Origin: Arcobacteraceae bacterium
Lineage (GTDB): Bacteria > Campylobacterota > Campylobacteria > Campylobacterales > Arcobacteraceae
DNA length: 64,000 nt
Assembly: GCA_041672955.1 (NCBI GenBank)
Contig: JBAYYP010000003.1
Location: forward strand, 13,899 to 77,898
Direction: 5' to 3'
A program made the translations under genes and the position numbers. The notes under the pieces are model-generated. The model was not told the origin of the DNA. It saw only the letters and a program-made list of their open reading frames with translations, and did not search any database. Within the stretch, counting starts at the first letter, position 1; the number at the start of each line of letters is the position of its first letter. Shown piece after piece: positions 1 through 64,000 of this stretch.

Positions 1-740
1 TAAAAGAAGAGTATTTAAAAGATGGTAATAAAAAAATGGCGAAACGATTTGAAGGCTTTGAGTGGGAAAACGAAGAAGATGCCTTTAATGATGGATTTGC
101 AGGTCAAGGTGCAAAAATGGCAAGCCAAGGTGGAGCAACTGGAACATTAGCTACTTATAAAAACTTAGAAGCTGCAGGAAACAACGGAGTTCAACTTCCT
201 ATTGTTAAAGTAGAAGATGGAAAACTTATTGGTACAAGGTTGCACTATAGTGATGGTAAGTTTGGCACAAAAACAGGACGAGCAACTTTTATGCCTACAC
301 CACAACCTAATATGCCAGCACAAGTTGCTAAACAACAAAGTAAATATAAATATTGGGTAAATACAGGACGAATCAATGAAGTTTGGCAATCAAATTATCA
401 TACAGGAAGACTAGAGTTTACTGCAAAAAGATGGCCAATGGCTCCGCTTGAAATTCACCCAAAAGATGCAAAAGATATTGGTGTTGCAAGCGGTGATATA
501 GTGCAACTAAGCAATGACTATGGAAGCACACGAGCTATTGCCGTAATAACAGATACGGTTAGAAAAGGTGAAGTATTTGGAGCTTTTGGTTTTCAAAACT
601 CAATTATCAATGATTTATGTACAGACTATGTAGATCCTGATACTAAAATTCCTTTCTATAAAGGAACTGCCGCAAATATTGTACGAATTGGACGAAGTGA
701 AGGTCTTATTAAAGATATGACATTTCAAGACAGAGTATAA
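1..740 (+). CDS. aioA: Arsenite oxidase large (molybdopterin) subunit, C-terminal part; 5' end lies outside the window
   Basis: Frame is open from position 3 (KEEYLKDGNKKMAKRF). FEWENEEDAFNDGF, SQGGATG..TY..L...GNNGVQLP, GRINEVWQ, NDYGST and IPFYKGT match the canonical AioA C-terminus. Confidence 0.85.
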   Translation, partial: KEEYLKDGNKKMAKRFEGFEWENEEDAFNDGFAGQGAKMASQGGATGTLATYKNLEAAGNNGVQLPIVKVEDGKLIGTRLHYSDGKFGTKTGRATFMPTPQPNMPAQVAKQQSKYKYWVNTGRINEVWQSNYHTGRLEFTAKRWPMAPLEIHPKDAKDIGVASGDIVQLSNDYGSTRAIAVITDTVRKGEVFGAFGFQNSIINDLCTDYVDPDTKIPFYKGTAANIVRIGRSEGLIKDMTFQDRV

Positions 741-760
741 TTTTATAAATCAAAATATTA

Positions 761-786
761 TTATATACCGCAACTGCGGTATATAA
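761..786 (+). terminator. Perfect 11-bp hairpin after aioA (terminator or mRNA-stabilising stem)
   Basis: TTATATACCGC-AACT-GCGGTATATAA; no clear U-tract. Confidence 0.5.
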
Positions 787-843
787 CAGAGTTACAGGTA
801 TTATTTTTTATCAATAATTATTATTTTATATAAGGAGGAGAAA

Positions 844-1686
844 ATGGATTTATTATGGGACATTCGAGTTGTACTTGATTTATTCTTAGGAGGAATTGGA
901 ATTGGGGCATTTATACTTGCTGCAATTTTATATACCATTGACGCACAAAAATACAAAATTGTATGCAAAACAGGGTTTATATTAGCGCCTATTTTGGTCT
1001 CAATTGGGCTTATTTTTCTGCTACTAGAAATTGGAAGACCTTTTCATGCAATTATTATGCTGATTTCGGTTAATCCAACTTCTATTTTATCATGGGGTGG
1101 ATTTATCCAAGGTGGTTTTATTCTCTTAGCTATTTTAATAGCATATAAAGTAGTTAAAAAACAATCTATTTCAAATGCAGTGCTTTTCATTACAATGACA
1201 TTGGCTTTTATTGTAGGTATTTATCATGGGGCATTGTTATCAAGTTTAGGGCGTTCTGTTTGGAACTCATCATTACCTGTGTTATTTCTATCAACATCAC
1301 TTGTAACAGGGTTCTTAACTACAATGCTTATTGCAAAACTTTACAAACAAGAAGATGTAACTAACAAATTAGTAAAAGGAAGTATGATTGTCTTTTTATT
1401 AGTCTCTTTTACATCTATAATTGGTTGGATATATGGGCTTATGTCTCAAGATGAGGTCTCAAAAGAAGGATTTGCTTTTTTAATGAATGACTACTTCTTA
1501 CTGTTGGTTATTGCTATACTTTTTGGAATGCTTTTGCCTATTGCTTTATATATTAAGTCATTATTTGCAAAGGCACATTTAACAAATATTGAACTAAAAG
1601 TGGCAACGGTTTCATCGTTAGTTGGTATATTTGCATTGAAATATGTGGTGGTTTACTTAGGTCAATTAGAGTATTTAGTGAAATAA
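844..1686 (+). CDS. arrC: NrfD/PsrC-family membrane anchor (ArrC-like)
   Basis: About 8 hydrophobic helices; LFLGGIG, EIGRPF and SILSWG motifs of the NrfD family; strong RBS AAGGAGG; sits just upstream of arrAB. Confidence 0.8.
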   Translation: MDLLWDIRVVLDLFLGGIGIGAFILAAILYTIDAQKYKIVCKTGFILAPILVSIGLIFLLLEIGRPFHAIIMLISVNPTSILSWGGFIQGGFILLAILIAYKVVKKQSISNAVLFITMTLAFIVGIYHGALLSSLGRSVWNSSLPVLFLSTSLVTGFLTTMLIAKLYKQEDVTNKLVKGSMIVFLLVSFTSIIGWIYGLMSQDEVSKEGFAFLMNDYFLLLVIAILFGMLLPIALYIKSLFAKAHLTNIELKVATVSSLVGIFALKYVVVYLGQLEYLVK

Positions 1687-1696
1687 AGGATAGAGT

Positions 1697-4222
1697 ATGC
1701 AAAATTTAAACAGAAGAGATTTTATAAAATTAAGTGCTGCAAGTGCAACAGCTGTAGGAATTGCTAGTGTTCCTTTTGTGAGTGCTAATGAGACAAAAAT
1801 AAGTGGTGAGTTAGGAAAATGGATTGCAACAACTTGTCAAGGCTGTACTAGTTGGTGTAGTGTTGAGGGTTATGTTTTAGATGAGAAAATAATCCGTGTA
1901 AGAGGAAATGCAAACGCAAAAGGAAATCACGGAAATATCTGTCCACGACCACATTTAGCAATTCAACAAGTGTATGATAAAGATAGAGTAAAAACACCAT
2001 TAAAACGAACTAATCCTAAAAAAGGAAGAAACGAAGACCCAATGTTTGTTCCTATTTCATGGGAAGAAGCAACCGATACTATTGCTGAAAAAATTATGGA
2101 GTTAATTAATAATGATGAGTCGCATAAATTTTGTTTATTGCGTGGACGATATACGCATATGAATGAAATCCCATATGCTACTTTTCCAAAACTAATTGGA
2201 AGTCCTAATAATATTTCACATAGTGCTATTTGTGCAGAAGCTGAAAAATTTGGACGCTACTATACAGAGGGTTTTTGGGATTATGCTGACTTTGATTTAG
2301 AAAATACAAAATATGTTTTAGGTTGGGGTGCTGATCCATTAGCATCAAACCGACAAGTGCCACATTTTATTAATATTTGGGGACATGTAAGAGACAACGC
2401 AACTATTACTATTATTGACCCACGACTTTCAGCAACTGCTGCAAAAGCTCATAAATGGCTTCCTATTATTCCAGGAGCAGACAGTGCCTTAGCCGTTGCA
2501 ATGGCTCATGTTATTTTATCACAAGGTGTTTGGAACAAAGAGTTTGTTGGAAATTTTAAAGATAGAAAAAACCAATTCGTTGTAGGTCAACAAGTAAAAA
2601 ATGAAAATGATTTTAATGAAATTCATACTAATGGTGTTGTTAAATGGTGGAATTTAGAACTGTTTGATAAAACGCCACAATGGGCAGAAGAGATTACAGG
2701 AATTAGTGCTAAAGATATTATTAAAACAGCACTTGATTTTGCAAATGCTGGAAGCAGAGCTATTTCATGGGTAAGTCCAGGTGCTGCTATGCAAGTTCGT
2801 GGTGCATATGCTTCAATGGCAGCACATGCGTTAAATGGGCTTGTGGGTTCAGTAGATGCAGTTGGTGGAATTTTACAAGGAAGTTCAGTACCTAGTGCTA
2901 AAGCTCCTGATGTTCAACCATATTTAAGTGAAAAAATTGCTAAAGCACTAAAACAGAAAAAAATTGACCAAAGAGGAACTTCTTTATTTCCAGCACTGAA
3001 GAAAAAAAGTGGTGGTGGGGTTGTTACTGCAAATGTTGCTAATGCTATTTTAGATGGTGACCCTTATGATATTAAAGTAGCCCTTGGCTATTGGAATAAT
3101 CCTGCATTTTCAGTAAATGGAACTGATGTTTGGGAAAGAGCTTTATCTAAGCTTCCATTTTTTGCACATATTACTACTAATATTGCAGAAACAACTATGT
3201 TTGCAGATATTGTTTTACCTGCAAAAATGCATATGTTTGAACGATATGGATTTTCTAAAAATAAACAAAACTTACACAGTTACTTAACTATTCATCAGCC
3301 ATTAGTTAAAACTTTAGGTGATGCTAAAACAGATGAAACAGAAGTAATGTGGCTTATTTGTGAGTCATTGGCTAAAAAAGGGTATGACACTCCATTGAAA
3401 TATTACAAAGAGAACTTTAAAGACCCAGAAACAGGAAAAGAGCCAACAACTGCAGAAGAGTTTGATTTGTATGCCGTTAAAACACTGACTAAACCAATTT
3501 GGGACGGAAGCAGCAATGATAAGGGTGATAGTATAAATAGTTGGGATGAACTACTTGAAAAAGGAGTTTGGAATACTAAAAAATTTGTTCCTGGTAAAAA
3601 AATAGATAATTTCAGTACTAAAAGTAAAAAATTTGAATTTTTCAGTTTAACTCTTAAATCAGTACTTGAAGAGCATGTAGAGAAAAATAAGTTAGCAAAT
3701 GTTGATGAAGCAATGGAATATGCAAATATTACAGCACGAGGTGAGAGAGTTTTTGTACCTCACTATGAGCCAATTGTACGACACGGAGATGAAAAAGAGT
3801 TTCCGCTTATTTTTGCAGAGCATCGTTCACGACTTAATAGAGAAGGGCGAAGTCAAAATGTTCCTTGGTATTATGAGATTAAAGATGTTGACCCAGGTGA
3901 TGAATCTAACGAAGATGTAACTAAAATCAACCCAATTACTGCAAAACAGTATGGCTTAAAAGATGGAGATAAAGTAAAAATAACATCACTTCAAGGAAGT
4001 ATTGAAAGTGTTATTAAACTTTGGGAAGGAACAAGACCAGGTGTTGCTATTAAATGTTTTGGGCAAGGACACTGGGCGTATGGCACGGTTGCTAGTGAAA
4101 CATTTGGGCAAAAACCACGAGGTGGAAATAATAATACCATTCATATACATGAATATGACCGTTTAAGTGGAAGTACCGCAAGACACGGTGGAACTGCTAG
4201 AATTAAAATAGAAAAAATATAA
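1697..4222 (+). CDS. arrA: Respiratory arsenate reductase catalytic subunit
   Basis: Tat signal NRRDFIK; TTCQGCTSWC...CPR 4Fe-4S motif; RTNPKKGRNEDP; ArrA-type RGRY motif; GSPNNISHSAICAEAEK. Confidence 0.88.
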   Translation: MQNLNRRDFIKLSAASATAVGIASVPFVSANETKISGELGKWIATTCQGCTSWCSVEGYVLDEKIIRVRGNANAKGNHGNICPRPHLAIQQVYDKDRVKTPLKRTNPKKGRNEDPMFVPISWEEATDTIAEKIMELINNDESHKFCLLRGRYTHMNEIPYATFPKLIGSPNNISHSAICAEAEKFGRYYTEGFWDYADFDLENTKYVLGWGADPLASNRQVPHFINIWGHVRDNATITIIDPRLSATAAKAHKWLPIIPGADSALAVAMAHVILSQGVWNKEFVGNFKDRKNQFVVGQQVKNENDFNEIHTNGVVKWWNLELFDKTPQWAEEITGISAKDIIKTALDFANAGSRAISWVSPGAAMQVRGAYASMAAHALNGLVGSVDAVGGILQGSSVPSAKAPDVQPYLSEKIAKALKQKKIDQRGTSLFPALKKKSGGGVVTANVANAILDGDPYDIKVALGYWNNPAFSVNGTDVWERALSKLPFFAHITTNIAETTMFADIVLPAKMHMFERYGFSKNKQNLHSYLTIHQPLVKTLGDAKTDETEVMWLICESLAKKGYDTPLKYYKENFKDPETGKEPTTAEEFDLYAVKTLTKPIWDGSSNDKGDSINSWDELLEKGVWNTKKFVPGKKIDNFSTKSKKFEFFSLTLKSVLEEHVEKNKLANVDEAMEYANITARGERVFVPHYEPIVRHGDEKEFPLIFAEHRSRLNREGRSQNVPWYYEIKDVDPGDESNEDVTKINPITAKQYGLKDGDKVKITSLQGSIESVIKLWEGTRPGVAIKCFGQGHWAYGTVASETFGQKPRGGNNNTIHIHEYDRLSGSTARHGGTARIKIEKI

Positions 4223-4234
4223 AGGAGGTGTGAA

Positions 4235-4936
4235 ATGGCAAAAAAATTTGGAATGGTAATTGATTTACATAAATGTGTAGGTTGTGGAGCCTGTGATTTA
4301 GCTTGTAAAAGTGAAAACAACACTCCTGAAGGAATTTATTGGTCAAAACATGAAATAGAAACATCGGGTGTTTTCCCAGATGTGGCATATAAATATAGAC
4401 CAACGCTTTGTAATCATTGTGAAGATGCACCATGTATTAGATCTTGTCCAACAACTGCAATGCATAAAGATGAAGAAACTGATATTACTTTGCATGACGC
4501 AGATAAATGTATTGGGTGCAAAAGTTGTATTTTAGCGTGTCCATATGATGTAATTTCGTACAATGCAAGACAACCTCACTTAGCTCAAAGAGATAATTCA
4601 GAGCTTGTAACTGGAGGTACATTTAGTGCTAAAGAGTTAGGAGATAAAACTAATACCCCTTATCCTTATTACAATGCAGAACGAGGTAAAACCTATGCTA
4701 GTATTAGAGACAAAGGCGTTGTTGAAAAGTGTAATTTTTGTGATCACCGTGTAAAAGCAGGGTTACTACCACATTGTGTAGATTCTTGTCCAGCAGATGC
4801 ACGAATTTTTGGTAATTTAAATGATGAAAATTCAGCACCTAGTTTGTTGTTGGCAAAATATCCAGCAGAGGTGTTAAAAGCACACAAAGGAACAAAACCT
4901 AAAGTATTTTATATAAGAGATTTCGCAAAGGTATAA
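4235..4936 (+). CDS. arrB: Arsenate reductase 4Fe-4S subunit
   Basis: Four Cys clusters (CVGCGAC, CNHCEDAPC, CIGCKSC, CNFC); KGVVEKC and GTKPKVFYIR; follows arrA. Confidence 0.88.
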   Translation: MAKKFGMVIDLHKCVGCGACDLACKSENNTPEGIYWSKHEIETSGVFPDVAYKYRPTLCNHCEDAPCIRSCPTTAMHKDEETDITLHDADKCIGCKSCILACPYDVISYNARQPHLAQRDNSELVTGGTFSAKELGDKTNTPYPYYNAERGKTYASIRDKGVVEKCNFCDHRVKAGLLPHCVDSCPADARIFGNLNDENSAPSLLLAKYPAEVLKAHKGTKPKVFYIRDFAKV

Positions 4937-4937
4937 G

Positions 4938-4972
4938 AATAGAGGGGGGCAGTTAGTTTCCCCACCTCTATT
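4938..4972 (+). terminator. Hairpin terminating the arr operon
   Basis: AATAGAGG(GGG)...(CCC)ACCTCTATT inverted repeat directly after the stop codon. Confidence 0.6.
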
Positions 4973-5152
4973 ACATGAAAATTAAGTGGTAAACACTAGA
5001 CACAAAAGATTCAAAAAGTAGCAAAAGTATCAAAACAAACATAAAGATATAAAAACTCATATCAAAAAAGTTACAAATAAATCGTTTAATGGGTATACTT
5101 TGCCTATTAAAAATAAATGAAGATTTTGTTAAAAGATAAGAGGAAATGAGTT

Positions 5153-6211
5153 ATGAGAAAAATAGTAGGTTTAATTTTTACATTTGTATTGGCTTTTGCA
5201 ATAGTTGGTTGTGAAGAGAGTAAAACTGATGTAACTGTTAGTACATATGAGATTGCTATGATTCTTGATATTGGCACAATTGAGGACAACTCGTTTAATC
5301 AAGGAATTTGGGAAGGCATAGTGGATTATGCAAGCAAAAATAAGATTACTCATAAATATTATAAAACGGCAAAGCAAAGCACAGATGATTACCTTGCTGC
5401 AATTAAAATTGCAGTAGACGATGGAGCAAAAATTGTTGTAACTCCTGGCTTTTTGTTTGAAGAAGCTATTACTTTAGCTCAAAACTTGTATCCTAAAGTT
5501 AACTTTATATTAATTGATGGACATCCTACTACAACTAACAATAATACTCTTGGTATTAAATTTTCTGAAGAACAAGCGGGATACTTAGCGGGATATTCTG
5601 CAGTAATTGAAGGCTACACAAAGCTGGGGTTTTTAGGTGGAATAGAAGTACCTGCTGTTGTTCGATACGGTTATGGATTTGCACAAGGTGCGCAAGCAGC
5701 AGCAGCTGAGTTAGGCATTGAGAATATTGACTTAAAATATCACTATGCAGGTGGATTTGAAGCAACACCAAATGCACAAGCACTTGCAGCTTTTTGGTAT
5801 GCAGATGATACAGAAATTATATTTGTTTGTGCAGGAACTATAGGAAACTCCACTATGACAGCAGCGCAATTGGCAAATAAAAAGGTTATTGGCGTTGACG
5901 TTGACCAAAGTTCACAATCAGCGACTGTGATTACTTCTGCCATGAAAAGTCTTGCTTTTTCTGTTCAAAATGCATTGGCACTGTACTATGCAGGTAATTT
6001 TCCTGGTGGTAAATCTTTGATTTATGACGCCAGTTCAAATGGAATAGGACTTGCTATGGATACTTCTACGTTTAAAATATTTACTCAAGACAATTACGAC
6101 AGAGTCTTTGGAAAATTAGCAGCAGGTGAGATTACAATACAAAATGATAAGGATGTAAATACGCCAAATCAACTTCCACTCTCTCTTGTTAATATCATTT
6201 TTATAGAATAG
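5153..6211 (+). CDS. BMP/PnrA-family (nucleoside-binding) lipoprotein
   Basis: Lipobox IVGC; DIGTIEDNSFNQGIWEG, FSEEQAGYLAG, IGVDVDQ and TSAMK motifs. Confidence 0.85.
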   Translation: MRKIVGLIFTFVLAFAIVGCEESKTDVTVSTYEIAMILDIGTIEDNSFNQGIWEGIVDYASKNKITHKYYKTAKQSTDDYLAAIKIAVDDGAKIVVTPGFLFEEAITLAQNLYPKVNFILIDGHPTTTNNNTLGIKFSEEQAGYLAGYSAVIEGYTKLGFLGGIEVPAVVRYGYGFAQGAQAAAAELGIENIDLKYHYAGGFEATPNAQALAAFWYADDTEIIFVCAGTIGNSTMTAAQLANKKVIGVDVDQSSQSATVITSAMKSLAFSVQNALALYYAGNFPGGKSLIYDASSNGIGLAMDTSTFKIFTQDNYDRVFGKLAAGEITIQNDKDVNTPNQLPLSLVNIIFIE

Positions 6212-6220
6212 AATAATAGA

Positions 6221-8776
6221 TTAAAATAGTTTACTTGAAGACTCTTTATGGGATACACAAATTAAATCTGTAATTTTTTGAGCATTGACACAAAAATTTC
6301 CATTTTTTTCAATTAAAAAAAGGTCTTGAGCTTTACCACGACTGGTATAAATTTTAGCACTCTCAATTTCTATATTAAAATCATCAAAAATTTTAGCAAT
6401 ATGGGCTAATAGACCTTTTTGATCTTTTGTTTTTACCTTCATAGAGGCTAAATATTGGGTGTGATTACAATCTATTTGAATTTCATTTTTTTTAATTTCT
6501 GGAATTACTGTTTTGGTGCTTTTACTCATATCAAAAGAGTTTTGAATGACATCTTCTATAAAAGGAAGATTGATGTCATTTACCTTTTCACTAAACGTTA
6601 TTTCAAAGCATTTTTTATTGTCAAAGAGTTTAAAAATATTCATAGAGGCAATATTTAGAAATTCAAATTTTCCCAATAAATACCCTAAATTCAGAGGAAT
6701 AGCTCGAATAATTCTTAGAGTTAAAACTTCTTTATTGATTATTTTATAAGTATAGGTGTTGACCTCTTTTGCTTTTATGGCTAAATCCAAAATATCACTG
6801 GCTTTAAGTTGTAAAAAGATTTGATTGGAATCTATGTTGAGGATTTTCTTTTTCATTAGTAGAGGTAAAGCATTAAATTTATCGAGTTTTCTAATGCTGT
6901 TTATTTTAGCAACTCTTCTGGCACTTTCATTTAAAAGATCGGCATTGTCAAATGCTTGAAGACTTTGCAGATACAACTCTTTAAGCAGCGATGCAATTGA
7001 ACTGCTGTAGATTTGTTTTCCAACAGCAGAAATATCGGCATAGGTAACTAAGTATAAAATATCTAAAGTCAGTTGGTTTTTTAAATTTGCAGTAAAGGCT
7101 AAAATAACTTTTTGAGAATATATGTCTTCATTGGTTGCAACACGGCTCATAAGATTATGATAACGAATAATACGAGCTATTATTAGTGTCTCTTCACTTT
7201 CAAAGCCTAAAGAACGTGCCATATTTTTAAAGAGTTTTTCTCCTGCTATGTGGTGGTCTGTTTTTCTTCCTTTTCCAATATCATGAAATAAAGATGCAAT
7301 TTTTGCCCAAGATTGTTGTTGAGCTGATAAGTTATTGTAAATATTTAAAACAAAAATATCTTCAATGTTTTCAATAAATTTCAAGGTATTAATAGAGTGA
7401 ATATCAACGGGTTGTTGATGATAGCCATCAAACTGAGGCAAATTTATTATTCTTTTTGTACTAGGAATAAGTGTTTGAAATAAATTAGCATTGTAAAAGA
7501 GTTTTATAATAGGGTATAACTGCGATGTATACAAAATGGATGTAATTAATTTTTTGTGTTCTTGCCCTAATTTATTGGGCAAAATAGCTTGACTAATATA
7601 ATAAACATAAGAATGGTCAAAACTTTTAATATTTGAAGGTAAGAGCAAGAGTTCTTTTAAAATAGTAAGAAGAAAATTGGGTTTTTGGTGAAAGGAAGTA
7701 AAAAGTTTGTTGTTAATACTATAAATATTTTTTCGTAAACGAAAGGTTTTTAGTAAAGCAATATTAGAGTACGAAGCAGTAACTTCACGGGTAAATTTTT
7801 TGATCATAATTGAGGTGAAAAAATGAACAGCGTGCAAAGAGTTAAAGAGTTTGGACATAAACTGTCTCTCTTTTGTAGCTCGTGGACGATTTAAAAAACC
7901 CATTTTCTGACTAAGTTCTGGAAGCATATCAAAATGAACTTGGTCAAGTTTTTTCTTAGCAACAGAGTGTAAAACATTTCTAACTTGAAAAATAAACTCT
8001 AAAGAAACTCTATATTTACGATACTCCTCTTCTGTAAAATGAATACCAATAAGGTTTTTTACATCATTAACTCCATATAAAACATTGGCAATCCAAAAGA
8101 GCATATTGGCTTCTCTCATTCCTCCATAACCATCTTTAATATTGGGTTCCATTCTTAACGGATATTTTGAAAGTCGTTGTTTATGCTCTTCTACTTTTTC
8201 TAAAATAAATTTCTGTTTGTTGGTTTGTCTGACTTTACTTAAAACAGTTTGATATTCTAACCAAAGGTGCTTTGAGCCAAAAATCATACGAGACTCTATT
8301 AACGAAGTTTTAATAGTAAGCTCTTCTTTAACAGAAGCTTCTATGTCATAAAGCTCGTGAACTCTTGAACCCAGTTTTAACCCACAATCCCAAGCAAGAG
8401 TGATAAACTCTTCAATTAAAGGGTTAAGATTATAACCTGCAATATTTTCATACAAAATCATTAAATCAATATCGGAATAAATGCACAACTGTTCTCTGCC
8501 ATAACTTCCTAACGCTACAAGAGTAATTGGAACAGAGTTTCCTATGGGTAAATAGGAACCAAAATATTTTTGCAACATATATTTGTATAAAACAATTACA
8601 AAGGCATCTATTTTTTTGGTGTGTTGTATGAAAAATTCTTTTCCTGCTGTAGTTTCTAAAATAGTCTCTGTTGAGCTAAGATATTTTTTTATACTGTGTT
8701 TAAAAAGTTGGGAAATCTCAAAGTCATTGGCTTTTTTTGCTATTAAATCTTCAATTTGTAAGGTAAGTTCAATCAT
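6221..8776 (-). CDS. glnD: PII uridylyltransferase / uridylyl-removing enzyme
   Basis: ALGSYGREQL..SDIDL nucleotidyltransferase motif; EPNIKDGYGGMR; HD domain HDIGKG; C-terminal ACT domain; close to glnB. Confidence 0.85.
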   Translation of the reverse strand: MIELTLQIEDLIAKKANDFEISQLFKHSIKKYLSSTETILETTAGKEFFIQHTKKIDAFVIVLYKYMLQKYFGSYLPIGNSVPITLVALGSYGREQLCIYSDIDLMILYENIAGYNLNPLIEEFITLAWDCGLKLGSRVHELYDIEASVKEELTIKTSLIESRMIFGSKHLWLEYQTVLSKVRQTNKQKFILEKVEEHKQRLSKYPLRMEPNIKDGYGGMREANMLFWIANVLYGVNDVKNLIGIHFTEEEYRKYRVSLEFIFQVRNVLHSVAKKKLDQVHFDMLPELSQKMGFLNRPRATKERQFMSKLFNSLHAVHFFTSIMIKKFTREVTASYSNIALLKTFRLRKNIYSINNKLFTSFHQKPNFLLTILKELLLLPSNIKSFDHSYVYYISQAILPNKLGQEHKKLITSILYTSQLYPIIKLFYNANLFQTLIPSTKRIINLPQFDGYHQQPVDIHSINTLKFIENIEDIFVLNIYNNLSAQQQSWAKIASLFHDIGKGRKTDHHIAGEKLFKNMARSLGFESEETLIIARIIRYHNLMSRVATNEDIYSQKVILAFTANLKNQLTLDILYLVTYADISAVGKQIYSSSIASLLKELYLQSLQAFDNADLLNESARRVAKINSIRKLDKFNALPLLMKKKILNIDSNQIFLQLKASDILDLAIKAKEVNTYTYKIINKEVLTLRIIRAIPLNLGYLLGKFEFLNIASMNIFKLFDNKKCFEITFSEKVNDINLPFIEDVIQNSFDMSKSTKTVIPEIKKNEIQIDCNHTQYLASMKVKTKDQKGLLAHIAKIFDDFNIEIESAKIYTSRGKAQDLFLIEKNGNFCVNAQKITDLICVSHKESSSKLF

Positions 8777-8803
8777 AAAAATAAACTTTATTCATAGATA
8801 TTT

Positions 8804-10549
8804 TCATTTAATTATTTTTTCTAAATCACTTATGTTTGTGACTTCCCCTTTTATTAAATCATAGTGCTTATGTGAAAAGCTGATTTTTGTGTTTTCTAAA
8901 ATGGATTCAATTTTGTAAAGTTCCTTCTGTAAATCAAAATGCTCTTCATTTAGAATAATAAAATAATCTCCAAAGATTCTAAAAATCATTGCTTTTTTGC
9001 TAATATAACTTAGCTCTCTTGCGATATTCTTTAAAATCTCATCACCCTCTTGCCAACCGTATTTTTTGTTATATGCAGAAAATTTGTGTAAAGATATAGA
9101 GTTAAGACAAGCTACATTAAACTCTTTTTCACTGGTATATCCTAGAACATAAGTTAAATAATCTATATTATAAAGTTCTGTTATGGGGTCTCTGTAAAAA
9201 TAAGAGAATCTCTCTTTTTCTATTTTTGTTTTTGGGATTTGATTGATATTTAAATCTATATGCACATCTTTAAGTGCAATTAATGCATGTTTAACTATTT
9301 TAGGATGGAACTGTTTACCTGAGAAATCTTCTAACTCTTGAAGTGCTAACTTGACATTTTTTCTGGCTTTGTAAATTCTGTTTGTAGTCATAGCGTCAAA
9401 GGCATCGGCTACAATCATAATTTGTGAACCAATAGGTATATCATCGCCTTTAAGTCCATAAGGATAACCCGTGCCATCATATTTTTCATGATGATATTTT
9501 ACTATTTTGGCAATATTTTGATAAATATCTATCTCTTTTAAAATTTCATAGCTTGTTACTACATGCTCTTTAATAATTTCAAACTCAAGTTCGGAGAGTT
9601 TTCCAGGTTTAAGTAAAATAGAATCTGGAGTAGAAATTTTCCCAATATCATGAAGCATACACGCTTTGTAGAGTTCATCTTCTTGATCTTGTGAATAGCC
9701 CATCTCTTTGGCTATGAGGATAGAGTATTTTGCAACTCGTTGCGTGTGTCCTGCTGTATAGCTGTCTCTTTTTTCTATCATACTGACCATTGAAAAAATA
9801 TTTTGTTCATAGTTTTTTACTCTTCTTGCAATCTCTTTTTTTGCAAATTTTCTTCCATATATAATAGCTATTGTACCAAGCATCCATATGAAAAAAGTGA
9901 AAGAAAAATATATAACCGAAAATGAAAAAGCTTCTTTTCTGTATTTTTTCATAGGTATAGAAACAGAGACAGCCCCTCTTATATCTCCTACTTTGTACCC
10001 TTGTGCACCATGACATTTTAAGCAAGACTCATCAGTAATTAAAGGATTAATATAACGAAGATGTGGCTCTCCCTCTATATTAGTTACTCTTGAAACAGCA
10101 TTTCTGCTTGTTTCTATTATCTCTAAGGCCTCTTTTTCCCAATCATCAGCAACATTTTTTGGATTTAATACTATCTTGCTTGTAATATGACCTTTTGTCC
10201 CATAAAATTCAGAGTACTGTTCCATCATTTGTGAAAGCGTATATGCTGGATTCATTAAAGTAAGATGTTGATTGGAAGTAGTATTAACATCTCTGTCTTT
10301 TACATGAGCCAGATATTCATTTGGGGGAGTCTCTTTGGTTATTGGTACATATACACCGCCATGCGAAGCTACCCATGCACGATATGCCAAATCTTTTTTA
10401 ACACTTATTTCTGCTTCATTGAAAGCCAATCTATTAGCGTATTCGTATTCGCTGTGGACTAAAAATGATGTCAGAAAAATGAGTAAAAAAGTCCAAAATA
10501 AGAAGATATAAAATGCAATTTTATCGATTAGTTTTTTTTGTATATTCAT
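8804..10549 (-). CDS. Membrane sensor with periplasmic DUF3365/Tll0287-like haem-c domain, HD-GYP phosphodiesterase and degenerate GGDEF domain
   Basis: Two TM helices; HGGVYVP, LMNPAY and CLKCH; HDIGKI and HHEKYDGTGYP; FGDYF in place of GGDEF. Confidence 0.8.
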   Translation of the reverse strand: MNIQKKLIDKIAFYIFLFWTFLLIFLTSFLVHSEYEYANRLAFNEAEISVKKDLAYRAWVASHGGVYVPITKETPPNEYLAHVKDRDVNTTSNQHLTLMNPAYTLSQMMEQYSEFYGTKGHITSKIVLNPKNVADDWEKEALEIIETSRNAVSRVTNIEGEPHLRYINPLITDESCLKCHGAQGYKVGDIRGAVSVSIPMKKYRKEAFSFSVIYFSFTFFIWMLGTIAIIYGRKFAKKEIARRVKNYEQNIFSMVSMIEKRDSYTAGHTQRVAKYSILIAKEMGYSQDQEDELYKACMLHDIGKISTPDSILLKPGKLSELEFEIIKEHVVTSYEILKEIDIYQNIAKIVKYHHEKYDGTGYPYGLKGDDIPIGSQIMIVADAFDAMTTNRIYKARKNVKLALQELEDFSGKQFHPKIVKHALIALKDVHIDLNINQIPKTKIEKERFSYFYRDPITELYNIDYLTYVLGYTSEKEFNVACLNSISLHKFSAYNKKYGWQEGDEILKNIARELSYISKKAMIFRIFGDYFIILNEEHFDLQKELYKIESILENTKISFSHKHYDLIKGEVTNISDLEKIIK

Positions 10550-10551
10550 AA

Positions 10552-10973
<422 letters not shown>

Positions 10974-10974
<1 letters not shown>

Positions 10975-11987
10975 TGCAAAATAAAATTACGATAATAACT
11001 CCTTTGGATATGCATCTTCACTTAAGAGATGAAAAGATGCTTGAGCTTGTAGCTCCTTTAACCGCAAAAACATTTAGTGCAGCTTTAATTATGCCTAATT
11101 TAGTTCCACCTCTTATAACAAAAGAAGCTTTGCTTTCGTATAAACAAAGAATTAAAGCAGCAACAAAAGAGGAAACATTTGAACCGTATATGACTCTGTT
11201 TTTTCAACACTATTCATATGAGTTTTTAGAAGAGATAAAAGAGCATATTATTGGAATTAAACTCTACCCTGCCGGAATTACTACAAATTCTGAAACAGGA
11301 GTTTCTTTGCTTGATAGCCAAAGCTTAAGACCCACGCTTGAAGCCATGAGCGAGTTGGGAATTCCTTTGTGCGTTCATGGAGAAACAAATGGTTTTGTAA
11401 TGGACAGAGAGCAAGAGTTTATGCCTATTTATGAAGATTTGGCAAAAAACTTTCCCAACTTAAAAATTATAATGGAACACATTACTACAAAAGCAGCAGT
11501 AGATTTGTTAGATAAATATGAAAACCTATATGCCACTATTACGGTGCAACATCTTTTAATAACGCTAGATGATGTAGCAGGGGGAATGTTAAAGCCGCAT
11601 TTGTTTTGTAAACCCATAGCAAAACGCTATGAAGACAGAGAAGCACTGCAAAAAGTTGCTCTTAATGCACACCCAAAAATAATGTTTGGAAGCGACTCAG
11701 CCCCACACCCAAAAGAAAAAAAAGAGTCATGTGGATGTGCTGCTGGAGTTTTTACAGCACCCATCGCCTTACAAGTATTAGCACAATTTTTTGAAGAACA
11801 TGAAAACCTAGAAAACCTACAAGCATTTGTAAGCGATAACGCATTAAAAATCTACGGAATTACTCCGCCAAAAAAAGAGATTACACTTATTAAAAAAGAA
11901 TTTCAAGTACCTGAAAGCTATAGTAATGAAAGTGAAATAGTTGTACCTATGTATGCGGGTGAAACAATTTCGTGGAGCGTTTGTTAG
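10974..11987 (+). CDS. pyrC: Dihydroorotase
   Basis: [29 protein letters not shown]. Confidence 0.95.
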
Positions 11988-11992
11988 CTGCT

Positions 11993-12048
11993 AGTGAATA
12001 GTGCTTGATGATTAGTGAATTTTTCACTTTTCATTTTTCACTTTTCAT
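11993..12048. repeat. Heptamer tandem repeats forming an imperfect hairpin between convergent pyrC and fliM
   Basis: AGTGAAT-like x4 followed by TTTTCA(C/T) x4. Confidence 0.6.
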
Positions 12049-12053
12049 TTATG

Positions 12054-13151
12054 CTAATACTTGTTTCTCTCTTCAAGAAGTTTTTTAACGCTTTCGTTTT
12101 GTTCTTTTTGATACTCAACTCTCTCTTGTCGCATATTTCTTAGAATTTCAAGTGTTTCTTGTTTTTCGTGGTCAATATTAGATTTGATTTGAATAGCTTT
12201 TCTGCCACTTGAGAGTCCACATACGGATAAAAATTTCTCTTTATTGTTAATATAAAGTTTTGCAGTAGGAGAGGTGGCATTTTTATTGAAAACTATTACA
12301 TCTTCTTCTTTTAAGTTTAAAATATCAAAGACACTCAGTTCTGTTTCTGCCATAACTGCTTCAATATACATTTTTGCACCAGAAATAAGTGTGGTAATAT
12401 CTTTTTTCTTACTCATCTTTTTATTACGGCCCTCTGCAAAAATCTTCTCAACGATTTTATTTAGCAACATTTCAATATAGGAAATAGGGTAACAAATGGA
12501 TAAAAACCCTGAATCTTCATCAATCGTAATTTCTAAAACCACAAGTAGTACAATTTCGTGGTCGGAAATTACTTGAATGGCATTGGCATTGGTGTCTCGT
12601 GATTCTATTTTAAAATTAATTCGAGTAATTTCATTCCATGATTTTTGCATATGGGTAACAAGTACTTTGTAAAAATGCTCAAAAATCTCTACTTCAATTT
12701 CCGTTAACTCTCTGTCTAAATTATCACTTGCAGCAATGGCACCACTTCCTAGAAGTTCAGCAATGATTTTATGAGAAATACCAGGGTTACACTCTGCTAC
12801 TATTCTTCCATCTAGTGGGCGAAGTGAAAGTGTAATTAGTGAAGTAAGTTGCGGGATGGATAAAATAAACTCCCCGTAAGTCATTTGTTCAATGGAATAA
12901 AGTTTAATATCTACGATTTTCCTAAGCATTGCAGATAAATCGGTAATTAAATCTCGTAACATTTTGTCATGTAGGGTCGAGAAGGCTTTAAACTGTTCGT
13001 TGGAGATACGATTTGGTTTTTTAAAGTCATAAATAGAGTAGTTTTTCTCTTTAGAAACAAGTTTTTCTTCTTGTTCTCCATCTATATCCTCGCCTTGTTC
13101 TGCTATATCTAGTAGTGCATCAATTTCATCTTGACTTAAAAATTCAGCCAT
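12054..13151 (-). CDS. fliM: Flagellar motor switch protein FliM
   Basis: N-terminal LSQDEIDALL CheY-binding peptide; YDFKKPNR; QMTYGEF; SpoA-like C-terminus. Confidence 0.95.
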   Translation of the reverse strand: MAEFLSQDEIDALLDIAEQGEDIDGEQEEKLVSKEKNYSIYDFKKPNRISNEQFKAFSTLHDKMLRDLITDLSAMLRKIVDIKLYSIEQMTYGEFILSIPQLTSLITLSLRPLDGRIVAECNPGISHKIIAELLGSGAIAASDNLDRELTEIEVEIFEHFYKVLVTHMQKSWNEITRINFKIESRDTNANAIQVISDHEIVLLVVLEITIDEDSGFLSICYPISYIEMLLNKIVEKIFAEGRNKKMSKKKDITTLISGAKMYIEAVMAETELSVFDILNLKEEDVIVFNKNATSPTAKLYINNKEKFLSVCGLSSGRKAIQIKSNIDHEKQETLEILRNMRQERVEYQKEQNESVKKLLEERNKY

Positions 13152-13152
13152 A

Positions 13153-14202
13153 TTATCCTCTTATTTCCATTTCAACATCGATTGCACCTAAGTCTCTTAA
13201 CATTTTAATAGCATCTATAATATCGGTAATAGGAAGTTTCATTACCTTCATAGCACGCATTAAATCAGAGATGGTGGGTTCTTTTTTGGTGTTAACTAAA
13301 GCATTGTCCAGATTAACTACAACGGGTTTTTGATCCATTTTGACATCATCACCAATATCTCTTCCTTGATTAAGTGCTGGGTCATCCCACTGCTTTTCAT
13401 TTAATAGACTTTGCTTAATACGAATAGTAAAAGAATTTTTAGTAATAGTAACGGGTTTAATAACCACATCGCCTCCTACAATTATCGTCTCTTTTTTAGT
13501 ATCAATAATAATCTTTTGCTTATAAGAAGAGTCAATTTCAAGGTTTTGTATAATAGCCAAAAACTTTACAATAGAGATATTCTCAGGCTTAGTAGCAACA
13601 ATAGTTCGTGTGTCTATAGCTTGAGCTGTATTTAATCCAAACTCTTGATTTATTCTGGTTTCTATTAAATCTGCATTTTTAGCATCAGATTTAAACAAGC
13701 TTAGAGTTATCTCTTTCTCTTCTTGCAAAGAAAAATCCAACTCATTCTCAATAGTTGCCCCATTGTAAATAAGTCCGGTGGTTTTATTATCTTGCGATAA
13801 AATAGTTCCTTGCCCTAGTGCATAGACATTGCCATCGACCCCTTTTAATTGCGTTAAAAGAAGTTCACCTTGGTCAATGGATTTAGCATCGCCAATGGCT
13901 GAAACTTTGACTTCTATTTTATCCCCTTGCCGTGAAAATGCAGGAAGTTCCGCTGTAACCATAACGGCTGCTATGTTTTTTGAGTTAATAGAAGAGGTGG
14001 GAATTTTAATGTAAGAGTTACGAAGCAAGTTTTGTAAACTTTGCATGGTAAACTTACTTTTATCTCCCGTTCCAGCAAGTCCAACTACTAAACCATAGCC
14101 TATGAGTTGGTTTTTTCGTATTCCAACAACCGAAGAGACATCTTTAATGGTTTGAGCATTCAAAAAAGTGATAAATAGAAGTAAAGACAGGAGATATTTC
14201 AA
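13153..14202 (-). CDS. flgI: Flagellar P-ring protein
   Basis: Signal peptide; GIRKNQLIGYGLVVGLAGTGD; NIAAVMVTAELP. Confidence 0.95.
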   Translation of the reverse strand: MKYLLSLLLFITFLNAQTIKDVSSVVGIRKNQLIGYGLVVGLAGTGDKSKFTMQSLQNLLRNSYIKIPTSSINSKNIAAVMVTAELPAFSRQGDKIEVKVSAIGDAKSIDQGELLLTQLKGVDGNVYALGQGTILSQDNKTTGLIYNGATIENELDFSLQEEKEITLSLFKSDAKNADLIETRINQEFGLNTAQAIDTRTIVATKPENISIVKFLAIIQNLEIDSSYKQKIIIDTKKETIIVGGDVVIKPVTITKNSFTIRIKQSLLNEKQWDDPALNQGRDIGDDVKMDQKPVVVNLDNALVNTKKEPTISDLMRAMKVMKLPITDIIDAIKMLRDLGAIDVEMEIRG

Positions 14203-14294
14203 TGCAAACCCTCATTTGTGTTAATTGGTTTGATTTTATCTAAAATTTTATAAAAAGTAGGTATAATATTAGGAAAAATCAGTTAAGGTTATGC

Positions 14295-15362
14295 GTGACG
14301 ATATATATTTACGGCAGCAAAAGTTTTAAAAACACTATTCAAAAAGTTTTCGAACAAGCTAATATGAAATTTAGACTAAGCAAAGATGATGCTATACTTG
14401 AGCTTAGCTCTTTGAAAAAGCTTAAAGATGCCATTGAAGAAAATCCCAGTAATATATTTCTTATTGATGATGATAAAATTATTAAAAAAAACTCCTTAAA
14501 TGATAAAATTAAGTTCCTTAAACCCAAAGACGGTATTGAAGAAGAGTTCTTAAAAGAGTATGGCATTGGCGATTTAAGTGTTGATGAGATTGAAGATATA
14601 GCAACGCAAGTTATTAAAAAATTAGAACAAGAGCATGTGTTAAAGCAGAAACAAAAAGAACAAGCCCTTGAAGAGCAAAAGCAGGTAAAAGAAAATAAGC
14701 CTAAAGATGAACACAAAAAAGATGAGTATAGATTTATACACGGGCATACTAAAGAAAATTTAACAATAAAAGAAGCGTTAGAAGAAGATAAAAACAGATT
14801 TTTTGCAACAGATGCTCAAGAAGATGAAGAACTGCTAGAAAACCAAGAAGAAGCTGACGATGATTTTGATATTGATGATTTTCTAAATGAAAATGAAGAG
14901 TTGGAAGATGATTTTTTAGAGAGTTTAGATTATGGAATTGAAGAAGAGTTACCTGAAGAAAAGACGGAAATAAATGATGAAAAGAAAAGTTCTCAAGCAG
15001 AAACACTTTTTAAGAACACTATAAATGACAACTTAGAAGAAGAAGATTTTGAAATAACCGTTGAGAAAATTGATGAAATCGAGAAAATTGATGAAATCGA
15101 AAAAAATGAGGAAACCGAAAAAAAAGGGGAAAACACAATGGCAGATGAATTTTCTGAACTAGACAGCTTAAATGAAAATGAACTTTTAGAAGCGTTAAAT
15201 GAGACAAGTACAAATAACGTTCAAGAAAGCAGCCAAAAAAGTAGTCAAAAAGTAGGGGCTGAGGTTGAATTAAATAGTAGCAGGATTAATGAAATATCTA
15301 CATTAATTGCACAGCTATTAAATAATAAAACTTTGGAGATAACCATTAAAATTAAAGAGTAA
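14295..15362 (+). CDS. Highly acidic protein with a receiver-like N-terminus (ChePep-like by architecture)
   Basis: Glu/Asp-rich low-complexity centre; alpha/beta N-terminus with FLIDDD; C-terminal LEITIKIKE; first gene of a flagellar operon. Confidence 0.45.
   Translation: MTIYIYGSKSFKNTIQKVFEQANMKFRLSKDDAILELSSLKKLKDAIEENPSNIFLIDDDKIIKKNSLNDKIKFLKPKDGIEEEFLKEYGIGDLSVDEIEDIATQVIKKLEQEHVLKQKQKEQALEEQKQVKENKPKDEHKKDEYRFIHGHTKENLTIKEALEEDKNRFFATDAQEDEELLENQEEADDDFDIDDFLNENEELEDDFLESLDYGIEEELPEEKTEINDEKKSSQAETLFKNTINDNLEEEDFEITVEKIDEIEKIDEIEKNEETEKKGENTMADEFSELDSLNENELLEALNETSTNNVQESSQKSSQKVGAEVELNSSRINEISTLIAQLLNNKTLEITIKIKE
15063..15116 (+). repeat. In-frame 18-bp tandem repeat (EKIDEI x2 plus a degenerate third copy)
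   Basis: GAGAAAATTGATGAAATC twice, then GAAAAAAATGAGGAAACC. Confidence 0.85.
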
Positions 15363-15366
15363 ACTA

Positions 15367-15627
15367 ATGGATTTACTAGGAATTGCTGAAAATACTATCC
15401 GAATTATCTTAATTTTAGGGCTGCCATCACTGCTAGTAAGTATGGTAATTGGACTTTTAATTAGTATTTTCCAAGCCGTAACACAAGTTAGTGATGCTTC
15501 ATTAACTTTTGTTCCTAAAATGGTTCTTGTATCAACCTTTATTTTAATTGCATTGCCGTGGATGGGTGAAAACGTTCACACCTATGCCAAAGAGTTATGG
15601 GATCTTATTTTGATTTTTGGAGAGTAG
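15367..15627 (+). CDS. fliQ: Flagellar export protein FliQ
   Basis: GLLISIFQAVTQV..LTFVPK; 86 aa. Confidence 0.95.
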   Translation: MDLLGIAENTIRIILILGLPSLLVSMVIGLLISIFQAVTQVSDASLTFVPKMVLVSTFILIALPWMGENVHTYAKELWDLILIFGE

Positions 15628-15630
15628 ATT

Positions 15631-16035
15631 ATGATAAAAAAATTACTTAATCTAAAGAAAATGCAAACAGATCAAAAAATAGTTGAGCGTGTGAAAATGC
15701 AAAACAGAGTAGAAGAGCTAGAAGCTGAAATCATGCTAACTAACCGTCAAATTGCAACTACAAGTGTTAATAAACATGGGGCCATTTCTGATTTCGCTAT
15801 TTTACAAATACACAAAAATACCATGAATGCACATATTGCAAAACTTAAGGTGATTAAAAATAGATTACTTCAAAAAATAGATAAAGCCAATGAAGAGTTA
15901 AAGGAGTTACTAAAAGAGAGTGAGCAATTTGATTATTTGGTACAAGAACAAAAAAAAATAGAGTTAAAAGAGTTGCTTAAAAAAGAAGAAGAAGCAACTG
16001 CTGAATATATGTTAAGTAAATTTGTTGCAAGCTAG
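15631..16035 (+). CDS. Coiled-coil protein, FliJ-like
   Basis: About 134 aa, all-helical, KESEQFDYL...EEE pattern; flagellar context. Confidence 0.55.
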   Translation: MIKKLLNLKKMQTDQKIVERVKMQNRVEELEAEIMLTNRQIATTSVNKHGAISDFAILQIHKNTMNAHIAKLKVIKNRLLQKIDKANEELKELLKESEQFDYLVQEQKKIELKELLKKEEEATAEYMLSKFVAS

Positions 16036-16043
16036 GAGATAAA

Positions 16044-16529
16044 ATGCTAAAACTAATTATAATTTTGTTGAGTGTTTTATATTTGAATGCAGCTCCTCAA
16101 GATGAAATGTCAACTATAAAAGAAAAAAATGAAGTTATTGCGCTTAAAGAAGAGTTAACTATTTTTTACAATAAAAAAGAGAGTGATTACCAAAAAAACA
16201 AACAAGAGCTTGAACAGCTTTTAAAAACAATAGAGAAAGAAAAAAAAGAAGTTGCTTTTTTGCATCAGCAAAATGAGACGATTTTAAAAGATATTCAAGG
16301 TGAAGTAGAAAGTAAAACGGCAAAAATTTTTGATACAATGAAGCCTAAAATAGCAGCAACCATTTTTAACCAAATGATAAATGAGGGGAAAATTGAAGAT
16401 GTTTTTGATATAATCATAAAACTTAAAGAGAGAAATGTGACTGTATTAATGAAGTTTTTAGAAGTAGAACACGCAGCACTTATTACAGAAAAATTAAAAA
16501 ATTATAAAAGTAACAGCACTAATAATTAA
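16044..16529 (+). CDS. MotE/FlbB-like periplasmic flagellar protein
   Basis: Signal peptide, coiled coil, AKIFDTMKPKIAATIF motif. Confidence 0.65.
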   Translation: MLKLIIILLSVLYLNAAPQDEMSTIKEKNEVIALKEELTIFYNKKESDYQKNKQELEQLLKTIEKEKKEVAFLHQQNETILKDIQGEVESKTAKIFDTMKPKIAATIFNQMINEGKIEDVFDIIIKLKERNVTVLMKFLEVEHAALITEKLKNYKSNSTNN

Positions 16530-16543
16530 AGAAAGGGTTTTAT

Positions 16544-17074
16544 ATGGCAGATGAAGAAGTAGCAGTACAAGCGCAAAAATCAGGCGGTAAAGGAGTATTT
16601 ATTGCATTAATTGCATTAGTTGTAATTTTATTATTGGTTGTTGCAGGAGGCGGTTATTTGTTTTATCAAAACAGTGTAAAAGCCAGTCAAGTTGCTTCTG
16701 AAAATGGTTCAAGTCCTGTTGATGAAAAAGTCTATAAAGATTTTTATAAAGTACAGATTAATGACATGGTTTTAAATATTACCAATTCAAAAGGAAGAGA
16801 AAAGCTTATGAAGCTCTCCTTTACTATGAACAGTATTGAGGATGATATTGAACAACTTATGGATGAAAATAAACCTGAAATTATTGATTTGGTTATTTCA
16901 TTAATTAGTTCAAGAAACTCTGAAGAACTTTTAACGGTTGGAGGCAAAGAGCTTTTAAAAGAGGAGCTTATTCAAGAGGTTAATAATATTTTAAATCGAG
17001 CCATTGGAGATAGCAGTAAATACCATAAAAATAGCATAAAAAATATCTTTTTTACTGCGTTTGTTATTAAATAG
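16544..17074 (+). CDS. fliL: Flagellar basal body-associated protein FliL
   Basis: N-terminal TM helix; LLTVGGKELLKEEL; C-terminal IFFTAFVIK. Confidence 0.92.
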   Translation: MADEEVAVQAQKSGGKGVFIALIALVVILLLVVAGGGYLFYQNSVKASQVASENGSSPVDEKVYKDFYKVQINDMVLNITNSKGREKLMKLSFTMNSIEDDIEQLMDENKPEIIDLVISLISSRNSEELLTVGGKELLKEELIQEVNNILNRAIGDSSKYHKNSIKNIFFTAFVIK

Positions 17075-17082
17075 GATTAAAA

Positions 17083-17508
17083 ATGATAGTAGCCGTTAAG
17101 CGAACCAACTATACGAAACTTATTGTAAAAATTGTTGCTTTTGCAGCAGTAGTAGCTCTATTTACGGTCTACTATTTTCAATTAAGTGAGAAATTTAAAG
17201 GCGAAGAAGTTCAGCAAACACCTCAAGATGTTGAAAATGTACTTAAAGAGAAAAGAGCTTCAGATATAGAAACAGTTATTTTTGATGAAGCACAAATTGC
17301 GATTGAATTAATTGCTCAAGATAAAATAAGAACGATTAAAGTTATTGGGAGAAAGCTTTATATTGCAACCGACCCCGATGCTTCTTTAGATGCACTCATG
17401 GTGAGATACGGTGTTATGGCACTGGTTAAAACAAGTGTTAGCGACATAAAAATAGCCATTGATTTAAAGCAAATTGTTGAGAGTAAATATAATGTTTCTG
17501 GCTTATAA
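17083..17508 (+). CDS. Hypothetical single-TM protein in the flagellar operon
   Basis: RBS AGGA; one N-terminal TM helix; lies between fliL and flgH. Confidence 0.7.
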   Translation: MIVAVKRTNYTKLIVKIVAFAAVVALFTVYYFQLSEKFKGEEVQQTPQDVENVLKEKRASDIETVIFDEAQIAIELIAQDKIRTIKVIGRKLYIATDPDASLDALMVRYGVMALVKTSVSDIKIAIDLKQIVESKYNVSGL

Positions 17509-18202
17509 ACCATTTTTTTTAATTGCAGTAATATTTCTTTTTGTAGGGTGTGCTAAGGAAGAGTTAAACTTTGAGCAACCTGCCATTCAAATTCCTAAAG
17601 AACAAGCTAAGCCTGTAACTAAGAAAGGCTCTTTATATTCAATTCGAGGTGGTTCTTTATTTGCAGATAAAAAAGATTTGCAAATTGGCGATATTATTCA
17701 AGTTATTATTAACGAAGAGTTGCAATCAGACACCAGTAACAGCAGAACAACTTCTAATAATTCAAATGCTAATTTAAGAGGTGGAGCTATGGTTCCAAAT
17801 GCAAGTAATGTTAATCCAAATAGCACCGTTAATAGTATTGCCAATAAATTTAACAGCGTAACTGGGTTTGACGTAGGAGTGGGTTCTGACTCCTCTTTTA
17901 CTGGGAAAGCCAAAACTAAAATAGATGAGACTTTTGAAACTACTGTTTCTGTTATTATTGAACAAACTTATCAAAATGGGAATTATTTTATTAAAGGTTC
18001 AAAGCAAATGCTAATAGATGGGCAAAGCCAAGAGATTATTTTAAGTGGAGTAATAAGACCATATGATATTTCACCTGAAAATAGCGTGATGTCCTCACAA
18101 ATGGCTAATTTAAAGATTTTATACAGAAAAGATGGTGAAGAAAGAGATGCCCTACGAACACCATGGGGAACGAAGATATTAAAATCGCTATGGCCATTTT
18201 AA
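17492..18202 (+). CDS. flgH: Flagellar L-ring lipoprotein
   Basis: Lipobox FVGC; SLFADKKDLQIGDII; LSGVIRPYDI; C-terminal LWPF. Confidence 0.93.
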   Translation: MFLAYKPFFLIAVIFLFVGCAKEELNFEQPAIQIPKEQAKPVTKKGSLYSIRGGSLFADKKDLQIGDIIQVIINEELQSDTSNSRTTSNNSNANLRGGAMVPNASNVNPNSTVNSIANKFNSVTGFDVGVGSDSSFTGKAKTKIDETFETTVSVIIEQTYQNGNYFIKGSKQMLIDGQSQEIILSGVIRPYDISPENSVMSSQMANLKILYRKDGEERDALRTPWGTKILKSLWPF

Positions 18203-18320
18203 TAAATTTCAAAATTAAGTAAATTTTACTAAAATTTAAAATAACCATATTTTTTATAAAAAATAGTATATAATAGCTCAATAGAATTATTTAATCTAAC
18301 TTTTAGAAAAGGAGTACAAG

Positions 18321-20111
18321 ATGCTCAATTCATTAAATGTGATAGAAACAGGTTTAATAGGGGCAAGAACGGCTGCCCAAACATCAACAAATAATATTGC
18401 CAATGAGAATGTGGCAGGATATGTTAAGCGAACAACTAATATTAGTGAAGCTGCACAAACAGATTCACGCTTAACGGGTCGGGGGGTTTCAATTGGGGAT
18501 ACTATACGAAACACTAATGATTTTATTTATAAAAACTATGTAGGTGAGAGCACAACATTGGCGTATTATGAAAATCTTACCTCTATGTTAGGTGCGGTTG
18601 AAAATATTTTCCAAGAGAGCGAAAATAGTGGTTTTTCAAAAGATTTAGATGCATATTTCCAAAGTTTAGAAAACCTAAAAAGTAATCCACAAAATGTAAC
18701 CTATCAAGAGGATTTTAAAACAAGAGCTTCTAACATTATAAGCGATTTGAAAACTTCGTATAAAAGTTTAGAAGATGAAGAGATAAAATTAAAGTCTGAT
18801 TTAAAAGCAGATGTACGAGATATTAATAGAATTGTTGACAATATTGCCAATATTAATTCACTTATGGGAAGAAGCAGTGTTCCTCAACTAACGCTTTTAG
18901 ACAAACGAGATGCCTTAGAGAAAGAGTTGGCAACCTTTGTGAATATTACTGTTTCTAAAGAGTATGGAGATTATCAGCTTAAAATTGGTGACACAACGGC
19001 TGTGCGAAATGATAATGTAAGAGAGTTTAGTTTTGGAGAAAATCATACTGCACAAATAGATAGATTTCCAACAAGTGATATAACGCTAAATGTGGCTCCT
19101 AACAATGATAAGTTAGTTTATGAATTTAATAACTTATTTTCTGCAGAAGTTAAATATGGTGAAACAGTTAATGGAAATGTTGTAGATGAAACAAATATAT
19201 TAGAATCATTAGCTTACAAAATAAATAATGATTCTAATATTAATCAAAATGTTACTGCTAAAATAAACCCACTAGGTACGCTAGAAATTATCTCAAAAGA
19301 AGAAGGAGTGCAAGGCTCTTTTAGTTCTTCTTTAAAACATTTTACCGATACAAATAATAATGACCTCTACGAAGTGGCACAAATTAATAAAAATAACCAA
19401 CAAAGTGTTAATGCAAAAAGTGAAAGTTATATACAAAGTTACGATGAAAAAATTAATATTAACAATGGAAGTGCGTTTGCTAAAATAGAAAATCTTGATA
19501 GCAGTTCAAAAAATAATATACTCCAAAACTTTAAAGATAACCTAGATACATTAGCAGCTACTTTAACCGATATGAGTAAGCAATATATTCTAAAAGAAGA
19601 TGGCAGTTTTGTATATGGGGAGCAAGCTTCAATTAACAGTGGAGAGTCTTATAATAACAGCGTAACTTTAGGATTATTCAGTGGGTCAAGCGTTAAATCA
19701 ATGCAGTTTAACAAAGAAGCCATTAATAATTTAGAGCAAAAAGATTACGATTATTTAGCTTCTTTTTCCAATAAAAGCAATATTTTATTTAGTAATAAAG
19801 GACAACAAAATATTAATAATAATATAGAAGAGATGAGTAAAGACGGCTCTGTTAAAACAAGTTTTTCAAAGTTTTTTCAGAACTTTCAAATTGATATTGC
19901 AAACTTTAATGCAAACAATTCATACTCTTTAGATACTCAATCAACAGTAACTCAATCATTGAAAAACAGTTACGATAAAATGATAAAAGTTGACCCAGAT
20001 GAAGAGATGCTAAATTTAATGAAATTTCAAGCAGCCTATGAGGCCAATGCGAAACTTGCAACGGTTTTACAAGATATGATTAGCACAACACTTAATATGG
20101 TTAATAGATAA
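18321..20111 (+). CDS. flgK: Hook-associated protein FlgK, paralogue 1
   Basis: NNIANENVAGY.KR N-terminus; LLDKRD; VDPDEEMLNLMKFQAAYEANAK C-terminus. Confidence 0.85.
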   Translation: MLNSLNVIETGLIGARTAAQTSTNNIANENVAGYVKRTTNISEAAQTDSRLTGRGVSIGDTIRNTNDFIYKNYVGESTTLAYYENLTSMLGAVENIFQESENSGFSKDLDAYFQSLENLKSNPQNVTYQEDFKTRASNIISDLKTSYKSLEDEEIKLKSDLKADVRDINRIVDNIANINSLMGRSSVPQLTLLDKRDALEKELATFVNITVSKEYGDYQLKIGDTTAVRNDNVREFSFGENHTAQIDRFPTSDITLNVAPNNDKLVYEFNNLFSAEVKYGETVNGNVVDETNILESLAYKINNDSNINQNVTAKINPLGTLEIISKEEGVQGSFSSSLKHFTDTNNNDLYEVAQINKNNQQSVNAKSESYIQSYDEKININNGSAFAKIENLDSSSKNNILQNFKDNLDTLAATLTDMSKQYILKEDGSFVYGEQASINSGESYNNSVTLGLFSGSSVKSMQFNKEAINNLEQKDYDYLASFSNKSNILFSNKGQQNINNNIEEMSKDGSVKTSFSKFFQNFQIDIANFNANNSYSLDTQSTVTQSLKNSYDKMIKVDPDEEMLNLMKFQAAYEANAKLATVLQDMISTTLNMVNR

Positions 20112-20174
20112 CTTTAATCTACTATTAAGAAATGTAATGTCAATATGTCATATAATCTAGTAAAGGAGTAAGCA

Positions 20175-22043
20175 ATGCTAAACAGTTTAATCATTGGGCA
20201 AACGGGTCTAAATACCTCACGAACAGCTCTTGAAAATGTTACTAATAATATAGCAAATGAAAATACTCCTGGATATAAAAAAAGAGTAGTTGATATTAGT
20301 GAAATTGCACATATCAGCCAAAACAGTACAGGAAGAGGAAGTCTTACTGGAAGTGTAATGCGTTCAACAAGTGATTATTTGTACAGTAATTTAATGGATG
20401 AAAGTACAAAAGAGGGTTACTATCAAGAACTTTCAACACTTCTTGGGCAAGTTGAATCTATTTTCCAAGAAACAGAAGTAGCAGGGCTTTCAAAAACAAT
20501 AGATAAATATTTTAAAGCCATAGATGATTTAAATTCAAATCGGGAAGATGCGGTTTTTATCAATAACTTTACAACTCAAGCCAATGCGCTTGTAAATGAT
20601 TTGAAAAAAGTTTATGAAGCAATTGAGCAAAGAGAAGCCAGTACGAAACAAAGTGTTCAACTCGATGTAGAAGAGGTGAATTCCATTTTAAAAGAGATGG
20701 CATCGCTTAACAGAGAAATAGGCAATCAATCTATGCAAAGAAATGATTTGCTAGACAGAAGAGATTTATTAGAAAAAAAACTGGCACAATATGTGGATAT
20801 TGAAGTTATTAAAGGTGAACCGTATGAGCTTAAAATTGGTGATTTAAGAGCTCTTTGGCATGATAATGTACGGCCTTTATCTATTGGAGAAGAGTACACC
20901 GCACAAAAAAATAAGTATGTAACGGACGCTGATGGAAGCGTAAGTTCAATTGATATTGGTGCACCTATGGATACAGACGATAAGTTTGTGTTTACAATGA
21001 ATAATGTTGGAACGATTGAACTAAAATTTGGTCAACCTGTTTTGGACACACAAGGTAACGCTTTGTATATTGATGGAAGTGGTCCCCCTGATTTGGTAGA
21101 TGAAACAAATTATATTCGAGCATTAGGTGTTGCTATTAACAGTGACCCTTATATGAATAAGCTTGTAACTGCTTACAATGGGGATTATAAAAAAGACATT
21201 GATGGAAATATCATTGAACCCGATTTGCTAACAGAACGATATTTAGTTTTAGAAGCAAAAGTTCCTGGAACTCAAGGTGCATTTGAAAGTACATTGGAGT
21301 TCAGACGAGCTGATGCAGTAGTTGGATTACAAGAAAATATTGCATTTTCAAAGAACAATCAACAAAGTACAACGGCTGCAGATGACATTTATTTGAAATC
21401 TATTGATTCTAAGACACCTTTAAAAAGTGGTATTATCCAAGCAAAACTTGAGAATTTATCAAGTACATCTGGGAGCAATAGATATCAAGAGTATAAAGAT
21501 GTATTAAATGATTTTGCTTTTACGCTAAGCGACATTCACAGTGCTTATGCGGTGTCAACAGAAAATGGTAACTATATTTATGGGCAAGATTCGTTTAATA
21601 ATGTGGGGACAGATATTCAAAACAAAAAAGATATTAATCTTTTTTCAGGAAGTGATGTTAAAAGTTTAAAGTTCAATGCAATTTCTGTAAATGATTTAAC
21701 GCAAAATGATTTGGACTATATGGTTACTTTTCAACACAAGAGAGATTTTTCATTTGAAAGTGGGATGCAAAATGCAAATTCTAAAAATGCAACTTCATTT
21801 TCAAAATATTTTCAAGAGTTGCTAGTTAAGGTCTCTGGAGACAAAGAAAACAACGACTTTTTACTTGATTCTCAAAAAAGTGTAACTCAATCATTGAGTA
21901 ATACTTATGATTTGATTGTAAAAGTGGACAAAGATGAAGAGATGTTAAATCTAGTTAGATTTCAAGCAGCCTATGAAGCCAGTGCAAAGATTATTTCAAT
22001 ATCTGACCAAATGCTTCAAACTTTGCTTGGCATAAAACGATAA
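20175..22043 (+). CDS. flgK: Hook-associated protein FlgK, paralogue 2
   Basis: NNIANENTPGYKKR; NDLLDRRD; VDKDEEMLNLVRFQAAYEASAK. Confidence 0.9.
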   Translation: MLNSLIIGQTGLNTSRTALENVTNNIANENTPGYKKRVVDISEIAHISQNSTGRGSLTGSVMRSTSDYLYSNLMDESTKEGYYQELSTLLGQVESIFQETEVAGLSKTIDKYFKAIDDLNSNREDAVFINNFTTQANALVNDLKKVYEAIEQREASTKQSVQLDVEEVNSILKEMASLNREIGNQSMQRNDLLDRRDLLEKKLAQYVDIEVIKGEPYELKIGDLRALWHDNVRPLSIGEEYTAQKNKYVTDADGSVSSIDIGAPMDTDDKFVFTMNNVGTIELKFGQPVLDTQGNALYIDGSGPPDLVDETNYIRALGVAINSDPYMNKLVTAYNGDYKKDIDGNIIEPDLLTERYLVLEAKVPGTQGAFESTLEFRRADAVVGLQENIAFSKNNQQSTTAADDIYLKSIDSKTPLKSGIIQAKLENLSSTSGSNRYQEYKDVLNDFAFTLSDIHSAYAVSTENGNYIYGQDSFNNVGTDIQNKKDINLFSGSDVKSLKFNAISVNDLTQNDLDYMVTFQHKRDFSFESGMQNANSKNATSFSKYFQELLVKVSGDKENNDFLLDSQKSVTQSLSNTYDLIVKVDKDEEMLNLVRFQAAYEASAKIISISDQMLQTLLGIKR

Positions 22044-22055
22044 AAGGAGTTTATC

Positions 22056-23654
22056 ATGGCTGAAGGAATATTAGGATTAGGAAGCTCAGGTTCGGCAGGA
22101 TTGAGCATGGAACTAATTGAAAAACTAAAAAATGCAGAAAGAAAAGGTCAAGTCGACCCTATTGAAAAACGAATTGAAAATTGGGATACAGAAGTTGAAC
22201 AGTTTGGAGAAATAGAGGCGAAAATAAATGATATTTTGAATGCTTCAAAAAAATTCGACCTTTTTAACAACAATACCAATGTCTTTTCAGAAGTTTATGC
22301 AAAAACCTCTGGAACAGCTGCTTCATTTGATGCAACCGATACCAGCAATTTAAAACCAGGAACAATAAATGTAACTGTATCGCAACTGGCACAAAAAGAT
22401 GTCTTTATGTCAAATATTATTGCCAATAAAGATACCAAAATGGGTGTTGGTACTATTAAAATTAAAGTTGATGAAGTGGAGTACTCTTTTAGTACTAAGA
22501 ATAAATCATATGCTACTTTAGTAGCTGAAATGAATACCTTTTCAAAGTTAGATGTCGGGCTTGAGAAAGTTAATGCCAATGAGTACCGTATGGTTATTAA
22601 AAGCAGTGAAAGCGGATTGGATAATGCAATAACCATTAAACAAAGTGGTGCTGCTTCAGTGCTTGGATTGGGAAATATATATAATAGTCAAGCCAATACT
22701 TTTGTGGGAACTTCAATTCCTGCGAGTGGAGAAAAGATATCATTTACAGATGGAACAAACGATTTTTCTTTTACTGCTGATGGAATCCAAAAGTATCAAG
22801 ATGTTATAACTGCTATTAATACAGATGGAAAATTCACAGCTACTTTAGTTGATGGTCAAATATCTATTGAATCCGTAACTGGAAAAGCCATAACCATAAC
22901 AACAGATACTATGTTGGGATTACAAAATAATGGCAGTCATACGCAAAAAGCACAAAATATGTTAGCCAATGTGGATGGAATTGATTATAACTTGTCAGGT
23001 AATAAAATTATTATGCAAAGTGGATTAACTATTGCTGCATTAGAGTTAGGAAACGCTTCTGTTGCAATACAAAGAGATACCGCTGGAATTGAGAGTGCGT
23101 TTAAGGACTTAATTACTAATTACAATGATATGGTAGATTTAGTAACAAACTACACCATTGGAGCTGATTCAAAAATTGAAGATAAATCTACAATTCGTTC
23201 TATTTTAACAAAAATAAAAGATATTATATTTGGAACAGAATATGGAAATGATAAAGATAAAAGTTTATTTAGCTATGGAGTAGATTTAGATAAAAGTGGT
23301 TACTTATCATTGGATTCGGCAGTTTTCAATAAAGCAGTTGCTGAAGATTTTTCAGGCTTAAAATCTATTTTAGTAGGATCTGCTGAAGAAAAAGGAAGAG
23401 GAATTGGTACTAAAATAAAAGAGTATCTTGATGAATTAGATGGCTTTGGAGGACAATTAACTTCATATGGTGATAATATGACAACAAGAAGAGCATCTTT
23501 AGAAACTGAAAAAAAGAAAGCAATTGAATTTTTAGACAATAAATATAGTCAAATGGCAATGCAATTTGCTGCTTATACTGCAATTATTAGTCAGTTTGAA
23601 AATGCGTTTGGTGGGCTTAAAATGATGATTGCGCAATCGGTATCGGGTAACTGA
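22056..23654 (+). CDS. fliD: Flagellar filament cap
   Basis: ELIEKLKNAE; VSQLAQKD; C-terminal KYSQMAMQFAAY. Confidence 0.92.
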   Translation: MAEGILGLGSSGSAGLSMELIEKLKNAERKGQVDPIEKRIENWDTEVEQFGEIEAKINDILNASKKFDLFNNNTNVFSEVYAKTSGTAASFDATDTSNLKPGTINVTVSQLAQKDVFMSNIIANKDTKMGVGTIKIKVDEVEYSFSTKNKSYATLVAEMNTFSKLDVGLEKVNANEYRMVIKSSESGLDNAITIKQSGAASVLGLGNIYNSQANTFVGTSIPASGEKISFTDGTNDFSFTADGIQKYQDVITAINTDGKFTATLVDGQISIESVTGKAITITTDTMLGLQNNGSHTQKAQNMLANVDGIDYNLSGNKIIMQSGLTIAALELGNASVAIQRDTAGIESAFKDLITNYNDMVDLVTNYTIGADSKIEDKSTIRSILTKIKDIIFGTEYGNDKDKSLFSYGVDLDKSGYLSLDSAVFNKAVAEDFSGLKSILVGSAEEKGRGIGTKIKEYLDELDGFGGQLTSYGDNMTTRRASLETEKKKAIEFLDNKYSQMAMQFAAYTAIISQFENAFGGLKMMIAQSVSGN

Positions 23655-23727
23655 TAGAAATATTTAAGCTTTTATATAATATACTTATTACTAATTTAGC
23701 AATAAGTATATAAGGAGAGTAAAATTA

Positions 23728-24084
23728 ATGGGTCTTGACGTTTATAATCAACAAAATGCTGTTAGTGATGATCCTTATGTACTGATATTAAAATTGTATG
23801 AGGGACTGCTTAAGTTCCTCTCTTTTGTAAAACTTTCTATGCAAGAAGAGGATATTGAATCTAAATTTAAATACATTAATAAATCGATTGCTATTTTTGA
23901 TGAATTAAGAAATGTACTTGATTTTGATGGAGGAGAAGTCTCTTATTATTTAGATGGTTTATATCTTTATCAAATTGAGACACTTTTTGCAGCAGGAATA
24001 GATAACAATGTTAATTCGGTGAATCAAGTAATTAAAGTAGTACAAGGACTTATTGAAGCATGGAAAGAAGAAACAGGTCTGTAG
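23728..24084 (+). CDS. fliS: Flagellin chaperone
   Basis: LILKLYEG, LDFDGGEVS..LDGLY.Y, LIEAW. Confidence 0.92.
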   Translation: MGLDVYNQQNAVSDDPYVLILKLYEGLLKFLSFVKLSMQEEDIESKFKYINKSIAIFDELRNVLDFDGGEVSYYLDGLYLYQIETLFAAGIDNNVNSVNQVIKVVQGLIEAWKEETGL

Positions 24085-24332
24085 AAGCCTTTAATCAACT
24101 AAAGTACATTGATACATTAGATGATGAACAAAGAGCTTCGCAACTTCAAATCTGGGTTGAAAAATATTTAACTTTTGAAGATAAATTTGATTTTGATTTA
24201 GAATATAATGATCTTCAATCATTGTCAGAACTTTTTTACAAAAATCTTAACTTTATTAAAGAGTTTAACGCTTCTTTACAAAAACAGATGACAGAAACAC
24301 AAAAAATGAAAGCATTTTTACTTAATAGCTGA
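24060..24332 (+). CDS. Small helical protein after fliS (FliT-like by position)
   Basis: Overlaps the fliS stop; fliD-fliS-X arrangement. Confidence 0.5.
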   Translation: MERRNRSVEAFNQLKYIDTLDDEQRASQLQIWVEKYLTFEDKFDFDLEYNDLQSLSELFYKNLNFIKEFNASLQKQMTETQKMKAFLLNS

Positions 24333-24380
24333 AAACAATAAGTCTTGGATCAGCCATTAAGAAATAGTGAAATGTTTATT

Positions 24381-25355
24381 TTACTTTAGAAACAATAAAT
24401 CACTAGGTTCAATCTCTTCTTGAAATATATACGCTCTTATTTTTGCGGGAATTTTCAACACTCTATATTTTTCTTTAAATATTTTTGGCATAACCGTTTT
24501 TATATACGGAGCAATAAAAATATAAAGTGGTGTTATACAAATGGCAAAAGTATCAATTACTGACTTTTTTTGCTTTAAAATCTCTTCTCTTTGAGCGTGG
24601 CTTAAAAGATACCCTTTTTGCTTTAAATAAGCGTCTATGAGACGAATATTTAGATTATCATCTAAATGAGCGTTGAATACTGTTAACTCTTTATATTTGT
24701 ATATAGGCTCATTTGTAGAAGCTAATGAGTTTAAATCCTTTTGCAAATATGTAAATGACTTTTTAACGCCTGATTCAAACTCTTGAATAAAGCTATTACT
24801 AAAATGGTGGCGGAAATAGTTGCGGGTATAACTTAAATCGCTGTTGCTTTCATCATAAAAATATTTTATGTTATTTGTTTTTAAATACTCTTCCAATGTG
24901 GTTTTTGAAACTTCTAATAGAGGTCGTGTGATGGTGTAGTTGGGTTTAATTAAATGTTCATTTAATCCCAAAAGTTCATGTAGTCCAGCTCCTTTTGAGA
25001 GTTGCATTAAAAACCATTCCAATTTATCGTTGAGTTGATGGGCGGTTAAAAGGGTTTCGTAGCTGTGTTCCTCTATGAGTTCTTCAAAAAAATCATAACG
25101 AAGTTGCCGTGCGTTGTATTCGAAATTGGATTTTTCAAGAGTTGCATGTTGTATAAAACACTGTTTTTTATATTTAAGTGCCAAACTCAAGGCATAGACC
25201 AACTCTTGTCTTGATTGTGTGCGGGTGTTGTAGTTTACAATGGCAATATCAAAAGGGATATGGCGTTCAAGCAGAAGAAAGAACAGTGCCGTGGAATCTA
25301 CGCCTCCTGAAAAGGCTAAAAGATTCTTTTGGCTTGTTATTTCTAACGTTATCAT
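24381..25355 (-). CDS. tilS: tRNA(Ile)-lysidine synthetase
   Basis: AFSGGVDS PP-loop; ARQLRY; TAHQLND; DESN...YTRNYFR. Confidence 0.95.
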   Translation of the reverse strand: MITLEITSQKNLLAFSGGVDSTALFFLLLERHIPFDIAIVNYNTRTQSRQELVYALSLALKYKKQCFIQHATLEKSNFEYNARQLRYDFFEELIEEHSYETLLTAHQLNDKLEWFLMQLSKGAGLHELLGLNEHLIKPNYTITRPLLEVSKTTLEEYLKTNNIKYFYDESNSDLSYTRNYFRHHFSNSFIQEFESGVKKSFTYLQKDLNSLASTNEPIYKYKELTVFNAHLDDNLNIRLIDAYLKQKGYLLSHAQREEILKQKKSVIDTFAICITPLYIFIAPYIKTVMPKIFKEKYRVLKIPAKIRAYIFQEEIEPSDLLFLK

Positions 25356-26690
25356 CTATTTAATAATAGTGGCAAGGAGATTATCTCCTGCTAGTTCTGT
25401 AATTTTAGCTTTGTAAATTACCCCAAATTTAATTTCGGTTTCTAATTCATTGTCGTTGATATAAATTTCACCATCAATATCGGGTGCCCACATAATATTT
25501 CTGGCACTTAATAGATACTCATGCTCTAAACTAGGACCATCTACCACGACTTCTACAATTTTACCAATCTCTTCTTTAAACGCGGTTAAGGTAGATTTCT
25601 CAATAATTTTGCCTAAAATTTTGGCTCGTTTATCAATAACTTTAGCATCAACTTTTTGAGTACTTTCATAAGCCGTGGTTCCCTCTTCATCGGAATAAGA
25701 AAAGACATTGGCTCTGTTGAATCCATACTCTTTAACATAAGTACACAAATCGTCAAAATCCTCTTGTGTTTCACCCGGATGTCCTACAATAAAGGTGGTT
25801 CGGATAAAAGAGTTAGGAGTGTTTCTCATGGTAGCCATTAATTCATTGAGTTGTTCAATGCCTTTACCTCGTTTCATAATCTTTAACATAGAAGGCGATA
25901 TGTGTTGTAATGGCATATCAAAATAGTTGTGAAAAACAGAAGAAGTTTCTATTTTTTTAATTAAAGTGTGTGTGGTAGTTGATGGATACAGATACAAGAT
26001 TCTTGCACTTTTAACGCCTTGCACTTTTTCAATTTCTTCAATTAGCAGTTCTAAACCATTGTTAATATCGCGATCTTTTAAATAAGAAGAAGAGTCTTGT
26101 GAAACGAAAGAGAAATCGAAATACCCTTTGGCAACTAACGCTTTAACTTCTTTAACCAATGATTCAAGGGTGCGTGAAAAGAGTTTTCCTTTAAACGAAG
26201 GAATGGCACAAAAAGAGCACGTTTGATTGCACCCTTCGCTTAGTTTTATATAGGCATGATAGTTTGAACCCGTAATGACTCTTTCATTAATTTCTGTTTG
26301 CAAAAAAACTTCATTGGTAAAAAGGCTTCTTTTTTCATTGACCAGCACGTCGATTTTGTCATAATCACCTACGCCTGTAAAAATATCGACCTCAATAAGC
26401 TCTTTTTGAAGCTCCTCTTTATAACGCTCACTTAAGCACCCAGCCATGACTAAAACCGAATCTTTTTTTCTCATGCTGTCTAAATCTAAAACAGTATTAA
26501 TACTCTCTTGCTTAGCACTTTCAATAAAGCCGCAGGTATTTACAATAATAACATCTGCTAGTTCAGGTTCATGGGTTAGTTTGTAATCGCTTAGTTTTCC
26601 TAACATAACTTCTGAGTCAACAAGATTTTTTGTACAGCCTAAAGAGACTAAGTGCAATGTTTTTTGTGGGTTTGTGGTGGTAAATTTCAT
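25356..26690 (-). CDS. rimO: Ribosomal protein S12 methylthiotransferase
   Basis: SLGCTKNLVDSE; NTCGFIESAKQES; radical SAM motif CNQTCSFC; APDIDG. Confidence 0.95.
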   Translation of the reverse strand: MKFTTTNPQKTLHLVSLGCTKNLVDSEVMLGKLSDYKLTHEPELADVIIVNTCGFIESAKQESINTVLDLDSMRKKDSVLVMAGCLSERYKEELQKELIEVDIFTGVGDYDKIDVLVNEKRSLFTNEVFLQTEINERVITGSNYHAYIKLSEGCNQTCSFCAIPSFKGKLFSRTLESLVKEVKALVAKGYFDFSFVSQDSSSYLKDRDINNGLELLIEEIEKVQGVKSARILYLYPSTTTHTLIKKIETSSVFHNYFDMPLQHISPSMLKIMKRGKGIEQLNELMATMRNTPNSFIRTTFIVGHPGETQEDFDDLCTYVKEYGFNRANVFSYSDEEGTTAYESTQKVDAKVIDKRAKILGKIIEKSTLTAFKEEIGKIVEVVVDGPSLEHEYLLSARNIMWAPDIDGEIYINDNELETEIKFGVIYKAKITELAGDNLLATIIK

Positions 26691-26692
26691 TT

Positions 26693-27514
26693 TTATATCC
26701 AAATATTATCTATAAGTCTTATCGACCCAATTTTAACAGCGACTAAAATAATGCTGTTGCCTAAAACGATGGTGTTAATTTGCTCAAAATCTCTATTTAC
26801 AAATGCAATATATTCAATATCTAAAGCTTTCATAATGGTTCTCATCTGCTCTTCAATGGTTGCACAATCAAGCACTTTTGAACCAATTAGTTTAGCTGCT
26901 TTTTCAAGTGACTTTGAAATGGCTAAAGAGTCAACTCTTTGTTCTTGCGACAAGTATGTATTTCGGCTGCTTAACGCTAAGCCATCGCTTTGTCGTACAA
27001 TATCACACGGTATTATTTCAATGGGAAGAAAAAAGTTTTTCACCATTTGTTCTATAAGTAAAAGTTGTTGAGCATCTTTTTTACCAAAATAAGCTTTTGT
27101 TGGAGAAACTAAGTTAAAGAGTTTTAAAACGACTTGCAAAACCCCATCAAAATGACCCGGACGCAACTCTCCTTCTAACAAATAACTTCTAAGTAAAGGG
27201 GCTTTTACCAGCACTTCATCCTTTGAATACATGGTTGAAATTTGAGGCATAAAAAGGTAATCAACCTTGCATAATTCACAAATTTTACTGTCGGACTCTA
27301 TTTTTCTAGGGTATTTATCTAAATCTTCCCCTTTTAAAAACTGCGTAGGGTTTACGAAAATAGAGACAATAACTGTTTCATTTTCACTTCTGGCTTTTTT
27401 TATAAGTGAAATATGCCCATCGTGCAAAGCTCCCATTGTAGGGACAAAACCAATCGAGCAAGAAAGAGTGGCTCTAATACTTTGCAACTCTTCTATGGTG
27501 TGTACAATTTTCAA
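26693..27514 (-). CDS. panC: Pantoate-beta-alanine ligase
   Basis: [11 protein letters not shown]; RPGHFDGV; FGKKDAQQ; GLALSSRN. Confidence 0.97.
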
Positions 27515-27539
27515 TATGTTTCCTTAAAAACTAAAACGG

Positions 27540-28946
27540 TTAAAGTTTTTCCCAAACAGTTTTAACAGGTGTGTCCATAAGAGAAATTCCCATTAAGCTA
27601 AGCTCTTCTCTTATTTTATCTGCTGTTTGAAACTCTTTTTGTTGTTTGGCAAGATTTCTTTTTTGAATTAACTCTTCAATTTTTAAAGATGTTTGTTCAT
27701 CTATTCCAAACTGAAAATAACTAAAAGCATCTTCTAAACCAACGCCTAAAATATTATTTACTAATTCAATATTAGCAACTAATTCTTTTTTAATATTTTT
27801 ATTTTTTGGCTCTTTATCTAAAATTTCATTGGCAGCTGAAATCATCTCATCTACAAGAGCAATTGCTTTTGCACTATTTAAATCATCGTTTAATGCTTCA
27901 AACAATTTTTCTTTAAATATTTTATTAACACTACTTTTTTCAACACCATAAACTCTTTTTTTAACTCTGTAAAGTTTATCTAATCTTTTTTTAGAAGCAA
28001 TTAAATCCTCTTCATTGAAATTAAAATCATTACGGTAGTGTGCGGTTAAGAGATAAAATCGAATAACTTCACCTGAATACTCTTTTAAAATATCTTTTAA
28101 GAAAAAAGAGTTACCTAAAGATTTGCTCATTTTTTCACCATTTACATTTACAAAACCGTTGTGTAACCAATATTTTGCTAAGTTTTTCCCCGTAGCGCAT
28201 CTGGTTTGTGCAGCTTCATTTTCGTGGTGAGGAAAGAGTAAATCAGCACCACCGCCGTGAATATCTATTTCATATAAGGCTGAAGAGTCATTGGCTAAAT
28301 GTTGGTGAATCATGGCACTGCACTCAATATGCCAACCAGGTCTTCCTTTTCCAAAAGGGGCATCATAACTGATGCTTTCATCTTTTTTAATCTTCCAAAG
28401 AGCAAAATCTTTTGGGTTTCTTTTTTGAGTGTTTGTTTCAACTCTTGATTGGGTTTGTTCATCTTCTAAACGATGGCTCAACGAGCCATAAGAGCTGTCT
28501 TTCGAGGTGTCAAAATAAACACCATCTTCAATAATATACGCAACATCTTTTTTTAAAAGTGTTTCAATCATAGCTTTCATAGCATTCAGGTTTTCAGTGG
28601 CTTTTGGTTCATACGTATTTGGCAAAATATTTAAGCACTGCATATCTTTTTTATATTCACTAATATAAAAAGAGGTTAATTCTTCTAGTGTTTGATTGGT
28701 TTGTGCCATTTTATTAATGATTTTATCATCAATATCAGTAAAGTTTTTGCTCATAGTTACAGCATAGCCATTGGCAATTAATACACGGTGCAGTAGATCA
28801 AAAGCTACTGCACTTCTTGCGTGTCCTAAGTGAGAATCATCATAAACAGTAGGTCCACAAACATATACTTTTACCTCTTTTTCATCCAAAGGAGTAAAAG
28901 CTTCTTTTGTTTTTTTTACTGAATCATAAAAAACAATCGGCTTCAT
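27540..28946 (-). CDS. cysS: Cysteinyl-tRNA synthetase
   Basis: CGPTVYD..HLGHAR; GRPGWHIECSAM; KMSKS. Confidence 0.97.
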   Translation of the reverse strand: MKPIVFYDSVKKTKEAFTPLDEKEVKVYVCGPTVYDDSHLGHARSAVAFDLLHRVLIANGYAVTMSKNFTDIDDKIINKMAQTNQTLEELTSFYISEYKKDMQCLNILPNTYEPKATENLNAMKAMIETLLKKDVAYIIEDGVYFDTSKDSSYGSLSHRLEDEQTQSRVETNTQKRNPKDFALWKIKKDESISYDAPFGKGRPGWHIECSAMIHQHLANDSSALYEIDIHGGGADLLFPHHENEAAQTRCATGKNLAKYWLHNGFVNVNGEKMSKSLGNSFFLKDILKEYSGEVIRFYLLTAHYRNDFNFNEEDLIASKKRLDKLYRVKKRVYGVEKSSVNKIFKEKLFEALNDDLNSAKAIALVDEMISAANEILDKEPKNKNIKKELVANIELVNNILGVGLEDAFSYFQFGIDEQTSLKIEELIQKRNLAKQQKEFQTADKIREELSLMGISLMDTPVKTVWEKL

Positions 28947-30127
28947 TATTTAAATAGTGCCTCTAACGATGTCGCATCGTTGGTTTCAGAAGTAGGAGCA
29001 GTGCCATTTTCATTTGAATCACTTGGAACTATAGAAGGACCTCCTATTTCAATTAACTCAATGGTACATTTTGTAAGCATAGAAGCTAGTCTTATATTTA
29101 AACCCGCTTTTCCAATGGCTTTTGATTTTTGGTCACTAGAAATAGTTACTATCGCTTTGTCTTTTTCATCGTATCTTTTTGCTTTTTCAATAACAACGCT
29201 ATTTATAATTGCAGGTGATAATGCTCTTGAAACAAATACTTCAGGAATAGGAGAATACTCAACACAGTCAATGCTCTCACCGTTAAGTTGTCGGCTAACT
29301 GCTGAAATTCGAACCCCTTTAACACCTACAACTGAACCAATGGCATCAATTGAAGGGTCAATAGAAGTTAAAGCAATTTTTGCTCGGCTTCCTGGAATTC
29401 TTGCACTGGCTTCAATATTTACTCGTTCATCTTTTAATTCAGGCACTTCAAGTGCTAGTAATGCTTCTAAAAATCTAGGAGATGTTCTTGAAAGTTCAAT
29501 AATTAAACCCATTGATTTATCAATGGTTACACCTTTTACTACTGCTTTTAGGTTATCTCCCATTTTAAAGCTTTCGCCTTTAATTCTGTTTTTTCTAGGA
29601 AGCATTCCTCTTACTTCACCAATTTCCACAAAAGTATTTTCGCTTCTGTCAATTCGTGTTACGCTTCCATTAATAATTTTTCCAATTTTATCTTGGTATT
29701 TTCCCATAAGTGTTTGTTCTAAAAAGCGTTGAAGTCTGTACTCAAAGTTGCTGTTTAAAATCGTAGCTGCGTTTCGACCCATATTTTCAAATTCTAATTC
29801 GTACTCCATAAAGTCACCAATTTCTAAATCCGAATCAATTGCCGAAGCATCGTTTAGCGTTATAAAGTTTTCTTTGTTAATAACTTGGTTATATTCATCG
29901 ACTTCAAGACCACTTAATCGTTTGTCGTCGTTGCTTACAACTTCTATTTTTTGAAACAGTTTAAGTTGCTTGTTTTTTCGATCAATTTCTGCTGCGAAAA
30001 TAAGTGTTTCATCGACCATTTTTTTAGCCGTAATAATTAAGGCCTCTTTTAAAGCCTCTTCGACTTCACCGATTTTAAGCCCTTTTTCATATGCAATAGA
30101 ATCTAAAATATCAATTATTTTATCCAT
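28946..30127 (-). CDS. nusA: Transcription termination factor NusA
   Basis: S1 and KH domains: LSRTSP, ARIPGSRAKIA, KAIGKAGLNIRLA. Confidence 0.95.
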   Translation of the reverse strand: MDKIIDILDSIAYEKGLKIGEVEEALKEALIITAKKMVDETLIFAAEIDRKNKQLKLFQKIEVVSNDDKRLSGLEVDEYNQVINKENFITLNDASAIDSDLEIGDFMEYELEFENMGRNAATILNSNFEYRLQRFLEQTLMGKYQDKIGKIINGSVTRIDRSENTFVEIGEVRGMLPRKNRIKGESFKMGDNLKAVVKGVTIDKSMGLIIELSRTSPRFLEALLALEVPELKDERVNIEASARIPGSRAKIALTSIDPSIDAIGSVVGVKGVRISAVSRQLNGESIDCVEYSPIPEVFVSRALSPAIINSVVIEKAKRYDEKDKAIVTISSDQKSKAIGKAGLNIRLASMLTKCTIELIEIGGPSIVPSDSNENGTAPTSETNDATSLEALFK

Positions 30128-30290
30128 AGTAATAACCTTTAAATGTTTAACATTGAATTGTAAAAATGAGTTTCAATGTGATTGTAGGCAATTATTATAT
30201 CTAAAATAACTTTTATCTCTCTTTATAGAATTTAAAGTCATATTTAGATAAAATCTTTGACTTATCTTACAATACAAAAGGGTTAATACA

Positions 30291-30533
30291 ATGGAAATAT
30301 TATTAGCAAGAAAAGAGCTAAATGAAAAACCAAAAAAGGTTCAAGTCTCTAAACTTATCGATGAGCTAAAAGCAATTGGAGAAAAAATATTTTATTTCGA
30401 TAAAGAGAATTCTCACAAAGATATGATGGCACTTGTAGATGCTTTTGAAGCAGAAGGATTTAATGTCTATTTCAGAGAAGTCCGATATGGATTAGCAGAT
30501 GATGAATATATGTACGAGGTTCATTCGTTATAA
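30291..30533 (+). CDS. HP0268-family small protein
   Basis: IFYFDKENSHKD and REVRYGL..EYMYEVH; precedes miaB as in other Campylobacterota. Confidence 0.85.
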   Translation: MEILLARKELNEKPKKVQVSKLIDELKAIGEKIFYFDKENSHKDMMALVDAFEAEGFNVYFREVRYGLADDEYMYEVHSL

Positions 30534-30553
30534 AAAGTAGGATTTAAATATAA

Positions 30554-31873
30554 ATGCAACATACTCATGAACCAAAAAAACTATTTATAGAAACTTTAGG
30601 TTGTCAAATGAACGACAACGACTCAGCGCACATTGTCGCTGAGTTAAACAAACATAAAAACTATACTACTACACAAAATATCGAAGAAGCCGATTTAATT
30701 ATTATTAACACCTGTTCTGTTCGTGAAAAACCTGTGCAAAAACTTTTTTCAGAAATTGGACAATTTAATGTAAAGAAAAAAAAAGGTGCCAAAATTGGTG
30801 TGTGTGGATGTACCGCTAGCCATTTAGGAAAAGATATTATTAAAAGAGCACCTTATGTCGATTTTGTTTTAGGTGCACGAAATATTTCAAAAATTTCAAC
30901 TATAATTGAGCAAAAAGGGGCAGTTGAGATTGATATTGACAATGACGACAGCCAGTATGATTTTGCTCGTGCTGAAACATCGTTGTATAAAACATCTATT
31001 AATATCTCAATTGGTTGTGACAAAGAGTGTACTTACTGTATTGTTCCAGCAACAAGAGGTGAAGAGCTTTCAATTCCTGCTGAAATGATTGTTGAGCAAA
31101 TTCAAAAAGATGTTAAAAGAGGTGCAGTAGAAGCAACGCTTTTAGGACAAAATGTTAACTCGTATGGAAGACGCTTTAGTGATGGACGTGAAAAATCAAC
31201 TTTTACACAGCTATTGCAAGAAATTTCAAAAATTGAAGGCTTAGAACGCATTCGGTTTACTTCTCCACACCCTTTACACATGGACGATGCTTTTATTGAA
31301 GAGTTTGCACAAAACCCAAAGATTTCAAAGTGCATTCATATGCCACTTCAAAGTGGTTCAACGGCTGTTTTAAAAGCCATGAAAAGAGGCTACACCAAAG
31401 AGTGGTTTTTAAATAGGGCGTTGAAACTGAGAGAACTCATACCCGAAGTTCGTATTACTACAGATATTATTGTGGCATTTCCAGGGGAGACGCAAGAAGA
31501 TTTTGAAGACACACTCGATGTTATTAATCAAGTGCGATTTGACCAAATTTTTAACTTTAAATATTCACCCAGACCAAACACCGCAGCGCTAGAATTAAAA
31601 GAGCAAGAAATTGCGGATGATATTGGAAGTTCTAGACTCATTCAAGTTATTGAACTTCATAAAGAGCACCAAAGTGAACATATGCTTTCAAATATAGGTA
31701 AAACTATGAGCGTATTGTTTGAAAGCTTAAAACCCAATGGTGAAATTATGGGCTTTAGTGATAACTATTGCCAAGTGTATGTTAAAGGAAGCGATGAGCT
31801 TTTAGGAAAATGTGTGAATGTTAAAATTATAAGTTCAACACGAACCTCACTTAAAGGGGAAGTGGTAAACTAA
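30554..31873 (+). CDS. miaB: tRNA-i6A37 methylthiotransferase
   Basis: TLGCQMN; NTCSVREK; CDKECTYC; RIRFTSPHP; TRAM C-terminus. Confidence 0.95.
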
Positions 31874-31875
31874 CG

Positions 31876-32490
31876 ATGAAATATTTTTTAAAAACTAAAC
31901 TTTTGCCATTTTTTTTGCAAATTTTAGTGCGTATTATTTATATGACAAGTAAAAAAGTGTTTCATCACCCAAAAGAGTTAAACGACAAAGTCTATGTCGT
32001 AACATTTTGGCACGGGGAGCTTTTAATGCAACCGTTTAACTACCAAAAGCTCAAACCCCATGGAAAAGTAAGTGCCATGATAAGTGAACATAAAGATGGG
32101 GAAGCCATTACTAAAACGGTTGAGTATTTGGGCATTTACTCAATTCGGGGTTCAAGTACCAGAGGCGGAACCAAAGCTCTGATTGCTGCTATTAAAGAGT
32201 TAAAAGCAGGCGATGACATAGCTATTACTCCCGATGGTCCAAGAGGTCCTAGGCACAGTGTTGCCAGTGGAATTGTAGCCATTTCTCAGAAAACAAATGC
32301 TAAGATATTAGCATTTAATTGTAAACCTACAAAATATTGGCAATTTAATTCATGGGATAAATTTATAGTACCAAAACCATTTGGCACGCTTAACTTTTAT
32401 GTAAGCGAACCTTTTAGTGTTGAGGGCTTAGAAATAGAAGATGCAAAAAGTTTAGTTCAAGAGAAATTGCTTCAAAACGCAATGAAATAA
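31876..32490 (+). CDS. lpxJ: DUF374 acyltransferase (LpxJ-like lipid A secondary acyltransferase)
   Basis: FWHGEL, SEHKDGE, RGSSTRGG, TPDGPRGP, SWDKF..PKPF; follows miaB. Confidence 0.75.
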   Translation: MKYFLKTKLLPFFLQILVRIIYMTSKKVFHHPKELNDKVYVVTFWHGELLMQPFNYQKLKPHGKVSAMISEHKDGEAITKTVEYLGIYSIRGSSTRGGTKALIAAIKELKAGDDIAITPDGPRGPRHSVASGIVAISQKTNAKILAFNCKPTKYWQFNSWDKFIVPKPFGTLNFYVSEPFSVEGLEIEDAKSLVQEKLLQNAMK

Positions 32491-32500
32491 TCGAGGGAAT

Positions 32501-34102
32501 ATGTTTAACAAAAGTTCTTTGTATGTGAGTATTATTCGATACTATAATCAACTAAAATTTGATTATAAGCAGTTAGTTAACGACGATATTGTTAAAGCAG
32601 AACAGTCATCTTTTTTAGTGCATGGGAATTCCTTGTCTCAAGATGTTGTCTATAAACTAAAAATATTAGAACAAAATGAACCTCAAACTTTTATTTCAAC
32701 TCTATGCGATAGCTCTGAACAAAAACTTGTTTTAAAATCGCCTTTAAATAATTCTGATAGCAATGTGATTGTCCCTTTTAACAGTGAGTACAATTTAGCA
32801 CTGGATAAAAGTGCGTTATTTGAAACCAAATATTTTTTTGAAGCTTCAGGCGTGGATTATATCTATTCTCCTTTTCATATTTTAAATTTACATTGTGAAC
32901 AAAATCCAAGTGCCAGCACTTTTAATGGCTTTATTGTAAATAACTCATTATATATACTGATTTTAAATCAAAACAATCAAGTGGTTTATTCAGGTATTGA
33001 AGCCTTAACCTCTTTTGAAGAGATACAAAAATCAAACTTCTATGACAATGAAATCTTTGGACAAAAACTTTTCGATGAAATTTATTATTTTGAAATTGAA
33101 AGCATAATTAATACTGTTTTGGAAAAATTTTATGAAACCAAAGAGAAGCTTTTTATTGACAAAGTAACCATTTTACATATGATTAAACAACTCAACGAAG
33201 AACAAATTAACCGTTTACACAATGAGCTTTTAATTGAAGTGAATTATCATCCTATTTCAGTAGATGATTATATTTATGAGTTAGCCAAACAACCACTTAA
33301 GATGCAAAGAAGTTTTATAAAGCCTAGAAAAAAAGAGAAAAGCAAATTTGTACTTTTTTCACTCATTGCCTTTACTCTTATGATTACCTTTGGGGCATTT
33401 TATTTTTACAACTATATGAACGGACAAAAACACAAGGTTCAAGAAGAGATAATTTTAGAAAAAAGCAAAGCAATAGAAAAAAAAGAGCAAGAAAAAGAAG
33501 AAGCTCTTAAACCAAAGCTTCCTAACCATATGCTAAAAAATCATAAATTGCAAAAAAGAGTTTTAACTTTATTTGATATTATCCCTTATAGCGTTGTTGT
33601 AGAAGAACTAGAGGTAGGTCTTAACAGTGCATTTTTAAAAATATCTTTGCTTGAAGATGATATTTATATTAAAGATATGCAGCCAAAACTGCTTCACGAA
33701 TATAAATTTTCATCTATAGAGTTTGGTGAAAACCAAAGTAAGGGTGCATTAAAAGCAACTATTGATAACAGCGAATACATAGAACAACCTCAAACTACAC
33801 AAGAGGTATTGCCAGAATATATCCAAAATGGGTTTTTACCAAAACAACAAGTTGAAGAGATATTAGGGTTTGTATTAGGTGAAAAAAATGAGTTTGTATT
33901 TAAATCTGATTTCAAATCTGATATTAGCACATTTAACTATGAAGTAGTTATGCATTGCGAAGAGCCACAAGAGTTTTTTACGCTAATTGAAGTCTTAAAT
34001 GAACAAAAATATTCTATGAATGTGTCGTATCCTGTGAAGATGAAAAAGAGTGAAAAAGGGATTGAAGTTAGGTTTATTTTGCAGTTTCACCAAAATGAGT
34101 AG
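32501..34102 (+). CDS. Single-TM protein; possible fused PilM/PilN/PilO-like flagellar cage component
   Basis: About 280-aa soluble N-domain, one TM helix, coiled coil, LFDIIP PilN-like motif, then a second alpha/beta domain; follows miaB-lpxJ. Confidence 0.45.
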   Translation: MFNKSSLYVSIIRYYNQLKFDYKQLVNDDIVKAEQSSFLVHGNSLSQDVVYKLKILEQNEPQTFISTLCDSSEQKLVLKSPLNNSDSNVIVPFNSEYNLALDKSALFETKYFFEASGVDYIYSPFHILNLHCEQNPSASTFNGFIVNNSLYILILNQNNQVVYSGIEALTSFEEIQKSNFYDNEIFGQKLFDEIYYFEIESIINTVLEKFYETKEKLFIDKVTILHMIKQLNEEQINRLHNELLIEVNYHPISVDDYIYELAKQPLKMQRSFIKPRKKEKSKFVLFSLIAFTLMITFGAFYFYNYMNGQKHKVQEEIILEKSKAIEKKEQEKEEALKPKLPNHMLKNHKLQKRVLTLFDIIPYSVVVEELEVGLNSAFLKISLLEDDIYIKDMQPKLLHEYKFSSIEFGENQSKGALKATIDNSEYIEQPQTTQEVLPEYIQNGFLPKQQVEEILGFVLGEKNEFVFKSDFKSDISTFNYEVVMHCEEPQEFFTLIEVLNEQKYSMNVSYPVKMKKSEKGIEVRFILQFHQNE

Positions 34103-34142
34103 GAAAGTGAAAATAAAATATTTTCACGCGCATTTGCACTCC

Positions 34143-34248
34143 TAGGAAGCCGAAACTTGTTTCGGCATGGTTTGCATTAAAAATTGTTAATTGAAATTGT
34201 AATAAACTAGCAACTTTTAATAAGTCTCAAACAAGTTTGAGATTCCTA
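34143..34248. repeat. Inverted pair of 24-bp REP-like palindromes
   Basis: 34143-34166 (+) TAGGAAGCCGAAACTTGTTTCGGC and 34225-34248 (-) TAGGAATCTCAAACTTGTTTGAGA. Confidence 0.75.
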
Positions 34249-34283
34249 ATACAAAAATAATTGAAAATTCAACATTATTTATG

Positions 34284-35342
34284 TTAATAAAATTTCAGTT
34301 CATTATAAACAGAATCTCTTTCAACGGGGGTAAACCCTGAGTTTTGGATGACTTGTACGAACTGTTCTAACGGCATTCCATTGGCGCTGTTTGCTCCTGC
34401 TGCTGAGTTTATGGACTCTTTTTGAATAGTGCCATCTAAATCATTTGCTCCAAATTCTTGGGCCAATAAGGCAAGTTTTATACTTGATGTTACCCAATAC
34501 GCTTTTAGGTTTGGAATATTGTCTAGCACAATTCTGGCAATGGCGAAAGTTTTTAAAATCTCTTGACCCGTTGGATACTCTTTAACATTTAAGAAGTTAT
34601 TCTCTTTTTGATAGACAAGTGGAATAAACGCGTTAAACCCATGTGTTTCATCTTGTAAATCGCGTAACCGAAGCATATGGTCAATTCTGTGTTCTCTTGT
34701 TTCTATATGCCCAAAAAGCATGGTGGCATTGCTTTGTTTGCCTTTATTGTGCCAAAGTTTATGAATATGGAGCCACTGTTGTGAACTTACTTTTCCACCA
34801 CAAATTCTTTTTCGTAACTCTTCATCAAAAATTTCAGCACCCCCACCTGGCATAGAGTCAACACCACTTTCAATCATTTTTTGAATAATTTCTTCATAGC
34901 TTAAATTATATTCGGTGCTTAAAAAGTGAATTTCAGCAGCAGTTAACGCTTTTACATGAAGTTGCGGATATTTGTCTTTTATTTTTTTAAAAACATCTAA
35001 GTACCACTTTAAACCAGTATCTGGATTATGTGCAGAAACAATATGCACCTCTTTAATCTCTTTCTTTAAAGAATCATCAACAGTTTGTAAAATCTCTTCG
35101 TGGCTCATTGTATAGGGGTTTGGGTTTTTTCTGCTTGAACTGTAAGCACAAAATTGACAAACATCTTTACAAATATTAGTGGGATTAATGTGCCTGTTAA
35201 TATTAAAATATGTTTTTCTTTCAAATATTTGAGTGCGTATTTTATTAGCATATTTTCCCAAAGTAAAAAGATCTAAATCGTAAAGCGATAATGCTTCTTT
35301 GAAACTCAGCCTCTCTTGGTTTTCTAACTTTTCAATAATCAT
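34284..35342 (-). CDS. mqnE: Aminofutalosine synthase (radical SAM)
   Basis: NRHINPTNICKDVCQFCAY; SMPGGGAEIF; NATMLFGHIE; DLDGTIQKESI. Confidence 0.88.
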   Translation of the reverse strand: MIIEKLENQERLSFKEALSLYDLDLFTLGKYANKIRTQIFERKTYFNINRHINPTNICKDVCQFCAYSSSRKNPNPYTMSHEEILQTVDDSLKKEIKEVHIVSAHNPDTGLKWYLDVFKKIKDKYPQLHVKALTAAEIHFLSTEYNLSYEEIIQKMIESGVDSMPGGGAEIFDEELRKRICGGKVSSQQWLHIHKLWHNKGKQSNATMLFGHIETREHRIDHMLRLRDLQDETHGFNAFIPLVYQKENNFLNVKEYPTGQEILKTFAIARIVLDNIPNLKAYWVTSSIKLALLAQEFGANDLDGTIQKESINSAAGANSANGMPLEQFVQVIQNSGFTPVERDSVYNELKFY

Positions 35343-35662
35343 TTGCACTCAATATCCTTGCTGTACTCTTTTTTATAATTGTATAAAATAAAGCCGCGAC
35401 ACACTTGTTTTAAATCGTTATCGGTAAACTCTAAAGAGTAAAGCGATCCTTTTTTATTAACCTCTGGGTCTTCAACTTTATGCGTTTTAAAAATGGTAAT
35501 CTTTGAAATATTAGGATGTCCTAATGTGGCTAAAACTTCTCGTAGCTTTTCTTCTTTAAGTGTGGTACTAATAAAATAAAAAGCAACACCTATAATAACA
35601 GTTAACGCAATAACAAAAATATGTTTTTTAGGAATTTTTCGTACAGGTATATTTTGGCTCAT
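35339..35662 (-). CDS. Hypothetical membrane-anchored protein
   Basis: N-terminal TM helix; ATGA overlaps with both neighbours. Confidence 0.75.
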   Translation of the reverse strand: MSQNIPVRKIPKKHIFVIALTVIIGVAFYFISTTLKEEKLREVLATLGHPNISKITIFKTHKVEDPEVNKKGSLYSLEFTDNDLKQVCRGFILYNYKKEYSKDIECK

Positions 35663-36309
35663 GATAATAACTCTTTCAGTGGTTTATATTGTTTTTTTTC
35701 TAAATCATAATACTCAATCAATCCAGTTTCAATACAGTAGTACCAACCGTGAATGGTAAGTGTTTTTTGGTCAATTCTCTCTTTTACCGCAGGATAAGAA
35801 AAAAGGTTCTCAACCTGATACAAAATAGAGTTTCTCTCCGTTTGTCTGTAAAGGTCTTCTTTGTCGTTTGGGTCTTTAATTGTTCTTAAAGTAAACTCTT
35901 TAGCTTTTGCACCCAGTTCTAGCCATTTTTTTACATGCACTAAAGTAGATTCTATAGGGATTTCATCATATAAACTTTTACAAGCTCCACAATGAGAGTG
36001 ACCACATACAATAATATCTTTAACCCCTAAAACAGAAACCGCATACTCAATAGCAGCAGCACTTCCGTGAAAGTCATTATCTGCTTTATATGGAGGAATA
36101 AAATTTCCCACATTTCGCAAAATAAACATATCTCCTGGTTTGGCATCTAACATTAAATCAGGAGTTACCCGACTGTCACTACACCCTATAAAAAGCACCT
36201 CTGGTTTTTGACCAATTTGGATAGATAATTTTAACTCTTCTTCAAAATAAGGGAAATAGAGACTTTTAAACTTCTCATTTCCTTTTATTAATTGCTTTAT
36301 TCTGTGCAT
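35659..36309 (-). CDS. Beta-class carbonic anhydrase
   Basis: CSDSRV, RNVGN, CGHSHCG Zn ligands. Confidence 0.95.
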   Translation of the reverse strand: MHRIKQLIKGNEKFKSLYFPYFEEELKLSIQIGQKPEVLFIGCSDSRVTPDLMLDAKPGDMFILRNVGNFIPPYKADNDFHGSAAAIEYAVSVLGVKDIIVCGHSHCGACKSLYDEIPIESTLVHVKKWLELGAKAKEFTLRTIKDPNDKEDLYRQTERNSILYQVENLFSYPAVKERIDQKTLTIHGWYYCIETGLIEYYDLEKKQYKPLKELLS

Positions 36310-37415
36310 GGTAAACCTTTGTATTTGTCTAAATGGTTTGCTAGAATAATCAAATCTTTTTGCGCAATATCTATTTTTGCAATGACTCGAATTATAGCTT
36401 TTTTAACTGTGGGTTGTCTTATAGCACCTACACAAAACCCTAAAGCGTTTAGCTCTTTTTGTATAGTTATTACCTTTTTATTATCATTTATTAAAACAGG
36501 AATAATCAAACTCTGGGCTTCTATTTGTAAATGCTCTTTAAAAATATCAATACGGCTTTGAATTTTTGTTTTTAACTCTTCTTTGTGGGTTAAAATATAA
36601 TTTAGTGCTTCATGACCTAGTGCTGTATCAAACAAAGATAAAGCAGTAGTGTAAATAATGGCTTTGGCATTATTAAGCAAAAAATCAATAACTTCAAAAG
36701 AGGCTAAAATATAAGCGCCATAACTTCCATATGCTTTTCCTAAGGTTCCCATTTTAATATGATTCTTTTTAGGAGTAATGGAGTAATAATCAAAAACACC
36801 TAAAAGGTTTTCTCCAATAACTCCACAACTGTGAGCTTCATCTACAATAAGAAGAGCGTTGTGAGCATCTGCAATTTCAAAAATTTCTTTTTTTGCAATA
36901 TCTCCTTGCATAGAGTAAACACCTTCAATAGCAATAATAATACGGTTATATTTTGAAAGTTCAAGTGAGTTTAAAATATTTTCCAAATCTTTGTCATCGT
37001 TGTGTTTAAAAAAAAGAACTTGATTTTTTTTAAGAAGCCTAGTAGCTAAAATACCACTTGCATGATACTCTTCATCCATAATTAAAATATCTTTTTTGCG
37101 AACAAGTGCTTCTATTAAAGAGATATTTGCTAAAAAACCACTTCCTAAAACAATGCCATCTTCAAAGTGGTTAGCTTTACACAAAGCTTCTTCAAACTCT
37201 TGATGAATAGAGCTATAACCGTTAACAAGTAAAGAAGATTTTGGGGAGAAGTGAGCGTGTTTTAAAACTTTTTCATAAGCATTTTTAAATAATGTTTTGT
37301 TTGTAGATAATCCTAAATAATCATTAGAAGCTGCATCTATACAAGAAGCATTGGCAATAACTCTTTGGCGGTAACGATTCGACTTTTTAATGACATCTAT
37401 CTCTTTGTCGTACAA
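36297..37415 (-). CDS. bioF: 8-amino-7-oxononanoate synthase
   Basis: ASNDYLGL; SGFLAN; YSMQGD; VDEAHS; GTLGKAYG PLP lysine; AIRQPTV. Confidence 0.88.
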   Translation of the reverse strand: MYDKEIDVIKKSNRYRQRVIANASCIDAASNDYLGLSTNKTLFKNAYEKVLKHAHFSPKSSLLVNGYSSIHQEFEEALCKANHFEDGIVLGSGFLANISLIEALVRKKDILIMDEEYHASGILATRLLKKNQVLFFKHNDDKDLENILNSLELSKYNRIIIAIEGVYSMQGDIAKKEIFEIADAHNALLIVDEAHSCGVIGENLLGVFDYYSITPKKNHIKMGTLGKAYGSYGAYILASFEVIDFLLNNAKAIIYTTALSLFDTALGHEALNYILTHKEELKTKIQSRIDIFKEHLQIEAQSLIIPVLINDNKKVITIQKELNALGFCVGAIRQPTVKKAIIRVIAKIDIAQKDLIILANHLDKYKGLPCTE

Positions 37416-37504
37416 AAAAACTCCTATGTTTAATGAAATATTATATCCAATTAAACATAAATTTTTAAAAGAGTCAATGAGAGAGTAATTATTAATTGTG
37501 GGTT

Positions 37505-37528
37505 TCGGAAGCTTAAACTTGTTTAAGC
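37505..37528 (+). repeat. Third copy of the REP-like palindrome
   Basis: TCGGAAGCTTAAACTTGTTTAAGC. Confidence 0.7.
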
Positions 37529-37670
37529 CAAAAGTTGTTGAAAATTGGAATGAATTGAAAACCCCAAAGATAAGAGTGTTTGAATTATTAAAAACCTTAG
37601 CACTTAACGCTATTTAATCCTACACAAGCTAAAATTAGAGTTTATAATAAAATACTTATTGAGGATTTTT

Positions 37671-38273
37671 ATGGACTTATTTATATCATCATTTTTAAAA
37701 ATATTTTTTATAATGACGCCTTTCTTTGTGTTGTCAGTTTTTTTAACAGTTACACAAGATGCAACGATTAAAGAAAGAAAATCGTTAGCTATAAAAGTTA
37801 CCATTTCCGTTGTGGTTACCAGTTTAATTTTACTTTTCTTTGGAAAACATATTTTTTCAATCTTTGGAATTACGCTTGATGCGTTTCGTATAGGAGCAGG
37901 GGCATTGTTGTTTATTTCAGCCGTTGAGTTGGTTAAGGGCAGTAAAGAAAGTACCAAAATAGGCAAAAAAGATATTTCTCAACTGGCTGTGGTTCCTTTG
38001 GCTATTCCAATTACCATAGGACCTGGAACCATTGGTATATTGCTTGTTATGGGAGCTACTTTTGAGAACACTTCTTCTATGTTAGTGGGAAGTTTGTCGC
38101 TTGTGAGTGCGGTTTTGGCTATTGGAATTATGCTGTACAGTTCAAGTTTTATTGAAAATATTATTGGAAAACAAGGGCTGTTGGTTATTTCAAAAATAAC
38201 AGGTCTTTTTCTCGCCGCACTTTCGGCTCAGATTGTCTTTACGGGTATTAAGAATTTTTTAGGATTAGAATGA
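37671..38273 (+). CDS. MarC-family membrane protein
   Basis: FGITLDAFRIGAG; AVVPLAIPITIGPG; six TM helices. Confidence 0.92.
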   Translation: MDLFISSFLKIFFIMTPFFVLSVFLTVTQDATIKERKSLAIKVTISVVVTSLILLFFGKHIFSIFGITLDAFRIGAGALLFISAVELVKGSKESTKIGKKDISQLAVVPLAIPITIGPGTIGILLVMGATFENTSSMLVGSLSLVSAVLAIGIMLYSSSFIENIIGKQGLLVISKITGLFLAALSAQIVFTGIKNFLGLE

Positions 38274-38764
38274 AAATACTCTATTTTGGCGGACAAAAAT
38301 GTGGGAAAACAAATGCTGGAACTAAAAAAACTTTAGAATTGGCAAAAGAGGATAAACCTTACTATATAGCTACTTATGACAACACTTTTAATGATACTTC
38401 AATGGGGGAGCGAGTAAAGAAGCATATTTCACAAAGAAAAGATGATTTTTTTACTATTGAAGAGCCTAGAGGTTTGAGTAAAATAATTAAACCTAATAAA
38501 ACTTATTTAGTTGATTGCGTTTCTATGTGGATTTTTAATAATTTAGAAAAAAGTGAAGAAGAACTCAAAGAACAAATTCGAGCCATTTGTGCAATAAAAG
38601 CCAATGTGGTGTTTATTTTAAACGATGTTTCGTGTGGAGTTATACCATGTGATAGCCAATCTCGGAAATTTGTGGATTTAAGCGGAATCATAGGGCAAGA
38701 GTTAGTAAAACTTTGCAATGAGGTGTATGAAGTTAAATATGGGTTGGAGAAAAAACTAAAATGA
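38270..38764 (+). CDS. cobU: Adenosylcobinamide kinase / phosphate guanylyltransferase
   Basis: GGQKCGKT P-loop; YIAT; TIEEP; LVDCVSMW; SRKFVDLSG. Confidence 0.88.
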   Translation: MKILYFGGQKCGKTNAGTKKTLELAKEDKPYYIATYDNTFNDTSMGERVKKHISQRKDDFFTIEEPRGLSKIIKPNKTYLVDCVSMWIFNNLEKSEEELKEQIRAICAIKANVVFILNDVSCGVIPCDSQSRKFVDLSGIIGQELVKLCNEVYEVKYGLEKKLK

Positions 38765-39507
38765 GATCACTTTTAAATGCTTTTTTCTTTACGCTTTCAT
38801 ATTTTTCTATTATTCCTGTGTTTGTTAAAAATATGGAGATAAACAGTAGTACATACAAATATGCATTGGTGCTATTGCCATTAGTAGGAGCCATATTAGC
38901 GTTACTTGTGTTGAGTGTCCATCTTACACTAAGCACATTTTTTCATCCACTTTATGCTGCTTTTGTAGCGGCAATTGTGTATCTTGCTTTGTATGGGTTT
39001 ATTCACACTGAAGCCATAATTGATGTGGTTGATGGGTGGTTTGCTTCATACAGTGGCAAAGATGCGTATGCGATTATGAAAGAATCAACCATTGGAGCAA
39101 TTGGCGCTTTATATGCATTTTGTTTTGTCTTGTTAAAAGTGGGGATTATTACTTATGTGTTGTATGAAAAAGAGTATGGGCTTTTTGTGGTTGTTTGTCT
39201 GTTTTCTAGGTTAAATTTAATTTACCTATTGGGATATTTTAAGTTCAGTAAAGATAGCTTTCTGTCGTTGGCGTTTGCAGGTTCTGGAATTTTTCAACTT
39301 AAAATTGTGGCGTTGATTTATGTTTTAATAGCATTTTTTATAGCTTCAAATGTGTTGATTTTACTGGGCGTTTCGCTTTTAAGTTTTTATGTGGTGTTAA
39401 CAATATTAAATCGTAAGTTTGGGTTTGTTAATGGCGATTGCTTGGGCTTTACGTTAGAGCATACGGAGTTAATCGTTCTAAATATTGGGTTGCTTTTACT
39501 TTTATAA
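38761..39507 (+). CDS. cobS: Adenosylcobinamide-GDP ribazoletransferase
   Basis: GFIHTEAIIDVVDG; IMKESTIGAIG; GFVNGDCLG. Confidence 0.9.
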   Translation: MRSLLNAFFFTLSYFSIIPVFVKNMEINSSTYKYALVLLPLVGAILALLVLSVHLTLSTFFHPLYAAFVAAIVYLALYGFIHTEAIIDVVDGWFASYSGKDAYAIMKESTIGAIGALYAFCFVLLKVGIITYVLYEKEYGLFVVVCLFSRLNLIYLLGYFKFSKDSFLSLAFAGSGIFQLKIVALIYVLIAFFIASNVLILLGVSLLSFYVVLTILNRKFGFVNGDCLGFTLEHTELIVLNIGLLLLL

Positions 39508-39592
39508 AAAGAATTAAATAAATTATTAATATTGAAAGATAAAAATAGCTTCTAAATGTGATAAAATCACGCATTATAAAAAGGATTAAAAA

Positions 39593-40030
39593 ATGTTTGA
39601 AGAGTTTAAAAAGTTTCTTATAAAAGGAAACATGGTTGATATGGCGGTTGGTTTTATATTTGGAGCGGCATTTGCTACTTTGGTTCAATCGCTTGTTAAA
39701 AATATAGTTATGCCTCCTGTGGGGATGCTTCTTGGAAAAGTTGATTTTTCAAATTTGTTCATTGCACTTGATGGAAACAGTTATAACACCATTGCAGAGC
39801 TTGAAAAAGCAGGAGCCCCTGCCATAAAATTGGGGGTTTTTGCAAACGATGCTATCTCTTTTTTGATTTTAGGAACGGTTATGTTTATGCTTGTAAAAAG
39901 CTATAACAAATTAAAAGCTAAAGAAGAAGTAATACCAGCACCTGCATGCGAAAAAATATGCAGTGATTGTGCTATGCATATTCCAATTGCTGCTAAAATA
40001 TGCCCGTATTGCGGAAATAAAGAGGTTTAA
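39593..40030 (+). CDS. mscL: Large-conductance mechanosensitive channel with C-terminal Zn-ribbon
   Basis: EEFKKFLIKGNMVDMAVGFIFGAAF; C-terminal CSDC...CPYC. Confidence 0.95.
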   Translation: MFEEFKKFLIKGNMVDMAVGFIFGAAFATLVQSLVKNIVMPPVGMLLGKVDFSNLFIALDGNSYNTIAELEKAGAPAIKLGVFANDAISFLILGTVMFMLVKSYNKLKAKEEVIPAPACEKICSDCAMHIPIAAKICPYCGNKEV

Positions 40031-40063
40031 AGTCAAGAGCTTACTTTTAAGCTCATTGACTTT
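40029..40063 (+). terminator. Hairpin terminator after mscL
   Basis: AAAGTCAAGAGCTTA...TAAGCTCATTGACTTT. Confidence 0.65.
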
Positions 40064-40156
40064 GTAAAGAAAATTAAATATTTTTATTAGTAGAATTTTA
40101 ACCTTTTTTGCTAAAATGGTTTCAAAATTTAAGAATTTAAACGTAAAAGGAAATCT

Positions 40157-40453
40157 ATGTTCGAAGAGTCTTTGGATTTAACAAAATTTAGAACAACATT
40201 AAAAAAAGTTATAGAAAATATAGAGAGTTTAGAAGATATTGAACTTGATGGGTTGAAAAATGAAGTAGAAGCTGCTTTTGAAAACTATGACTATGATGGA
40301 GAAGATACCATTAAGTTTTGTGAAAAGTGGGAGAGCCTAGAAAATGGTAAAACTTACGAACTTTGTGTAGGAATTGACCATGAAGATGCCTATGAATTAA
40401 CTGTACATATGGAAGTAAATAGCAACAAAGCTACTGTAAAAAATGTCCTATAG
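40157..40453 (+). CDS. Hypothetical acidic protein
   Basis: RBS AAGGA; 98 aa; no recognised motif. Confidence 0.75.
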   Translation: MFEESLDLTKFRTTLKKVIENIESLEDIELDGLKNEVEAAFENYDYDGEDTIKFCEKWESLENGKTYELCVGIDHEDAYELTVHMEVNSNKATVKNVL

Positions 40454-40868
40454 GAAGTGGTTTGAACAGCATGCACTAAAACATGCCGCTATTATGGAAA
40501 AGCTGCACGACAAAAGCGATGATGAGGTTATTGCTTATTTTGATTTTGACAATATGAAAAAACAAGAGCTTGAGTTTTGTCCTTTGTATGCTAAAAATAA
40601 AAAATGCCATGAAATGGAAAGCTTAAACTGCTATTTGTGTGCGTGTCCTAGTTTTAGGTTTGATGACAGAGGCTTTAAAGAAGTCGAAGACAAAACTCTT
40701 TTTTCTTATTGTGCTATTGAAAGTGTTGATGGTCAAAAATTTGAAGGTGATGGAATTATTCATCAAAACTGTGAAGGGTGCTTAGTACCTCATAGTGTTG
40801 AGTATATTAAAGCACATTTCAATAAAGAATGGAAAACTATTATGAAAGAAGTTTTACCTATTCGTTAA
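40443..40868 (+). CDS. Cysteine-rich small domain protein
   Basis: FCPLY...CH...LNCYLCACP...C...NCEGCLVPH. Confidence 0.7.
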   Translation: MSYRKWFEQHALKHAAIMEKLHDKSDDEVIAYFDFDNMKKQELEFCPLYAKNKKCHEMESLNCYLCACPSFRFDDRGFKEVEDKTLFSYCAIESVDGQKFEGDGIIHQNCEGCLVPHSVEYIKAHFNKEWKTIMKEVLPIR

Positions 40869-42078
40869 GAACTATGGCAAAAATATTTTGCCCTTCTTTA
40901 TGGGTGTAGGTAAATTTAAAACCGTGTAAATCTAAAATGGTTTTAACAATATAAAGCCCTAACCCAAAGCCGTCACTTCGTTTCTCTTCTTGTGAAAAGG
41001 GTTCGGTGTAGTAAGGAAGCTCGTGTTTAAGTTTTTCGCCATATGAAATGATTTCAATACGTTTTTCATTTGCAATGGCAATTATTTGCTCTTTGGTGTT
41101 AAATTTTATGGCATTATCGAGTAAATTTTTTAATACAATTGCAAATAACTCAATATCCACATCTATAGTAAACTTTTCAAACTCTTTTTCTATGGGCAAA
41201 CTCTCAAGCAACATAATTTTAAGACTTGCTTTGTAAAGTTTTTCAAAAGAGATTTCCTCTTTATGAATATTTAAAATATTGGAAGAAATTTTTTCAACGG
41301 TTGAAAGCTCTTTTATAATATTGTTCATTCTCTCAAACGCATTTTGTAAAATTTGTTTGTCTTTTATGTTAGGAAGCGTCTCTGCAATAATCATGCCCTT
41401 AGTAATAGGGGTTCTAAGTTCGTGCATCATATTTCGCATAAAAAGATTTTTAGAACTAGACTGGTTTTTAATAAACTCAATAGCATTGGCAAAACTTTGG
41501 GCAATTTTTCCTATTTCATCGTAGCTTACTGCTTCTATTTTTACTAAAGTATTTCCATTGGAAAACTCTTCAATTTGTTTGTGCAATTTTTTCAAAGGCA
41601 AAAGTTTTTTGCGTAGTAAAATATATAGTGTGTAGAAAATAATTAAAAAAATAGTATAAACCAAAGAAGCAATGTGAAAATTATAGGGTTTTGGTTTTAA
41701 ATCTTTGAGTAAAATATTGTAACTAAGTTGTTGAACATAGATATAAAAGTCATCATCTTGTTTAAAAACCCGCATTCTTCCTAAAAAAGAATCTTTAATT
41801 AACTCCAATTTTGAAGTGTTAATAATTTCAAGTTTTGGTTCTCTTTGCGTAATTTCTTCTACCTTAAACTGTTTATAAAAAACTCTAAGCTCATCTTCTT
41901 GTGGGTAATTGTTTAGTTTTTGTAGTAAAGATTCAGCAATCACATCATAACGTTGATGTTGGGTGATAACGTATTTTTGCGTATCAATAGTAATTAAAAA
42001 TACAAATGCTAAGGTAATAGCAAAAAAAGCAACCCCAAAAATAATGTTGATAAACGCAGAAATAGAGATGTTTTTCAT
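40858..42078 (-). CDS. ArsS/CprS-family sensor histidine kinase
   Basis: Two TM helices, HAMP, MHELRTPITKG, KNLLDNAIKF, GFGLGLYIV. Confidence 0.92.
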   Translation of the reverse strand: MKNISISAFINIIFGVAFFAITLAFVFLITIDTQKYVITQHQRYDVIAESLLQKLNNYPQEDELRVFYKQFKVEEITQREPKLEIINTSKLELIKDSFLGRMRVFKQDDDFYIYVQQLSYNILLKDLKPKPYNFHIASLVYTIFLIIFYTLYILLRKKLLPLKKLHKQIEEFSNGNTLVKIEAVSYDEIGKIAQSFANAIEFIKNQSSSKNLFMRNMMHELRTPITKGMIIAETLPNIKDKQILQNAFERMNNIIKELSTVEKISSNILNIHKEEISFEKLYKASLKIMLLESLPIEKEFEKFTIDVDIELFAIVLKNLLDNAIKFNTKEQIIAIANEKRIEIISYGEKLKHELPYYTEPFSQEEKRSDGFGLGLYIVKTILDLHGFKFTYTHKEGQNIFAIVLNE

Positions 42079-42746
42079 AGAATCAACTGATAGCCAATAC
42101 CTCTGACCGATTTTATGTAGGTCTTTAAATCGTCTACTTGAGCGATTTTATTGCGTATTCGTGAAATCATAACATCTATATTTTTTAAGCTGCTTTCATC
42201 TTCAATATGAAAACTGTCGTAAATAAAATCTTCTCTTGAAATTACACCCCCTTTTCTTTGAATAAGAAGCTTTAAAATATCAAACTCTGCCATAGTTAAT
42301 TCCAAAAGTGTTCCTTGGAAAAATATTTGCATATCTTCAAGTTTAAGTAAAAAAATAGGAGTAGGTTCCTCTTTTGCTTCAGGGTGGCTTCGCTTTAAAA
42401 TGGCTTTAATTCTTGCACTTAGTTCTCTTGGGTTGTAAGGTTTTGGCAAATAATCATCAGCACCTCGTTCTAACCCCATAACTTTATCTAAAATGTCATC
42501 TCTGGCACTGGTGATTATTATAGGAATTTTAGAACACTCTCTAATTTTAGGAATGAGTTCTAGTCCATCAATTTCAGGCAAGGTTAAATCTAAAATCAAA
42601 AGCTCATAAGTGCTATCGTTTTTTATCATAGATAGCCCTGTATATGGACTATCTGTATTAGTTACTTCGAGATCAAAAGAGCTTAAATAGCGTATAATAA
42701 TATCGGCAAGCTCTAAGTCGTCTTCAATCATTAATACTTTAGTAAT
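42075..42746 (-). CDS. OmpR-family response regulator (CprR-like); probable ATT start
   Basis: (I)TKVLMIEDD; LDLTLPEIDG; GADDYLPKPY; SVRGIGY; htrA-RR-HK order as in Campylobacter htrA-cprRS. Confidence 0.88.
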   Translation of the reverse strand: MTKVLMIEDDLELADIIIRYLSSFDLEVTNTDSPYTGLSMIKNDSTYELLILDLTLPEIDGLELIPKIRECSKIPIIITSARDDILDKVMGLERGADDYLPKPYNPRELSARIKAILKRSHPEAKEEPTPIFLLKLEDMQIFFQGTLLELTMAEFDILKLLIQRKGGVISREDFIYDSFHIEDESSLKNIDVMISRIRNKIAQVDDLKTYIKSVRGIGYQLIL

Positions 42747-42756
42747 GGGGAATCCT

Positions 42757-44178
42757 TTATTGTATTACAAACAAAATGGTTTGACCATAACGGTTTACAT
42801 AAACTCTTTTATTGGCTTTATCATATTTTGTAAGTGCAACTTGAATATCTTTGAGTGTTTTAATCTCAATATCTTCAATTTGAAGGATAACATCACCTGG
42901 TTGAAAACCAACTTTTTCAGCTACGCCTTTTGGTTCAACATCTTTAATCATAACGCCATCAAAGTTTTTAGGAAGTCGATATTTTTGAGAAATAGTGTCA
43001 TCTATTTGTGCAAGTGCTAATCCCCCTAAAACAGTGCCGCTGCTTGAAGTGATTTCCGATGTTCTATCCCCTAAAACAATAACCAGAGTCATATTTTTTT
43101 TATCTCGTTCAAGCTCTAACACAATTTTTTGTTTAGGTTTAAATGCTCCCACAAGGTTTTGTAAATCGACACGGTCTTTAATAATGGTGTCGTTGATTTT
43201 ATAAATTAAATCTCCTCGTTTCAGACCATATTTTTCAGCAGGAGTATCTTTTTCTACATCTAAAACCAAAGCACCTTCTTTTTTGTTGTACACTTTTTGT
43301 AAATCAACGCTAATATCTTCAATAATAACCCCTAAATAGCCTCGTGTTACTTTGCCATCTTCAATAAGTTTTATAACCACATTTTTAACCATATCTATAG
43401 GAATTGCAAAACCAATACCGTCGTTTCCACCGCTTCTTGTAATAATGGCAGAGTTAATCCCAATTAAAGCTCCACGAGAGTCAACCAACGCTCCCCCTGA
43501 GTTTCCAGGGTTAATAGAAGCATCCGTTTGAATAAAGTTTTCATATCGGTTAATACCTACTCGGTTTTTGTTCAATGCTGAAATAATTCCTTGAGAAATA
43601 GATTCTCCAAGACCAAACGGGTTTCCAATGGCAAAAACAAAATCGCCAATTCTTAAGTCGCTTGAGTGTGCAAAGGTGATAGGGACAAGATTTTTTACTT
43701 CAATTTTAATAACGGCTAAATCTGAATCGGCATCTTTTCCTATGATTTTTGCAGAGTATTCATTTTTATCGCCTGAAATAGTTACAATAATTTCATCTGA
43801 ATTATCAACTACATGGTTATTTGTAACTATGTAGCCATCTTTCGAGACAACTACTCCAGAACCCAATGAACGATGGATTCGGTTTTCATTAAATGAGTTG
43901 CCAAAATCTTCACCGAAAAATTTTCGCATAACGGGGTCATTTAACATTTGAGAAGGAACATTATTGGTTCTATTAACATGCTTTTTAGCAGAAATATTTA
44001 CCACCGAAGTAACAGAATCTTTGATTAATTCATGAAATGAAAATATTTGTTTAGAGTTGTTAGGAATAATGCGTTGAGGGTTTTTTTCAAGTGTATTAAA
44101 TGTAATGGTTTGAGAAAAGAGGTTTGCTGTTAAAAAACAAGTGGCTAAAAGTAGTAACTTTTTACTTTGTATAAACAT
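42757..44178 (-). CDS. htrA: Periplasmic serine protease Do/DegQ
   Basis: TNNHVV; DLAVIKI; QTDASINPGNSGG; two PDZ domains. Confidence 0.95.
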   Translation of the reverse strand: MFIQSKKLLLLATCFLTANLFSQTITFNTLEKNPQRIIPNNSKQIFSFHELIKDSVTSVVNISAKKHVNRTNNVPSQMLNDPVMRKFFGEDFGNSFNENRIHRSLGSGVVVSKDGYIVTNNHVVDNSDEIIVTISGDKNEYSAKIIGKDADSDLAVIKIEVKNLVPITFAHSSDLRIGDFVFAIGNPFGLGESISQGIISALNKNRVGINRYENFIQTDASINPGNSGGALVDSRGALIGINSAIITRSGGNDGIGFAIPIDMVKNVVIKLIEDGKVTRGYLGVIIEDISVDLQKVYNKKEGALVLDVEKDTPAEKYGLKRGDLIYKINDTIIKDRVDLQNLVGAFKPKQKIVLELERDKKNMTLVIVLGDRTSEITSSSGTVLGGLALAQIDDTISQKYRLPKNFDGVMIKDVEPKGVAEKVGFQPGDVILQIEDIEIKTLKDIQVALTKYDKANKRVYVNRYGQTILFVIQ

Positions 44179-44209
44179 AAAAGTATCCTTTTTAAGTAAT
44201 TATAGTGAA

Positions 44210-44266
44210 ACTATAACACGAATAAATAAACTGTATACCAACGAAAGGTTAATAAAAAGTTAATAA
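44210..44266 (-). promoter_or_regulatory. htrA promoter: extended -10 plus OmpR-type direct repeat
   Basis: TGnTATAGT on the minus strand (hexamer 44210-44215); GTTAATAA repeated at 44248 and 44259 (11-bp period). Confidence 0.5.
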
Positions 44267-44270
44267 GAAT

Positions 44271-44297
44271 AGGTGCATATTAAAATAATATGCACCT
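44271..44297 (-). terminator. Hairpin after ilvD
   Basis: AGGTGCATATT-AAAAT-AATATGCACCT, perfect 11-bp stem. Confidence 0.7.
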
Positions 44298-44302
44298 TTT
44301 GT

Positions 44303-45994
44303 TTAAAAAAGGTCAGTTTTTAACACAGCACCGCTGCTGGCATTGGTAACTAAACTTCTGTATTGTCCTAACCATCTTGAAGTGATAGGTTTTTTTAACG
44401 GTTTGAAGTTGGCTCTCCGTTTTGCAATCTCTTCGTCGCTTATATTTACTCTTAAGATATATTGGTCAACATCAATGTGAATTTCATCTCCATCTTGTAG
44501 TAATCCAATCACTCCACCCTCGGCTGCTTCTGGGCTTACGTGTCCAATAGAAGCACCTCGTGTGGCACCTGAAAATCTTCCATCAGTTATAAGTGCAACC
44601 GAATCACCTAGACCCATTCCCATAATTAAAGAAGTAGGGGCTAGCATCTCTTGCATTCCAGGACCACCTTTTGGACCTTCGTATCGTATAACTACCACAT
44701 TTCCTGCTTTTACTTTTCCATCAATAATGCCACGAATAGTTTCAGGTTGTCCGTCAAAACAAACTGCTGTTCCTGTAAAAACTCTCTCCCCCGTAATTCC
44801 AGCTGTTTTAATAACCGCACCTTGTTCAGCTAAGTTTCCGTATAAAATAGCTAAACCACCCACTTCTGAGTAAGGGTTATCAAAGGTGTGAATAATATTG
44901 GTATCTTTAATATAAGAGTCTTTAATTTTTTCTAAAACCGTTTCTCCCATAATAGTTAAGTTATCTAATAAAATGTTATCGCCTCGTTTGGTCATTTCTT
45001 TCATAACGGCGTTTACACCACCTGCTTTATTAATATCTTCCATGTGAACAGTAGTTAAACTTGGACTTATTTTAGCAATGTGTGAAACTCTTTTTGAAAT
45101 GGAGTTAATATCTTCTAAATTAAAATTAACATCGGCTTCTTTAGCAATAGCTAACATGTGTAAAACCGTGTTAGAGCTTCCACCCATTGCCATATCTACT
45201 GCAAACGCATTTCGTACGGCATTTTCATTTAAAATATTTCTAAGTTTAAATTTTTTAGTTAACTCTTTGTCTTTGGCAATTTCACAAATTCTTCGTGCAG
45301 CTTGACGGTATAACACTTCTCTCTCAGGGGTAAGTGCTAAAATAGTTCCATTTCCTGGTAGTGCAATTCCCATGGCTTCCATAAGTGTGTTCATAGAGTT
45401 TGCAGTAAACATTCCAGAACATGAACCACCACTAGGACAAGCGTTGCATTCAATATCCTTTAACTCTTCATCACTTATTTCACCCGTTTCATGTCTTCCA
45501 ACAGCTTCAAAAGCAGTAGCTAAATCAATAGGAGTACCATCTTTTGTGTACCCTTTTTGCATAGGACCACCACTTACAAAAATAGTAGGAACATCAACTC
45601 TTAAAGCGCCCATAATCATACCTGGAACAATTTTATCGCAGTTTGGAATAGCAATCATGGCATCGAGTTTATGAGCATTCATAACCGTTTCAATAGAGTT
45701 AGCAATAATCTCTCTTGAAGGAAGAGAAAACAACATTCCATCGTGACCCATAGCAATACCGTCATCCACTCCAATAGTATTAAACTCAAAAGGAACACAA
45801 CCATTGGCTCTAATTTCATCTTTAACAATAGCAGAAACTTTATCTAGGAAAAAATGCCCTGGAATAATCTCAATAAAAGAGTTTGCAACCCCAATAAATG
45901 GTTTTTCAAAATCTTCGTCTTTAAGTCCTGTTGCTCTCAACAATGATCGATGAGGTGTTCGGTCAAACCCTCTTTTTACTTCATCACTTCGCAT
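44303..45994 (-). CDS. ilvD: Dihydroxy-acid dehydratase
   Basis: MRSDEVK start after GGAAGGA; [10 protein letters not shown]; NCDKIVPG; [11 protein letters not shown]; [10 protein letters not shown]; TDGRFSG. Confidence 0.97.
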
Positions 45995-46063
45995 GAAAAA
46001 TCCTTCCGTTTTTATAATTTTCAATGATTATATCAAAAAAAGAAAAATATTTTATTAAAGCTC

Positions 46064-46092
46064 TTGACAAATATTTTTTTTTTAATTATAAT
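46064..46092 (+). promoter_or_regulatory. Consensus sigma70 promoter of the tRNA operon
   Basis: TTGACA (46064-46069), 17-bp spacer, TATAAT (46087-46092). Confidence 0.9.
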
Positions 46093-46129
46093 TCCAATCC
46101 ATTTTAAGACATAGTGCTTAAAATGAATT

Positions 46130-46216
46130 GCGAGTGTGGCGGAACTGGTAGACGCGCGGGACTTAAAATCCCGTTCCCATTAGGGAGTGTGAGTTCGATT
46201 CTCACCATTCGCACCA
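46130..46216 (+). tRNA. tRNA-Leu (anticodon TAA)
   Basis: Cloverleaf with long variable arm, loop CTTAAAA, GTTCGA T-loop, encoded CCA. Confidence 0.95.
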
Positions 46217-46230
46217 CTAATTATTAATGT

Positions 46231-46319
46231 AGAGAGCTGCCAGAGTTGGTCGAATGGACCGGTTTTGAAAACCGGCGAGGTGAAAGCCTCCGGGGGTTCG
46301 AATCCCCCGCTCTCTGCCA
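46231..46319 (+). tRNA. tRNA-Ser (anticodon TGA)
   Basis: Acceptor stem AGAGAGC/GCTCTCT; CCGGT-TTTGAAA-ACCGG anticodon arm; long variable arm; GCCA end. Confidence 0.95.
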
Positions 46320-46376
46320 TTAATCAAAATAAATCATCTAACTTCTCAATTTAAATGATTTAGCCTATACTTTTTT

Positions 46377-46451
46377 GGAGCCATAGCAAAGTGGCTAATG
46401 CATTGGATTGCAAATCCTTGATCCTCGGTTCGACTCCGAGTGGCTCCTCCA
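46377..46451 (+). tRNA. tRNA-Cys (anticodon GCA)
   Basis: GGAGCCA/TGGCTCC acceptor stem; loop TTGCAAA; U73 discriminator then CCA. Confidence 0.95.
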
Positions 46452-46540
46452 AATCATCATCTAACAAAATCCAACAAAGCCTATAAAATAAGACTTCTTA
46501 AACAATAATTTGATATGTTTAGTCCAATTCAATCTATCGT

Positions 46541-46585
46541 AATGTACCATTGACTATACTTTTTTGGTACATCAAATGGTACATT
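46541..46585. repeat. TGGTACAT motif x3 (one inverted, two direct); candidate integrase arm-type sites
   Basis: AATGTACCAT at 46541-46550 is the exact reverse complement of ATGGTACATT at 46576-46585; direct copy at 46565-46572. Confidence 0.55.
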
Positions 46586-46694
46586 GACTTTTTTTAACAA
46601 TTTTTTAAATAAGGTATCCTTGTAAACTTTATTATATTCATTTGTAAACTTTATCTAAATTATTGGAAAATAGAAAATATTGTTTTAATTGATT

Positions 46695-46769
46695 TTACAA
46701 TTTAGGTTCGAAACTACCATTTTTATCTCTTGGAGTTTCTAACTCAAATGTTTCATTCGTAGATTTCAT
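46695..46769 (-). pseudogene. IS256-family transposase fragment
   Basis: Translates MKSTNETFELETPRDKNGSFEPKL*, matching the IS256 PRDRxGxFEP motif. Confidence 0.7.
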
Positions 46770-47009
46770 TATTTGTAGCACCTTCTTCTACTTCAAATAT
46801 TAAAGTATCATTCTTGCATGATGATAGTTTTAGAGTTACGAAGCCAATGAAAAGAAAAAAGAATAAAATATATTTTAATTAGTTCGTTTACTGGTTCACC
46901 ATAATTTATATTTTATATATTAATACTCTTAATATTGCTATTTAATAGGAAGTTTGTGAATTAAGTTAGTTCATTTCTTAGTTCATAAAATAGCTAATTT
47001 TAGATATAT

Positions 47010-47339
47010 ATGAGCAGTTGTTTAAAACTTGATAGCTTATCTGAAAGAATAGAAAAATATTGTCATAGTGCTAACGCATCTTTTTTAAGAATCAATCCCT
47101 TGCCTCAAGGAAGCAATAAACTTTTTAAAGCTTTACTACTTAAAGGCGAAGTTCAAAGAGGTGAAGAAGTACAAAATATTATAGGAATGAAAAAAACATA
47201 CAGTTCACAACTCGTTTCTGAATTATTAAACAGATACTATTTAGTATCAGATGGACCAAGAAAAGCACTAAGAATTAATTTTAATGCCCACTTTGCCTCA
47301 CAATTATTTCCAGAACTTATGCCTCTTGAAAGAAACTGA
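47010..47339 (+). pseudogene. C-terminal winged-helix fragment of a Fic-family protein
   Basis: LLLKGEVQRGE...LVSDGPRKALRINF...LFPEL resembles Fic C-termini; no Fic catalytic motif. Confidence 0.55.
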
Positions 47340-47407
47340 AAATATACCAGTGTTTTTAGTATTTAATGTATAGAGCTAAAAAACAGAATTTATTAAACCT
47401 TCTTACT

Positions 47408-47758
47408 TTAAATATTCATTAACCCATCTTCTTTAATCTCTTCAAAGTAAAAACCTTTGCAACTCATGCTTTTAGTTATGGCTAATCGCTCTTTTAAAAA
47501 CCATTGTAATTGGTTTTCTGATTTATCATATAAATCAAGGTTTCGAACAAGTTCTGATCTTGCGAAGCTATCATCATAGGAAAAAACATTAAACATACTG
47601 TTTTGTTCAAACTCTTTGCCTTCATTTATATCTATATCTGAAAAAGCATATCCTGGTGTGTTATCATCGTATTTAAAATAAAAAATATCTTTTTGTGTAT
47701 CATAACTAAGTGTTCCAAATGCTCTACGCCATTTATCTATAACTAACAATGCTTTCAT
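47408..47758 (-). CDS. HipA N-terminal-like small protein
   Basis: GTLSYD...FYFKYD...MFNVF pattern; RBS AAGGA. Confidence 0.4.
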   Translation of the reverse strand: MKALLVIDKWRRAFGTLSYDTQKDIFYFKYDDNTPGYAFSDIDINEGKEFEQNSMFNVFSYDDSFARSELVRNLDLYDKSENQLQWFLKERLAITKSMSCKGFYFEEIKEDGLMNI

Positions 47759-47819
47759 AACAATCCTTATTGAAATTTGATTAAAAAATGCCTCTTTTAC
47801 AGATTAAATTTACTATCTT

Positions 47820-48284
47820 CTATAATCCATTTTTCTTATTAATATATTGCATTCCACATGCTTCATCTTCTCGTGACCACACTTCTAAAGGCTTTTTTAA
47901 AATATCTACTTCATTGGAATCTAAAAGAGAGTTGTTTGCAATATATACATATGCTTTTTGAACAATATTATCTAGGGTTCTTACTTCAATTGTTTCTCTG
48001 TTATAAAAACCTGCACTAACTCCTTCTAAAATATCCAGTTCAGAAAGAAGCTCATTATTAATTTTATACAATTCACCTTTTACAGATATTGATTTTTTAA
48101 TATCTTCATGGGATATTGCTTTAAATAAAAATGGAAAAAAGTAATTAATGTTGGGGTACATTAAAAAGGTATCAAGAGTAGTTGCATTATCTATTTTTAA
48201 AGCATTTTCCAATAAAAAGTGATTATAAAATCCACTTTTTAAGCTTCCATATACAAAAACATTTATTGTTAAATCTTTATTCAT
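47820..48284 (-). CDS. Gamma-glutamylcyclotransferase (GGCT/AIG2-like), copy 1
   Basis: VFVYGSLK.G..NH; VKGELY; LDILEG; YNR. Confidence 0.88.
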   Translation of the reverse strand: MNKDLTINVFVYGSLKSGFYNHFLLENALKIDNATTLDTFLMYPNINYFFPFLFKAISHEDIKKSISVKGELYKINNELLSELDILEGVSAGFYNRETIEVRTLDNIVQKAYVYIANNSLLDSNEVDILKKPLEVWSREDEACGMQYINKKNGL

Positions 48285-48317
48285 ATTGGTTTTTACTCTT
48301 TTCTTATCTGTTTTAAA

Positions 48318-48346
48318 ACAATATCAAATTGACAAAAATGTGTCAA
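48318..48346 (-). promoter_or_regulatory. Promoter of GGCT copy 1 overlapped by the palindrome TTGACA-N6-TGTCAA
   Basis: Minus strand TTGACA, 17 bp, TATTGT; palindrome at 48329-48346. Confidence 0.55.
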
Positions 48347-48358
48347 GTAGATTTTCAA

Positions 48359-48622
48359 CTAAAGTTCTCTATCTTCTATCTCCTTAAGTTGTTCAATCAT
48401 ACAAGTTTTTAAATTCTCAAAAGCAATAAGCTTTATCGTGTCTCTTTCATTAAAAGCAATATCAATATCCTCTTCTATCTCCGCTAACTCTTTTGTAATT
48501 ATTTTTTTCATCTCTTCATCGGGTTTTTTTACATAACTAGCTTCAAGAACATCAATTAAGTTTTGTAAGGTATTTAAGTTTACCGTGTAATTTTTATTTT
48601 CCATAAACTCTCCTAAAGGCAT
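48359..48622 (-). CDS. Hypothetical helical protein
   Basis: Open frame; probable start at MENK after GGAG. Confidence 0.6.
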   Translation of the reverse strand: MPLGEFMENKNYTVNLNTLQNLIDVLEASYVKKPDEEMKKIITKELAEIEEDIDIAFNERDTIKLIAFENLKTCMIEQLKEIEDREL

Positions 48623-48830
48623 CTTCTAAATTTTCAAGTGTAGGCTTTCTTCCTAAAGGAACAGTGCTATTTGTTGCACATCTTGAGGTTACACACATAT
48701 ATTGAAGTGCATACCCAGCAATTGGGTCATGAGTTAGAGTAAACTCTATTCCTTGTATTGTAGAGGATAAAAAACCTAAGCTGTTTTCTGTAAAGCCAAT
48801 AAGCTCTAAATATTCATTTATCTCTTGCAT
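48594..48830 (-). CDS. Hypothetical protein
   Basis: Co-directional in the operon; overlaps the next gene. Confidence 0.6.
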   Translation of the reverse strand: MQEINEYLELIGFTENSLGFLSSTIQGIEFTLTHDPIAGYALQYMCVTSRCATNSTVPLGRKPTLENLEDAFRRVYGK

Positions 48831-48869
48831 TTTGTTTCTTTTTGTTTTATTTATTACTTTTATAGGTAG

Positions 48870-49475
48870 CTACTTTTTTAGACAAAATAAACTACTTTCT
48901 AATTTTTTAATATAATCAGACAGTTTTTCATTTTTAATTACAAGTTGTTCTATCTCATCTCTTAAATAAGAGGTCTCTTTATGATTATATTGTTCTAGAA
49001 ATTTCTCAATATATGAGAAATTACTTATATCACTGTTATTATTATGTAAGAAATTCAATAATTGAGTATCTTCACTTTGGGCAATTACTTCATTTGATAA
49101 GCCACTAATAACGATAGATAACTTCAAGCTATTTTTTTCTATTAAGTCATTTGCTTTTGTTGCAAAATTTATCTCCGTATCTTTATTGACCAAACGATTA
49201 ATCGAACCCATTAAATCTTTAACAATAAAAAGACTTACATTTGTATGAATATCAAATATAACAAGAACGCCTTTTGCAAATTTTAGTTTATTTCTAAGTG
49301 GTATAAATATATTTCTTGAAATTTCATGAACTTTATATACCTTTGTAAATCCAGTAATATTTCCTTCCATTTCTAAAATCATTTTTGTATCGACAAAGTC
49401 CATTGCCAATTGCATCTCTTTTAAGATATCTGTTTCAATTTTGCTTCTATTACTCATTTTTAACTCTCTTAGCAT
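48870..49475 (-). CDS. Stand-alone FtsZ C-terminal-domain-like protein with coiled-coil tail
   Basis: MDFVDTKMIL..EG (cf. NLDFADVKTVM..G), AKGVLVIFDIH, EINFAT, LKLSIVISGL (cf. VxVTIIATG). Confidence 0.65.
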   Translation of the reverse strand: MLRELKMSNRSKIETDILKEMQLAMDFVDTKMILEMEGNITGFTKVYKVHEISRNIFIPLRNKLKFAKGVLVIFDIHTNVSLFIVKDLMGSINRLVNKDTEINFATKANDLIEKNSLKLSIVISGLSNEVIAQSEDTQLLNFLHNNNSDISNFSYIEKFLEQYNHKETSYLRDEIEQLVIKNEKLSDYIKKLESSLFCLKK

Positions 49476-50912
49476 TTAGCTAATGTTTCTAAAAACATTG
49501 TTATTTGGTCTTCTATTATGTATAAAAGATTTTCTTGTAGGTATTTCTTTAGGCATTGATAAATAATCAACTACAATTCTTTGTTCATCAATAGTTTCAA
49601 TAACTATTTTATACTCTTCGAGTAATTTATTATCGGTAACAAACATATACGCTTGAGGGCTTTCATAATCAGCAACACGCAATAGATTATTTATCTGTAA
49701 ATATTTATATTCAACTTTAATTAACTCTTTTTTATCAATAAATATAGGCTTTGCAAAATAACTTCTGTTATTTGCTAAATTAATATATTCAAACTCTTTT
49801 AGCTGCTCATTATCATTGGTATTAAAGCTATATCGTGAGATGATATTTGTGTATAACTCTTGATATTGATTTTCCCCTAATTTATTCTTTAAAAGTATCT
49901 CATCTTGTGTTGCAAACAGATATTCAAAATTACTCTCTCTACAAACATCAACTTGAGGTAAATACTCAGAGTTTAAGACTTTTTGGGCTTCATCAATTAC
50001 AATACAAACAGGTTTCATCTCAAAATAGCTGGCTTTTTGAAGTCTTGTATAAATAGCTGTATTAATGGCATTTAATACACTTTCACTTAAATTTGATACA
50101 TCAATGATGATAATTTTTCCTGCTCTTAACTCTTTAATAATATCTAAGTCACTCTCATTCAAATATGCTTTTGTAGCTATTTGATTTAAAATAGTACTTA
50201 AATGATTTACAATGCCATTTTTACCGAAATCATCCTCTATTTTTGTTTTTTCATAAAGTTTTAAAGTAGCCAATGTTTTTCCAATATTATTTAACAAATC
50301 ATTAAAAATATGTTCTCTTTTTCTAAAAAACTTATCTTTTGGTCTTGGCATTTTTTTAACATATTCTAAACTGCTTACCATATTTTCATAGAAAGATTTT
50401 ATAGCTTCAACATTTGCCACACAAGAGTATAAACTTGCATAGCTAATATTTTTATGTATAGATGGAATATTAAATCCAGAGTGATACTTATTTACTATTT
50501 CCTTTAAAAGATTGAAATTTTTATGAATAGTAAAAACATTTTCCATCAATGATTTAGCAGAATTTTCCCAGTAATCACCAACTCCTTTTGACTTAACAAC
50601 TAAGGGGATTTGACTTGAAGATAAGTAATCACATAGATTTATATTTTTACCCCATGGTTTACCTATTTCAATAACCTCATGCAATTTGTCATGTTTATTT
50701 GCAAGATATTTTGCTTGAAGGTGTAAGTTGCCTTTAAAATCATAGATTAAAACACCATAGTCTGATTTAATTCTCTCTTCTATATTTGGTAAAACAGAAC
50801 ATGAAGTTTTTCCGCTTCCTGTTCTTCCAAACACTATTCCACTGGTAAACTTTTTAGGTAAAACCATGCTTTGTATATTTCTTTCAGTTGTAGTATTAAA
50901 TCCCATTGCCAT
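49476..50912 (-). CDS. VirD4/TraD-like P-loop ATPase without an N-terminal TM anchor
   Basis: GRTGSGKT...PNI; VLIYDFKG; Walker B IVIDEAQ; FATQ. Confidence 0.7.
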   Translation of the reverse strand: MAMGFNTTTERNIQSMVLPKKFTSGIVFGRTGSGKTSCSVLPNIEERIKSDYGVLIYDFKGNLHLQAKYLANKHDKLHEVIEIGKPWGKNINLCDYLSSSQIPLVVKSKGVGDYWENSAKSLMENVFTIHKNFNLLKEIVNKYHSGFNIPSIHKNISYASLYSCVANVEAIKSFYENMVSSLEYVKKMPRPKDKFFRKREHIFNDLLNNIGKTLATLKLYEKTKIEDDFGKNGIVNHLSTILNQIATKAYLNESDLDIIKELRAGKIIIIDVSNLSESVLNAINTAIYTRLQKASYFEMKPVCIVIDEAQKVLNSEYLPQVDVCRESNFEYLFATQDEILLKNKLGENQYQELYTNIISRYSFNTNDNEQLKEFEYINLANNRSYFAKPIFIDKKELIKVEYKYLQINNLLRVADYESPQAYMFVTDNKLLEEYKIVIETIDEQRIVVDYLSMPKEIPTRKSFIHNRRPNNNVFRNIS

Positions 50913-50944
50913 TGCTTGCTCCTTGATGTTTTATTTAGTCTTAT

Positions 50945-52687
50945 TTATTCGTTTATTTGTACTTTAAAAAAAGTGTTATGAAGTACATCTATTTTTTTAT
51001 TAAGCTCTTTAATTTGGTTATCAAGCTCTTGCTCTTTATTGAAATTATCTATTAATTGCTTTTGTTGTGAATTTGTTAAAACAGGAATAGATAGCTGCTT
51101 AATATCAGAGGGTGAAATTTGTGGCATAGAAGCTCCACTTACAAGTGAAAACAGAATGTTTTGAGTGAGTTTTGATTTTAAAAACATATACAAAGCAATG
51201 GCATTATCTTTTTTATTCGAGCTTTTAATTCTAATAACTTGTATAGCTTGTGAAGCAACCATAACATGCGTAGTTTCACCTACAATAGCAACTTTACCAA
51301 TAACCCCTTTAGAACTCAATAACACATCAAAGGGTTCTAATTTGTAGGTTTGTAGTTTTTTATCTTGTGAGCCAATCTCTTTTATTTTTCCACAAGCATA
51401 GGTAAATCCAGCAGAAGAAAAATCATAAGGTGAAATCTCATAGATTTTAATTCCTGTTTGTTCATCTTTAAACAGTTGTGATCTTCTTGCATCTGCTATA
51501 TCTTCTAATGCTATTAACTTAAACTGTTTAAGATATTGTTGTCGTTGTTGTTGCTCTTTAGGATTAACATATCTGTCAATAGATAAAGAGTAATTATTTT
51601 TAATAATATCCTCTTTTTTTACAAGAGAAGAAATGCCATCTAGTTCTTTAGTGTTGATGTAAATATCTACTATTTCCTCAAGATTTTTAAGAACAAATTT
51701 TTTACCCTCTCTTGTTATAAATTGTTCATCTTTTAGATTTAAAAAATAGACTCTATCATCTGATTTTTCTTTATTTAATACAAACAGCGTAGTTTCAATT
51801 GAAGTTGCCATAAATAAATTAGGTGGAAGTTGAATAATAGCTTGTATATAGTTTTTTTCACACAAGTATTTTCTAAACTCCTCTTCAAAGTTTCCTCTGT
51901 ATGTAAAACCAACTGAAGTTAAAACAACAGCAGTAGATTTTGTTTGAGCTAAAATATGTTCAAAGTGAGCAATATCAAGCACTCTTCCTTTTTGATACTC
52001 AAATCTATTATATATATCTTTAGAAGCATCTATATTCCCTAATACTCTTAAAGGAGGTGCGGAGAATACTTGTGTAAACTGCTTTAAAATATGAGGAGCA
52101 TCTTCTTTTAGAAAGGTTGGCTTCTCAAGGGCGTTTGTCATAGAAAACTCTATATTAGCATTTTCAATAATATTTAATAAGTGGGAAACTAAAGAGGATT
52201 TATACAAAGGAAAGTCTGCGTATATCTTTTTACTAGTAAATTCGCAATAAGCAAACCCATTTGTAAAAGGGATATAAATCTCATTACACTCAGGTGCATT
52301 ACTATTTAAAATTTCTAATCCTAGTTTTGCTATTTGGGGAGATACACAAAAGTCATGATTTCTTTGATTATAAAAGACTTCATTGATTTTAGGCAAACTA
52401 TTATTCACAACTATTGTAAACAAAGCAATAAGTTCTTTATTACTAAACATTTTAGCATCAAGAGAAAAAGTACTAAATAGTTTTATCTTTTTAGATAAGG
52501 AATCAAAAGTTTTTACCAACTTAACTGCTTCTATTTTATTATTGTAAAAAGTTGTAAAAGACAATTCCCGTTCAATCTCTTTTCTTGAAAGTATCTGCCA
52601 TGCTTTTAATACATATAATAACTCCAAGGCTTCTTGTTTAAAATTAAAATCTTTAAGTTGATTTTCGAGTTGATTTATACTTAACAC
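50945..52687 (-). CDS. N6-adenine methylase-like domain fused to a TRD (HsdM-HsdS-like) with degenerate catalytic motifs
   Basis: IQAIIQLPPNLFMATSIET; NNYSLSIDRY; TRD motifs DVLLSSKGVIGKVA and GASMPQIS; SAPPL in place of NPPF; GTG start after AGGAG. Confidence 0.75.
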   Translation of the reverse strand: MLSINQLENQLKDFNFKQEALELLYVLKAWQILSRKEIERELSFTTFYNNKIEAVKLVKTFDSLSKKIKLFSTFSLDAKMFSNKELIALFTIVVNNSLPKINEVFYNQRNHDFCVSPQIAKLGLEILNSNAPECNEIYIPFTNGFAYCEFTSKKIYADFPLYKSSLVSHLLNIIENANIEFSMTNALEKPTFLKEDAPHILKQFTQVFSAPPLRVLGNIDASKDIYNRFEYQKGRVLDIAHFEHILAQTKSTAVVLTSVGFTYRGNFEEEFRKYLCEKNYIQAIIQLPPNLFMATSIETTLFVLNKEKSDDRVYFLNLKDEQFITREGKKFVLKNLEEIVDIYINTKELDGISSLVKKEDIIKNNYSLSIDRYVNPKEQQQRQQYLKQFKLIALEDIADARRSQLFKDEQTGIKIYEISPYDFSSAGFTYACGKIKEIGSQDKKLQTYKLEPFDVLLSSKGVIGKVAIVGETTHVMVASQAIQVIRIKSSNKKDNAIALYMFLKSKLTQNILFSLVSGASMPQISPSDIKQLSIPVLTNSQQKQLIDNFNKEQELDNQIKELNKKIDVLHNTFFKVQINE

Positions 52688-53021
52688 AGTAACTCCTATT
52701 TTTTTATATGTTGAAATTATAACTAGTAATTTAATACAAGTCAATAGTTTGAAAGAAACTAAACTTGAATGCCTTACAAAGTTAATCGATTACAAATAGT
52801 AAAACCCCTATTTTAAGGAGTTTTATTAAGTTTTAAAATATTTGAATTTTTTATGAAGTTTATTATTTCTTAGGTTTTATATTTTGGTTTTGGGTGATAT
52901 TATTAATAAAAGTAGTCAAATACTTTCAAGTTCTTGCTCAAATTTACGACTATGTATGAAATTTAAATATTGTAAATCTATCTTATTTCATATATAATCA
53001 GAGTAACAAAAAGGACTTTAT

Positions 53022-53927
53022 ATGAATTCATCATTGCGTATATTAAGTATTTATTTAATGTTTCAAAAAGGATTGAATCTATCTACAAAGGAGTTGGCGG
53101 ATAAATATAGTACTACAACAAGAACTATATTAAGAGATATAAAAACAATCAACTCTTTACAAGAAACAAAAGTAATTTATAACCGTATTACAAATTTATG
53201 GGTTTTAGAAGATTATATTAAATTAGATTATCTAAGTGATGAAGAGATATCATTAATTGAGGCTTTATCTTCAAAGTCAACTGAAATGGGTGAAGACTTT
53301 CATAACCAAACTTCTAAATTATTTAAAAAATTTAAAAGAAATCTTCATAATTGTATTTATGAGAACATTGATACTGAAGATATAACAAATATTAAAAGAG
53401 ATTTAGTGGTTGTTGAATATTGTGTTTATAATAAAACAAAAATAGAATTAATCTATCAAAATAAACAAAGAGTTGTAGAGCCTCTAAAGTTAGCCAATTA
53501 TGATGGCTATTGGTATTTATTAGTGAATGATTTAACTAATAATAGAGTAAAAACATTTTATTTTAAAGATATAAAAGAGCTAAAACCTCTAAAAGACTTT
53601 TTTACCATTAAAATCGAAAATATAGAAGATAGGATGAAAAATGCAATTAATGCTTATTTTACTCTCGATGTTAAACCTTATGAAGTAAAACTTTTCATAA
53701 CAAGCCAAAAGGCTAATATTTTTAAAAGGAAACCTATATCCCCATCTCAACTTATATTAAAGGAGTATTCTGATGGCTCTTTTGACTTTAGTATTTGGAT
53801 AACACATGATATGGAGATAATTCCAACTATTCAAAAGTTTTTACCATATTTAAAAATACTAAGTGATGACATACATGGCAAACGCATATATAATCAAATT
53901 ATTGAAAATATAAATAAATTCAAATAA
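53022..53927 (+). CDS. WYL-domain transcriptional regulator (wHTH-WYL-WCX)
   Basis: LSTKELADKYSTTTRTILRDI HTH; RVVEPLKL...GYWYLL; KTFYFKDI. Confidence 0.92.
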   Translation: MNSSLRILSIYLMFQKGLNLSTKELADKYSTTTRTILRDIKTINSLQETKVIYNRITNLWVLEDYIKLDYLSDEEISLIEALSSKSTEMGEDFHNQTSKLFKKFKRNLHNCIYENIDTEDITNIKRDLVVVEYCVYNKTKIELIYQNKQRVVEPLKLANYDGYWYLLVNDLTNNRVKTFYFKDIKELKPLKDFFTIKIENIEDRMKNAINAYFTLDVKPYEVKLFITSQKANIFKRKPISPSQLILKEYSDGSFDFSIWITHDMEIIPTIQKFLPYLKILSDDIHGKRIYNQIIENINKFK

Positions 53928-53937
53928 GCCATCAAAC

Positions 53938-53968
53938 GACACATTATGTCTTTTGATTAATATATAAT
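53938..53968 (+). promoter_or_regulatory. Promoter of the RNase H-ddmDE operon with palindrome GACA-N5-TGTC at the -35 position
   Basis: GACACATTATGTC at 53938-53950; TATAAT at 53963-53968; RBS GAGGAG. Confidence 0.55.
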
Positions 53969-53988
53969 ATTTGGCATGAGGAGTTTTC

Positions 53989-54387
53989 ATGTCAAAAATT
54001 AAAAGAAGAATGCTGTATGTTGATGCAACAGGATATAAAGACAATACTGAATTTAAAATATCTCTTTATGATCCAGAAATTAATCTTACTAATATATTAG
54101 CACTAAAAGATATCTCAACATCAAATGAAGCAGAAAAATATGCAATTCTTTATGGAATTCTTTACAGTGTAAAAAGTAACTTAAAAAGTGTACACATCTT
54201 ATGTGATAATCAAAATGCTACTGAATCAAAAGAACTACGAGAATTAGCTGCTTATGCATCAATTAGAATTTTGTGGATACCAAGAGAGCTAAATACAATT
54301 GCCGATAAAATTGCAAAATTAGAGCCAACTGTTAAAGAAAAAGAGTGGTATTTGTTACATTTTATATATAAAAACTTAAGGGTATAA
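53989..54387 (+). CDS. Small RNase HI-like protein
   Basis: Four acidic catalytic positions: YVDA, NEAEKYA, LCDNQ and WIPRELNTIADK. Confidence 0.8.
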   Translation: MSKIKRRMLYVDATGYKDNTEFKISLYDPEINLTNILALKDISTSNEAEKYAILYGILYSVKSNLKSVHILCDNQNATESKELRELAAYASIRILWIPRELNTIADKIAKLEPTVKEKEWYLLHFIYKNLRV

Positions 54388-57300
54388 ATGGAAAATAAAT
54401 ATCCTACAACTGAGTATATAAAAGAATTATATAAAAAATACTTGCCGATATATGATGGAGAAAGAAAGAGCGGATTATTTTTATTGCCAGCTCAAACAGG
54501 AAGTGGAAAGACTCATGCAACAGCTTTTGTAATTGCAGATGTTCTAAGAAACTATAAAGATAAAAATATTATTTATCTTATTAATACCAAAAGTAATAGA
54601 AGTAACATTAAAGAAGATATTTTAAAACTATCAATTGATGAATTAGAAAAAGAAGCATTTAATAACGATATCCTAGAACTCAAATCTAATGAAGATAATT
54701 TATTTGATTTTTTTACGAATGAAGCTTTTAAAGAGTTAAGACATCTGAATGAAATAGATGAATATATAGCTTTAAAAAAAAAGATAACTTCCTTACAAGA
54801 AATAAAAAAAACTAATGTTGAAATATATGAGATTTACAAAAAAGAAGATACTGATCTAAAAAATAAGATATCACAACTTTATAAAGATGATGAAATTTCG
54901 ATTGAATTGCTGGAAGAAATTAAAAAGATATATCCAACTGTCGGTTTGAATAATAGAGTTATAATCACTACTTCGCATAAGTTTGTTGAACAGACTTTTA
55001 CCCTACCTACAAGAAAATATCTTTTTGAAATGTATGACACAAAAAATACTCTAATTTTTATTGATGAGTTTGATACACAAAAAGGCGTAATACTTGATAG
55101 TTTTATCAAAAAATCTGTTGAAAAATCTCTTGATAACTTTGAACTTTTAAAAATTATTCATGAAAGACTACATGAACATCTAATAAGAGATTATAGTAAA
55201 TATGAAGAGTTATTGGCGTTAAAAAATGAGATTAAATTTTTTTATGAAGAGAATAATTTTGCCAATAGATTTAAGTATGACAGTGATGAAAAACAATACT
55301 TTTTAAGAGATACGGCATCTATAACAATAAATACATCTGCAAAAAAGCACATTATAAAAAAAGGGAACAATTTAGCTACTAACTTTATAATACAAAGTGA
55401 TGAAGTAGATTATAAGGGCAGTTTTGAAGAACTGTTTGATAAATCTGATAAATTGGTTAATAGATTTTTAGGACTTATAAAACAATCTGCTTATGAGATT
55501 GCTGCTACAAAAGGTGAAGATATATCGGACATTATTTATACTTTCTTATCTGAATTTATTGCTTCAAAGGATACGCAAGATATTACAATAGTTAACAGAA
55601 TTTTAAGGGAACAAAATAAAAAAATAGATAAAAAATATTTTCAAAGTGATATTAGTAAGGCATATACGGGATTATACTCTTTGCTTACGATTATAAATGA
55701 CTCTAAACACAAGACTACAAGTAGATTTGGAAACTACACATTAGAAAACACCCCAGAAGCTTTTTTAAATTTTTTAACAGATAAATTTTTTGTAATAGGT
55801 ATCTCTGCAACAGCTACTATTAAAACAAAAATAGACAACTTTGATTTGGAGCATTTAGAAGATAAAATTATCTATTTAACTAAAAAAGAGATTGAAAAAC
55901 TCAATCAACTGTTTTTAGAATATAAAGTAAAAAATAGAAAATCTGTTATAAAGTTTATGGATAACTCAATTCATAAAAGAAAAATTGATATAAAACATTA
56001 CATTGATTCATTGGATTTGTTTCCCAAAGACGATAATATATTTGACTATTTTTGGAATAAATTAAATTTTGAAGACAATAATAAAGCTTATAACTTATCA
56101 AAATATATTGATCTACTTTTAGTGTATAAAGAGTTTATAATCTCAGAAACTATTCATAAGCTTTTATACTTAAATACATTTAGTTTTGAAAAAAAATATA
56201 ATCTTGAATTACTATATAAGATGATAGCACTTATGATAAGGCACAACTATTCAAACCTCTCTTCTTGCATGCAAAAGAGATTTAAAGGTGTATGTGATTG
56301 GGATTTAAACGATATAAATTTATTAATGGTTAAAAGCTCCATTTTTATGATTCATTTTACAAACGCTAATGATGATAAGAAAAAATGGAAAGAGTCTCTG
56401 TATTATGATAGTAAAGTTTTCTTAGTATCAAACTTTGCTTACATGTCTAAAGGGCAAAATATACAATATGATTATAATGATGGGAAAATTGGTTCAATTA
56501 CTAAAGAAAAAGATTTTGATGCCATATATATAGGCGAAATAACCAACAGACTCCCATCAAAATTAGACAATGAGAAAAAAGAACACCAACTGCTTAGATT
56601 GCTCTATAGCTTAACTGTTTTAAAAAATAATGGTGATATATCTAAAAAAGAAAAATATGTTTTTTTAAAAGCTGTTTTATCAGGAAGTAAATACGCAGAA
56701 AACCCATATAAGGAAACTGAAGATTATATTAATAGTTGTATGATACTTATAATACAAAGCATAGGAAGACTACATAGGACAGATTTTCCAAGTGATATTT
56801 ATATTCTCTTTCATGACACTAATAAAAAAATACTTCAAAGATTTAACCCTGAAAATCAATCGTTACTTCCTTCTGTAATTGAGAGTATGCTCATAGCAAA
56901 AGAAGAAATATCTGAAGAAAATGCGTCAAAAAATCATATAACTAATGAAACGAAAAACAAAAATATCAAGGATAATTTATCTTATATTTTAGAAATATTT
57001 AACAATAAGAATTCTTCTAAATCGAAATATAACGAAGCTATTGAGGATTGGGAAAAGGAGAGGGTGTTGTTACTTACAAATCCTTCAAAAGAAAAACTTT
57101 ATTCAAAAGACCATAAATATATGACTATGCCTTTAAAGCAATATTGGTATAAGCAAAAGAATGATTATGAAACCATTGAGATAAGCCATGAATATAAGAA
57201 AGGATATACAGAAGTATCTTATGAAGCAACAAGACTCGACAAGCTATATAAAATAAAAGAGCTACAAGAGTGCTTTTCAAAATACAACATAGCAAAATCA

Positions 57301-57786
57301 TTTGAATATGAGAATATTTTAATTCCCATAGTATTTAACAATTTTTACAAAGGTGCAATTGGTGAAATATTTGGTAAATATATATTAGAAAAATATGCAA
57401 ATATTAAACTTTTTGAACTTTGTTATGAATCGCAAGCTCAATATGAAACCTTTGATTTTACAAATGAAGACGAGAGTGTATATTTTGATTTTAAATATTT
57501 TAGCACCTATACGGCTTCATCTATTATATTGCCTGTTGAACTAGCCGATGTTATTAAAGCAAAATTAAGTGGGGAAAATCTTCATAATAAAAAGGTATTC
57601 ATCATTAATCTTTTTGATGATGACACAGAGCAAAGCCACTTAACAAGGTCAAGTAAGATTGAAATTATTGATAATATTTATTTTATTCCTTGGCTTATTA
57701 ATTTAGATAAGGAATTAAACCCGCAAATTGATACAAAAATGATTGTAAAAATAGGAGAGATTTATGCTAAATGTGCAAACAAATAA
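54388..57786 (+). CDS. ddmD: SF2 helicase with C-terminal PD-(D/E)XK nuclease, DdmD-like
   Basis: AQTGSGKT, FIDEFD, GISATA, QSIGRLHR; C-terminal YKGAIGE...FDF...YFDFK nuclease; 1132 aa. Confidence 0.7.
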   Translation: MENKYPTTEYIKELYKKYLPIYDGERKSGLFLLPAQTGSGKTHATAFVIADVLRNYKDKNIIYLINTKSNRSNIKEDILKLSIDELEKEAFNNDILELKSNEDNLFDFFTNEAFKELRHLNEIDEYIALKKKITSLQEIKKTNVEIYEIYKKEDTDLKNKISQLYKDDEISIELLEEIKKIYPTVGLNNRVIITTSHKFVEQTFTLPTRKYLFEMYDTKNTLIFIDEFDTQKGVILDSFIKKSVEKSLDNFELLKIIHERLHEHLIRDYSKYEELLALKNEIKFFYEENNFANRFKYDSDEKQYFLRDTASITINTSAKKHIIKKGNNLATNFIIQSDEVDYKGSFEELFDKSDKLVNRFLGLIKQSAYEIAATKGEDISDIIYTFLSEFIASKDTQDITIVNRILREQNKKIDKKYFQSDISKAYTGLYSLLTIINDSKHKTTSRFGNYTLENTPEAFLNFLTDKFFVIGISATATIKTKIDNFDLEHLEDKIIYLTKKEIEKLNQLFLEYKVKNRKSVIKFMDNSIHKRKIDIKHYIDSLDLFPKDDNIFDYFWNKLNFEDNNKAYNLSKYIDLLLVYKEFIISETIHKLLYLNTFSFEKKYNLELLYKMIALMIRHNYSNLSSCMQKRFKGVCDWDLNDINLLMVKSSIFMIHFTNANDDKKKWKESLYYDSKVFLVSNFAYMSKGQNIQYDYNDGKIGSITKEKDFDAIYIGEITNRLPSKLDNEKKEHQLLRLLYSLTVLKNNGDISKKEKYVFLKAVLSGSKYAENPYKETEDYINSCMILIIQSIGRLHRTDFPSDIYILFHDTNKKILQRFNPENQSLLPSVIESMLIAKEEISEENASKNHITNETKNKNIKDNLSYILEIFNNKNSSKSKYNEAIEDWEKERVLLLTNPSKEKLYSKDHKYMTMPLKQYWYKQKNDYETIEISHEYKKGYTEVSYEATRLDKLYKIKELQECFSKYNIAKSFEYENILIPIVFNNFYKGAIGEIFGKYILEKYANIKLFELCYESQAQYETFDFTNEDESVYFDFKYFSTYTASSIILPVELADVIKAKLSGENLHNKKVFIINLFDDDTEQSHLTRSSKIEIIDNIYFIPWLINLDKELNPQIDTKMIVKIGEIYAKCANK

Positions 57787-59524
57787 AGTTGATATTAAAA
57801 TAAAATATCAAAATTTACATGAAGATTTTAAAATATTATCAAAATCTATTCAATACAAAAGCTTCAAAGAAAGAGGAAAATTGATAAATGACTTTAAAAA
57901 AGATATTAATCCTCTTGCTTTTACTATTACAAAAGATGAAATCATTTATATAGTGAATAAAAATGATTTGATAAAAGATGATATGAGTAAAAAAGTTCCT
58001 ATGTTTAAAATAGAATCATTTCCAAAAGATTTTATAGCAAATCTTTTATTCCAATTTTTAAGAGAAAAACTCAATTTTTTCTCAATAATAGAAGAGCCTT
58101 ACAAGTTGTTTTACTTAGTGAAGAATGGTAAAAAGATTCTGGAGACTCTTTGTTTTGAGATAGATAAAAATAGTCTATTTCAAGCAAATGCTGTTGCATT
58201 TAAAAAGTTTGAAGGAGATGCAAAAGAGTCAAAAAACATACTATACACAACAAATGGAAAAGCATTAACAATTTACAAAGAAGACCAAAAAAGCAAAGAT
58301 TTATTTTCAAAAGGCAATTTTAGAAATAAGAAGATTACTATAGAATTTTTTTCAAGGAGCATTAATCAATATCCTAATTCTAAAGCATATTTTATTGCTA
58401 TGTTCTTAATAGATATAAAAAAACATTTAAGCCATTACATAGATATAAGCTTTACAAGAGAACTTATGACAAGCTATAAAAGCTATACAAATAGTTATAA
58501 AGAAAAGAAAGCAAATATAACACTTAAAAATATCCAAAGTTCAATAGCTGAATTAAATATACTAAATTGTACAAAATATTCAACTGATACGCTAATGACT
58601 TCTATAAAAAAAGTTTTTGATGACAAAATAGAAATATCACTAGATAAGCCTATTGAGAAAAATGAGTTTAATTTAGTTTTATTGTATAGCAAAGAGTATT
58701 ATACAAAAAACAATATTGAAGATCCATACAAGAATCTAAAAAAACTAAACCCCTATACTCAGGTCTTGATTTTAGATAATAAAAAAATAAACAATTATTC
58801 TTTAGAGGTATGCTTAAAAGAGTTGTTGATAAAAAACGACATTAATAACAAAAAAATTACACTAAGTACCTATGAGAGTAACCAAATTCATAAAATTTAC
58901 TCCATAGAAGCCATCAAAAACAAAGATACCATATATAAAGTCCATGAATTAAGTATAGAAAAACATCAAGCAATCTCATATAAAATATTAGAACAAGAAG
59001 AAGCAGAAGAGTTTATTCAATATTTTTTGAATACCAATAATTCAGATCATGCTCTTGAGGTGCTAGTAGAAGATTTTGAAGGAAATATCAATGCAATTTA
59101 TAAAACTAAACAATATCCAATAGTAGATTTTGAAGGAATATATGATTATTACAATACTGTAGATGTAGAAATTGAGAAATTTAATCCAGCTAGAAAAGGC
59201 AAAGAAGATTCAAAAGAACATTCGAAGAGATATCATCTTACACAGGGATTTCATAATTTAAAATACTACTTGTCTGAAAGTAAAGCATATTATACAGTTG
59301 GTGTGAATGTAGGAACCAATAATTTTTCAAAAACTGCTCCTATACGAAAAGTTTGTGCCTATAAAGGAGACCTGATTTTAGATAAAATTTTGCCAACTCT
59401 TGATGAGTTTTTTGTTAAAAACAAAGAATTTACGGTGTTGCCTTTTGGGTTAAAATATTTAAGAGAGTTTAGGCAAATAATAAAGGGAGGGTCGTGTTTT
59501 GTACCTTTGAGCAGAAATACCTAA
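57764..59524 (+). CDS. ddmE: Divergent prokaryotic Argonaute-like protein, DdmE-like
   Basis: Overlaps the helicase-nuclease gene; MID-like EYY...DPY...Q and LKELLIK; C-terminal FVKNKEFTVLPFGLKYLREF, recalled from DdmE-type proteins. Confidence 0.6.
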   Translation: MLNVQTNKVDIKIKYQNLHEDFKILSKSIQYKSFKERGKLINDFKKDINPLAFTITKDEIIYIVNKNDLIKDDMSKKVPMFKIESFPKDFIANLLFQFLREKLNFFSIIEEPYKLFYLVKNGKKILETLCFEIDKNSLFQANAVAFKKFEGDAKESKNILYTTNGKALTIYKEDQKSKDLFSKGNFRNKKITIEFFSRSINQYPNSKAYFIAMFLIDIKKHLSHYIDISFTRELMTSYKSYTNSYKEKKANITLKNIQSSIAELNILNCTKYSTDTLMTSIKKVFDDKIEISLDKPIEKNEFNLVLLYSKEYYTKNNIEDPYKNLKKLNPYTQVLILDNKKINNYSLEVCLKELLIKNDINNKKITLSTYESNQIHKIYSIEAIKNKDTIYKVHELSIEKHQAISYKILEQEEAEEFIQYFLNTNNSDHALEVLVEDFEGNINAIYKTKQYPIVDFEGIYDYYNTVDVEIEKFNPARKGKEDSKEHSKRYHLTQGFHNLKYYLSESKAYYTVGVNVGTNNFSKTAPIRKVCAYKGDLILDKILPTLDEFFVKNKEFTVLPFGLKYLREFRQIIKGGSCFVPLSRNT

Positions 59525-59726
59525 AAAGTTAAAAATACGAAAACCAGCTGTGAGTTTTAAATCAGCAGTTGAAAACTTACGATTTCTAACCCCTGGGGAT
59601 TTTGCAGCGGTGGTAAGACAAAATAGATTTCGACCTATTAAAAATGTGAAAGATTTAATATCAAGGATTGAAGATGAAATAACTGTGAAGAGTGCAAATA
59701 ATAATAAAAAGATGGGGTTTATATAA
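59523..59726 (+). pseudogene. C-terminal remnant of an AAA+ ATPase
   Basis: Start-less frame: ...VENLRFLTPGDFAAVVRQNRFRPIKNVKDLISRIEDEITVK...KMGFI*; its stop abuts the next ATG. Confidence 0.7.
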
Positions 59727-60383
59727 ATGAAAAAACTTACGAAACTTATTAATAAACTTATTAAAAGAGTTGATTTTTTAAGTAATAAAATAGACAAAAT
59801 CTACGAAGATAAAGCAATATGTATCATCGGAGTTGGAGGTGGCGGCTGTAATATAGTTGATGATATAGCTAAACTAGATAATAGTTTTAATATCATTCAC
59901 ATAAACAGTGATATAAATGCTTTAAATACAAAATATTCAGGAAATAAAATAGTTTTAGGTCGTGATATTAAAAGAGGATTTGGTTGTGGTGGTCAAGTAT
60001 CTTGTGGAAGAAAACTTTTTGATGAAAAGATAAAAAAAGAGTTATTAAATTTAATTAAGAACAATGAAAAGATATATCTTGTCTCAACTTTAGGTGGCGG
60101 TGTAGGAAGTGGCGTTATTCCAGAGATTTTAAAGTACCTTCAGTACATTGGAAAAGATGTTAAAGTGATTGTAACTATTCCTTTTAGTTTTGAGGGAAAG
60201 AAAAGAAAAACCAACGCTTATAATTCAATACAAGATATAGAAAAAATTAGCCATGAAAAAACAAATATTAGGGTACTTAAAAACGATGATTTAATCAAGA
60301 AAGCTATCGATGAAGAGCTTAGTGTTAAAGAGACTTTTTTATTAACTTCAAGTATTATTTTTAAGATGATAGAAAAAATCTAA
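59727..60383 (+). CDS. Stand-alone FtsZ/tubulin GTPase (N-terminal) domain protein
   Basis: GVGGGGCN, INSD, GFGCGG, TLGGGVGSG, TIPFSFEGKKR, KNDDL; ends after helix H7, with no T7 loop or C-domain. Confidence 0.85.
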   Translation: MKKLTKLINKLIKRVDFLSNKIDKIYEDKAICIIGVGGGGCNIVDDIAKLDNSFNIIHINSDINALNTKYSGNKIVLGRDIKRGFGCGGQVSCGRKLFDEKIKKELLNLIKNNEKIYLVSTLGGGVGSGVIPEILKYLQYIGKDVKVIVTIPFSFEGKKRKTNAYNSIQDIEKISHEKTNIRVLKNDDLIKKAIDEELSVKETFLLTSSIIFKMIEKI

Positions 60384-60592
60384 TAAAAGTAACATATAAA
60401 TATAAAATAAAACTATATAAAAATGCACTTGATGAAACAGTTGATGGTATGGTAAAATCTTAAAATATAATACCCCAGAGAAAACAAACAATTTTTTGTA
60501 AAGTTTAATTCTTTTATGAGTAAATTTAAACAATAAAAATAGAGGGTAAAGGTATGAGTAGAAAAATGAAACAATATAGCACAGAGTTTTAA

Positions 60593-61291
60593 ATGAAAAA
60601 TATATATATTATAAGTGATGTTCACGGGTGTTATAAAACTCTTTTGGCTTTAATTGAACAATTTCCATATAAACAAAACTCTAAAATTGTTTTTGTTGGT
60701 GATTTAGTTGATAGAGGAGAAAATTCATATAATGTTGTTCAATTTGTTATGGAAAATAATTATGATTGTGTAAAAGGAAATCATGAAGATATGCTTTTAG
60801 AATATGGATCAATAACAAAAGATGAAACTTTAGCAAAGATAGCAAAACATTGGTTAAATAGTTGTGGTGGAAATGAGACAATAAAATCTTATAAAAATAA
60901 TGAGGATTATATTAAACATTATGATTATTTAGACTCTCTACCCATATATATTGAATATAAAGATTACAAAACAGAAAATAGTAGGTATTTAGTTGTAAGC
61001 CACTCGGCTATTGGAACTGTTTGGGAATGTAAAGATAGTCAATATGAAATTGATAAAGATATTTTTGAATCTCATATTTTATGGAGTAGAGAACCCAGTA
61101 TAGATATAAAAGAGATTTTTAATGTTTATGGGCATACCATGTTTGAAGAACCAAAAATGAATGAATTTAGTTGTGGAATAGATTTAGGTTGTTGCTATAA
61201 AGAAAATCCAAAAAAAATTCCAAATCCAAGACTTTGTGCGTTGGAGTTTCCGAGTATGAAACTATTTACTCAAGAGAATTTAGAAGATTAA
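60593..61291 (+). CDS. PPP-family metallophosphoesterase (PrpA/ApaH-like)
   Basis: SDVHG, GDLVDRG, KGNHE, YGHT, IDLG. Confidence 0.9.
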   Translation: MKNIYIISDVHGCYKTLLALIEQFPYKQNSKIVFVGDLVDRGENSYNVVQFVMENNYDCVKGNHEDMLLEYGSITKDETLAKIAKHWLNSCGGNETIKSYKNNEDYIKHYDYLDSLPIYIEYKDYKTENSRYLVVSHSAIGTVWECKDSQYEIDKDIFESHILWSREPSIDIKEIFNVYGHTMFEEPKMNEFSCGIDLGCCYKENPKKIPNPRLCALEFPSMKLFTQENLED

Positions 61292-61304
61292 AGGATTAAT
61301 TAAA

Positions 61305-61685
61305 GTGAAAGAAATTTATATATTTACCTATGGAACATTAAAAGCAGGTTATCCAAATCATGAGCTTTTAGCAGATGCAGAATTTGTATCAGATGCGATT
61401 ACTTGTGAAAAATATCAAATGTATCCAAGTATAAATCATCAGTTTCCTTTTTTAATAAAAAGTGAAAAATCTCAACAGATAAAAGGGGAAGTTTTTAAAA
61501 CAACTTCTAAAGAGTTATTAGAAAAATTAGACTATCTTGAGGGTTATCCCGATTTATATTTAAAAGAATTTATAAAACTTTTTCTTGAAGATGAAACTAT
61601 TGTAGATGCACTTGTATATTTTAAAAATGAAAAGAATAATTTAAATGCTGCTGATTATTCAAATCCTATTAATGAGTGGATTTAA
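61305..61685 (+). CDS. Gamma-glutamylcyclotransferase, copy 2
   Basis: IFTYGTLKAG..NH; MYPSINHQFPFL; IKGEVF; LDYLEGYP. Confidence 0.88.
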   Translation: MKEIYIFTYGTLKAGYPNHELLADAEFVSDAITCEKYQMYPSINHQFPFLIKSEKSQQIKGEVFKTTSKELLEKLDYLEGYPDLYLKEFIKLFLEDETIVDALVYFKNEKNNLNAADYSNPINEWI

Positions 61686-61802
61686 AAAAACTAGCAACCA
61701 AAAAACTATTTTGGGATATGCTCATATGTTTGAAGTAAAATTTTTCAAACATCGTACCATCACTTCCTAATGCTGAAATTATGAAGTTTTGTCTATCTAA
61801 AA

Positions 61803-61902
61803 GGGAGTGTAAAAACAACTGTGTAAATCCTTTACTAATAATTCACTTGATAATATTATCATATTTCCAATATTTTATTATACGAGTTGTTTTTACACTC
61901 CC
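61803..61902. mobile_element. 100-bp MITE / internally deleted IS256-family element
   Basis: Perfect 18-bp terminal inverted repeats GGGAGTGTAAAAACAACT; no ORF; no target duplication seen. Confidence 0.7.
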
Positions 61903-61990
61903 ACATTTATGAAGAAGTTTCAAAGTGCGACTACTTTATGCAGTAACTCTTGCTAAGTGCGGTTAGTCTTTCTATTGCATCATCGGTCAC

Positions 61991-62105
61991 ATGGAAGCCT
62001 TAAGAGAAGATAATGTTTTAATTGTTTATAAACTTGACAGACATAAAAGAACTTGAACTTCCTAGAAGAACTTTTTTAGATAATATTAACTTATACTGCT
62101 TGACA
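61991..62105 (+). pseudogene. Serine resolvase remnant
   Basis: MEALREDNVLIVYKLDR resembles LRxGDxLVVxKLDRL; frameshifted downstream. Confidence 0.55.
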
Positions 62106-62269
62106 GTCGATTTTTAAAATACCCTAAATAGGAACTTTAAAAACTAAAAAACAGTTGTCAATAGATATGGCAAATCCCTACTTAATGCCCTTGTTGTCGA
62201 ATAAAACTCTATTATATTAGGAAGAGTGTTAGTTGGTCTGTTTGCATTTCAATATTCATTATTTACTGC

Positions 62270-62397
62270 TTAATACATAAAGCCAAATAGCCACAATGGT
62301 ATTTTATTGCCATGTCCTACTTCTATGTCATCAGCAACCACAAAACTATTTGGCATATCCTTAATCTGTTTAAAGGTTTAATTTTTACTACCTACTT
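62270..62397 (-). pseudogene. C-terminal remnant of an AAA_14/DUF4143-type ATPase
   Basis: VGSKN*TFKQIKDMPNSFVVADDIEVGHGNKIPLWLFGFMY*. Confidence 0.65.
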
Positions 62398-62559
62398 GGG
62401 TATCTTTACATAAACGGCTTAAATGCGACAAAGAATTTTAAATATAGCTTAAACGCTACTTTTGAAGACCTACAAGCACTTTTCATTCATAAAGATTGAT
62501 CCTCAACTAATAAAACCAATCCTTATGCAATTATGCTCTAGTTTCAACTAATCATAGAG

Positions 62560-63383
62560 ATCACTTTTTTATCTACTTTTGTAAAATCATAAATACCATA
62601 AAACTGTTAATTCTTAAAGTTCTTAATTCTTGGTGCAAATGAAAAGCCTAGTAAATGTGTTATTCCAAATATTACTTCACTAAAACCATGGGTATCGGTT
62701 GAATGAATATCACTTTTAACAACATCATTGTGCATCAACCCATCAATTACATAGCCTGATTCCCTTTCATTGACATTTATAACTGTAGAATAAAAAAGTT
62801 TATGAGACTCATCAATAAAAGTGTAAACACTAACACCTTTTGCTGTTCCAAAATATTTAAATGAATATCCAGCATTAGTTGAATTGATGGAAGATTTAAT
62901 ATTAAATTTTTGACCATCACTTGAAGTGTGATTAATTTTTTTATTATTTCTTAGTATCTTTGAAATCTCTAAACTATCTGTAAATTCTAATATTTTATCA
63001 TTTGCTTCAGTTGTATTATCTTCACTAAAATACCAAGTGGTAGCTGTGTCAAGTTCATTTTCACTGATTCCTTTGGATATTTTAGACATTTTTGATAAAG
63101 AAATATTACAACCATAACCTACTATAGAAGCATATAAAAGATTTTCGTTAGGTTTTTTTATTCTTGTATTTTGTAATGAATAGTGTTTGAAGCAATCTAA
63201 AAAATCAGTTTGCTGCTGTACAGAGTGAAGCAAATCAATTATTGATATAAACTCTGCTTGTGGGAAATATTTTGCAATGGTATTTTCTAACTGCTCGTCA
63301 CTTTTTTCTACTTTTGGAGTTGTGAGCATAAATGAATCAGTAGTAAACTTAAAATAAAAGTTCAGCTCATTTCTTATATTCAA
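62560..63383 (-). pseudogene. Tn3-family transposase fragment (5' truncated, internally deleted)
   Basis: TSSDGQKF, RESGYVIDGL, HSTDTHG, FAPRIKN; after the stop the frame reads QFYGIYDF, like the TnpA C-terminal NxxGxYxF motif. Confidence 0.85.
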
Positions 63384-63408
63384 AGTTATTTAATCACTAG
63401 TTATAGTA

Positions 63409-64000
63409 TCAAGTTTTATGATTTATCGTATATTTAGTACCTTTTCCTGTTGTACCTTCAACTTTTTTGATGCAAGCTTTTTCAAGTAAGTCTGCTAAGT
63501 CTCTTGATGCATTGGTTTCTGCGGTATTAGCAATTTTTACATATTTTTTCTTTGTTAAATCACCTTTAAAATTTTCACTACCTATATCTAGAAACTTATT
63601 TAATACTTTAATTTGTCTTGCATTTAATTCATCACCTCTATGAGCATCCCAGAATTTTGTTTTATCAACAATGTATGATAATTGTTTTTGTGCATCTAAT
63701 AAAGAGTGATGTAGAGTTTTAAAAAACCATTCCATCCAATATGTAATATCTAAAGGTTCGTCTTTTTGAAATCTACCTGTTGTTTCGTCTAGAGCATTAT
63801 AGTATCCAATTCTGTCTTCATAGATACTCTTTGACATAGTATAAATTTTTGAAAAAGAAGACTTTTCTAGTTTGGATAAAACTCTATCTGTTAAAGCCCT
63901 AGTTATACGACCATTCCCATCATCAAAAGGGTGAATAATTACAAACCAAAGATGTGTAATTGCTGCTTTTTCTAAAGAACTAGGTGCTTCATTAAACCAT
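63409..64000 (-). CDS. Fic-family protein with C-terminal wHTH; 5' end outside the window
   Basis: Frame open to the window end: HLWFVIIHPFDDGNGRITRA Fic motif; TASRDL-like NASRDLADL HTH. Confidence 0.9.
   Translation of the reverse strand, partial: WFNEAPSSLEKAAITHLWFVIIHPFDDGNGRITRALTDRVLSKLEKSSFSKIYTMSKSIYEDRIGYYNALDETTGRFQKDEPLDITYWMEWFFKTLHHSLLDAQKQLSYIVDKTKFWDAHRGDELNARQIKVLNKFLDIGSENFKGDLTKKKYVKIANTAETNASRDLADLLEKACIKKVEGTTGKGTKYTINHKT

Follow-up and report, generated by a model that had tools for sequence, protein, structure and literature searches.

We found that a genomic island of an Arcobacteraceae bacterium carries two intact, stand-alone genes homologous to the complementary halves of FtsZ, and that these genes represent two separate conserved gene families, each of which occurs mostly without the other. 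The window, i.e. the whole stretch of DNA that was analysed, comprises 64,000 nt (assembly GCA_041672955.1, contig JBAYYP010000003.1, positions 13,899-77,898, forward strand). It contains an N-only gene at 59727..60383 on the plus strand and a C-only gene at 48870..49475 on the minus strand, 10.3 kb apart. The original prediction that both ORFs are intact, that the former encodes the half of FtsZ with loops T1-T6 and helix H7, and that the two halves meet at the H7/T7 boundary proved correct, the meeting point being position 202 of the TIGR00065 profile.

The N-only ORF encodes 218 aa that match PF00091 with an E-value of 3.5e-22 (80 bits versus a cut-off of 33) and cover TIGR00065 positions 16-202. 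Loops T1-T6 and H7 are present and the T7 loop, the C-domain and the C-terminal peptide are absent, while the Atlas model of the protein has a TM of 0.86 to an FtsZ cluster. Both threonines of the host signature GGGTGTG are replaced, by V and S, resulting in GGGVGSG. As anticipated, an extra N-terminal helix is predicted: the basic leader of the protein is probably amphipathic, with the highest hydrophobic moment (0.84) of the leaders compared. Membership of the N half in the FtsZl/Tubulin_2 family (PF13809) was rejected; this profile scored 27 bits over 97 residues versus 80 bits for PF00091. PHROGs gave only weak tubulin matches for the N half.

The C-only ORF (201 aa as called) matched TIGR00065 positions 202-337 with an E-value of 1.4e-4, and tblastn against the C-half of the host FtsZ gave an E-value of 1e-11. 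Although the match to PF12327 alone was below the cut-off (E 0.087), the expected FtsZ C-domain fold was recovered in an AlphaFold model (pLDDT 82), for which the top Foldseek matches listed were all FtsZ and the best VIA match was to FtsZ residues 200-312 (Z 10.1, rmsd 2.9, 104 aligned). Translation more likely starts at 49457, with a purine-rich stretch upstream, and the resulting 195 aa agree with the database protein P0001. The domain order is a partial T7 (DxxD), an H8-S10 domain and a long C-terminal helix. The T7-like start that had been proposed for this protein thus stands in part: both aspartates are present, but the asparagine is replaced by alanine and the glycine is also lost. The extra C-terminal helix was likewise found, as a predicted 48-residue helical tail (H147-194) with a predicted coiled coil that is common to five relatives.

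Compared with canonical FtsZ (TIGR00065; PF00091 plus PF12327), the halves are homologous to its complementary parts and keep GTP-pocket residues in N and T7 aspartates in C, but neither half has both polymerisation faces. The two subdomains are not joined in one chain in the window ORFs, both the canonical signature with its first threonine and the complete GxxNxD..D T7 motif are lacking, and the bit scores of 109 (N) and 21 (C) are below the TIGR00065 cut-off of 295. At the domain level the halves do belong to the tubulin/FtsZ superfamily, N by PF00091 and C by its FtsZ C-domain fold. The host genome keeps a normal ftsA-ftsZ on contig C47, where ftsZ has a C-terminal anchoring peptide and adjoins ftsA, two features absent for either half ORF; a second C-only gene is located elsewhere in the same genome, on contig C32. 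A frameshifted or misassembled ftsZ was ruled out by the gene distance, the opposite strands and the intact host gene, and a recent duplicate of the host ftsZ by the identity of each half to host FtsZ, which is only 28%.

The left border of the island is formed by a tRNA-Leu, tRNA-Ser and tRNA-Cys cluster (46130..46451, plus strand; ARAGORN). All five same-genus genomes match the window up to ~46,500 and the cargo beyond has no match in them, and the GC content is 26.7% to the right of the cluster versus 32.4% to its left. The N and C half genes terminate two gene runs that diverge from one HTH-WYL-WCX regulator (53022..53927, plus strand; PF08279 and PF13280 above cut-off, PADLOC WYL E 8.5e-18). 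The first gene of the leftward run encodes a fusion of an N6-adenine methyltransferase and a type I specificity-like domain (50945..52744, minus strand; PF02384, TIGR00497, PADLOC MTase_I and Specificity_I), and a HerA/VirD4-like ATPase is encoded directly upstream of the C-only gene (49476..50912, minus strand; PF12696 E 3.6e-6, PADLOC mad8 E 5.4e-10). The rightward, operon-like run is opened by the WYL gene, ends near the N-only gene and includes genes for an 1132-aa helicase-like protein (54388..57786, plus strand; PF04851 ResIII, E 2.3e-5) and a 586-aa PIWI/Argonaute-like protein of an unnamed family (57764..59524, plus strand). By eye alone, the helicase-like protein was judged to have a nuclease-like tail. 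The PIWI/Argonaute-like protein, with zero Pfam matches, was recognised in Atlas comparisons by a feature score of 0.96 with a cluster named Piwi domain-containing and a TM of 0.57 to a cluster in which PF02171 accounts for 45%. The end of its gene abuts the 3' remnant of a double-AAA ATPase gene (59523..59726, plus strand; 67 codons and a stop), which shares 79% identity with the last part of the AAA ATPase that precedes the closest N-only relative (L018) and whose stop in turn abuts the ATG of the N-only gene. Just after the latter lies a short repeated piece (60463..60589, plus strand) that matches the termini of three further contigs of this genome at 81-82%; this is likely an insertion-sequence end, as judged by eye. 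We found no convincing operator palindrome or att repeat, and no excess of promoter-like sites (104 vs 100 by chance); two of the best-scoring sites point outward from the WYL intergenic region. Among the known anti-phage system components in PADLOC 2.0 the N half had no match and the C half one weak match (E 0.0095) without a passing stretch.

In the quick trees used for both families, the 35 rows of N-only genes fell into a single clade with a support of 100, and did so too when 27 outgroup FtsZ were added; this clade is found in Sulfurimonas/Arcobacter-type islands. A class-wide search detected N-only genes at E≤1e-40 in 2 of 400 other genomes, and no relatives were found in viral contigs or plasmids. 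The complete members of the family stop almost uniformly, 28 of 31 at host-FtsZ positions 217-227, T7 being at 233-238, and G43-G46, N48, P158, F159, E162 and N189 are invariant in all 31. The first signature threonine is changed to V, I, C, F or L in 31/31 members and the guanine-binding aspartate of H7 to S in 28/31; further family-specific changes are cysteines beside T1 and in T3. Since the N half lacks both signature threonines and this aspartate, it may bind nucleotide weakly or in an altered manner. The leaders (36 rows) are transmembrane-like in 17 cases, twin-arginine-like in 8, basic/amphipathic in 6, absent in 2 and cut or atypical in 3. In 13 of the 29 N-only loci with upstream sequence, the gene is directly preceded by one for an AAA ATPase, in addition to the remnant in the window, and at these junctions stop and start usually abut.

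With the window C-only protein as query, a word-indexed search returned only the self match; this blank reflects a limit of sensitivity, since a full HMMER search gave 43 relatives at E≤0.001, mostly of 104-133 aa. The equivalent of D212 is kept in 9/10 short-clade C proteins, 23/29 representatives and 58/58 long-type C proteins, and its column is one of the two polar columns with the highest conservation (0.89 of 37 rows). The T7 residues of the long type are G in 54/58, N in 47/58 and the last D in 58/58. C-only genes diverge fast (24-38% identity) and have WYL, methyltransferase and nuclease-like genes as neighbours. No short-C relatives were found in phages, and a plasmid search with a long-C query gave 85 records, the annotated ones among the 20 listed being ftsZ genes. 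The window C-only gene is on a long branch without a close relative and groups with the short-C clade (support 96-98), in which none of 10 loci has an adjacent N gene, while an AU test did not reject its grouping with the N-adjacent long-C genes (p 0.095).

The dN/dS ratios of close family pairs point to purifying selection and not to the relaxed selection typical of pseudogenes, which would have counted against the original prediction. Unsaturated N-only pairs gave ratios of 0.14-0.16 (5 pairs, dS 0.06-0.27) and 0.08-0.09, window N versus L018 0.34 (possibly near saturation), the short-C pair L006/L155 0.28 and long-C genes 0.26-0.33. Distant pairs had ratios near 1 that were saturated and not used, and the window C-only gene has no unsaturated partner. 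These same islands also contain ftsZ paralogs in full-length, internally deleted, frameshifted and fragmentary form (L013, L014, L016, L144, L154, L163-L172).

The idea that one ftsZ was split into two partner genes was not supported for this window: the conserved neighbour of N is the AAA ATPase, and C groups with the short-C lineage. Co-occurrence of the halves elsewhere was observed in part. Within 1.5 kb downstream and on the same strand, a C-only gene was present in 4 of the 26 N-only loci whose downstream sequence extends for at least 600 nt (L065, L144/G129, L076 and L146/G251), which come from three N sub-lineages; in these adjacent pairs each half holds part of H7, and in G129 the C gene is frameshifted and N is intact. 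Among the other N-only genomes, 7/17 also encode a C-only gene, intact in 5 and broken in 2, versus 28/365 sampled genomes without N (Fisher p 3e-4, with kin that are non-independent; evenly drawn samples alone 2/6, p 0.08). These adjacent loci and the genome-level enrichment suggest some partnership between the halves. However, in the majority of cases a genome with one half has no gene for the other: a C-only gene is missing in 10/17, two of which (G615 and G673) are 98-99% complete. C-only genes outnumber N-only genes several-fold (23 vs 4 of 251 in family f7, 7 vs 2 of 120 in f1), and an AAA gene is followed by C without N at L162 and L194. N and C are therefore not an obligate pair, as their linkage is not consistent and they occur mostly separately. 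These counts leave aside contig-edge pieces of normal ftsZ (L160, L179, L191), an ambiguous 5'-open ORF (L164), duplicate genomes, internally deleted paralogs of 250-330 aa and an N piece of 171 aa in L165 that clustered with normal FtsZ.

GTP hydrolysis by FtsZ requires the T7 loop of one subunit in the pocket of the next. We tentatively propose that both halves are dominant-negative modulators which bind host FtsZ as one-faced, non-polymerising subunits and modulate or stall division upon island induction, an explanation that we consider plausible though short of probable. With its single GTP face, the N half would dock on the T7-exposing, growing filament end and block it as MciZ does, and would be kept at the membrane, the site of Z-ring formation, by its basic leader, which in many relatives is a transmembrane helix. 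The C half, having only a T7 face, would attach to the GTP face exposed by FtsZ monomers or by the opposite end of the filament, where its aspartates could trigger GTP hydrolysis without polymer extension and drain assembly-ready FtsZ; its helical tail would likely dimerise it. The genes probably arrived independently, in one cassette with an AAA ATPase gene ahead of N and another with a HerA-like gene ahead of C. In Caulobacter the WYL protein DriD induces a division inhibitor, and the divergent runs around one WYL regulator might permit joint induction upon invasion. Modelling of the C half together with host FtsZ and GTP predicted a complex that weakly supports the proposal (score 0.49 vs 0.00 for the best control). 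Between runs, at least 85% of the contacts agreed, with a partner pLDDT of at least 72 and no interface output; the same mark was reached by 116/157 solved and 2/215 mismatched pairs, and at a score of 0.60 or under by 18/157 solved pairs and both mismatches. This score may reflect likeness to solved FtsZ filaments. Evidence against the modulator function is the loss of the signature threonines and the H7 aspartate in N and of the T7 asparagine and glycine in the window C; furthermore, FtsZ would be out of reach for those N-only proteins with twin-arginine-like leaders (8/36), if these are exported.

Engineered FtsZ half-domains, reportedly made by Oliva (2004) and by Osawa and Erickson (2005), have the same split point, and halves are said to be expected to fold alone and act dominant-negatively; unlike these laboratory constructs, the present halves are natural genes with membrane leaders or helical tails. 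We found no natural N-only or C-only FtsZ genes in the literature searched. As far as the consulted text of PMC9245647 goes, FtsZ interface fragments inhibit growth and polymerisation. The C-terminal face is described as the plus end and as the site targeted by MinC, SulA and MciZ in the part consulted of 10.1101/2024.03.31.587266, according to which binding of the N-terminal face nucleates or stabilises filaments, and the C half would therefore not be a simple capper. The predicted mode of the N half resembles that of MciZ, SulA, MinC and T7 Gp0.4 in occluding the T7/C-terminal face, but these cappers and sequesterers are not FtsZ homologs, whereas the halves are pieces of FtsZ and the C half would act on the opposite face. 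Hyphomicrobiales FtsZ1 and FtsZ3 are also extra, selection-kept ftsZ copies outside the dcw cluster, and truncated FtsZ1 blocks division when overexpressed, according to the main text of 10.1101/2025.09.29.679267. They differ in that the copies analysed there all had full coverage of the 315-residue core with both subdomains and miss only linker and tail, while the window-type genes are cut at H7/T7 to single subdomains, island-borne and patchy; that main text does not mention Campylobacterota, and its methods describe a supplement covering Alphaproteobacteria. Tubulin/FtsZ domains in conflict loci are also known from the GAP1-N2 and MoxR-vWA systems, as outlined in the portion consulted of PMC7159879, and from FtsZl/Tubulin_2 (PF13809); the partner genes (paired TRAFAC GTPases, HSP70, vWA) were not seen in the window family scans.

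Filament capping fits better than an obligate GTPase plus GAP switch, the other mechanism put forward originally. We regard it as unlikely that the halves are true partners, forming a GTPase and its GAP from two genes or, in the simplest case, a toxin and its antidote, in which membrane-tethered N would block the growing end of host FtsZ, C would cover the GTP face of N, fire its GTP and release the block, and orphan C genes would be spare antidotes. The 4/26 adjacent loci from three N sub-lineages, the genome counts (7/17 vs 28/365), the excess of C-only genes and the shared WYL regulator all agree with such a pair, and the presence of H7 parts in both adjacent halves would disfavour a simple re-assembly of one monomer. 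Yet C is lacking altogether in 10/17 N-only genomes and frameshifted beside an intact N in G129, the window C groups with the short-C clade and not with the N-adjacent long-C genes (AU p 0.095), and AAA-then-C loci without N suggest that a shuffling of cassettes behind the AAA gene might account for adjacency. A gene fission that made FtsZ a two-part conflict module in Campylobacterota islands, with membrane-tethered N arresting division by capping the growing ends of the Z-ring, C as dedicated GAP/antidote and WYL as invasion sensor above them, also has a low probability in our view.

A role of the C half as decoy or sensor bait, showing the T7/H10 face attacked by phage and host inhibitors, seems rather improbable; the inhibitors would either be soaked up so that division continues or be handed to a defence effector. 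A decoy has no need of catalytic aspartates, and these are among the best-kept polar residues; close FtsZ mimicry would be expected, yet window C is 28% identical to host FtsZ, and the N half is left unexplained. What speaks for a decoy is that Gp0.4, SulA and MciZ bind the synergy-loop face and that a defence protein senses Gp0.4-FtsZ (as given in the part consulted of PMC13423816), together with the fast divergence and the neighbours of C-only genes. Quite doubtful, too, is a function of the N half outside cell division, as a membrane-anchored nucleotide-binding adaptor or sensor of the double-AAA ATPase with C as unrelated cargo. The upstream ATPase (13/29 loci, and the remnant abutting window N), the fixed changes (signature T to V/I, H7 D to S, cysteines by T1 and in T3) and export-like leaders in some members would suit it, but 16/29 loci have no upstream ATPase, the same ATPase precedes many other genes, and in the window it is destroyed while N is intact. 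Finally, both halves could be functionless debris of extra ftsZ copies in a hypervariable island, in line with the decayed paralogs of such islands, the lack of a close relative of window C and the (saturated) ratios near 1 of distant pairs. Intact frames at 25-65% identity, a common stop point after H7, invariant pocket residues and a dN/dS of 0.08-0.34 in unsaturated pairs make this very unlikely.

The location of the halves among WYL, methyltransferase and PIWI-like genes ties division control to defence, and FtsZ was recently reported, in the part consulted of PMC13423816, to take part in phage sensing. If the fission and antidote scenario were true, the island would hold a toxin-antidote switch assembled from both halves of the protein that it controls. 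On our preferred explanation, in which both halves bind host FtsZ, these single-faced halves are natural end-specific probes, owing to the in-trans action of T7 in GTP hydrolysis by FtsZ. The C half would be, as far as the literature searched shows, the first natural stand-alone FtsZ GTPase activator described. If they do act on host FtsZ, the halves are evolved reagents with which the effect of capping each filament end can be tested, and they add a new source of modulators of division that derive from FtsZ itself.

The half-FtsZ feature of the window is real, and both reading frames of the original prediction are present and unbroken. The N-only gene, which encodes the GTP-binding front half of FtsZ (59727-60383, plus strand, 218 aa), scored over the PF00091 cut-off and covers positions 16-202 of TIGR00065, while the C-only gene, encoding the T7-bearing rear half (48870-49475, minus strand; 49457 is the likelier start), covers positions 202-337 of that model (E 1.4e-4). 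The halves meet at the H7/T7 boundary, as had been proposed. PF12327 alone did not recognise the C-only product (E 0.087), but Foldseek with its predicted structure (pLDDT 82) returned FtsZ in every top match listed, and a search of 48,161 chains aligned 104 residues to FtsZ residues 200-312 (Z 10.1, rmsd 2.9). In the full-length model, the C-only protein gains a short helix at its N-terminus and another, of 48 residues, at its C-terminus; this helical tail is common to five relatives. Each half is ~28% identical to host FtsZ. Since the same genome has a normal ftsA-ftsZ pair on contig C47, and contig C32 carries another C-only gene, the window halves are extras. This second C-only gene (G000:C32, L004:1366-1701, 111 aa) lies directly 3' of mfd and before an ORF that looks GIY-YIG-like by eye.

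The N-only gene belongs to a family of its own. Twenty-three relatives of 181-260 aa score well above every full-length FtsZ, and 35 distinct genes from genome and metagenome loci form one clade (support 100) that holds when 27 outgroup FtsZ sequences are added. The relatives that carry a name come from Arcobacteraceae, Sulfurimonas and Sulfurovum, which suggests a Campylobacterota host. In 28 of 31 complete members the C-terminus falls at host FtsZ positions 217-227, in the stretch between H7 and T7; the remaining three reach the edge of the reference with no C-domain match. The phosphate-loop glycines, N48, P158, F159, E162 and N189 are invariant in all 31, the first signature threonine is always hydrophobic or cysteine, and in 28 of them serine replaces the aspartate of H7. 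Fixed cysteines also occur in T3 across the family. By simple scale calculations run with no control, the leaders (n = 36) are transmembrane-like in 17 cases, twin-arginine-like in 8 (L020, L028, L066, L070, L072, L073, L079 and L148) and basic or amphipathic in 6, including that of the window; export of the GTP-binding domain of FtsZ, should it occur, would be highly unusual. The family is rare (4/251 genomes of sampled family f7, 2/120 of the host's family, 2/400 class-wide). Two N-only genes occur at locus L080 and at L021 plus L027, and at L165 a 459-aa ftsZ paralog is followed by a 171-aa N piece.

C-only genes were found in 23/251 f7 genomes and 7/120 of the host's family, usually in the company of WYL, nuclease-like and ATPase genes. 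With the window protein as query, a full HMMER search gave 43 relatives, mostly of 104-133 aa, and a profile search revealed a second group of ~174 aa. In trees the window gene joins the short-C clade with the other C gene of its genome (support 96-98); the C genes adjoining N belong to the long-C group, which also carries part of H7, although forcing the window gene together with them is not rejected by the AU test (p 0.095). The T7-like start of the window copy retains both aspartates but lacks the asparagine and glycine of GxxNxD. In E. coli FtsZ, D212 has a catalytic role, and the equivalent aspartate is kept in 9/10 short-clade members, 23/29 representatives and 58/58 long-type sequences, a set that may include fragments of normal FtsZ; instead of catalysis, this aspartate may serve the structure where H8 begins. 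The GxxNxD motif is named as important for hydrolysis in the accessible text of a review (PMC8456036). Islands of 8/251 f7 genomes and of genome G503 hold ftsZ paralogs of 250-315 aa (L154, L163, L166, L167, L169-L172, L193) with the N-subdomain largely deleted and an intact T7/C-domain, which look like intermediates towards C-only genes. P0231 (250 aa) appears to have two tandem FtsZ C-domains, and one metagenome contig (L116) carries a tandem array of four genes of the tubulin/FtsZ family (321-335 aa).

Both half-genes sit in a low-GC island (26.7% versus 32.4%) that starts after tRNA-Leu/Ser/Cys; five same-genus genomes have the DNA up to the tRNAs in common, with the cargo absent. The contig stops 1.7 kb beyond the window, so that the right border lies outside the available sequence; a Tn3 transposase fragment and a Fic gene lie near the window's right end (62607-63999). 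Two divergent gene runs start from the gap at 52744-53022. The leftward run comprises a methyltransferase-specificity fusion, a HerA/VirD4-like ATPase and the C gene, and the rightward run a WYL regulator, an RNase-H-like ORF, a helicase-like gene, a PIWI-like gene and the N gene. Between the last two lies the 3' remnant of a double-AAA ATPase gene, of which 67 codons are left. Its stop abuts the ATG of N, and it shares 79% identity with the gene that precedes L018, the nearest relative of N found in a locus. The 1132-aa helicase-like gene overlaps the 586-aa PIWI/Argonaute-like gene (54388-59524), and this pair, a candidate divergent Argonaute-type defence system, took the place of most of the AAA gene. 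The 586-aa protein matched nothing in Pfam, NCBIfam, PADLOC or PHROG; in the Atlas it falls among unnamed and Piwi-named clusters. Two gamma-glutamylcyclotransferase genes (47820-48284 and 61305-61685) flank the cargo, and another lies near the AAA-N-C run of genome G129 (L150). The methyltransferase-specificity fusion, a mad8-like ATPase and a calcineurin-like phosphoesterase (49476-52744 and 60593-61291) recall MADS parts, the full set of which was not found in family scans of the window.

The idea of one ftsZ split into partner genes held only in part. A C gene lies within 1.5 kb downstream on the same strand in 4 of the 26 N loci with room (L065, G129, L076 and G251; that of G129 is frameshifted), and a C-only gene occurs in 7/17 other N-only genomes (5 intact) against 28/365 genomes without N, a difference whose p of 3e-4 is overstated by kinship and island load; in the evenly drawn samples alone the count is 2/6 (p 0.08). 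On the other hand, 10/17 of these N-only genomes have no C-only gene, most C-only genes are in genomes without N, the AAA-then-C order is also found without N, and no N gene adjoins any of the 10 short-C loci. The window pair is most readily explained by two cassettes having come together in a single island, where a common WYL regulator could couple them. That N and C form a toxin-antidote or GTPase-GAP pair, to which the same adjacencies and separate occurrences apply, we regard as unlikely.

The likeliest reading, still tentative, is that both halves act on host FtsZ. The halves of FtsZ are said to fold alone, a finding credited to Oliva in 2004 and to Osawa and Erickson in 2005. As far as the accessible texts go, FtsZ assembles head to tail, with each subunit placing its T7 loop in the GTP pocket of the next (PMC8456036); the plus end is the C-terminal face, which is the common target of MinC, SulA and MciZ, and N-terminal-face binding would nucleate or stabilise filaments unless it sequesters (10.1101/2024.03.31.587266); and interface fragments inhibit growth in E. 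coli (PMC9245647). Because it has just the GTP face, the N-only protein would cap the growing end, and a membrane leader would put it at the ring; because it has just the T7 face, the C-only protein would sit on GTP-bound FtsZ, and its aspartates could discharge the latter without filament growth. The predicted complex of window C, host FtsZ and GTP scored 0.49 versus 0.00 for the best control (the runs agreed in at least 85% of contacts, and the partner's pLDDT was 72 or more), in a test whose mark was reached by 116/157 solved and 2/215 mismatched pairs, with 18 solved pairs and both mismatches at 0.60 or under. This is weak support; the score comes without an interface and may reflect likeness to solved filaments. 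That the C half lures away inhibitors as a decoy, for example Gp0.4 (modelled on the synergy-loop face of FtsZ in the accessible text of PMC13423816), seems improbable. About as improbable is an AAA-linked role outside division. The AAA gene is directly upstream of N in 13 of the 29 loci having upstream sequence, and the window has kept its remnant. Debris is the least probable reading, with dN/dS at 0.14-0.16 and 0.08-0.09 for unsaturated N-only pairs, 0.34 for window N and L018, 0.28 for the short-C pair L006/L155 and 0.26-0.33 for long-C pairs.

Among described cases, truncated paralogs of FtsZ in Hyphomicrobiales come closest; in the accessible part of that report they keep the whole globular core (10.1101/2025.09.29.679267); other conflict systems with tubulin domains have different partners in the accessible text of PMC7159879. 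Our literature search, with subscription papers and bioRxiv supplements outside its coverage, found no natural FtsZ half-genes. The Atlas holds other GTPase-domain-only clusters of ~200 aa, and FtsZ fission therefore seems recurrent. What is new here is one island with both halves, two defined half-FtsZ families under selection, N proteins with predicted membrane leaders, and N and C genes that are genuine neighbours.

What the first reader, a model, noticed from the sequence alone, without database searches (positions are those of the whole stretch)
53022..59524. WYL-controlled DdmDE-like Argonaute/helicase-nuclease system with a coupled RNase H-like gene
Seen: WYL gene, promoter, RNase H-like ORF with all four acidic residues whose stop abuts the ATG of a 1132-aa SF2 helicase/PD-(D/E)XK nuclease, which overlaps a 586-aa partner. 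Known: Vibrio cholerae DdmDE is a DNA-guided, catalytically inactive pAgo that recruits a helicase-nuclease to destroy plasmids, and how its guides are made is unresolved. Inference: a compact Campylobacterota DdmDE variant in which the RNase H-like enzyme could act on primers or R-loops to supply guides. Alternative: the RNase H gene belongs to the island backbone.
Basis: partly seen in the sequence, partly recalled or inferred. Interest (0 to 1): 0.78.

Follow-up and report, generated by a model that had tools for sequence, protein, structure and literature searches.

The report
DdmDE variant lacking its docking domain
This gene cluster encodes a relative of the DdmDE plasmid-defence pair whose Argonaute keeps its guide-binding residues but lacks the domain that the studied versions use to dock their helicase-nuclease, so it likely docks it another way, while the RNase H-like gene in front is probably a passenger rather than a guide maker.

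Summary
The four genes are real. 54388-57786 is a full-length DdmD relative with Walker A and all five nuclease residues. 57764-59524 has the DdmE fold (Z about 21) and all six guide-pocket residues, but lacks the PIWI insertion (INS) domain whose deletion abolishes plasmid elimination in Vibrio cholerae. INS is missing in 9 of 24 DdmE sequences aligned, and one clade for them was rejected. The scan noted INS-less DdmE before on other DNA; my paper searches found no description. A DriD-type palindrome lies in the promoter after the WYL gene; WYL control of ddmDE is already published. The RNase H-like gene is an intact Sulfolobus-type RNase HI, but its coupling is not conserved: 0 of 20 other ddmD loci with enough upstream DNA have it in this position, 3 of 30 have some RNase H nearby, and 0 of 18 RNase H loci hold ddmDE. 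The closest ddmD with context carries the same leader without it. One further co-located case is likely. Verdict: new variant of a known system; guide-maker role about 15%.

The parts
53022..53927 (+). HTH-WYL transcription regulator (301 aa), likely controller of the operon
   Evidence: Pfam HTH_11 and WYL over cut-off; PADLOC WYL E 8.5e-18; WYL genes directly upstream of ddmD in L038, L045, L053, L057
53931..53957 (.). Imperfect palindrome with core GACA-N5-TGTC (53938-53950), likely WYL operator, DriD-type
   Evidence: same core as the DriD site in PMC10853764; same motif before ddmD in L046 and before five island genes, WYL among them, in L035; 192 of 200000 shuffles
53963..53983 (+). -10 box (53963-53968) 12 bases after the palindrome, and ribosome-binding site (53978-53983)
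   Evidence: sequence; a like leader precedes ddmD directly in L046
53989..54387 (+). RNase HI-like protein, Sulfolobus/RVT_3 type (132 aa), D12-E49-D73-D106 intact; probably a co-transcribed passenger
   Evidence: alignment A1; profile hits S. tokodaii RNase HI E 8e-8; model pLDDT 91.9, Foldseek top hit 3aly
54388..57786 (+). DdmD relative (1132 aa): SF2 helicase plus PD-(D/E)xK nuclease; K41, D226/E227, E993, E1020, D1023, D1034, K1036
   Evidence: phmmer against PDB: V. cholerae DdmD E 9e-21 over residues 170-1038, L. casei DdmD 1e-16; residues invariant in A2; catalytic list
57764..59524 (+). DdmE relative (586 aa): DdmE-fold Argonaute with guide pocket Y322, Q333, E353, K357, K564, E568, without the INS domain
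   Evidence: profile against PDB E 8e-42 and 2e-34; model pLDDT 84.8; Foldseek E 2.5e-26; Z 21.8, rmsd 3.8 over 526 residues
59159..59248 (+). Short loop (about residues 466-495) where INS-bearing DdmE proteins carry the insertion domain
   Evidence: span between anchors 45 aa here against 93-144 in 15 INS-bearing relatives; no folded domain in the model at this place
46130..46451 (+). tRNA-Leu, -Ser, -Cys cluster at the left edge of the low-GC island that holds the system (context)
   Evidence: no second copy of the tRNA-Cys end found in the 84%-complete assembly

Best explanation
The cluster encodes a DdmD helicase-nuclease and an insertion-less DdmE Argonaute that likely act as a DNA-guided anti-plasmid system under likely WYL control, with the RNase H-like gene probably a co-transcribed passenger. 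Shown here: family identity, intact catalytic and guide-pocket residues, loss of INS, gene order, the palindrome and leader. Inferred from the studied systems: the WYL dimer sits on the palindrome and responds to single-stranded DNA; DdmE loads a short 5'-phosphorylated DNA guide and opens a bubble on plasmid DNA; DdmD loads on the displaced strand, moves 5' to 3' and nicks it. Inferred and specific to this variant: with no INS, docking would rest on the remaining L1/C-APAZ contact with the DdmD HD2 bundle and on the DNA bubble itself. The RNase H gene, a mobile island gene of this phylum, would have landed between the leader and the ddmD start (or been lost from the sister locus), so it is co-induced but not needed; guides would come from host end resection and DdmD products, as proposed for the known systems.
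For: DdmD and DdmE identity. Six pocket residues read YQEKKE in 8 of the 9 INS-less sequences (HQEKKE in L078) and in 13 of 15 INS-bearing ones; helicase and nuclease motifs intact in the partners of INS-less DdmE that were aligned. INS-less proteins are only 27-46% identical across groups, which argues for long survival. RNase H not coupled: 0 of 20 other ddmD loci with at least 500 bases upstream have a same-strand RNase H directly in front; 0 of 18 RNase H stretches of 10-18 kb hold ddmD or ddmE; in 183 family genomes ddmD is in 3 and the RNase H query in 15, with no overlap by those queries; near-identical ddmD alleles occur with (L048) and without (L035, L047) a neighbouring RNase H; L046, the closest ddmD with context (51% over residues 4-136), has a like palindrome, -10 box and ribosome-binding site directly before ddmD; the palindrome is absent upstream of 10 of 10 other RNase H genes looked at; the host has its own rnhA. 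WYL directly before ddmD in 4 of those 20 loci.
Against: RNase H-like genes stand within about 450 bases of ddmDE in 3 of 30 other loci (L048 and L051 on the opposite strand upstream, L060 on the same strand 138 bases after ddmE), from at least three separate branches of the RNase H tree counting the window, far more than random placement would give. The 73%-identical RNase H P0016 and the 46%-identical DdmE P0006 are both on 2 contigs with a longest length of 5620, which suggests a second locus with the window's layout. Contigs about 94% identical from two other studies join the WYL end to the RNase H start. The RNase H is intact and abuts ddmD. Deleting INS abolishes activity in V. cholerae, and I found no clear compensating change in DdmD. 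Most loci are short contigs, and kin are not independent.
Confidence: 0.66

Rival explanations
1. The RNase H is a real accessory factor that ddmDE systems have picked up more than once: it would cut RNA primers or R-loops on invading DNA at the RNA-DNA junction, leaving 5'-phosphorylated DNA ends that DdmD trims into guides, or it would clear RNA from the path of DdmD.
For: First cistron of the unit, zero-base junction with ddmD; neighbours of ddmDE in 3 of 30 other loci from separate RNase H branches; probable second same-layout locus; the closest solved relative, S. tokodaii RNase HI, is reported to cut Okazaki-like junctions weakly, and for the E. coli enzyme this cut leaves a 5'-phosphate (PMC4423430, passages); V. 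cholerae DdmE needs a 5'-phosphate; guide origin is called open in the preprints read.
Against: Absent from 27 of 30 ddmD/E loci and from both studied systems as described; positions and strands vary; 0 of 18 RNase H loci hold ddmDE; an RNase H cannot by itself make a short DNA; the host already has rnhA; RNase H and ddmE genes flank the same NUDIX gene in different genomes, which points to shared insertion hot spots.
Confidence: 0.16
2. Loss of INS has uncoupled the pair: DdmE binds guided targets but does not recruit DdmD, and the locus is weak, decaying, or DdmD works alone on single-stranded or forked DNA.
For: INS deletion abolishes plasmid elimination in V. cholerae; INS makes one of the two DdmD contacts and holds the duplex next to the guide 5' end in L. 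casei; one INS-less locus has a broken ddmD (L036); Vc R232 and H663 are not kept here (T192, N553; my reading).
Against: Both ORFs are intact and overlap; INS-less proteins keep the pocket across three deep groups and stay directly behind ddmD in every INS-less locus with context (L035, L036, L047, L055, L060, L078); Atlas clusters of 590 and 580 aa with 63 and 59 members match the model at TM 0.82 and 0.74, so short forms look common.
Confidence: 0.12
3. The small RNase H-fold protein serves as a separate docking subunit in place of the missing INS domain.
For: Of the loci where both are visible, RNase H neighbours go with INS-less DdmE (window, L060, the probable 5620-base contig; L048 shares the ddmDE allele of INS-less L035).
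Against: INS-less L035, L036, L047, L055 and L078 have no RNase H; the family keeps a full catalytic site and mostly occurs without ddmDE.
Confidence: 0.03

Closest known systems
DdmDE of Vibrio cholerae (PDB 9ezy, 8u3k, 9bf1; bioRxiv 10.1101/2024.05.10.593530)
   Same: ddmD-ddmE order; SF2 helicase plus PD-(D/E)xK nuclease with K55 and E1059/E1082/D1085/D1100/K1102 kept; DdmE fold with Y363/Q376/E401/K405/K674/E678 kept; upstream WYL gene
   Different: DdmE is 586 against 687 aa and lacks the INS domain; about 18% structural identity; an RNase H-like gene lies between leader and ddmD; host is Campylobacterota
DdmDE of Lactobacillus casei (PDB 9iw3, 9ix4, 9ixm; bioRxiv 10.1101/2024.10.09.617351)
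   Same: best sequence hit for DdmE, same fold from N domain to PIWI
   Different: its insertion (residues 510-616), which binds DdmD HD2 and the proximal duplex, has no counterpart here
RNase HI of Sulfolobus tokodaii (PDB 3aly, 2ehg), Pfam RVT_3
   Same: fold, four acidic residues, the W-x-P-R-E-x-N-x-x-A-D stretch
   Different: 19% identity; a shorter middle part and an added C-terminal helix; a patchy island gene in addition to the host rnhA, not a housekeeping gene
DriD and WYL(DE)/BrxR-type WYL regulators (PMC10853764, PMC13622015)
   Same: HTH plus WYL; palindrome core equal to that of the DriD site; position upstream of ddmDE as in V. cholerae
   Different: no PDB sequence hit; activator or repressor not determined
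ApsAB (PMC11096173)
   Same: helicase-nuclease plus Argonaute-like partner, anti-plasmid
   Different: ApsB is described as lacking the PIWI RNase H fold and any similarity to DdmE; this protein matches DdmE by profile and fold

Membership tests
DdmDE | DdmD: full-length SF2 helicase fused to a C-terminal PD-(D/E)xK nuclease | tested here: met
   E 9e-21 to V. cholerae DdmD over residues 170-1038
DdmDE | DdmD Walker A lysine and five nuclease residues | tested here: met
   K41, E993, E1020, D1023, D1034, K1036, all invariant in 17 aligned homologues
DdmDE | ddmE directly behind ddmD on the same strand | tested here: met
   23-base overlap
DdmDE | DdmE: long Argonaute fold, N to MID-PIWI, closer to DdmE than to other Argonautes | tested here: met
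   Z 18-22 to six DdmE chains against at most 11.7 to other Argonautes
DdmDE | 5'-phosphate guide pocket (Vc Y363, Q376, E401, K405, K674, E678) | tested here: met
   Y322, Q333, E353, K357, K564, E568
DdmDE | No DEDX catalytic tetrad in PIWI | tested here: met
   no Asp conserved at 90% or more in the PIWI part of alignment A4; judged by conservation, not by superposing active sites
DdmDE (canonical long-C DdmE as described) | INS insertion domain in PIWI, called conserved in long-C and needed for activity | tested here: not met
   45 aa between anchors against 93-144 in INS-bearing relatives; short loop in the model. Filed therefore as a variant, not as a canonical member
DdmDE | Recognised by the PADLOC DdmE profile | tested here: inconclusive
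   no hit for the window protein; 2 of 20 aligned relatives hit PDLC04131: the profile is narrow
DdmDE | Uses short 5'-P DNA guides, recruits DdmD to a bubble, eliminates plasmids | not testable with these tools
   needs experiments
DdmDE | Auto-inhibited DdmD dimer | not tested
   no model of DdmD was made
RNase HI, Sulfolobus/RVT_3 type | RNase H fold with D-E-D-D active site | tested here: met
RNase HI, Sulfolobus/RVT_3 type | Cleaves RNA in RNA-DNA hybrids | not testable with these tools
   needs an assay
Dedicated third component of a ddmDE subtype | Conserved position next to ddmD/E across independent loci | tested here: not met
WYL regulators of defence operons (DriD, BrxR, WYL-DE) | HTH plus WYL domain and a palindrome in the target promoter | tested here: met
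WYL regulators of defence operons (DriD, BrxR, WYL-DE) | Binds the palindrome and responds to single-stranded DNA | not testable with these tools
   needs binding and expression data
ApsAB | ApsB-type partner without the PIWI fold | not tested
   no ApsB sequence was compared; the DdmE match makes it unlikely

The most novel reading that the evidence does not exclude
A minimal DdmDE subtype that hands DNA to DdmD without the INS docking domain and that has recruited, more than once, an RNase HI which turns primer-linked or R-loop DNA of invaders into 5'-phosphorylated guide precursors, all switched on together by a WYL sensor: the first dedicated guide-supply factor of a DdmDE system.
Probability: 0.15. 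Interest if true: 0.82.

Novelty: new variant of a known kind. Interest (0 to 1): 0.46.

Why it matters
Three structural studies and a 2026 review treat the INS domain as the handle by which DdmE recruits DdmD. A naturally INS-less but otherwise intact DdmE, present in more than one lineage, would show that the handover can work by another route, and gives a smaller DNA-guided targeting module to study. The locus also offers a clean three-gene test of the open question of guide origin, although gene neighbourhoods say the RNase H is more likely a passenger. Such systems are missed by the PADLOC, Pfam and NCBIfam profiles tried here.

Tried and rejected
Pfam, PADLOC and NCBIfam do not name DdmD or DdmE here. 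A single-protein scan of genome contigs found nothing; the alignment scan found 4 loci. Viral contigs: one ddmE locus (again in 102), none for the RNase H or ddmD alignments. Complex prediction of DdmE with the RNase H gave no answer (score 0.00, mark 0.32), which is no evidence either way. Sequencing runs: no RNA holder listed; only small shares; no laid contig bridged the RNase H-ddmD junction, which proves nothing. No second copy of the tRNA-Cys end was found in the assembly, so the right edge of the island is unknown. No clear compensating change in the DdmD HD2 bundle separated partners of INS-less and INS-bearing DdmE. The consensus promoter scan was not above chance. The palindrome was not found between WYL and ddmD in L038, L045, L053, L057, whose WYL is distant (23% for L045); these may use another site. 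Cluster look-up gave no accession numbers for the Logan proteins, so the P0006/P0016 link rests on contig count and length. Bravo 2024 and Jaskolska 2022 are not held. Rejected: a fusion of the RNase H to DdmD (longest of 77 representatives is 311 aa); RNase H as the host's housekeeping copy (rnhA on contig C8); a frameshift or misassembly as cause of the missing INS (open frame, same gap in 8 other sequences).
Full report
Observation. The four ORFs are present, intact and arranged as described. The RNase H-like stop is followed directly by the ddmD start, and ddmD overlaps its partner by 23 bases. The genes are 24-27% GC in a 31.5% GC genome, inside a low-GC stretch that begins after a tRNA-Leu/Ser/Cys cluster at 46130-46451 and also holds a type I methyltransferase-specificity gene, a TraD/HerA-like ATPase and Tn3 remnants. 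The genome belongs to the same family as genomes whose loci match records named Arcobacter and Aliarcobacter, so it is very likely Arcobacteraceae (inference).

DdmD. The 1132-aa protein matches V. cholerae DdmD at E 9e-21 over residues 170-1038 and L. casei DdmD at 1e-16; these were the only 6 PDB sequences matched. The residues named as catalytic in the Loeff preprint (K55; E1059, E1082, D1085, D1100, K1102; passages) map to K41, E993, E1020, D1023, D1034 and K1036, all invariant in 17 homologues (K41 by motif, as the pairwise alignment starts at residue 170).

DdmE. Alone, the 586-aa protein hits only L. casei DdmE (E 0.0065). A profile of 20 relatives hits L. casei and V. cholerae DdmE at 8e-42 and 2e-34 and nothing else. 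The model (pLDDT 84.8) matches DdmE chains first (Foldseek E 2.5e-26; Z 21.8, rmsd 3.8 over 526 residues, against at most 11.7 for other Argonautes). The six residues that hold the guide 5' end in V. cholerae (section 8) map to Y322, Q333, E353, K357, K564 and E568. No Asp is conserved in the PIWI part, in line with an inactive Argonaute.

The missing domain. Between two conserved anchors (Y451, F496) the window protein has 45 residues; 15 relatives have 93-144 and 9, the window included, have 32-45 (for the first 20). The gap falls where L. casei has its insertion (510-616; parts 1 and 2 of 3 read). The Loeff preprint calls this INS domain conserved in long-C Argonautes and reports that deleting it abolishes anti-plasmid activity; the Yang preprint lists DdmD salt bridges to DdmE K523 and E568 (passages); a 2026 review repeats the INS docking model (PMC13618286, passages). 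The INS-less sequences form two fully supported Campylobacterota groups of four and one distant sequence, L078; a tree without the INS columns needs 3 changes, at least 2 forced, and one clade is rejected at p-AU 0.0005 in a quick search with long branches; whether the two Campylobacterota groups share one loss is unresolved. Atlas clusters of 590 and 580 aa, mostly Bacillota where known, match the protein's Atlas model at TM 0.82 and 0.74, a lead that short forms are widespread. Searches listed no paper describing INS-less DdmE; two key journal papers and the preprint supplements could not be read, so it may be noted there. Two earlier notes of this scan report INS-less DdmE on other DNA; I had recorded the loss before seeing them, and they are not independent support.

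Control. The WYL gene has HTH and WYL domains. In the 61 bases after it lie a palindrome with core GACA-N5-TGTC, a -10 box 12 bases on and a ribosome-binding site. The core occurs 6 times in the 2.05-Mb assembly and in 192 of 200000 shuffles of the gap, and equals the core of the DriD site (PMC10853764, passages). The same core with a 5- or 6-base spacer lies about 45-65 bases upstream of five island genes, the WYL gene among them, in L035, and between WYL and an ATPase gene in L044. It was not found at four other WYL-ddmD junctions. WYL control of ddmDE through single-stranded DNA is already reported for V. cholerae (PMC13622015, passages), so this part is not new.

The RNase H. It is a well-folded (pLDDT 91.9) RNase HI of the Sulfolobus/RVT_3 type with an intact active site, extra to the host rnhA. 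Its family is patchy in Campylobacterota: 15 of 183 other family genomes and 3 of 400 phylum genomes match it, whereas ddmD is in 3 of 183 and 3 of 400 (one of these a weak N-terminal match only), with no genome shared by those queries. One ddmD genome does hold a distant 245-aa RNase H that the query missed (L060). Of 30 other ddmD/E loci (duplicates, sub-stretches, the weak match L005 and the fragment L058 left out), 3 have an RNase H-like gene close by, in three layouts unlike the window's; of the 20 with at least 500 bases upstream, none has it on the same strand directly in front, and two of those 20 have a damaged ddmD start. Of 18 RNase H stretches of 10-18 kb, none holds ddmD or ddmE; they lie at ends of relaxase-type elements, beside toxin-antitoxin and NUDIX genes, near integrases or alone. 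Near-identical ddmD alleles come with and without an RNase H neighbour (L048 against L035, L047). Most telling, the closest ddmD with context (L046) has a like palindrome, -10 box and ribosome-binding site directly before ddmD, so the RNase H ORF was either inserted behind that leader or lost from L046; the leader belongs to ddm, since 10 of 10 other RNase H genes looked at lack the palindrome.

Against the passenger reading. The neighbours of ddmDE come from at least three RNase H branches, P0016 and P0006 probably share a 5620-base contig that would just hold the three genes, related strains keep the WYL-RNase H junction, and the enzyme type has the right chemistry in principle (PMC4423430, passages). 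Repeated recruitment cannot be excluded, but shared insertion sites explain the pattern as well, and searches listed no paper linking an RNase H to DdmE (the one relevant hit, PMC11096173, uses the term only for the PIWI fold).

Mechanism and verdict. Most likely: WYL-gated expression; guide-loaded DdmE opens plasmid DNA; DdmD loads on the displaced strand and nicks it; docking without INS rests on the L1/C-APAZ contact and the bubble (K190 aligns with Vc K230 in my reading); the RNase H is co-induced but dispensable (0.66). Everything after the anatomy is inferred from the studied systems. It works like DdmDE, but fails one described feature of canonical DdmE, so I file it as a new variant of a known kind.

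Noticed in passing
window 48331-48344: A second palindrome (6-base spacer) lies 47 bases upstream of the gamma-glutamyl cyclotransferase-like gene 47820-48284, so the WYL protein may control more of the island, as the five sites in L035 suggest.
   Followed up: partly
L060:5487-11880: ddmD-ddmE-RNase H (245 aa) lies directly upstream of two genes that look like addB and addA (PD-(D/E)xK and UvrD domains; the names are my inference), the end-resection machine proposed as a guide source.
   Followed up: no
L046:1430-1450: The closest ddmD relative appears to start at ATA right after the ribosome-binding site: a rare start codon, a damaged start or an assembly error.
   Followed up: no
window 59727-60383 and 48870-49475: FtsZ pieces in the island: an isolated tubulin/FtsZ GTPase domain (218 aa) right after ddmE and a protein weakly like the FtsZ C-terminal part 10 kb away on the other strand.
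   Followed up: no
window 49476-50912; L009, L044, L082: The same TraD/HerA-like ATPase family recurs near ddmDE in L009 and L044 and a similar-looking gene lies near the RNase H on an Arcobacter plasmid, hinting at one family of mobile islands.
   Followed up: no
proteins P0062, P0066, P0090: Some RNase H homologues carry a C-terminal extension that looks like an OST-HTH/LOTUS domain (recalled resemblance; Pfam gave no hit); a separate 245-253-aa subfamily sits near integrase genes.
   Followed up: partly
L082:6953-7366: The RNase H homologue on an 83-kb Arcobacter plasmid is interrupted by in-frame stops and is unannotated.
   Followed up: no
L078:2271-12748: An INS-less ddmE in a relaxase- and recombinase-bearing element from the viral collection, followed by GmrSD-like genes; its ddmD seems shortened at the start by the recombinase gene.
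   Followed up: partly
L011:1-10995: RNase H inside a run of PLD nuclease, SbcD-like phosphoesterase, SMC-like ATPase and helicase genes on a mobile element: possibly another defence operon.
   Followed up: no
L083 and L084: INS-bearing ddmDE pairs on plasmids of Nostoc and Francisella philomiragia, annotated only as hypothetical proteins: an anti-plasmid system carried by plasmids.
   Followed up: partly
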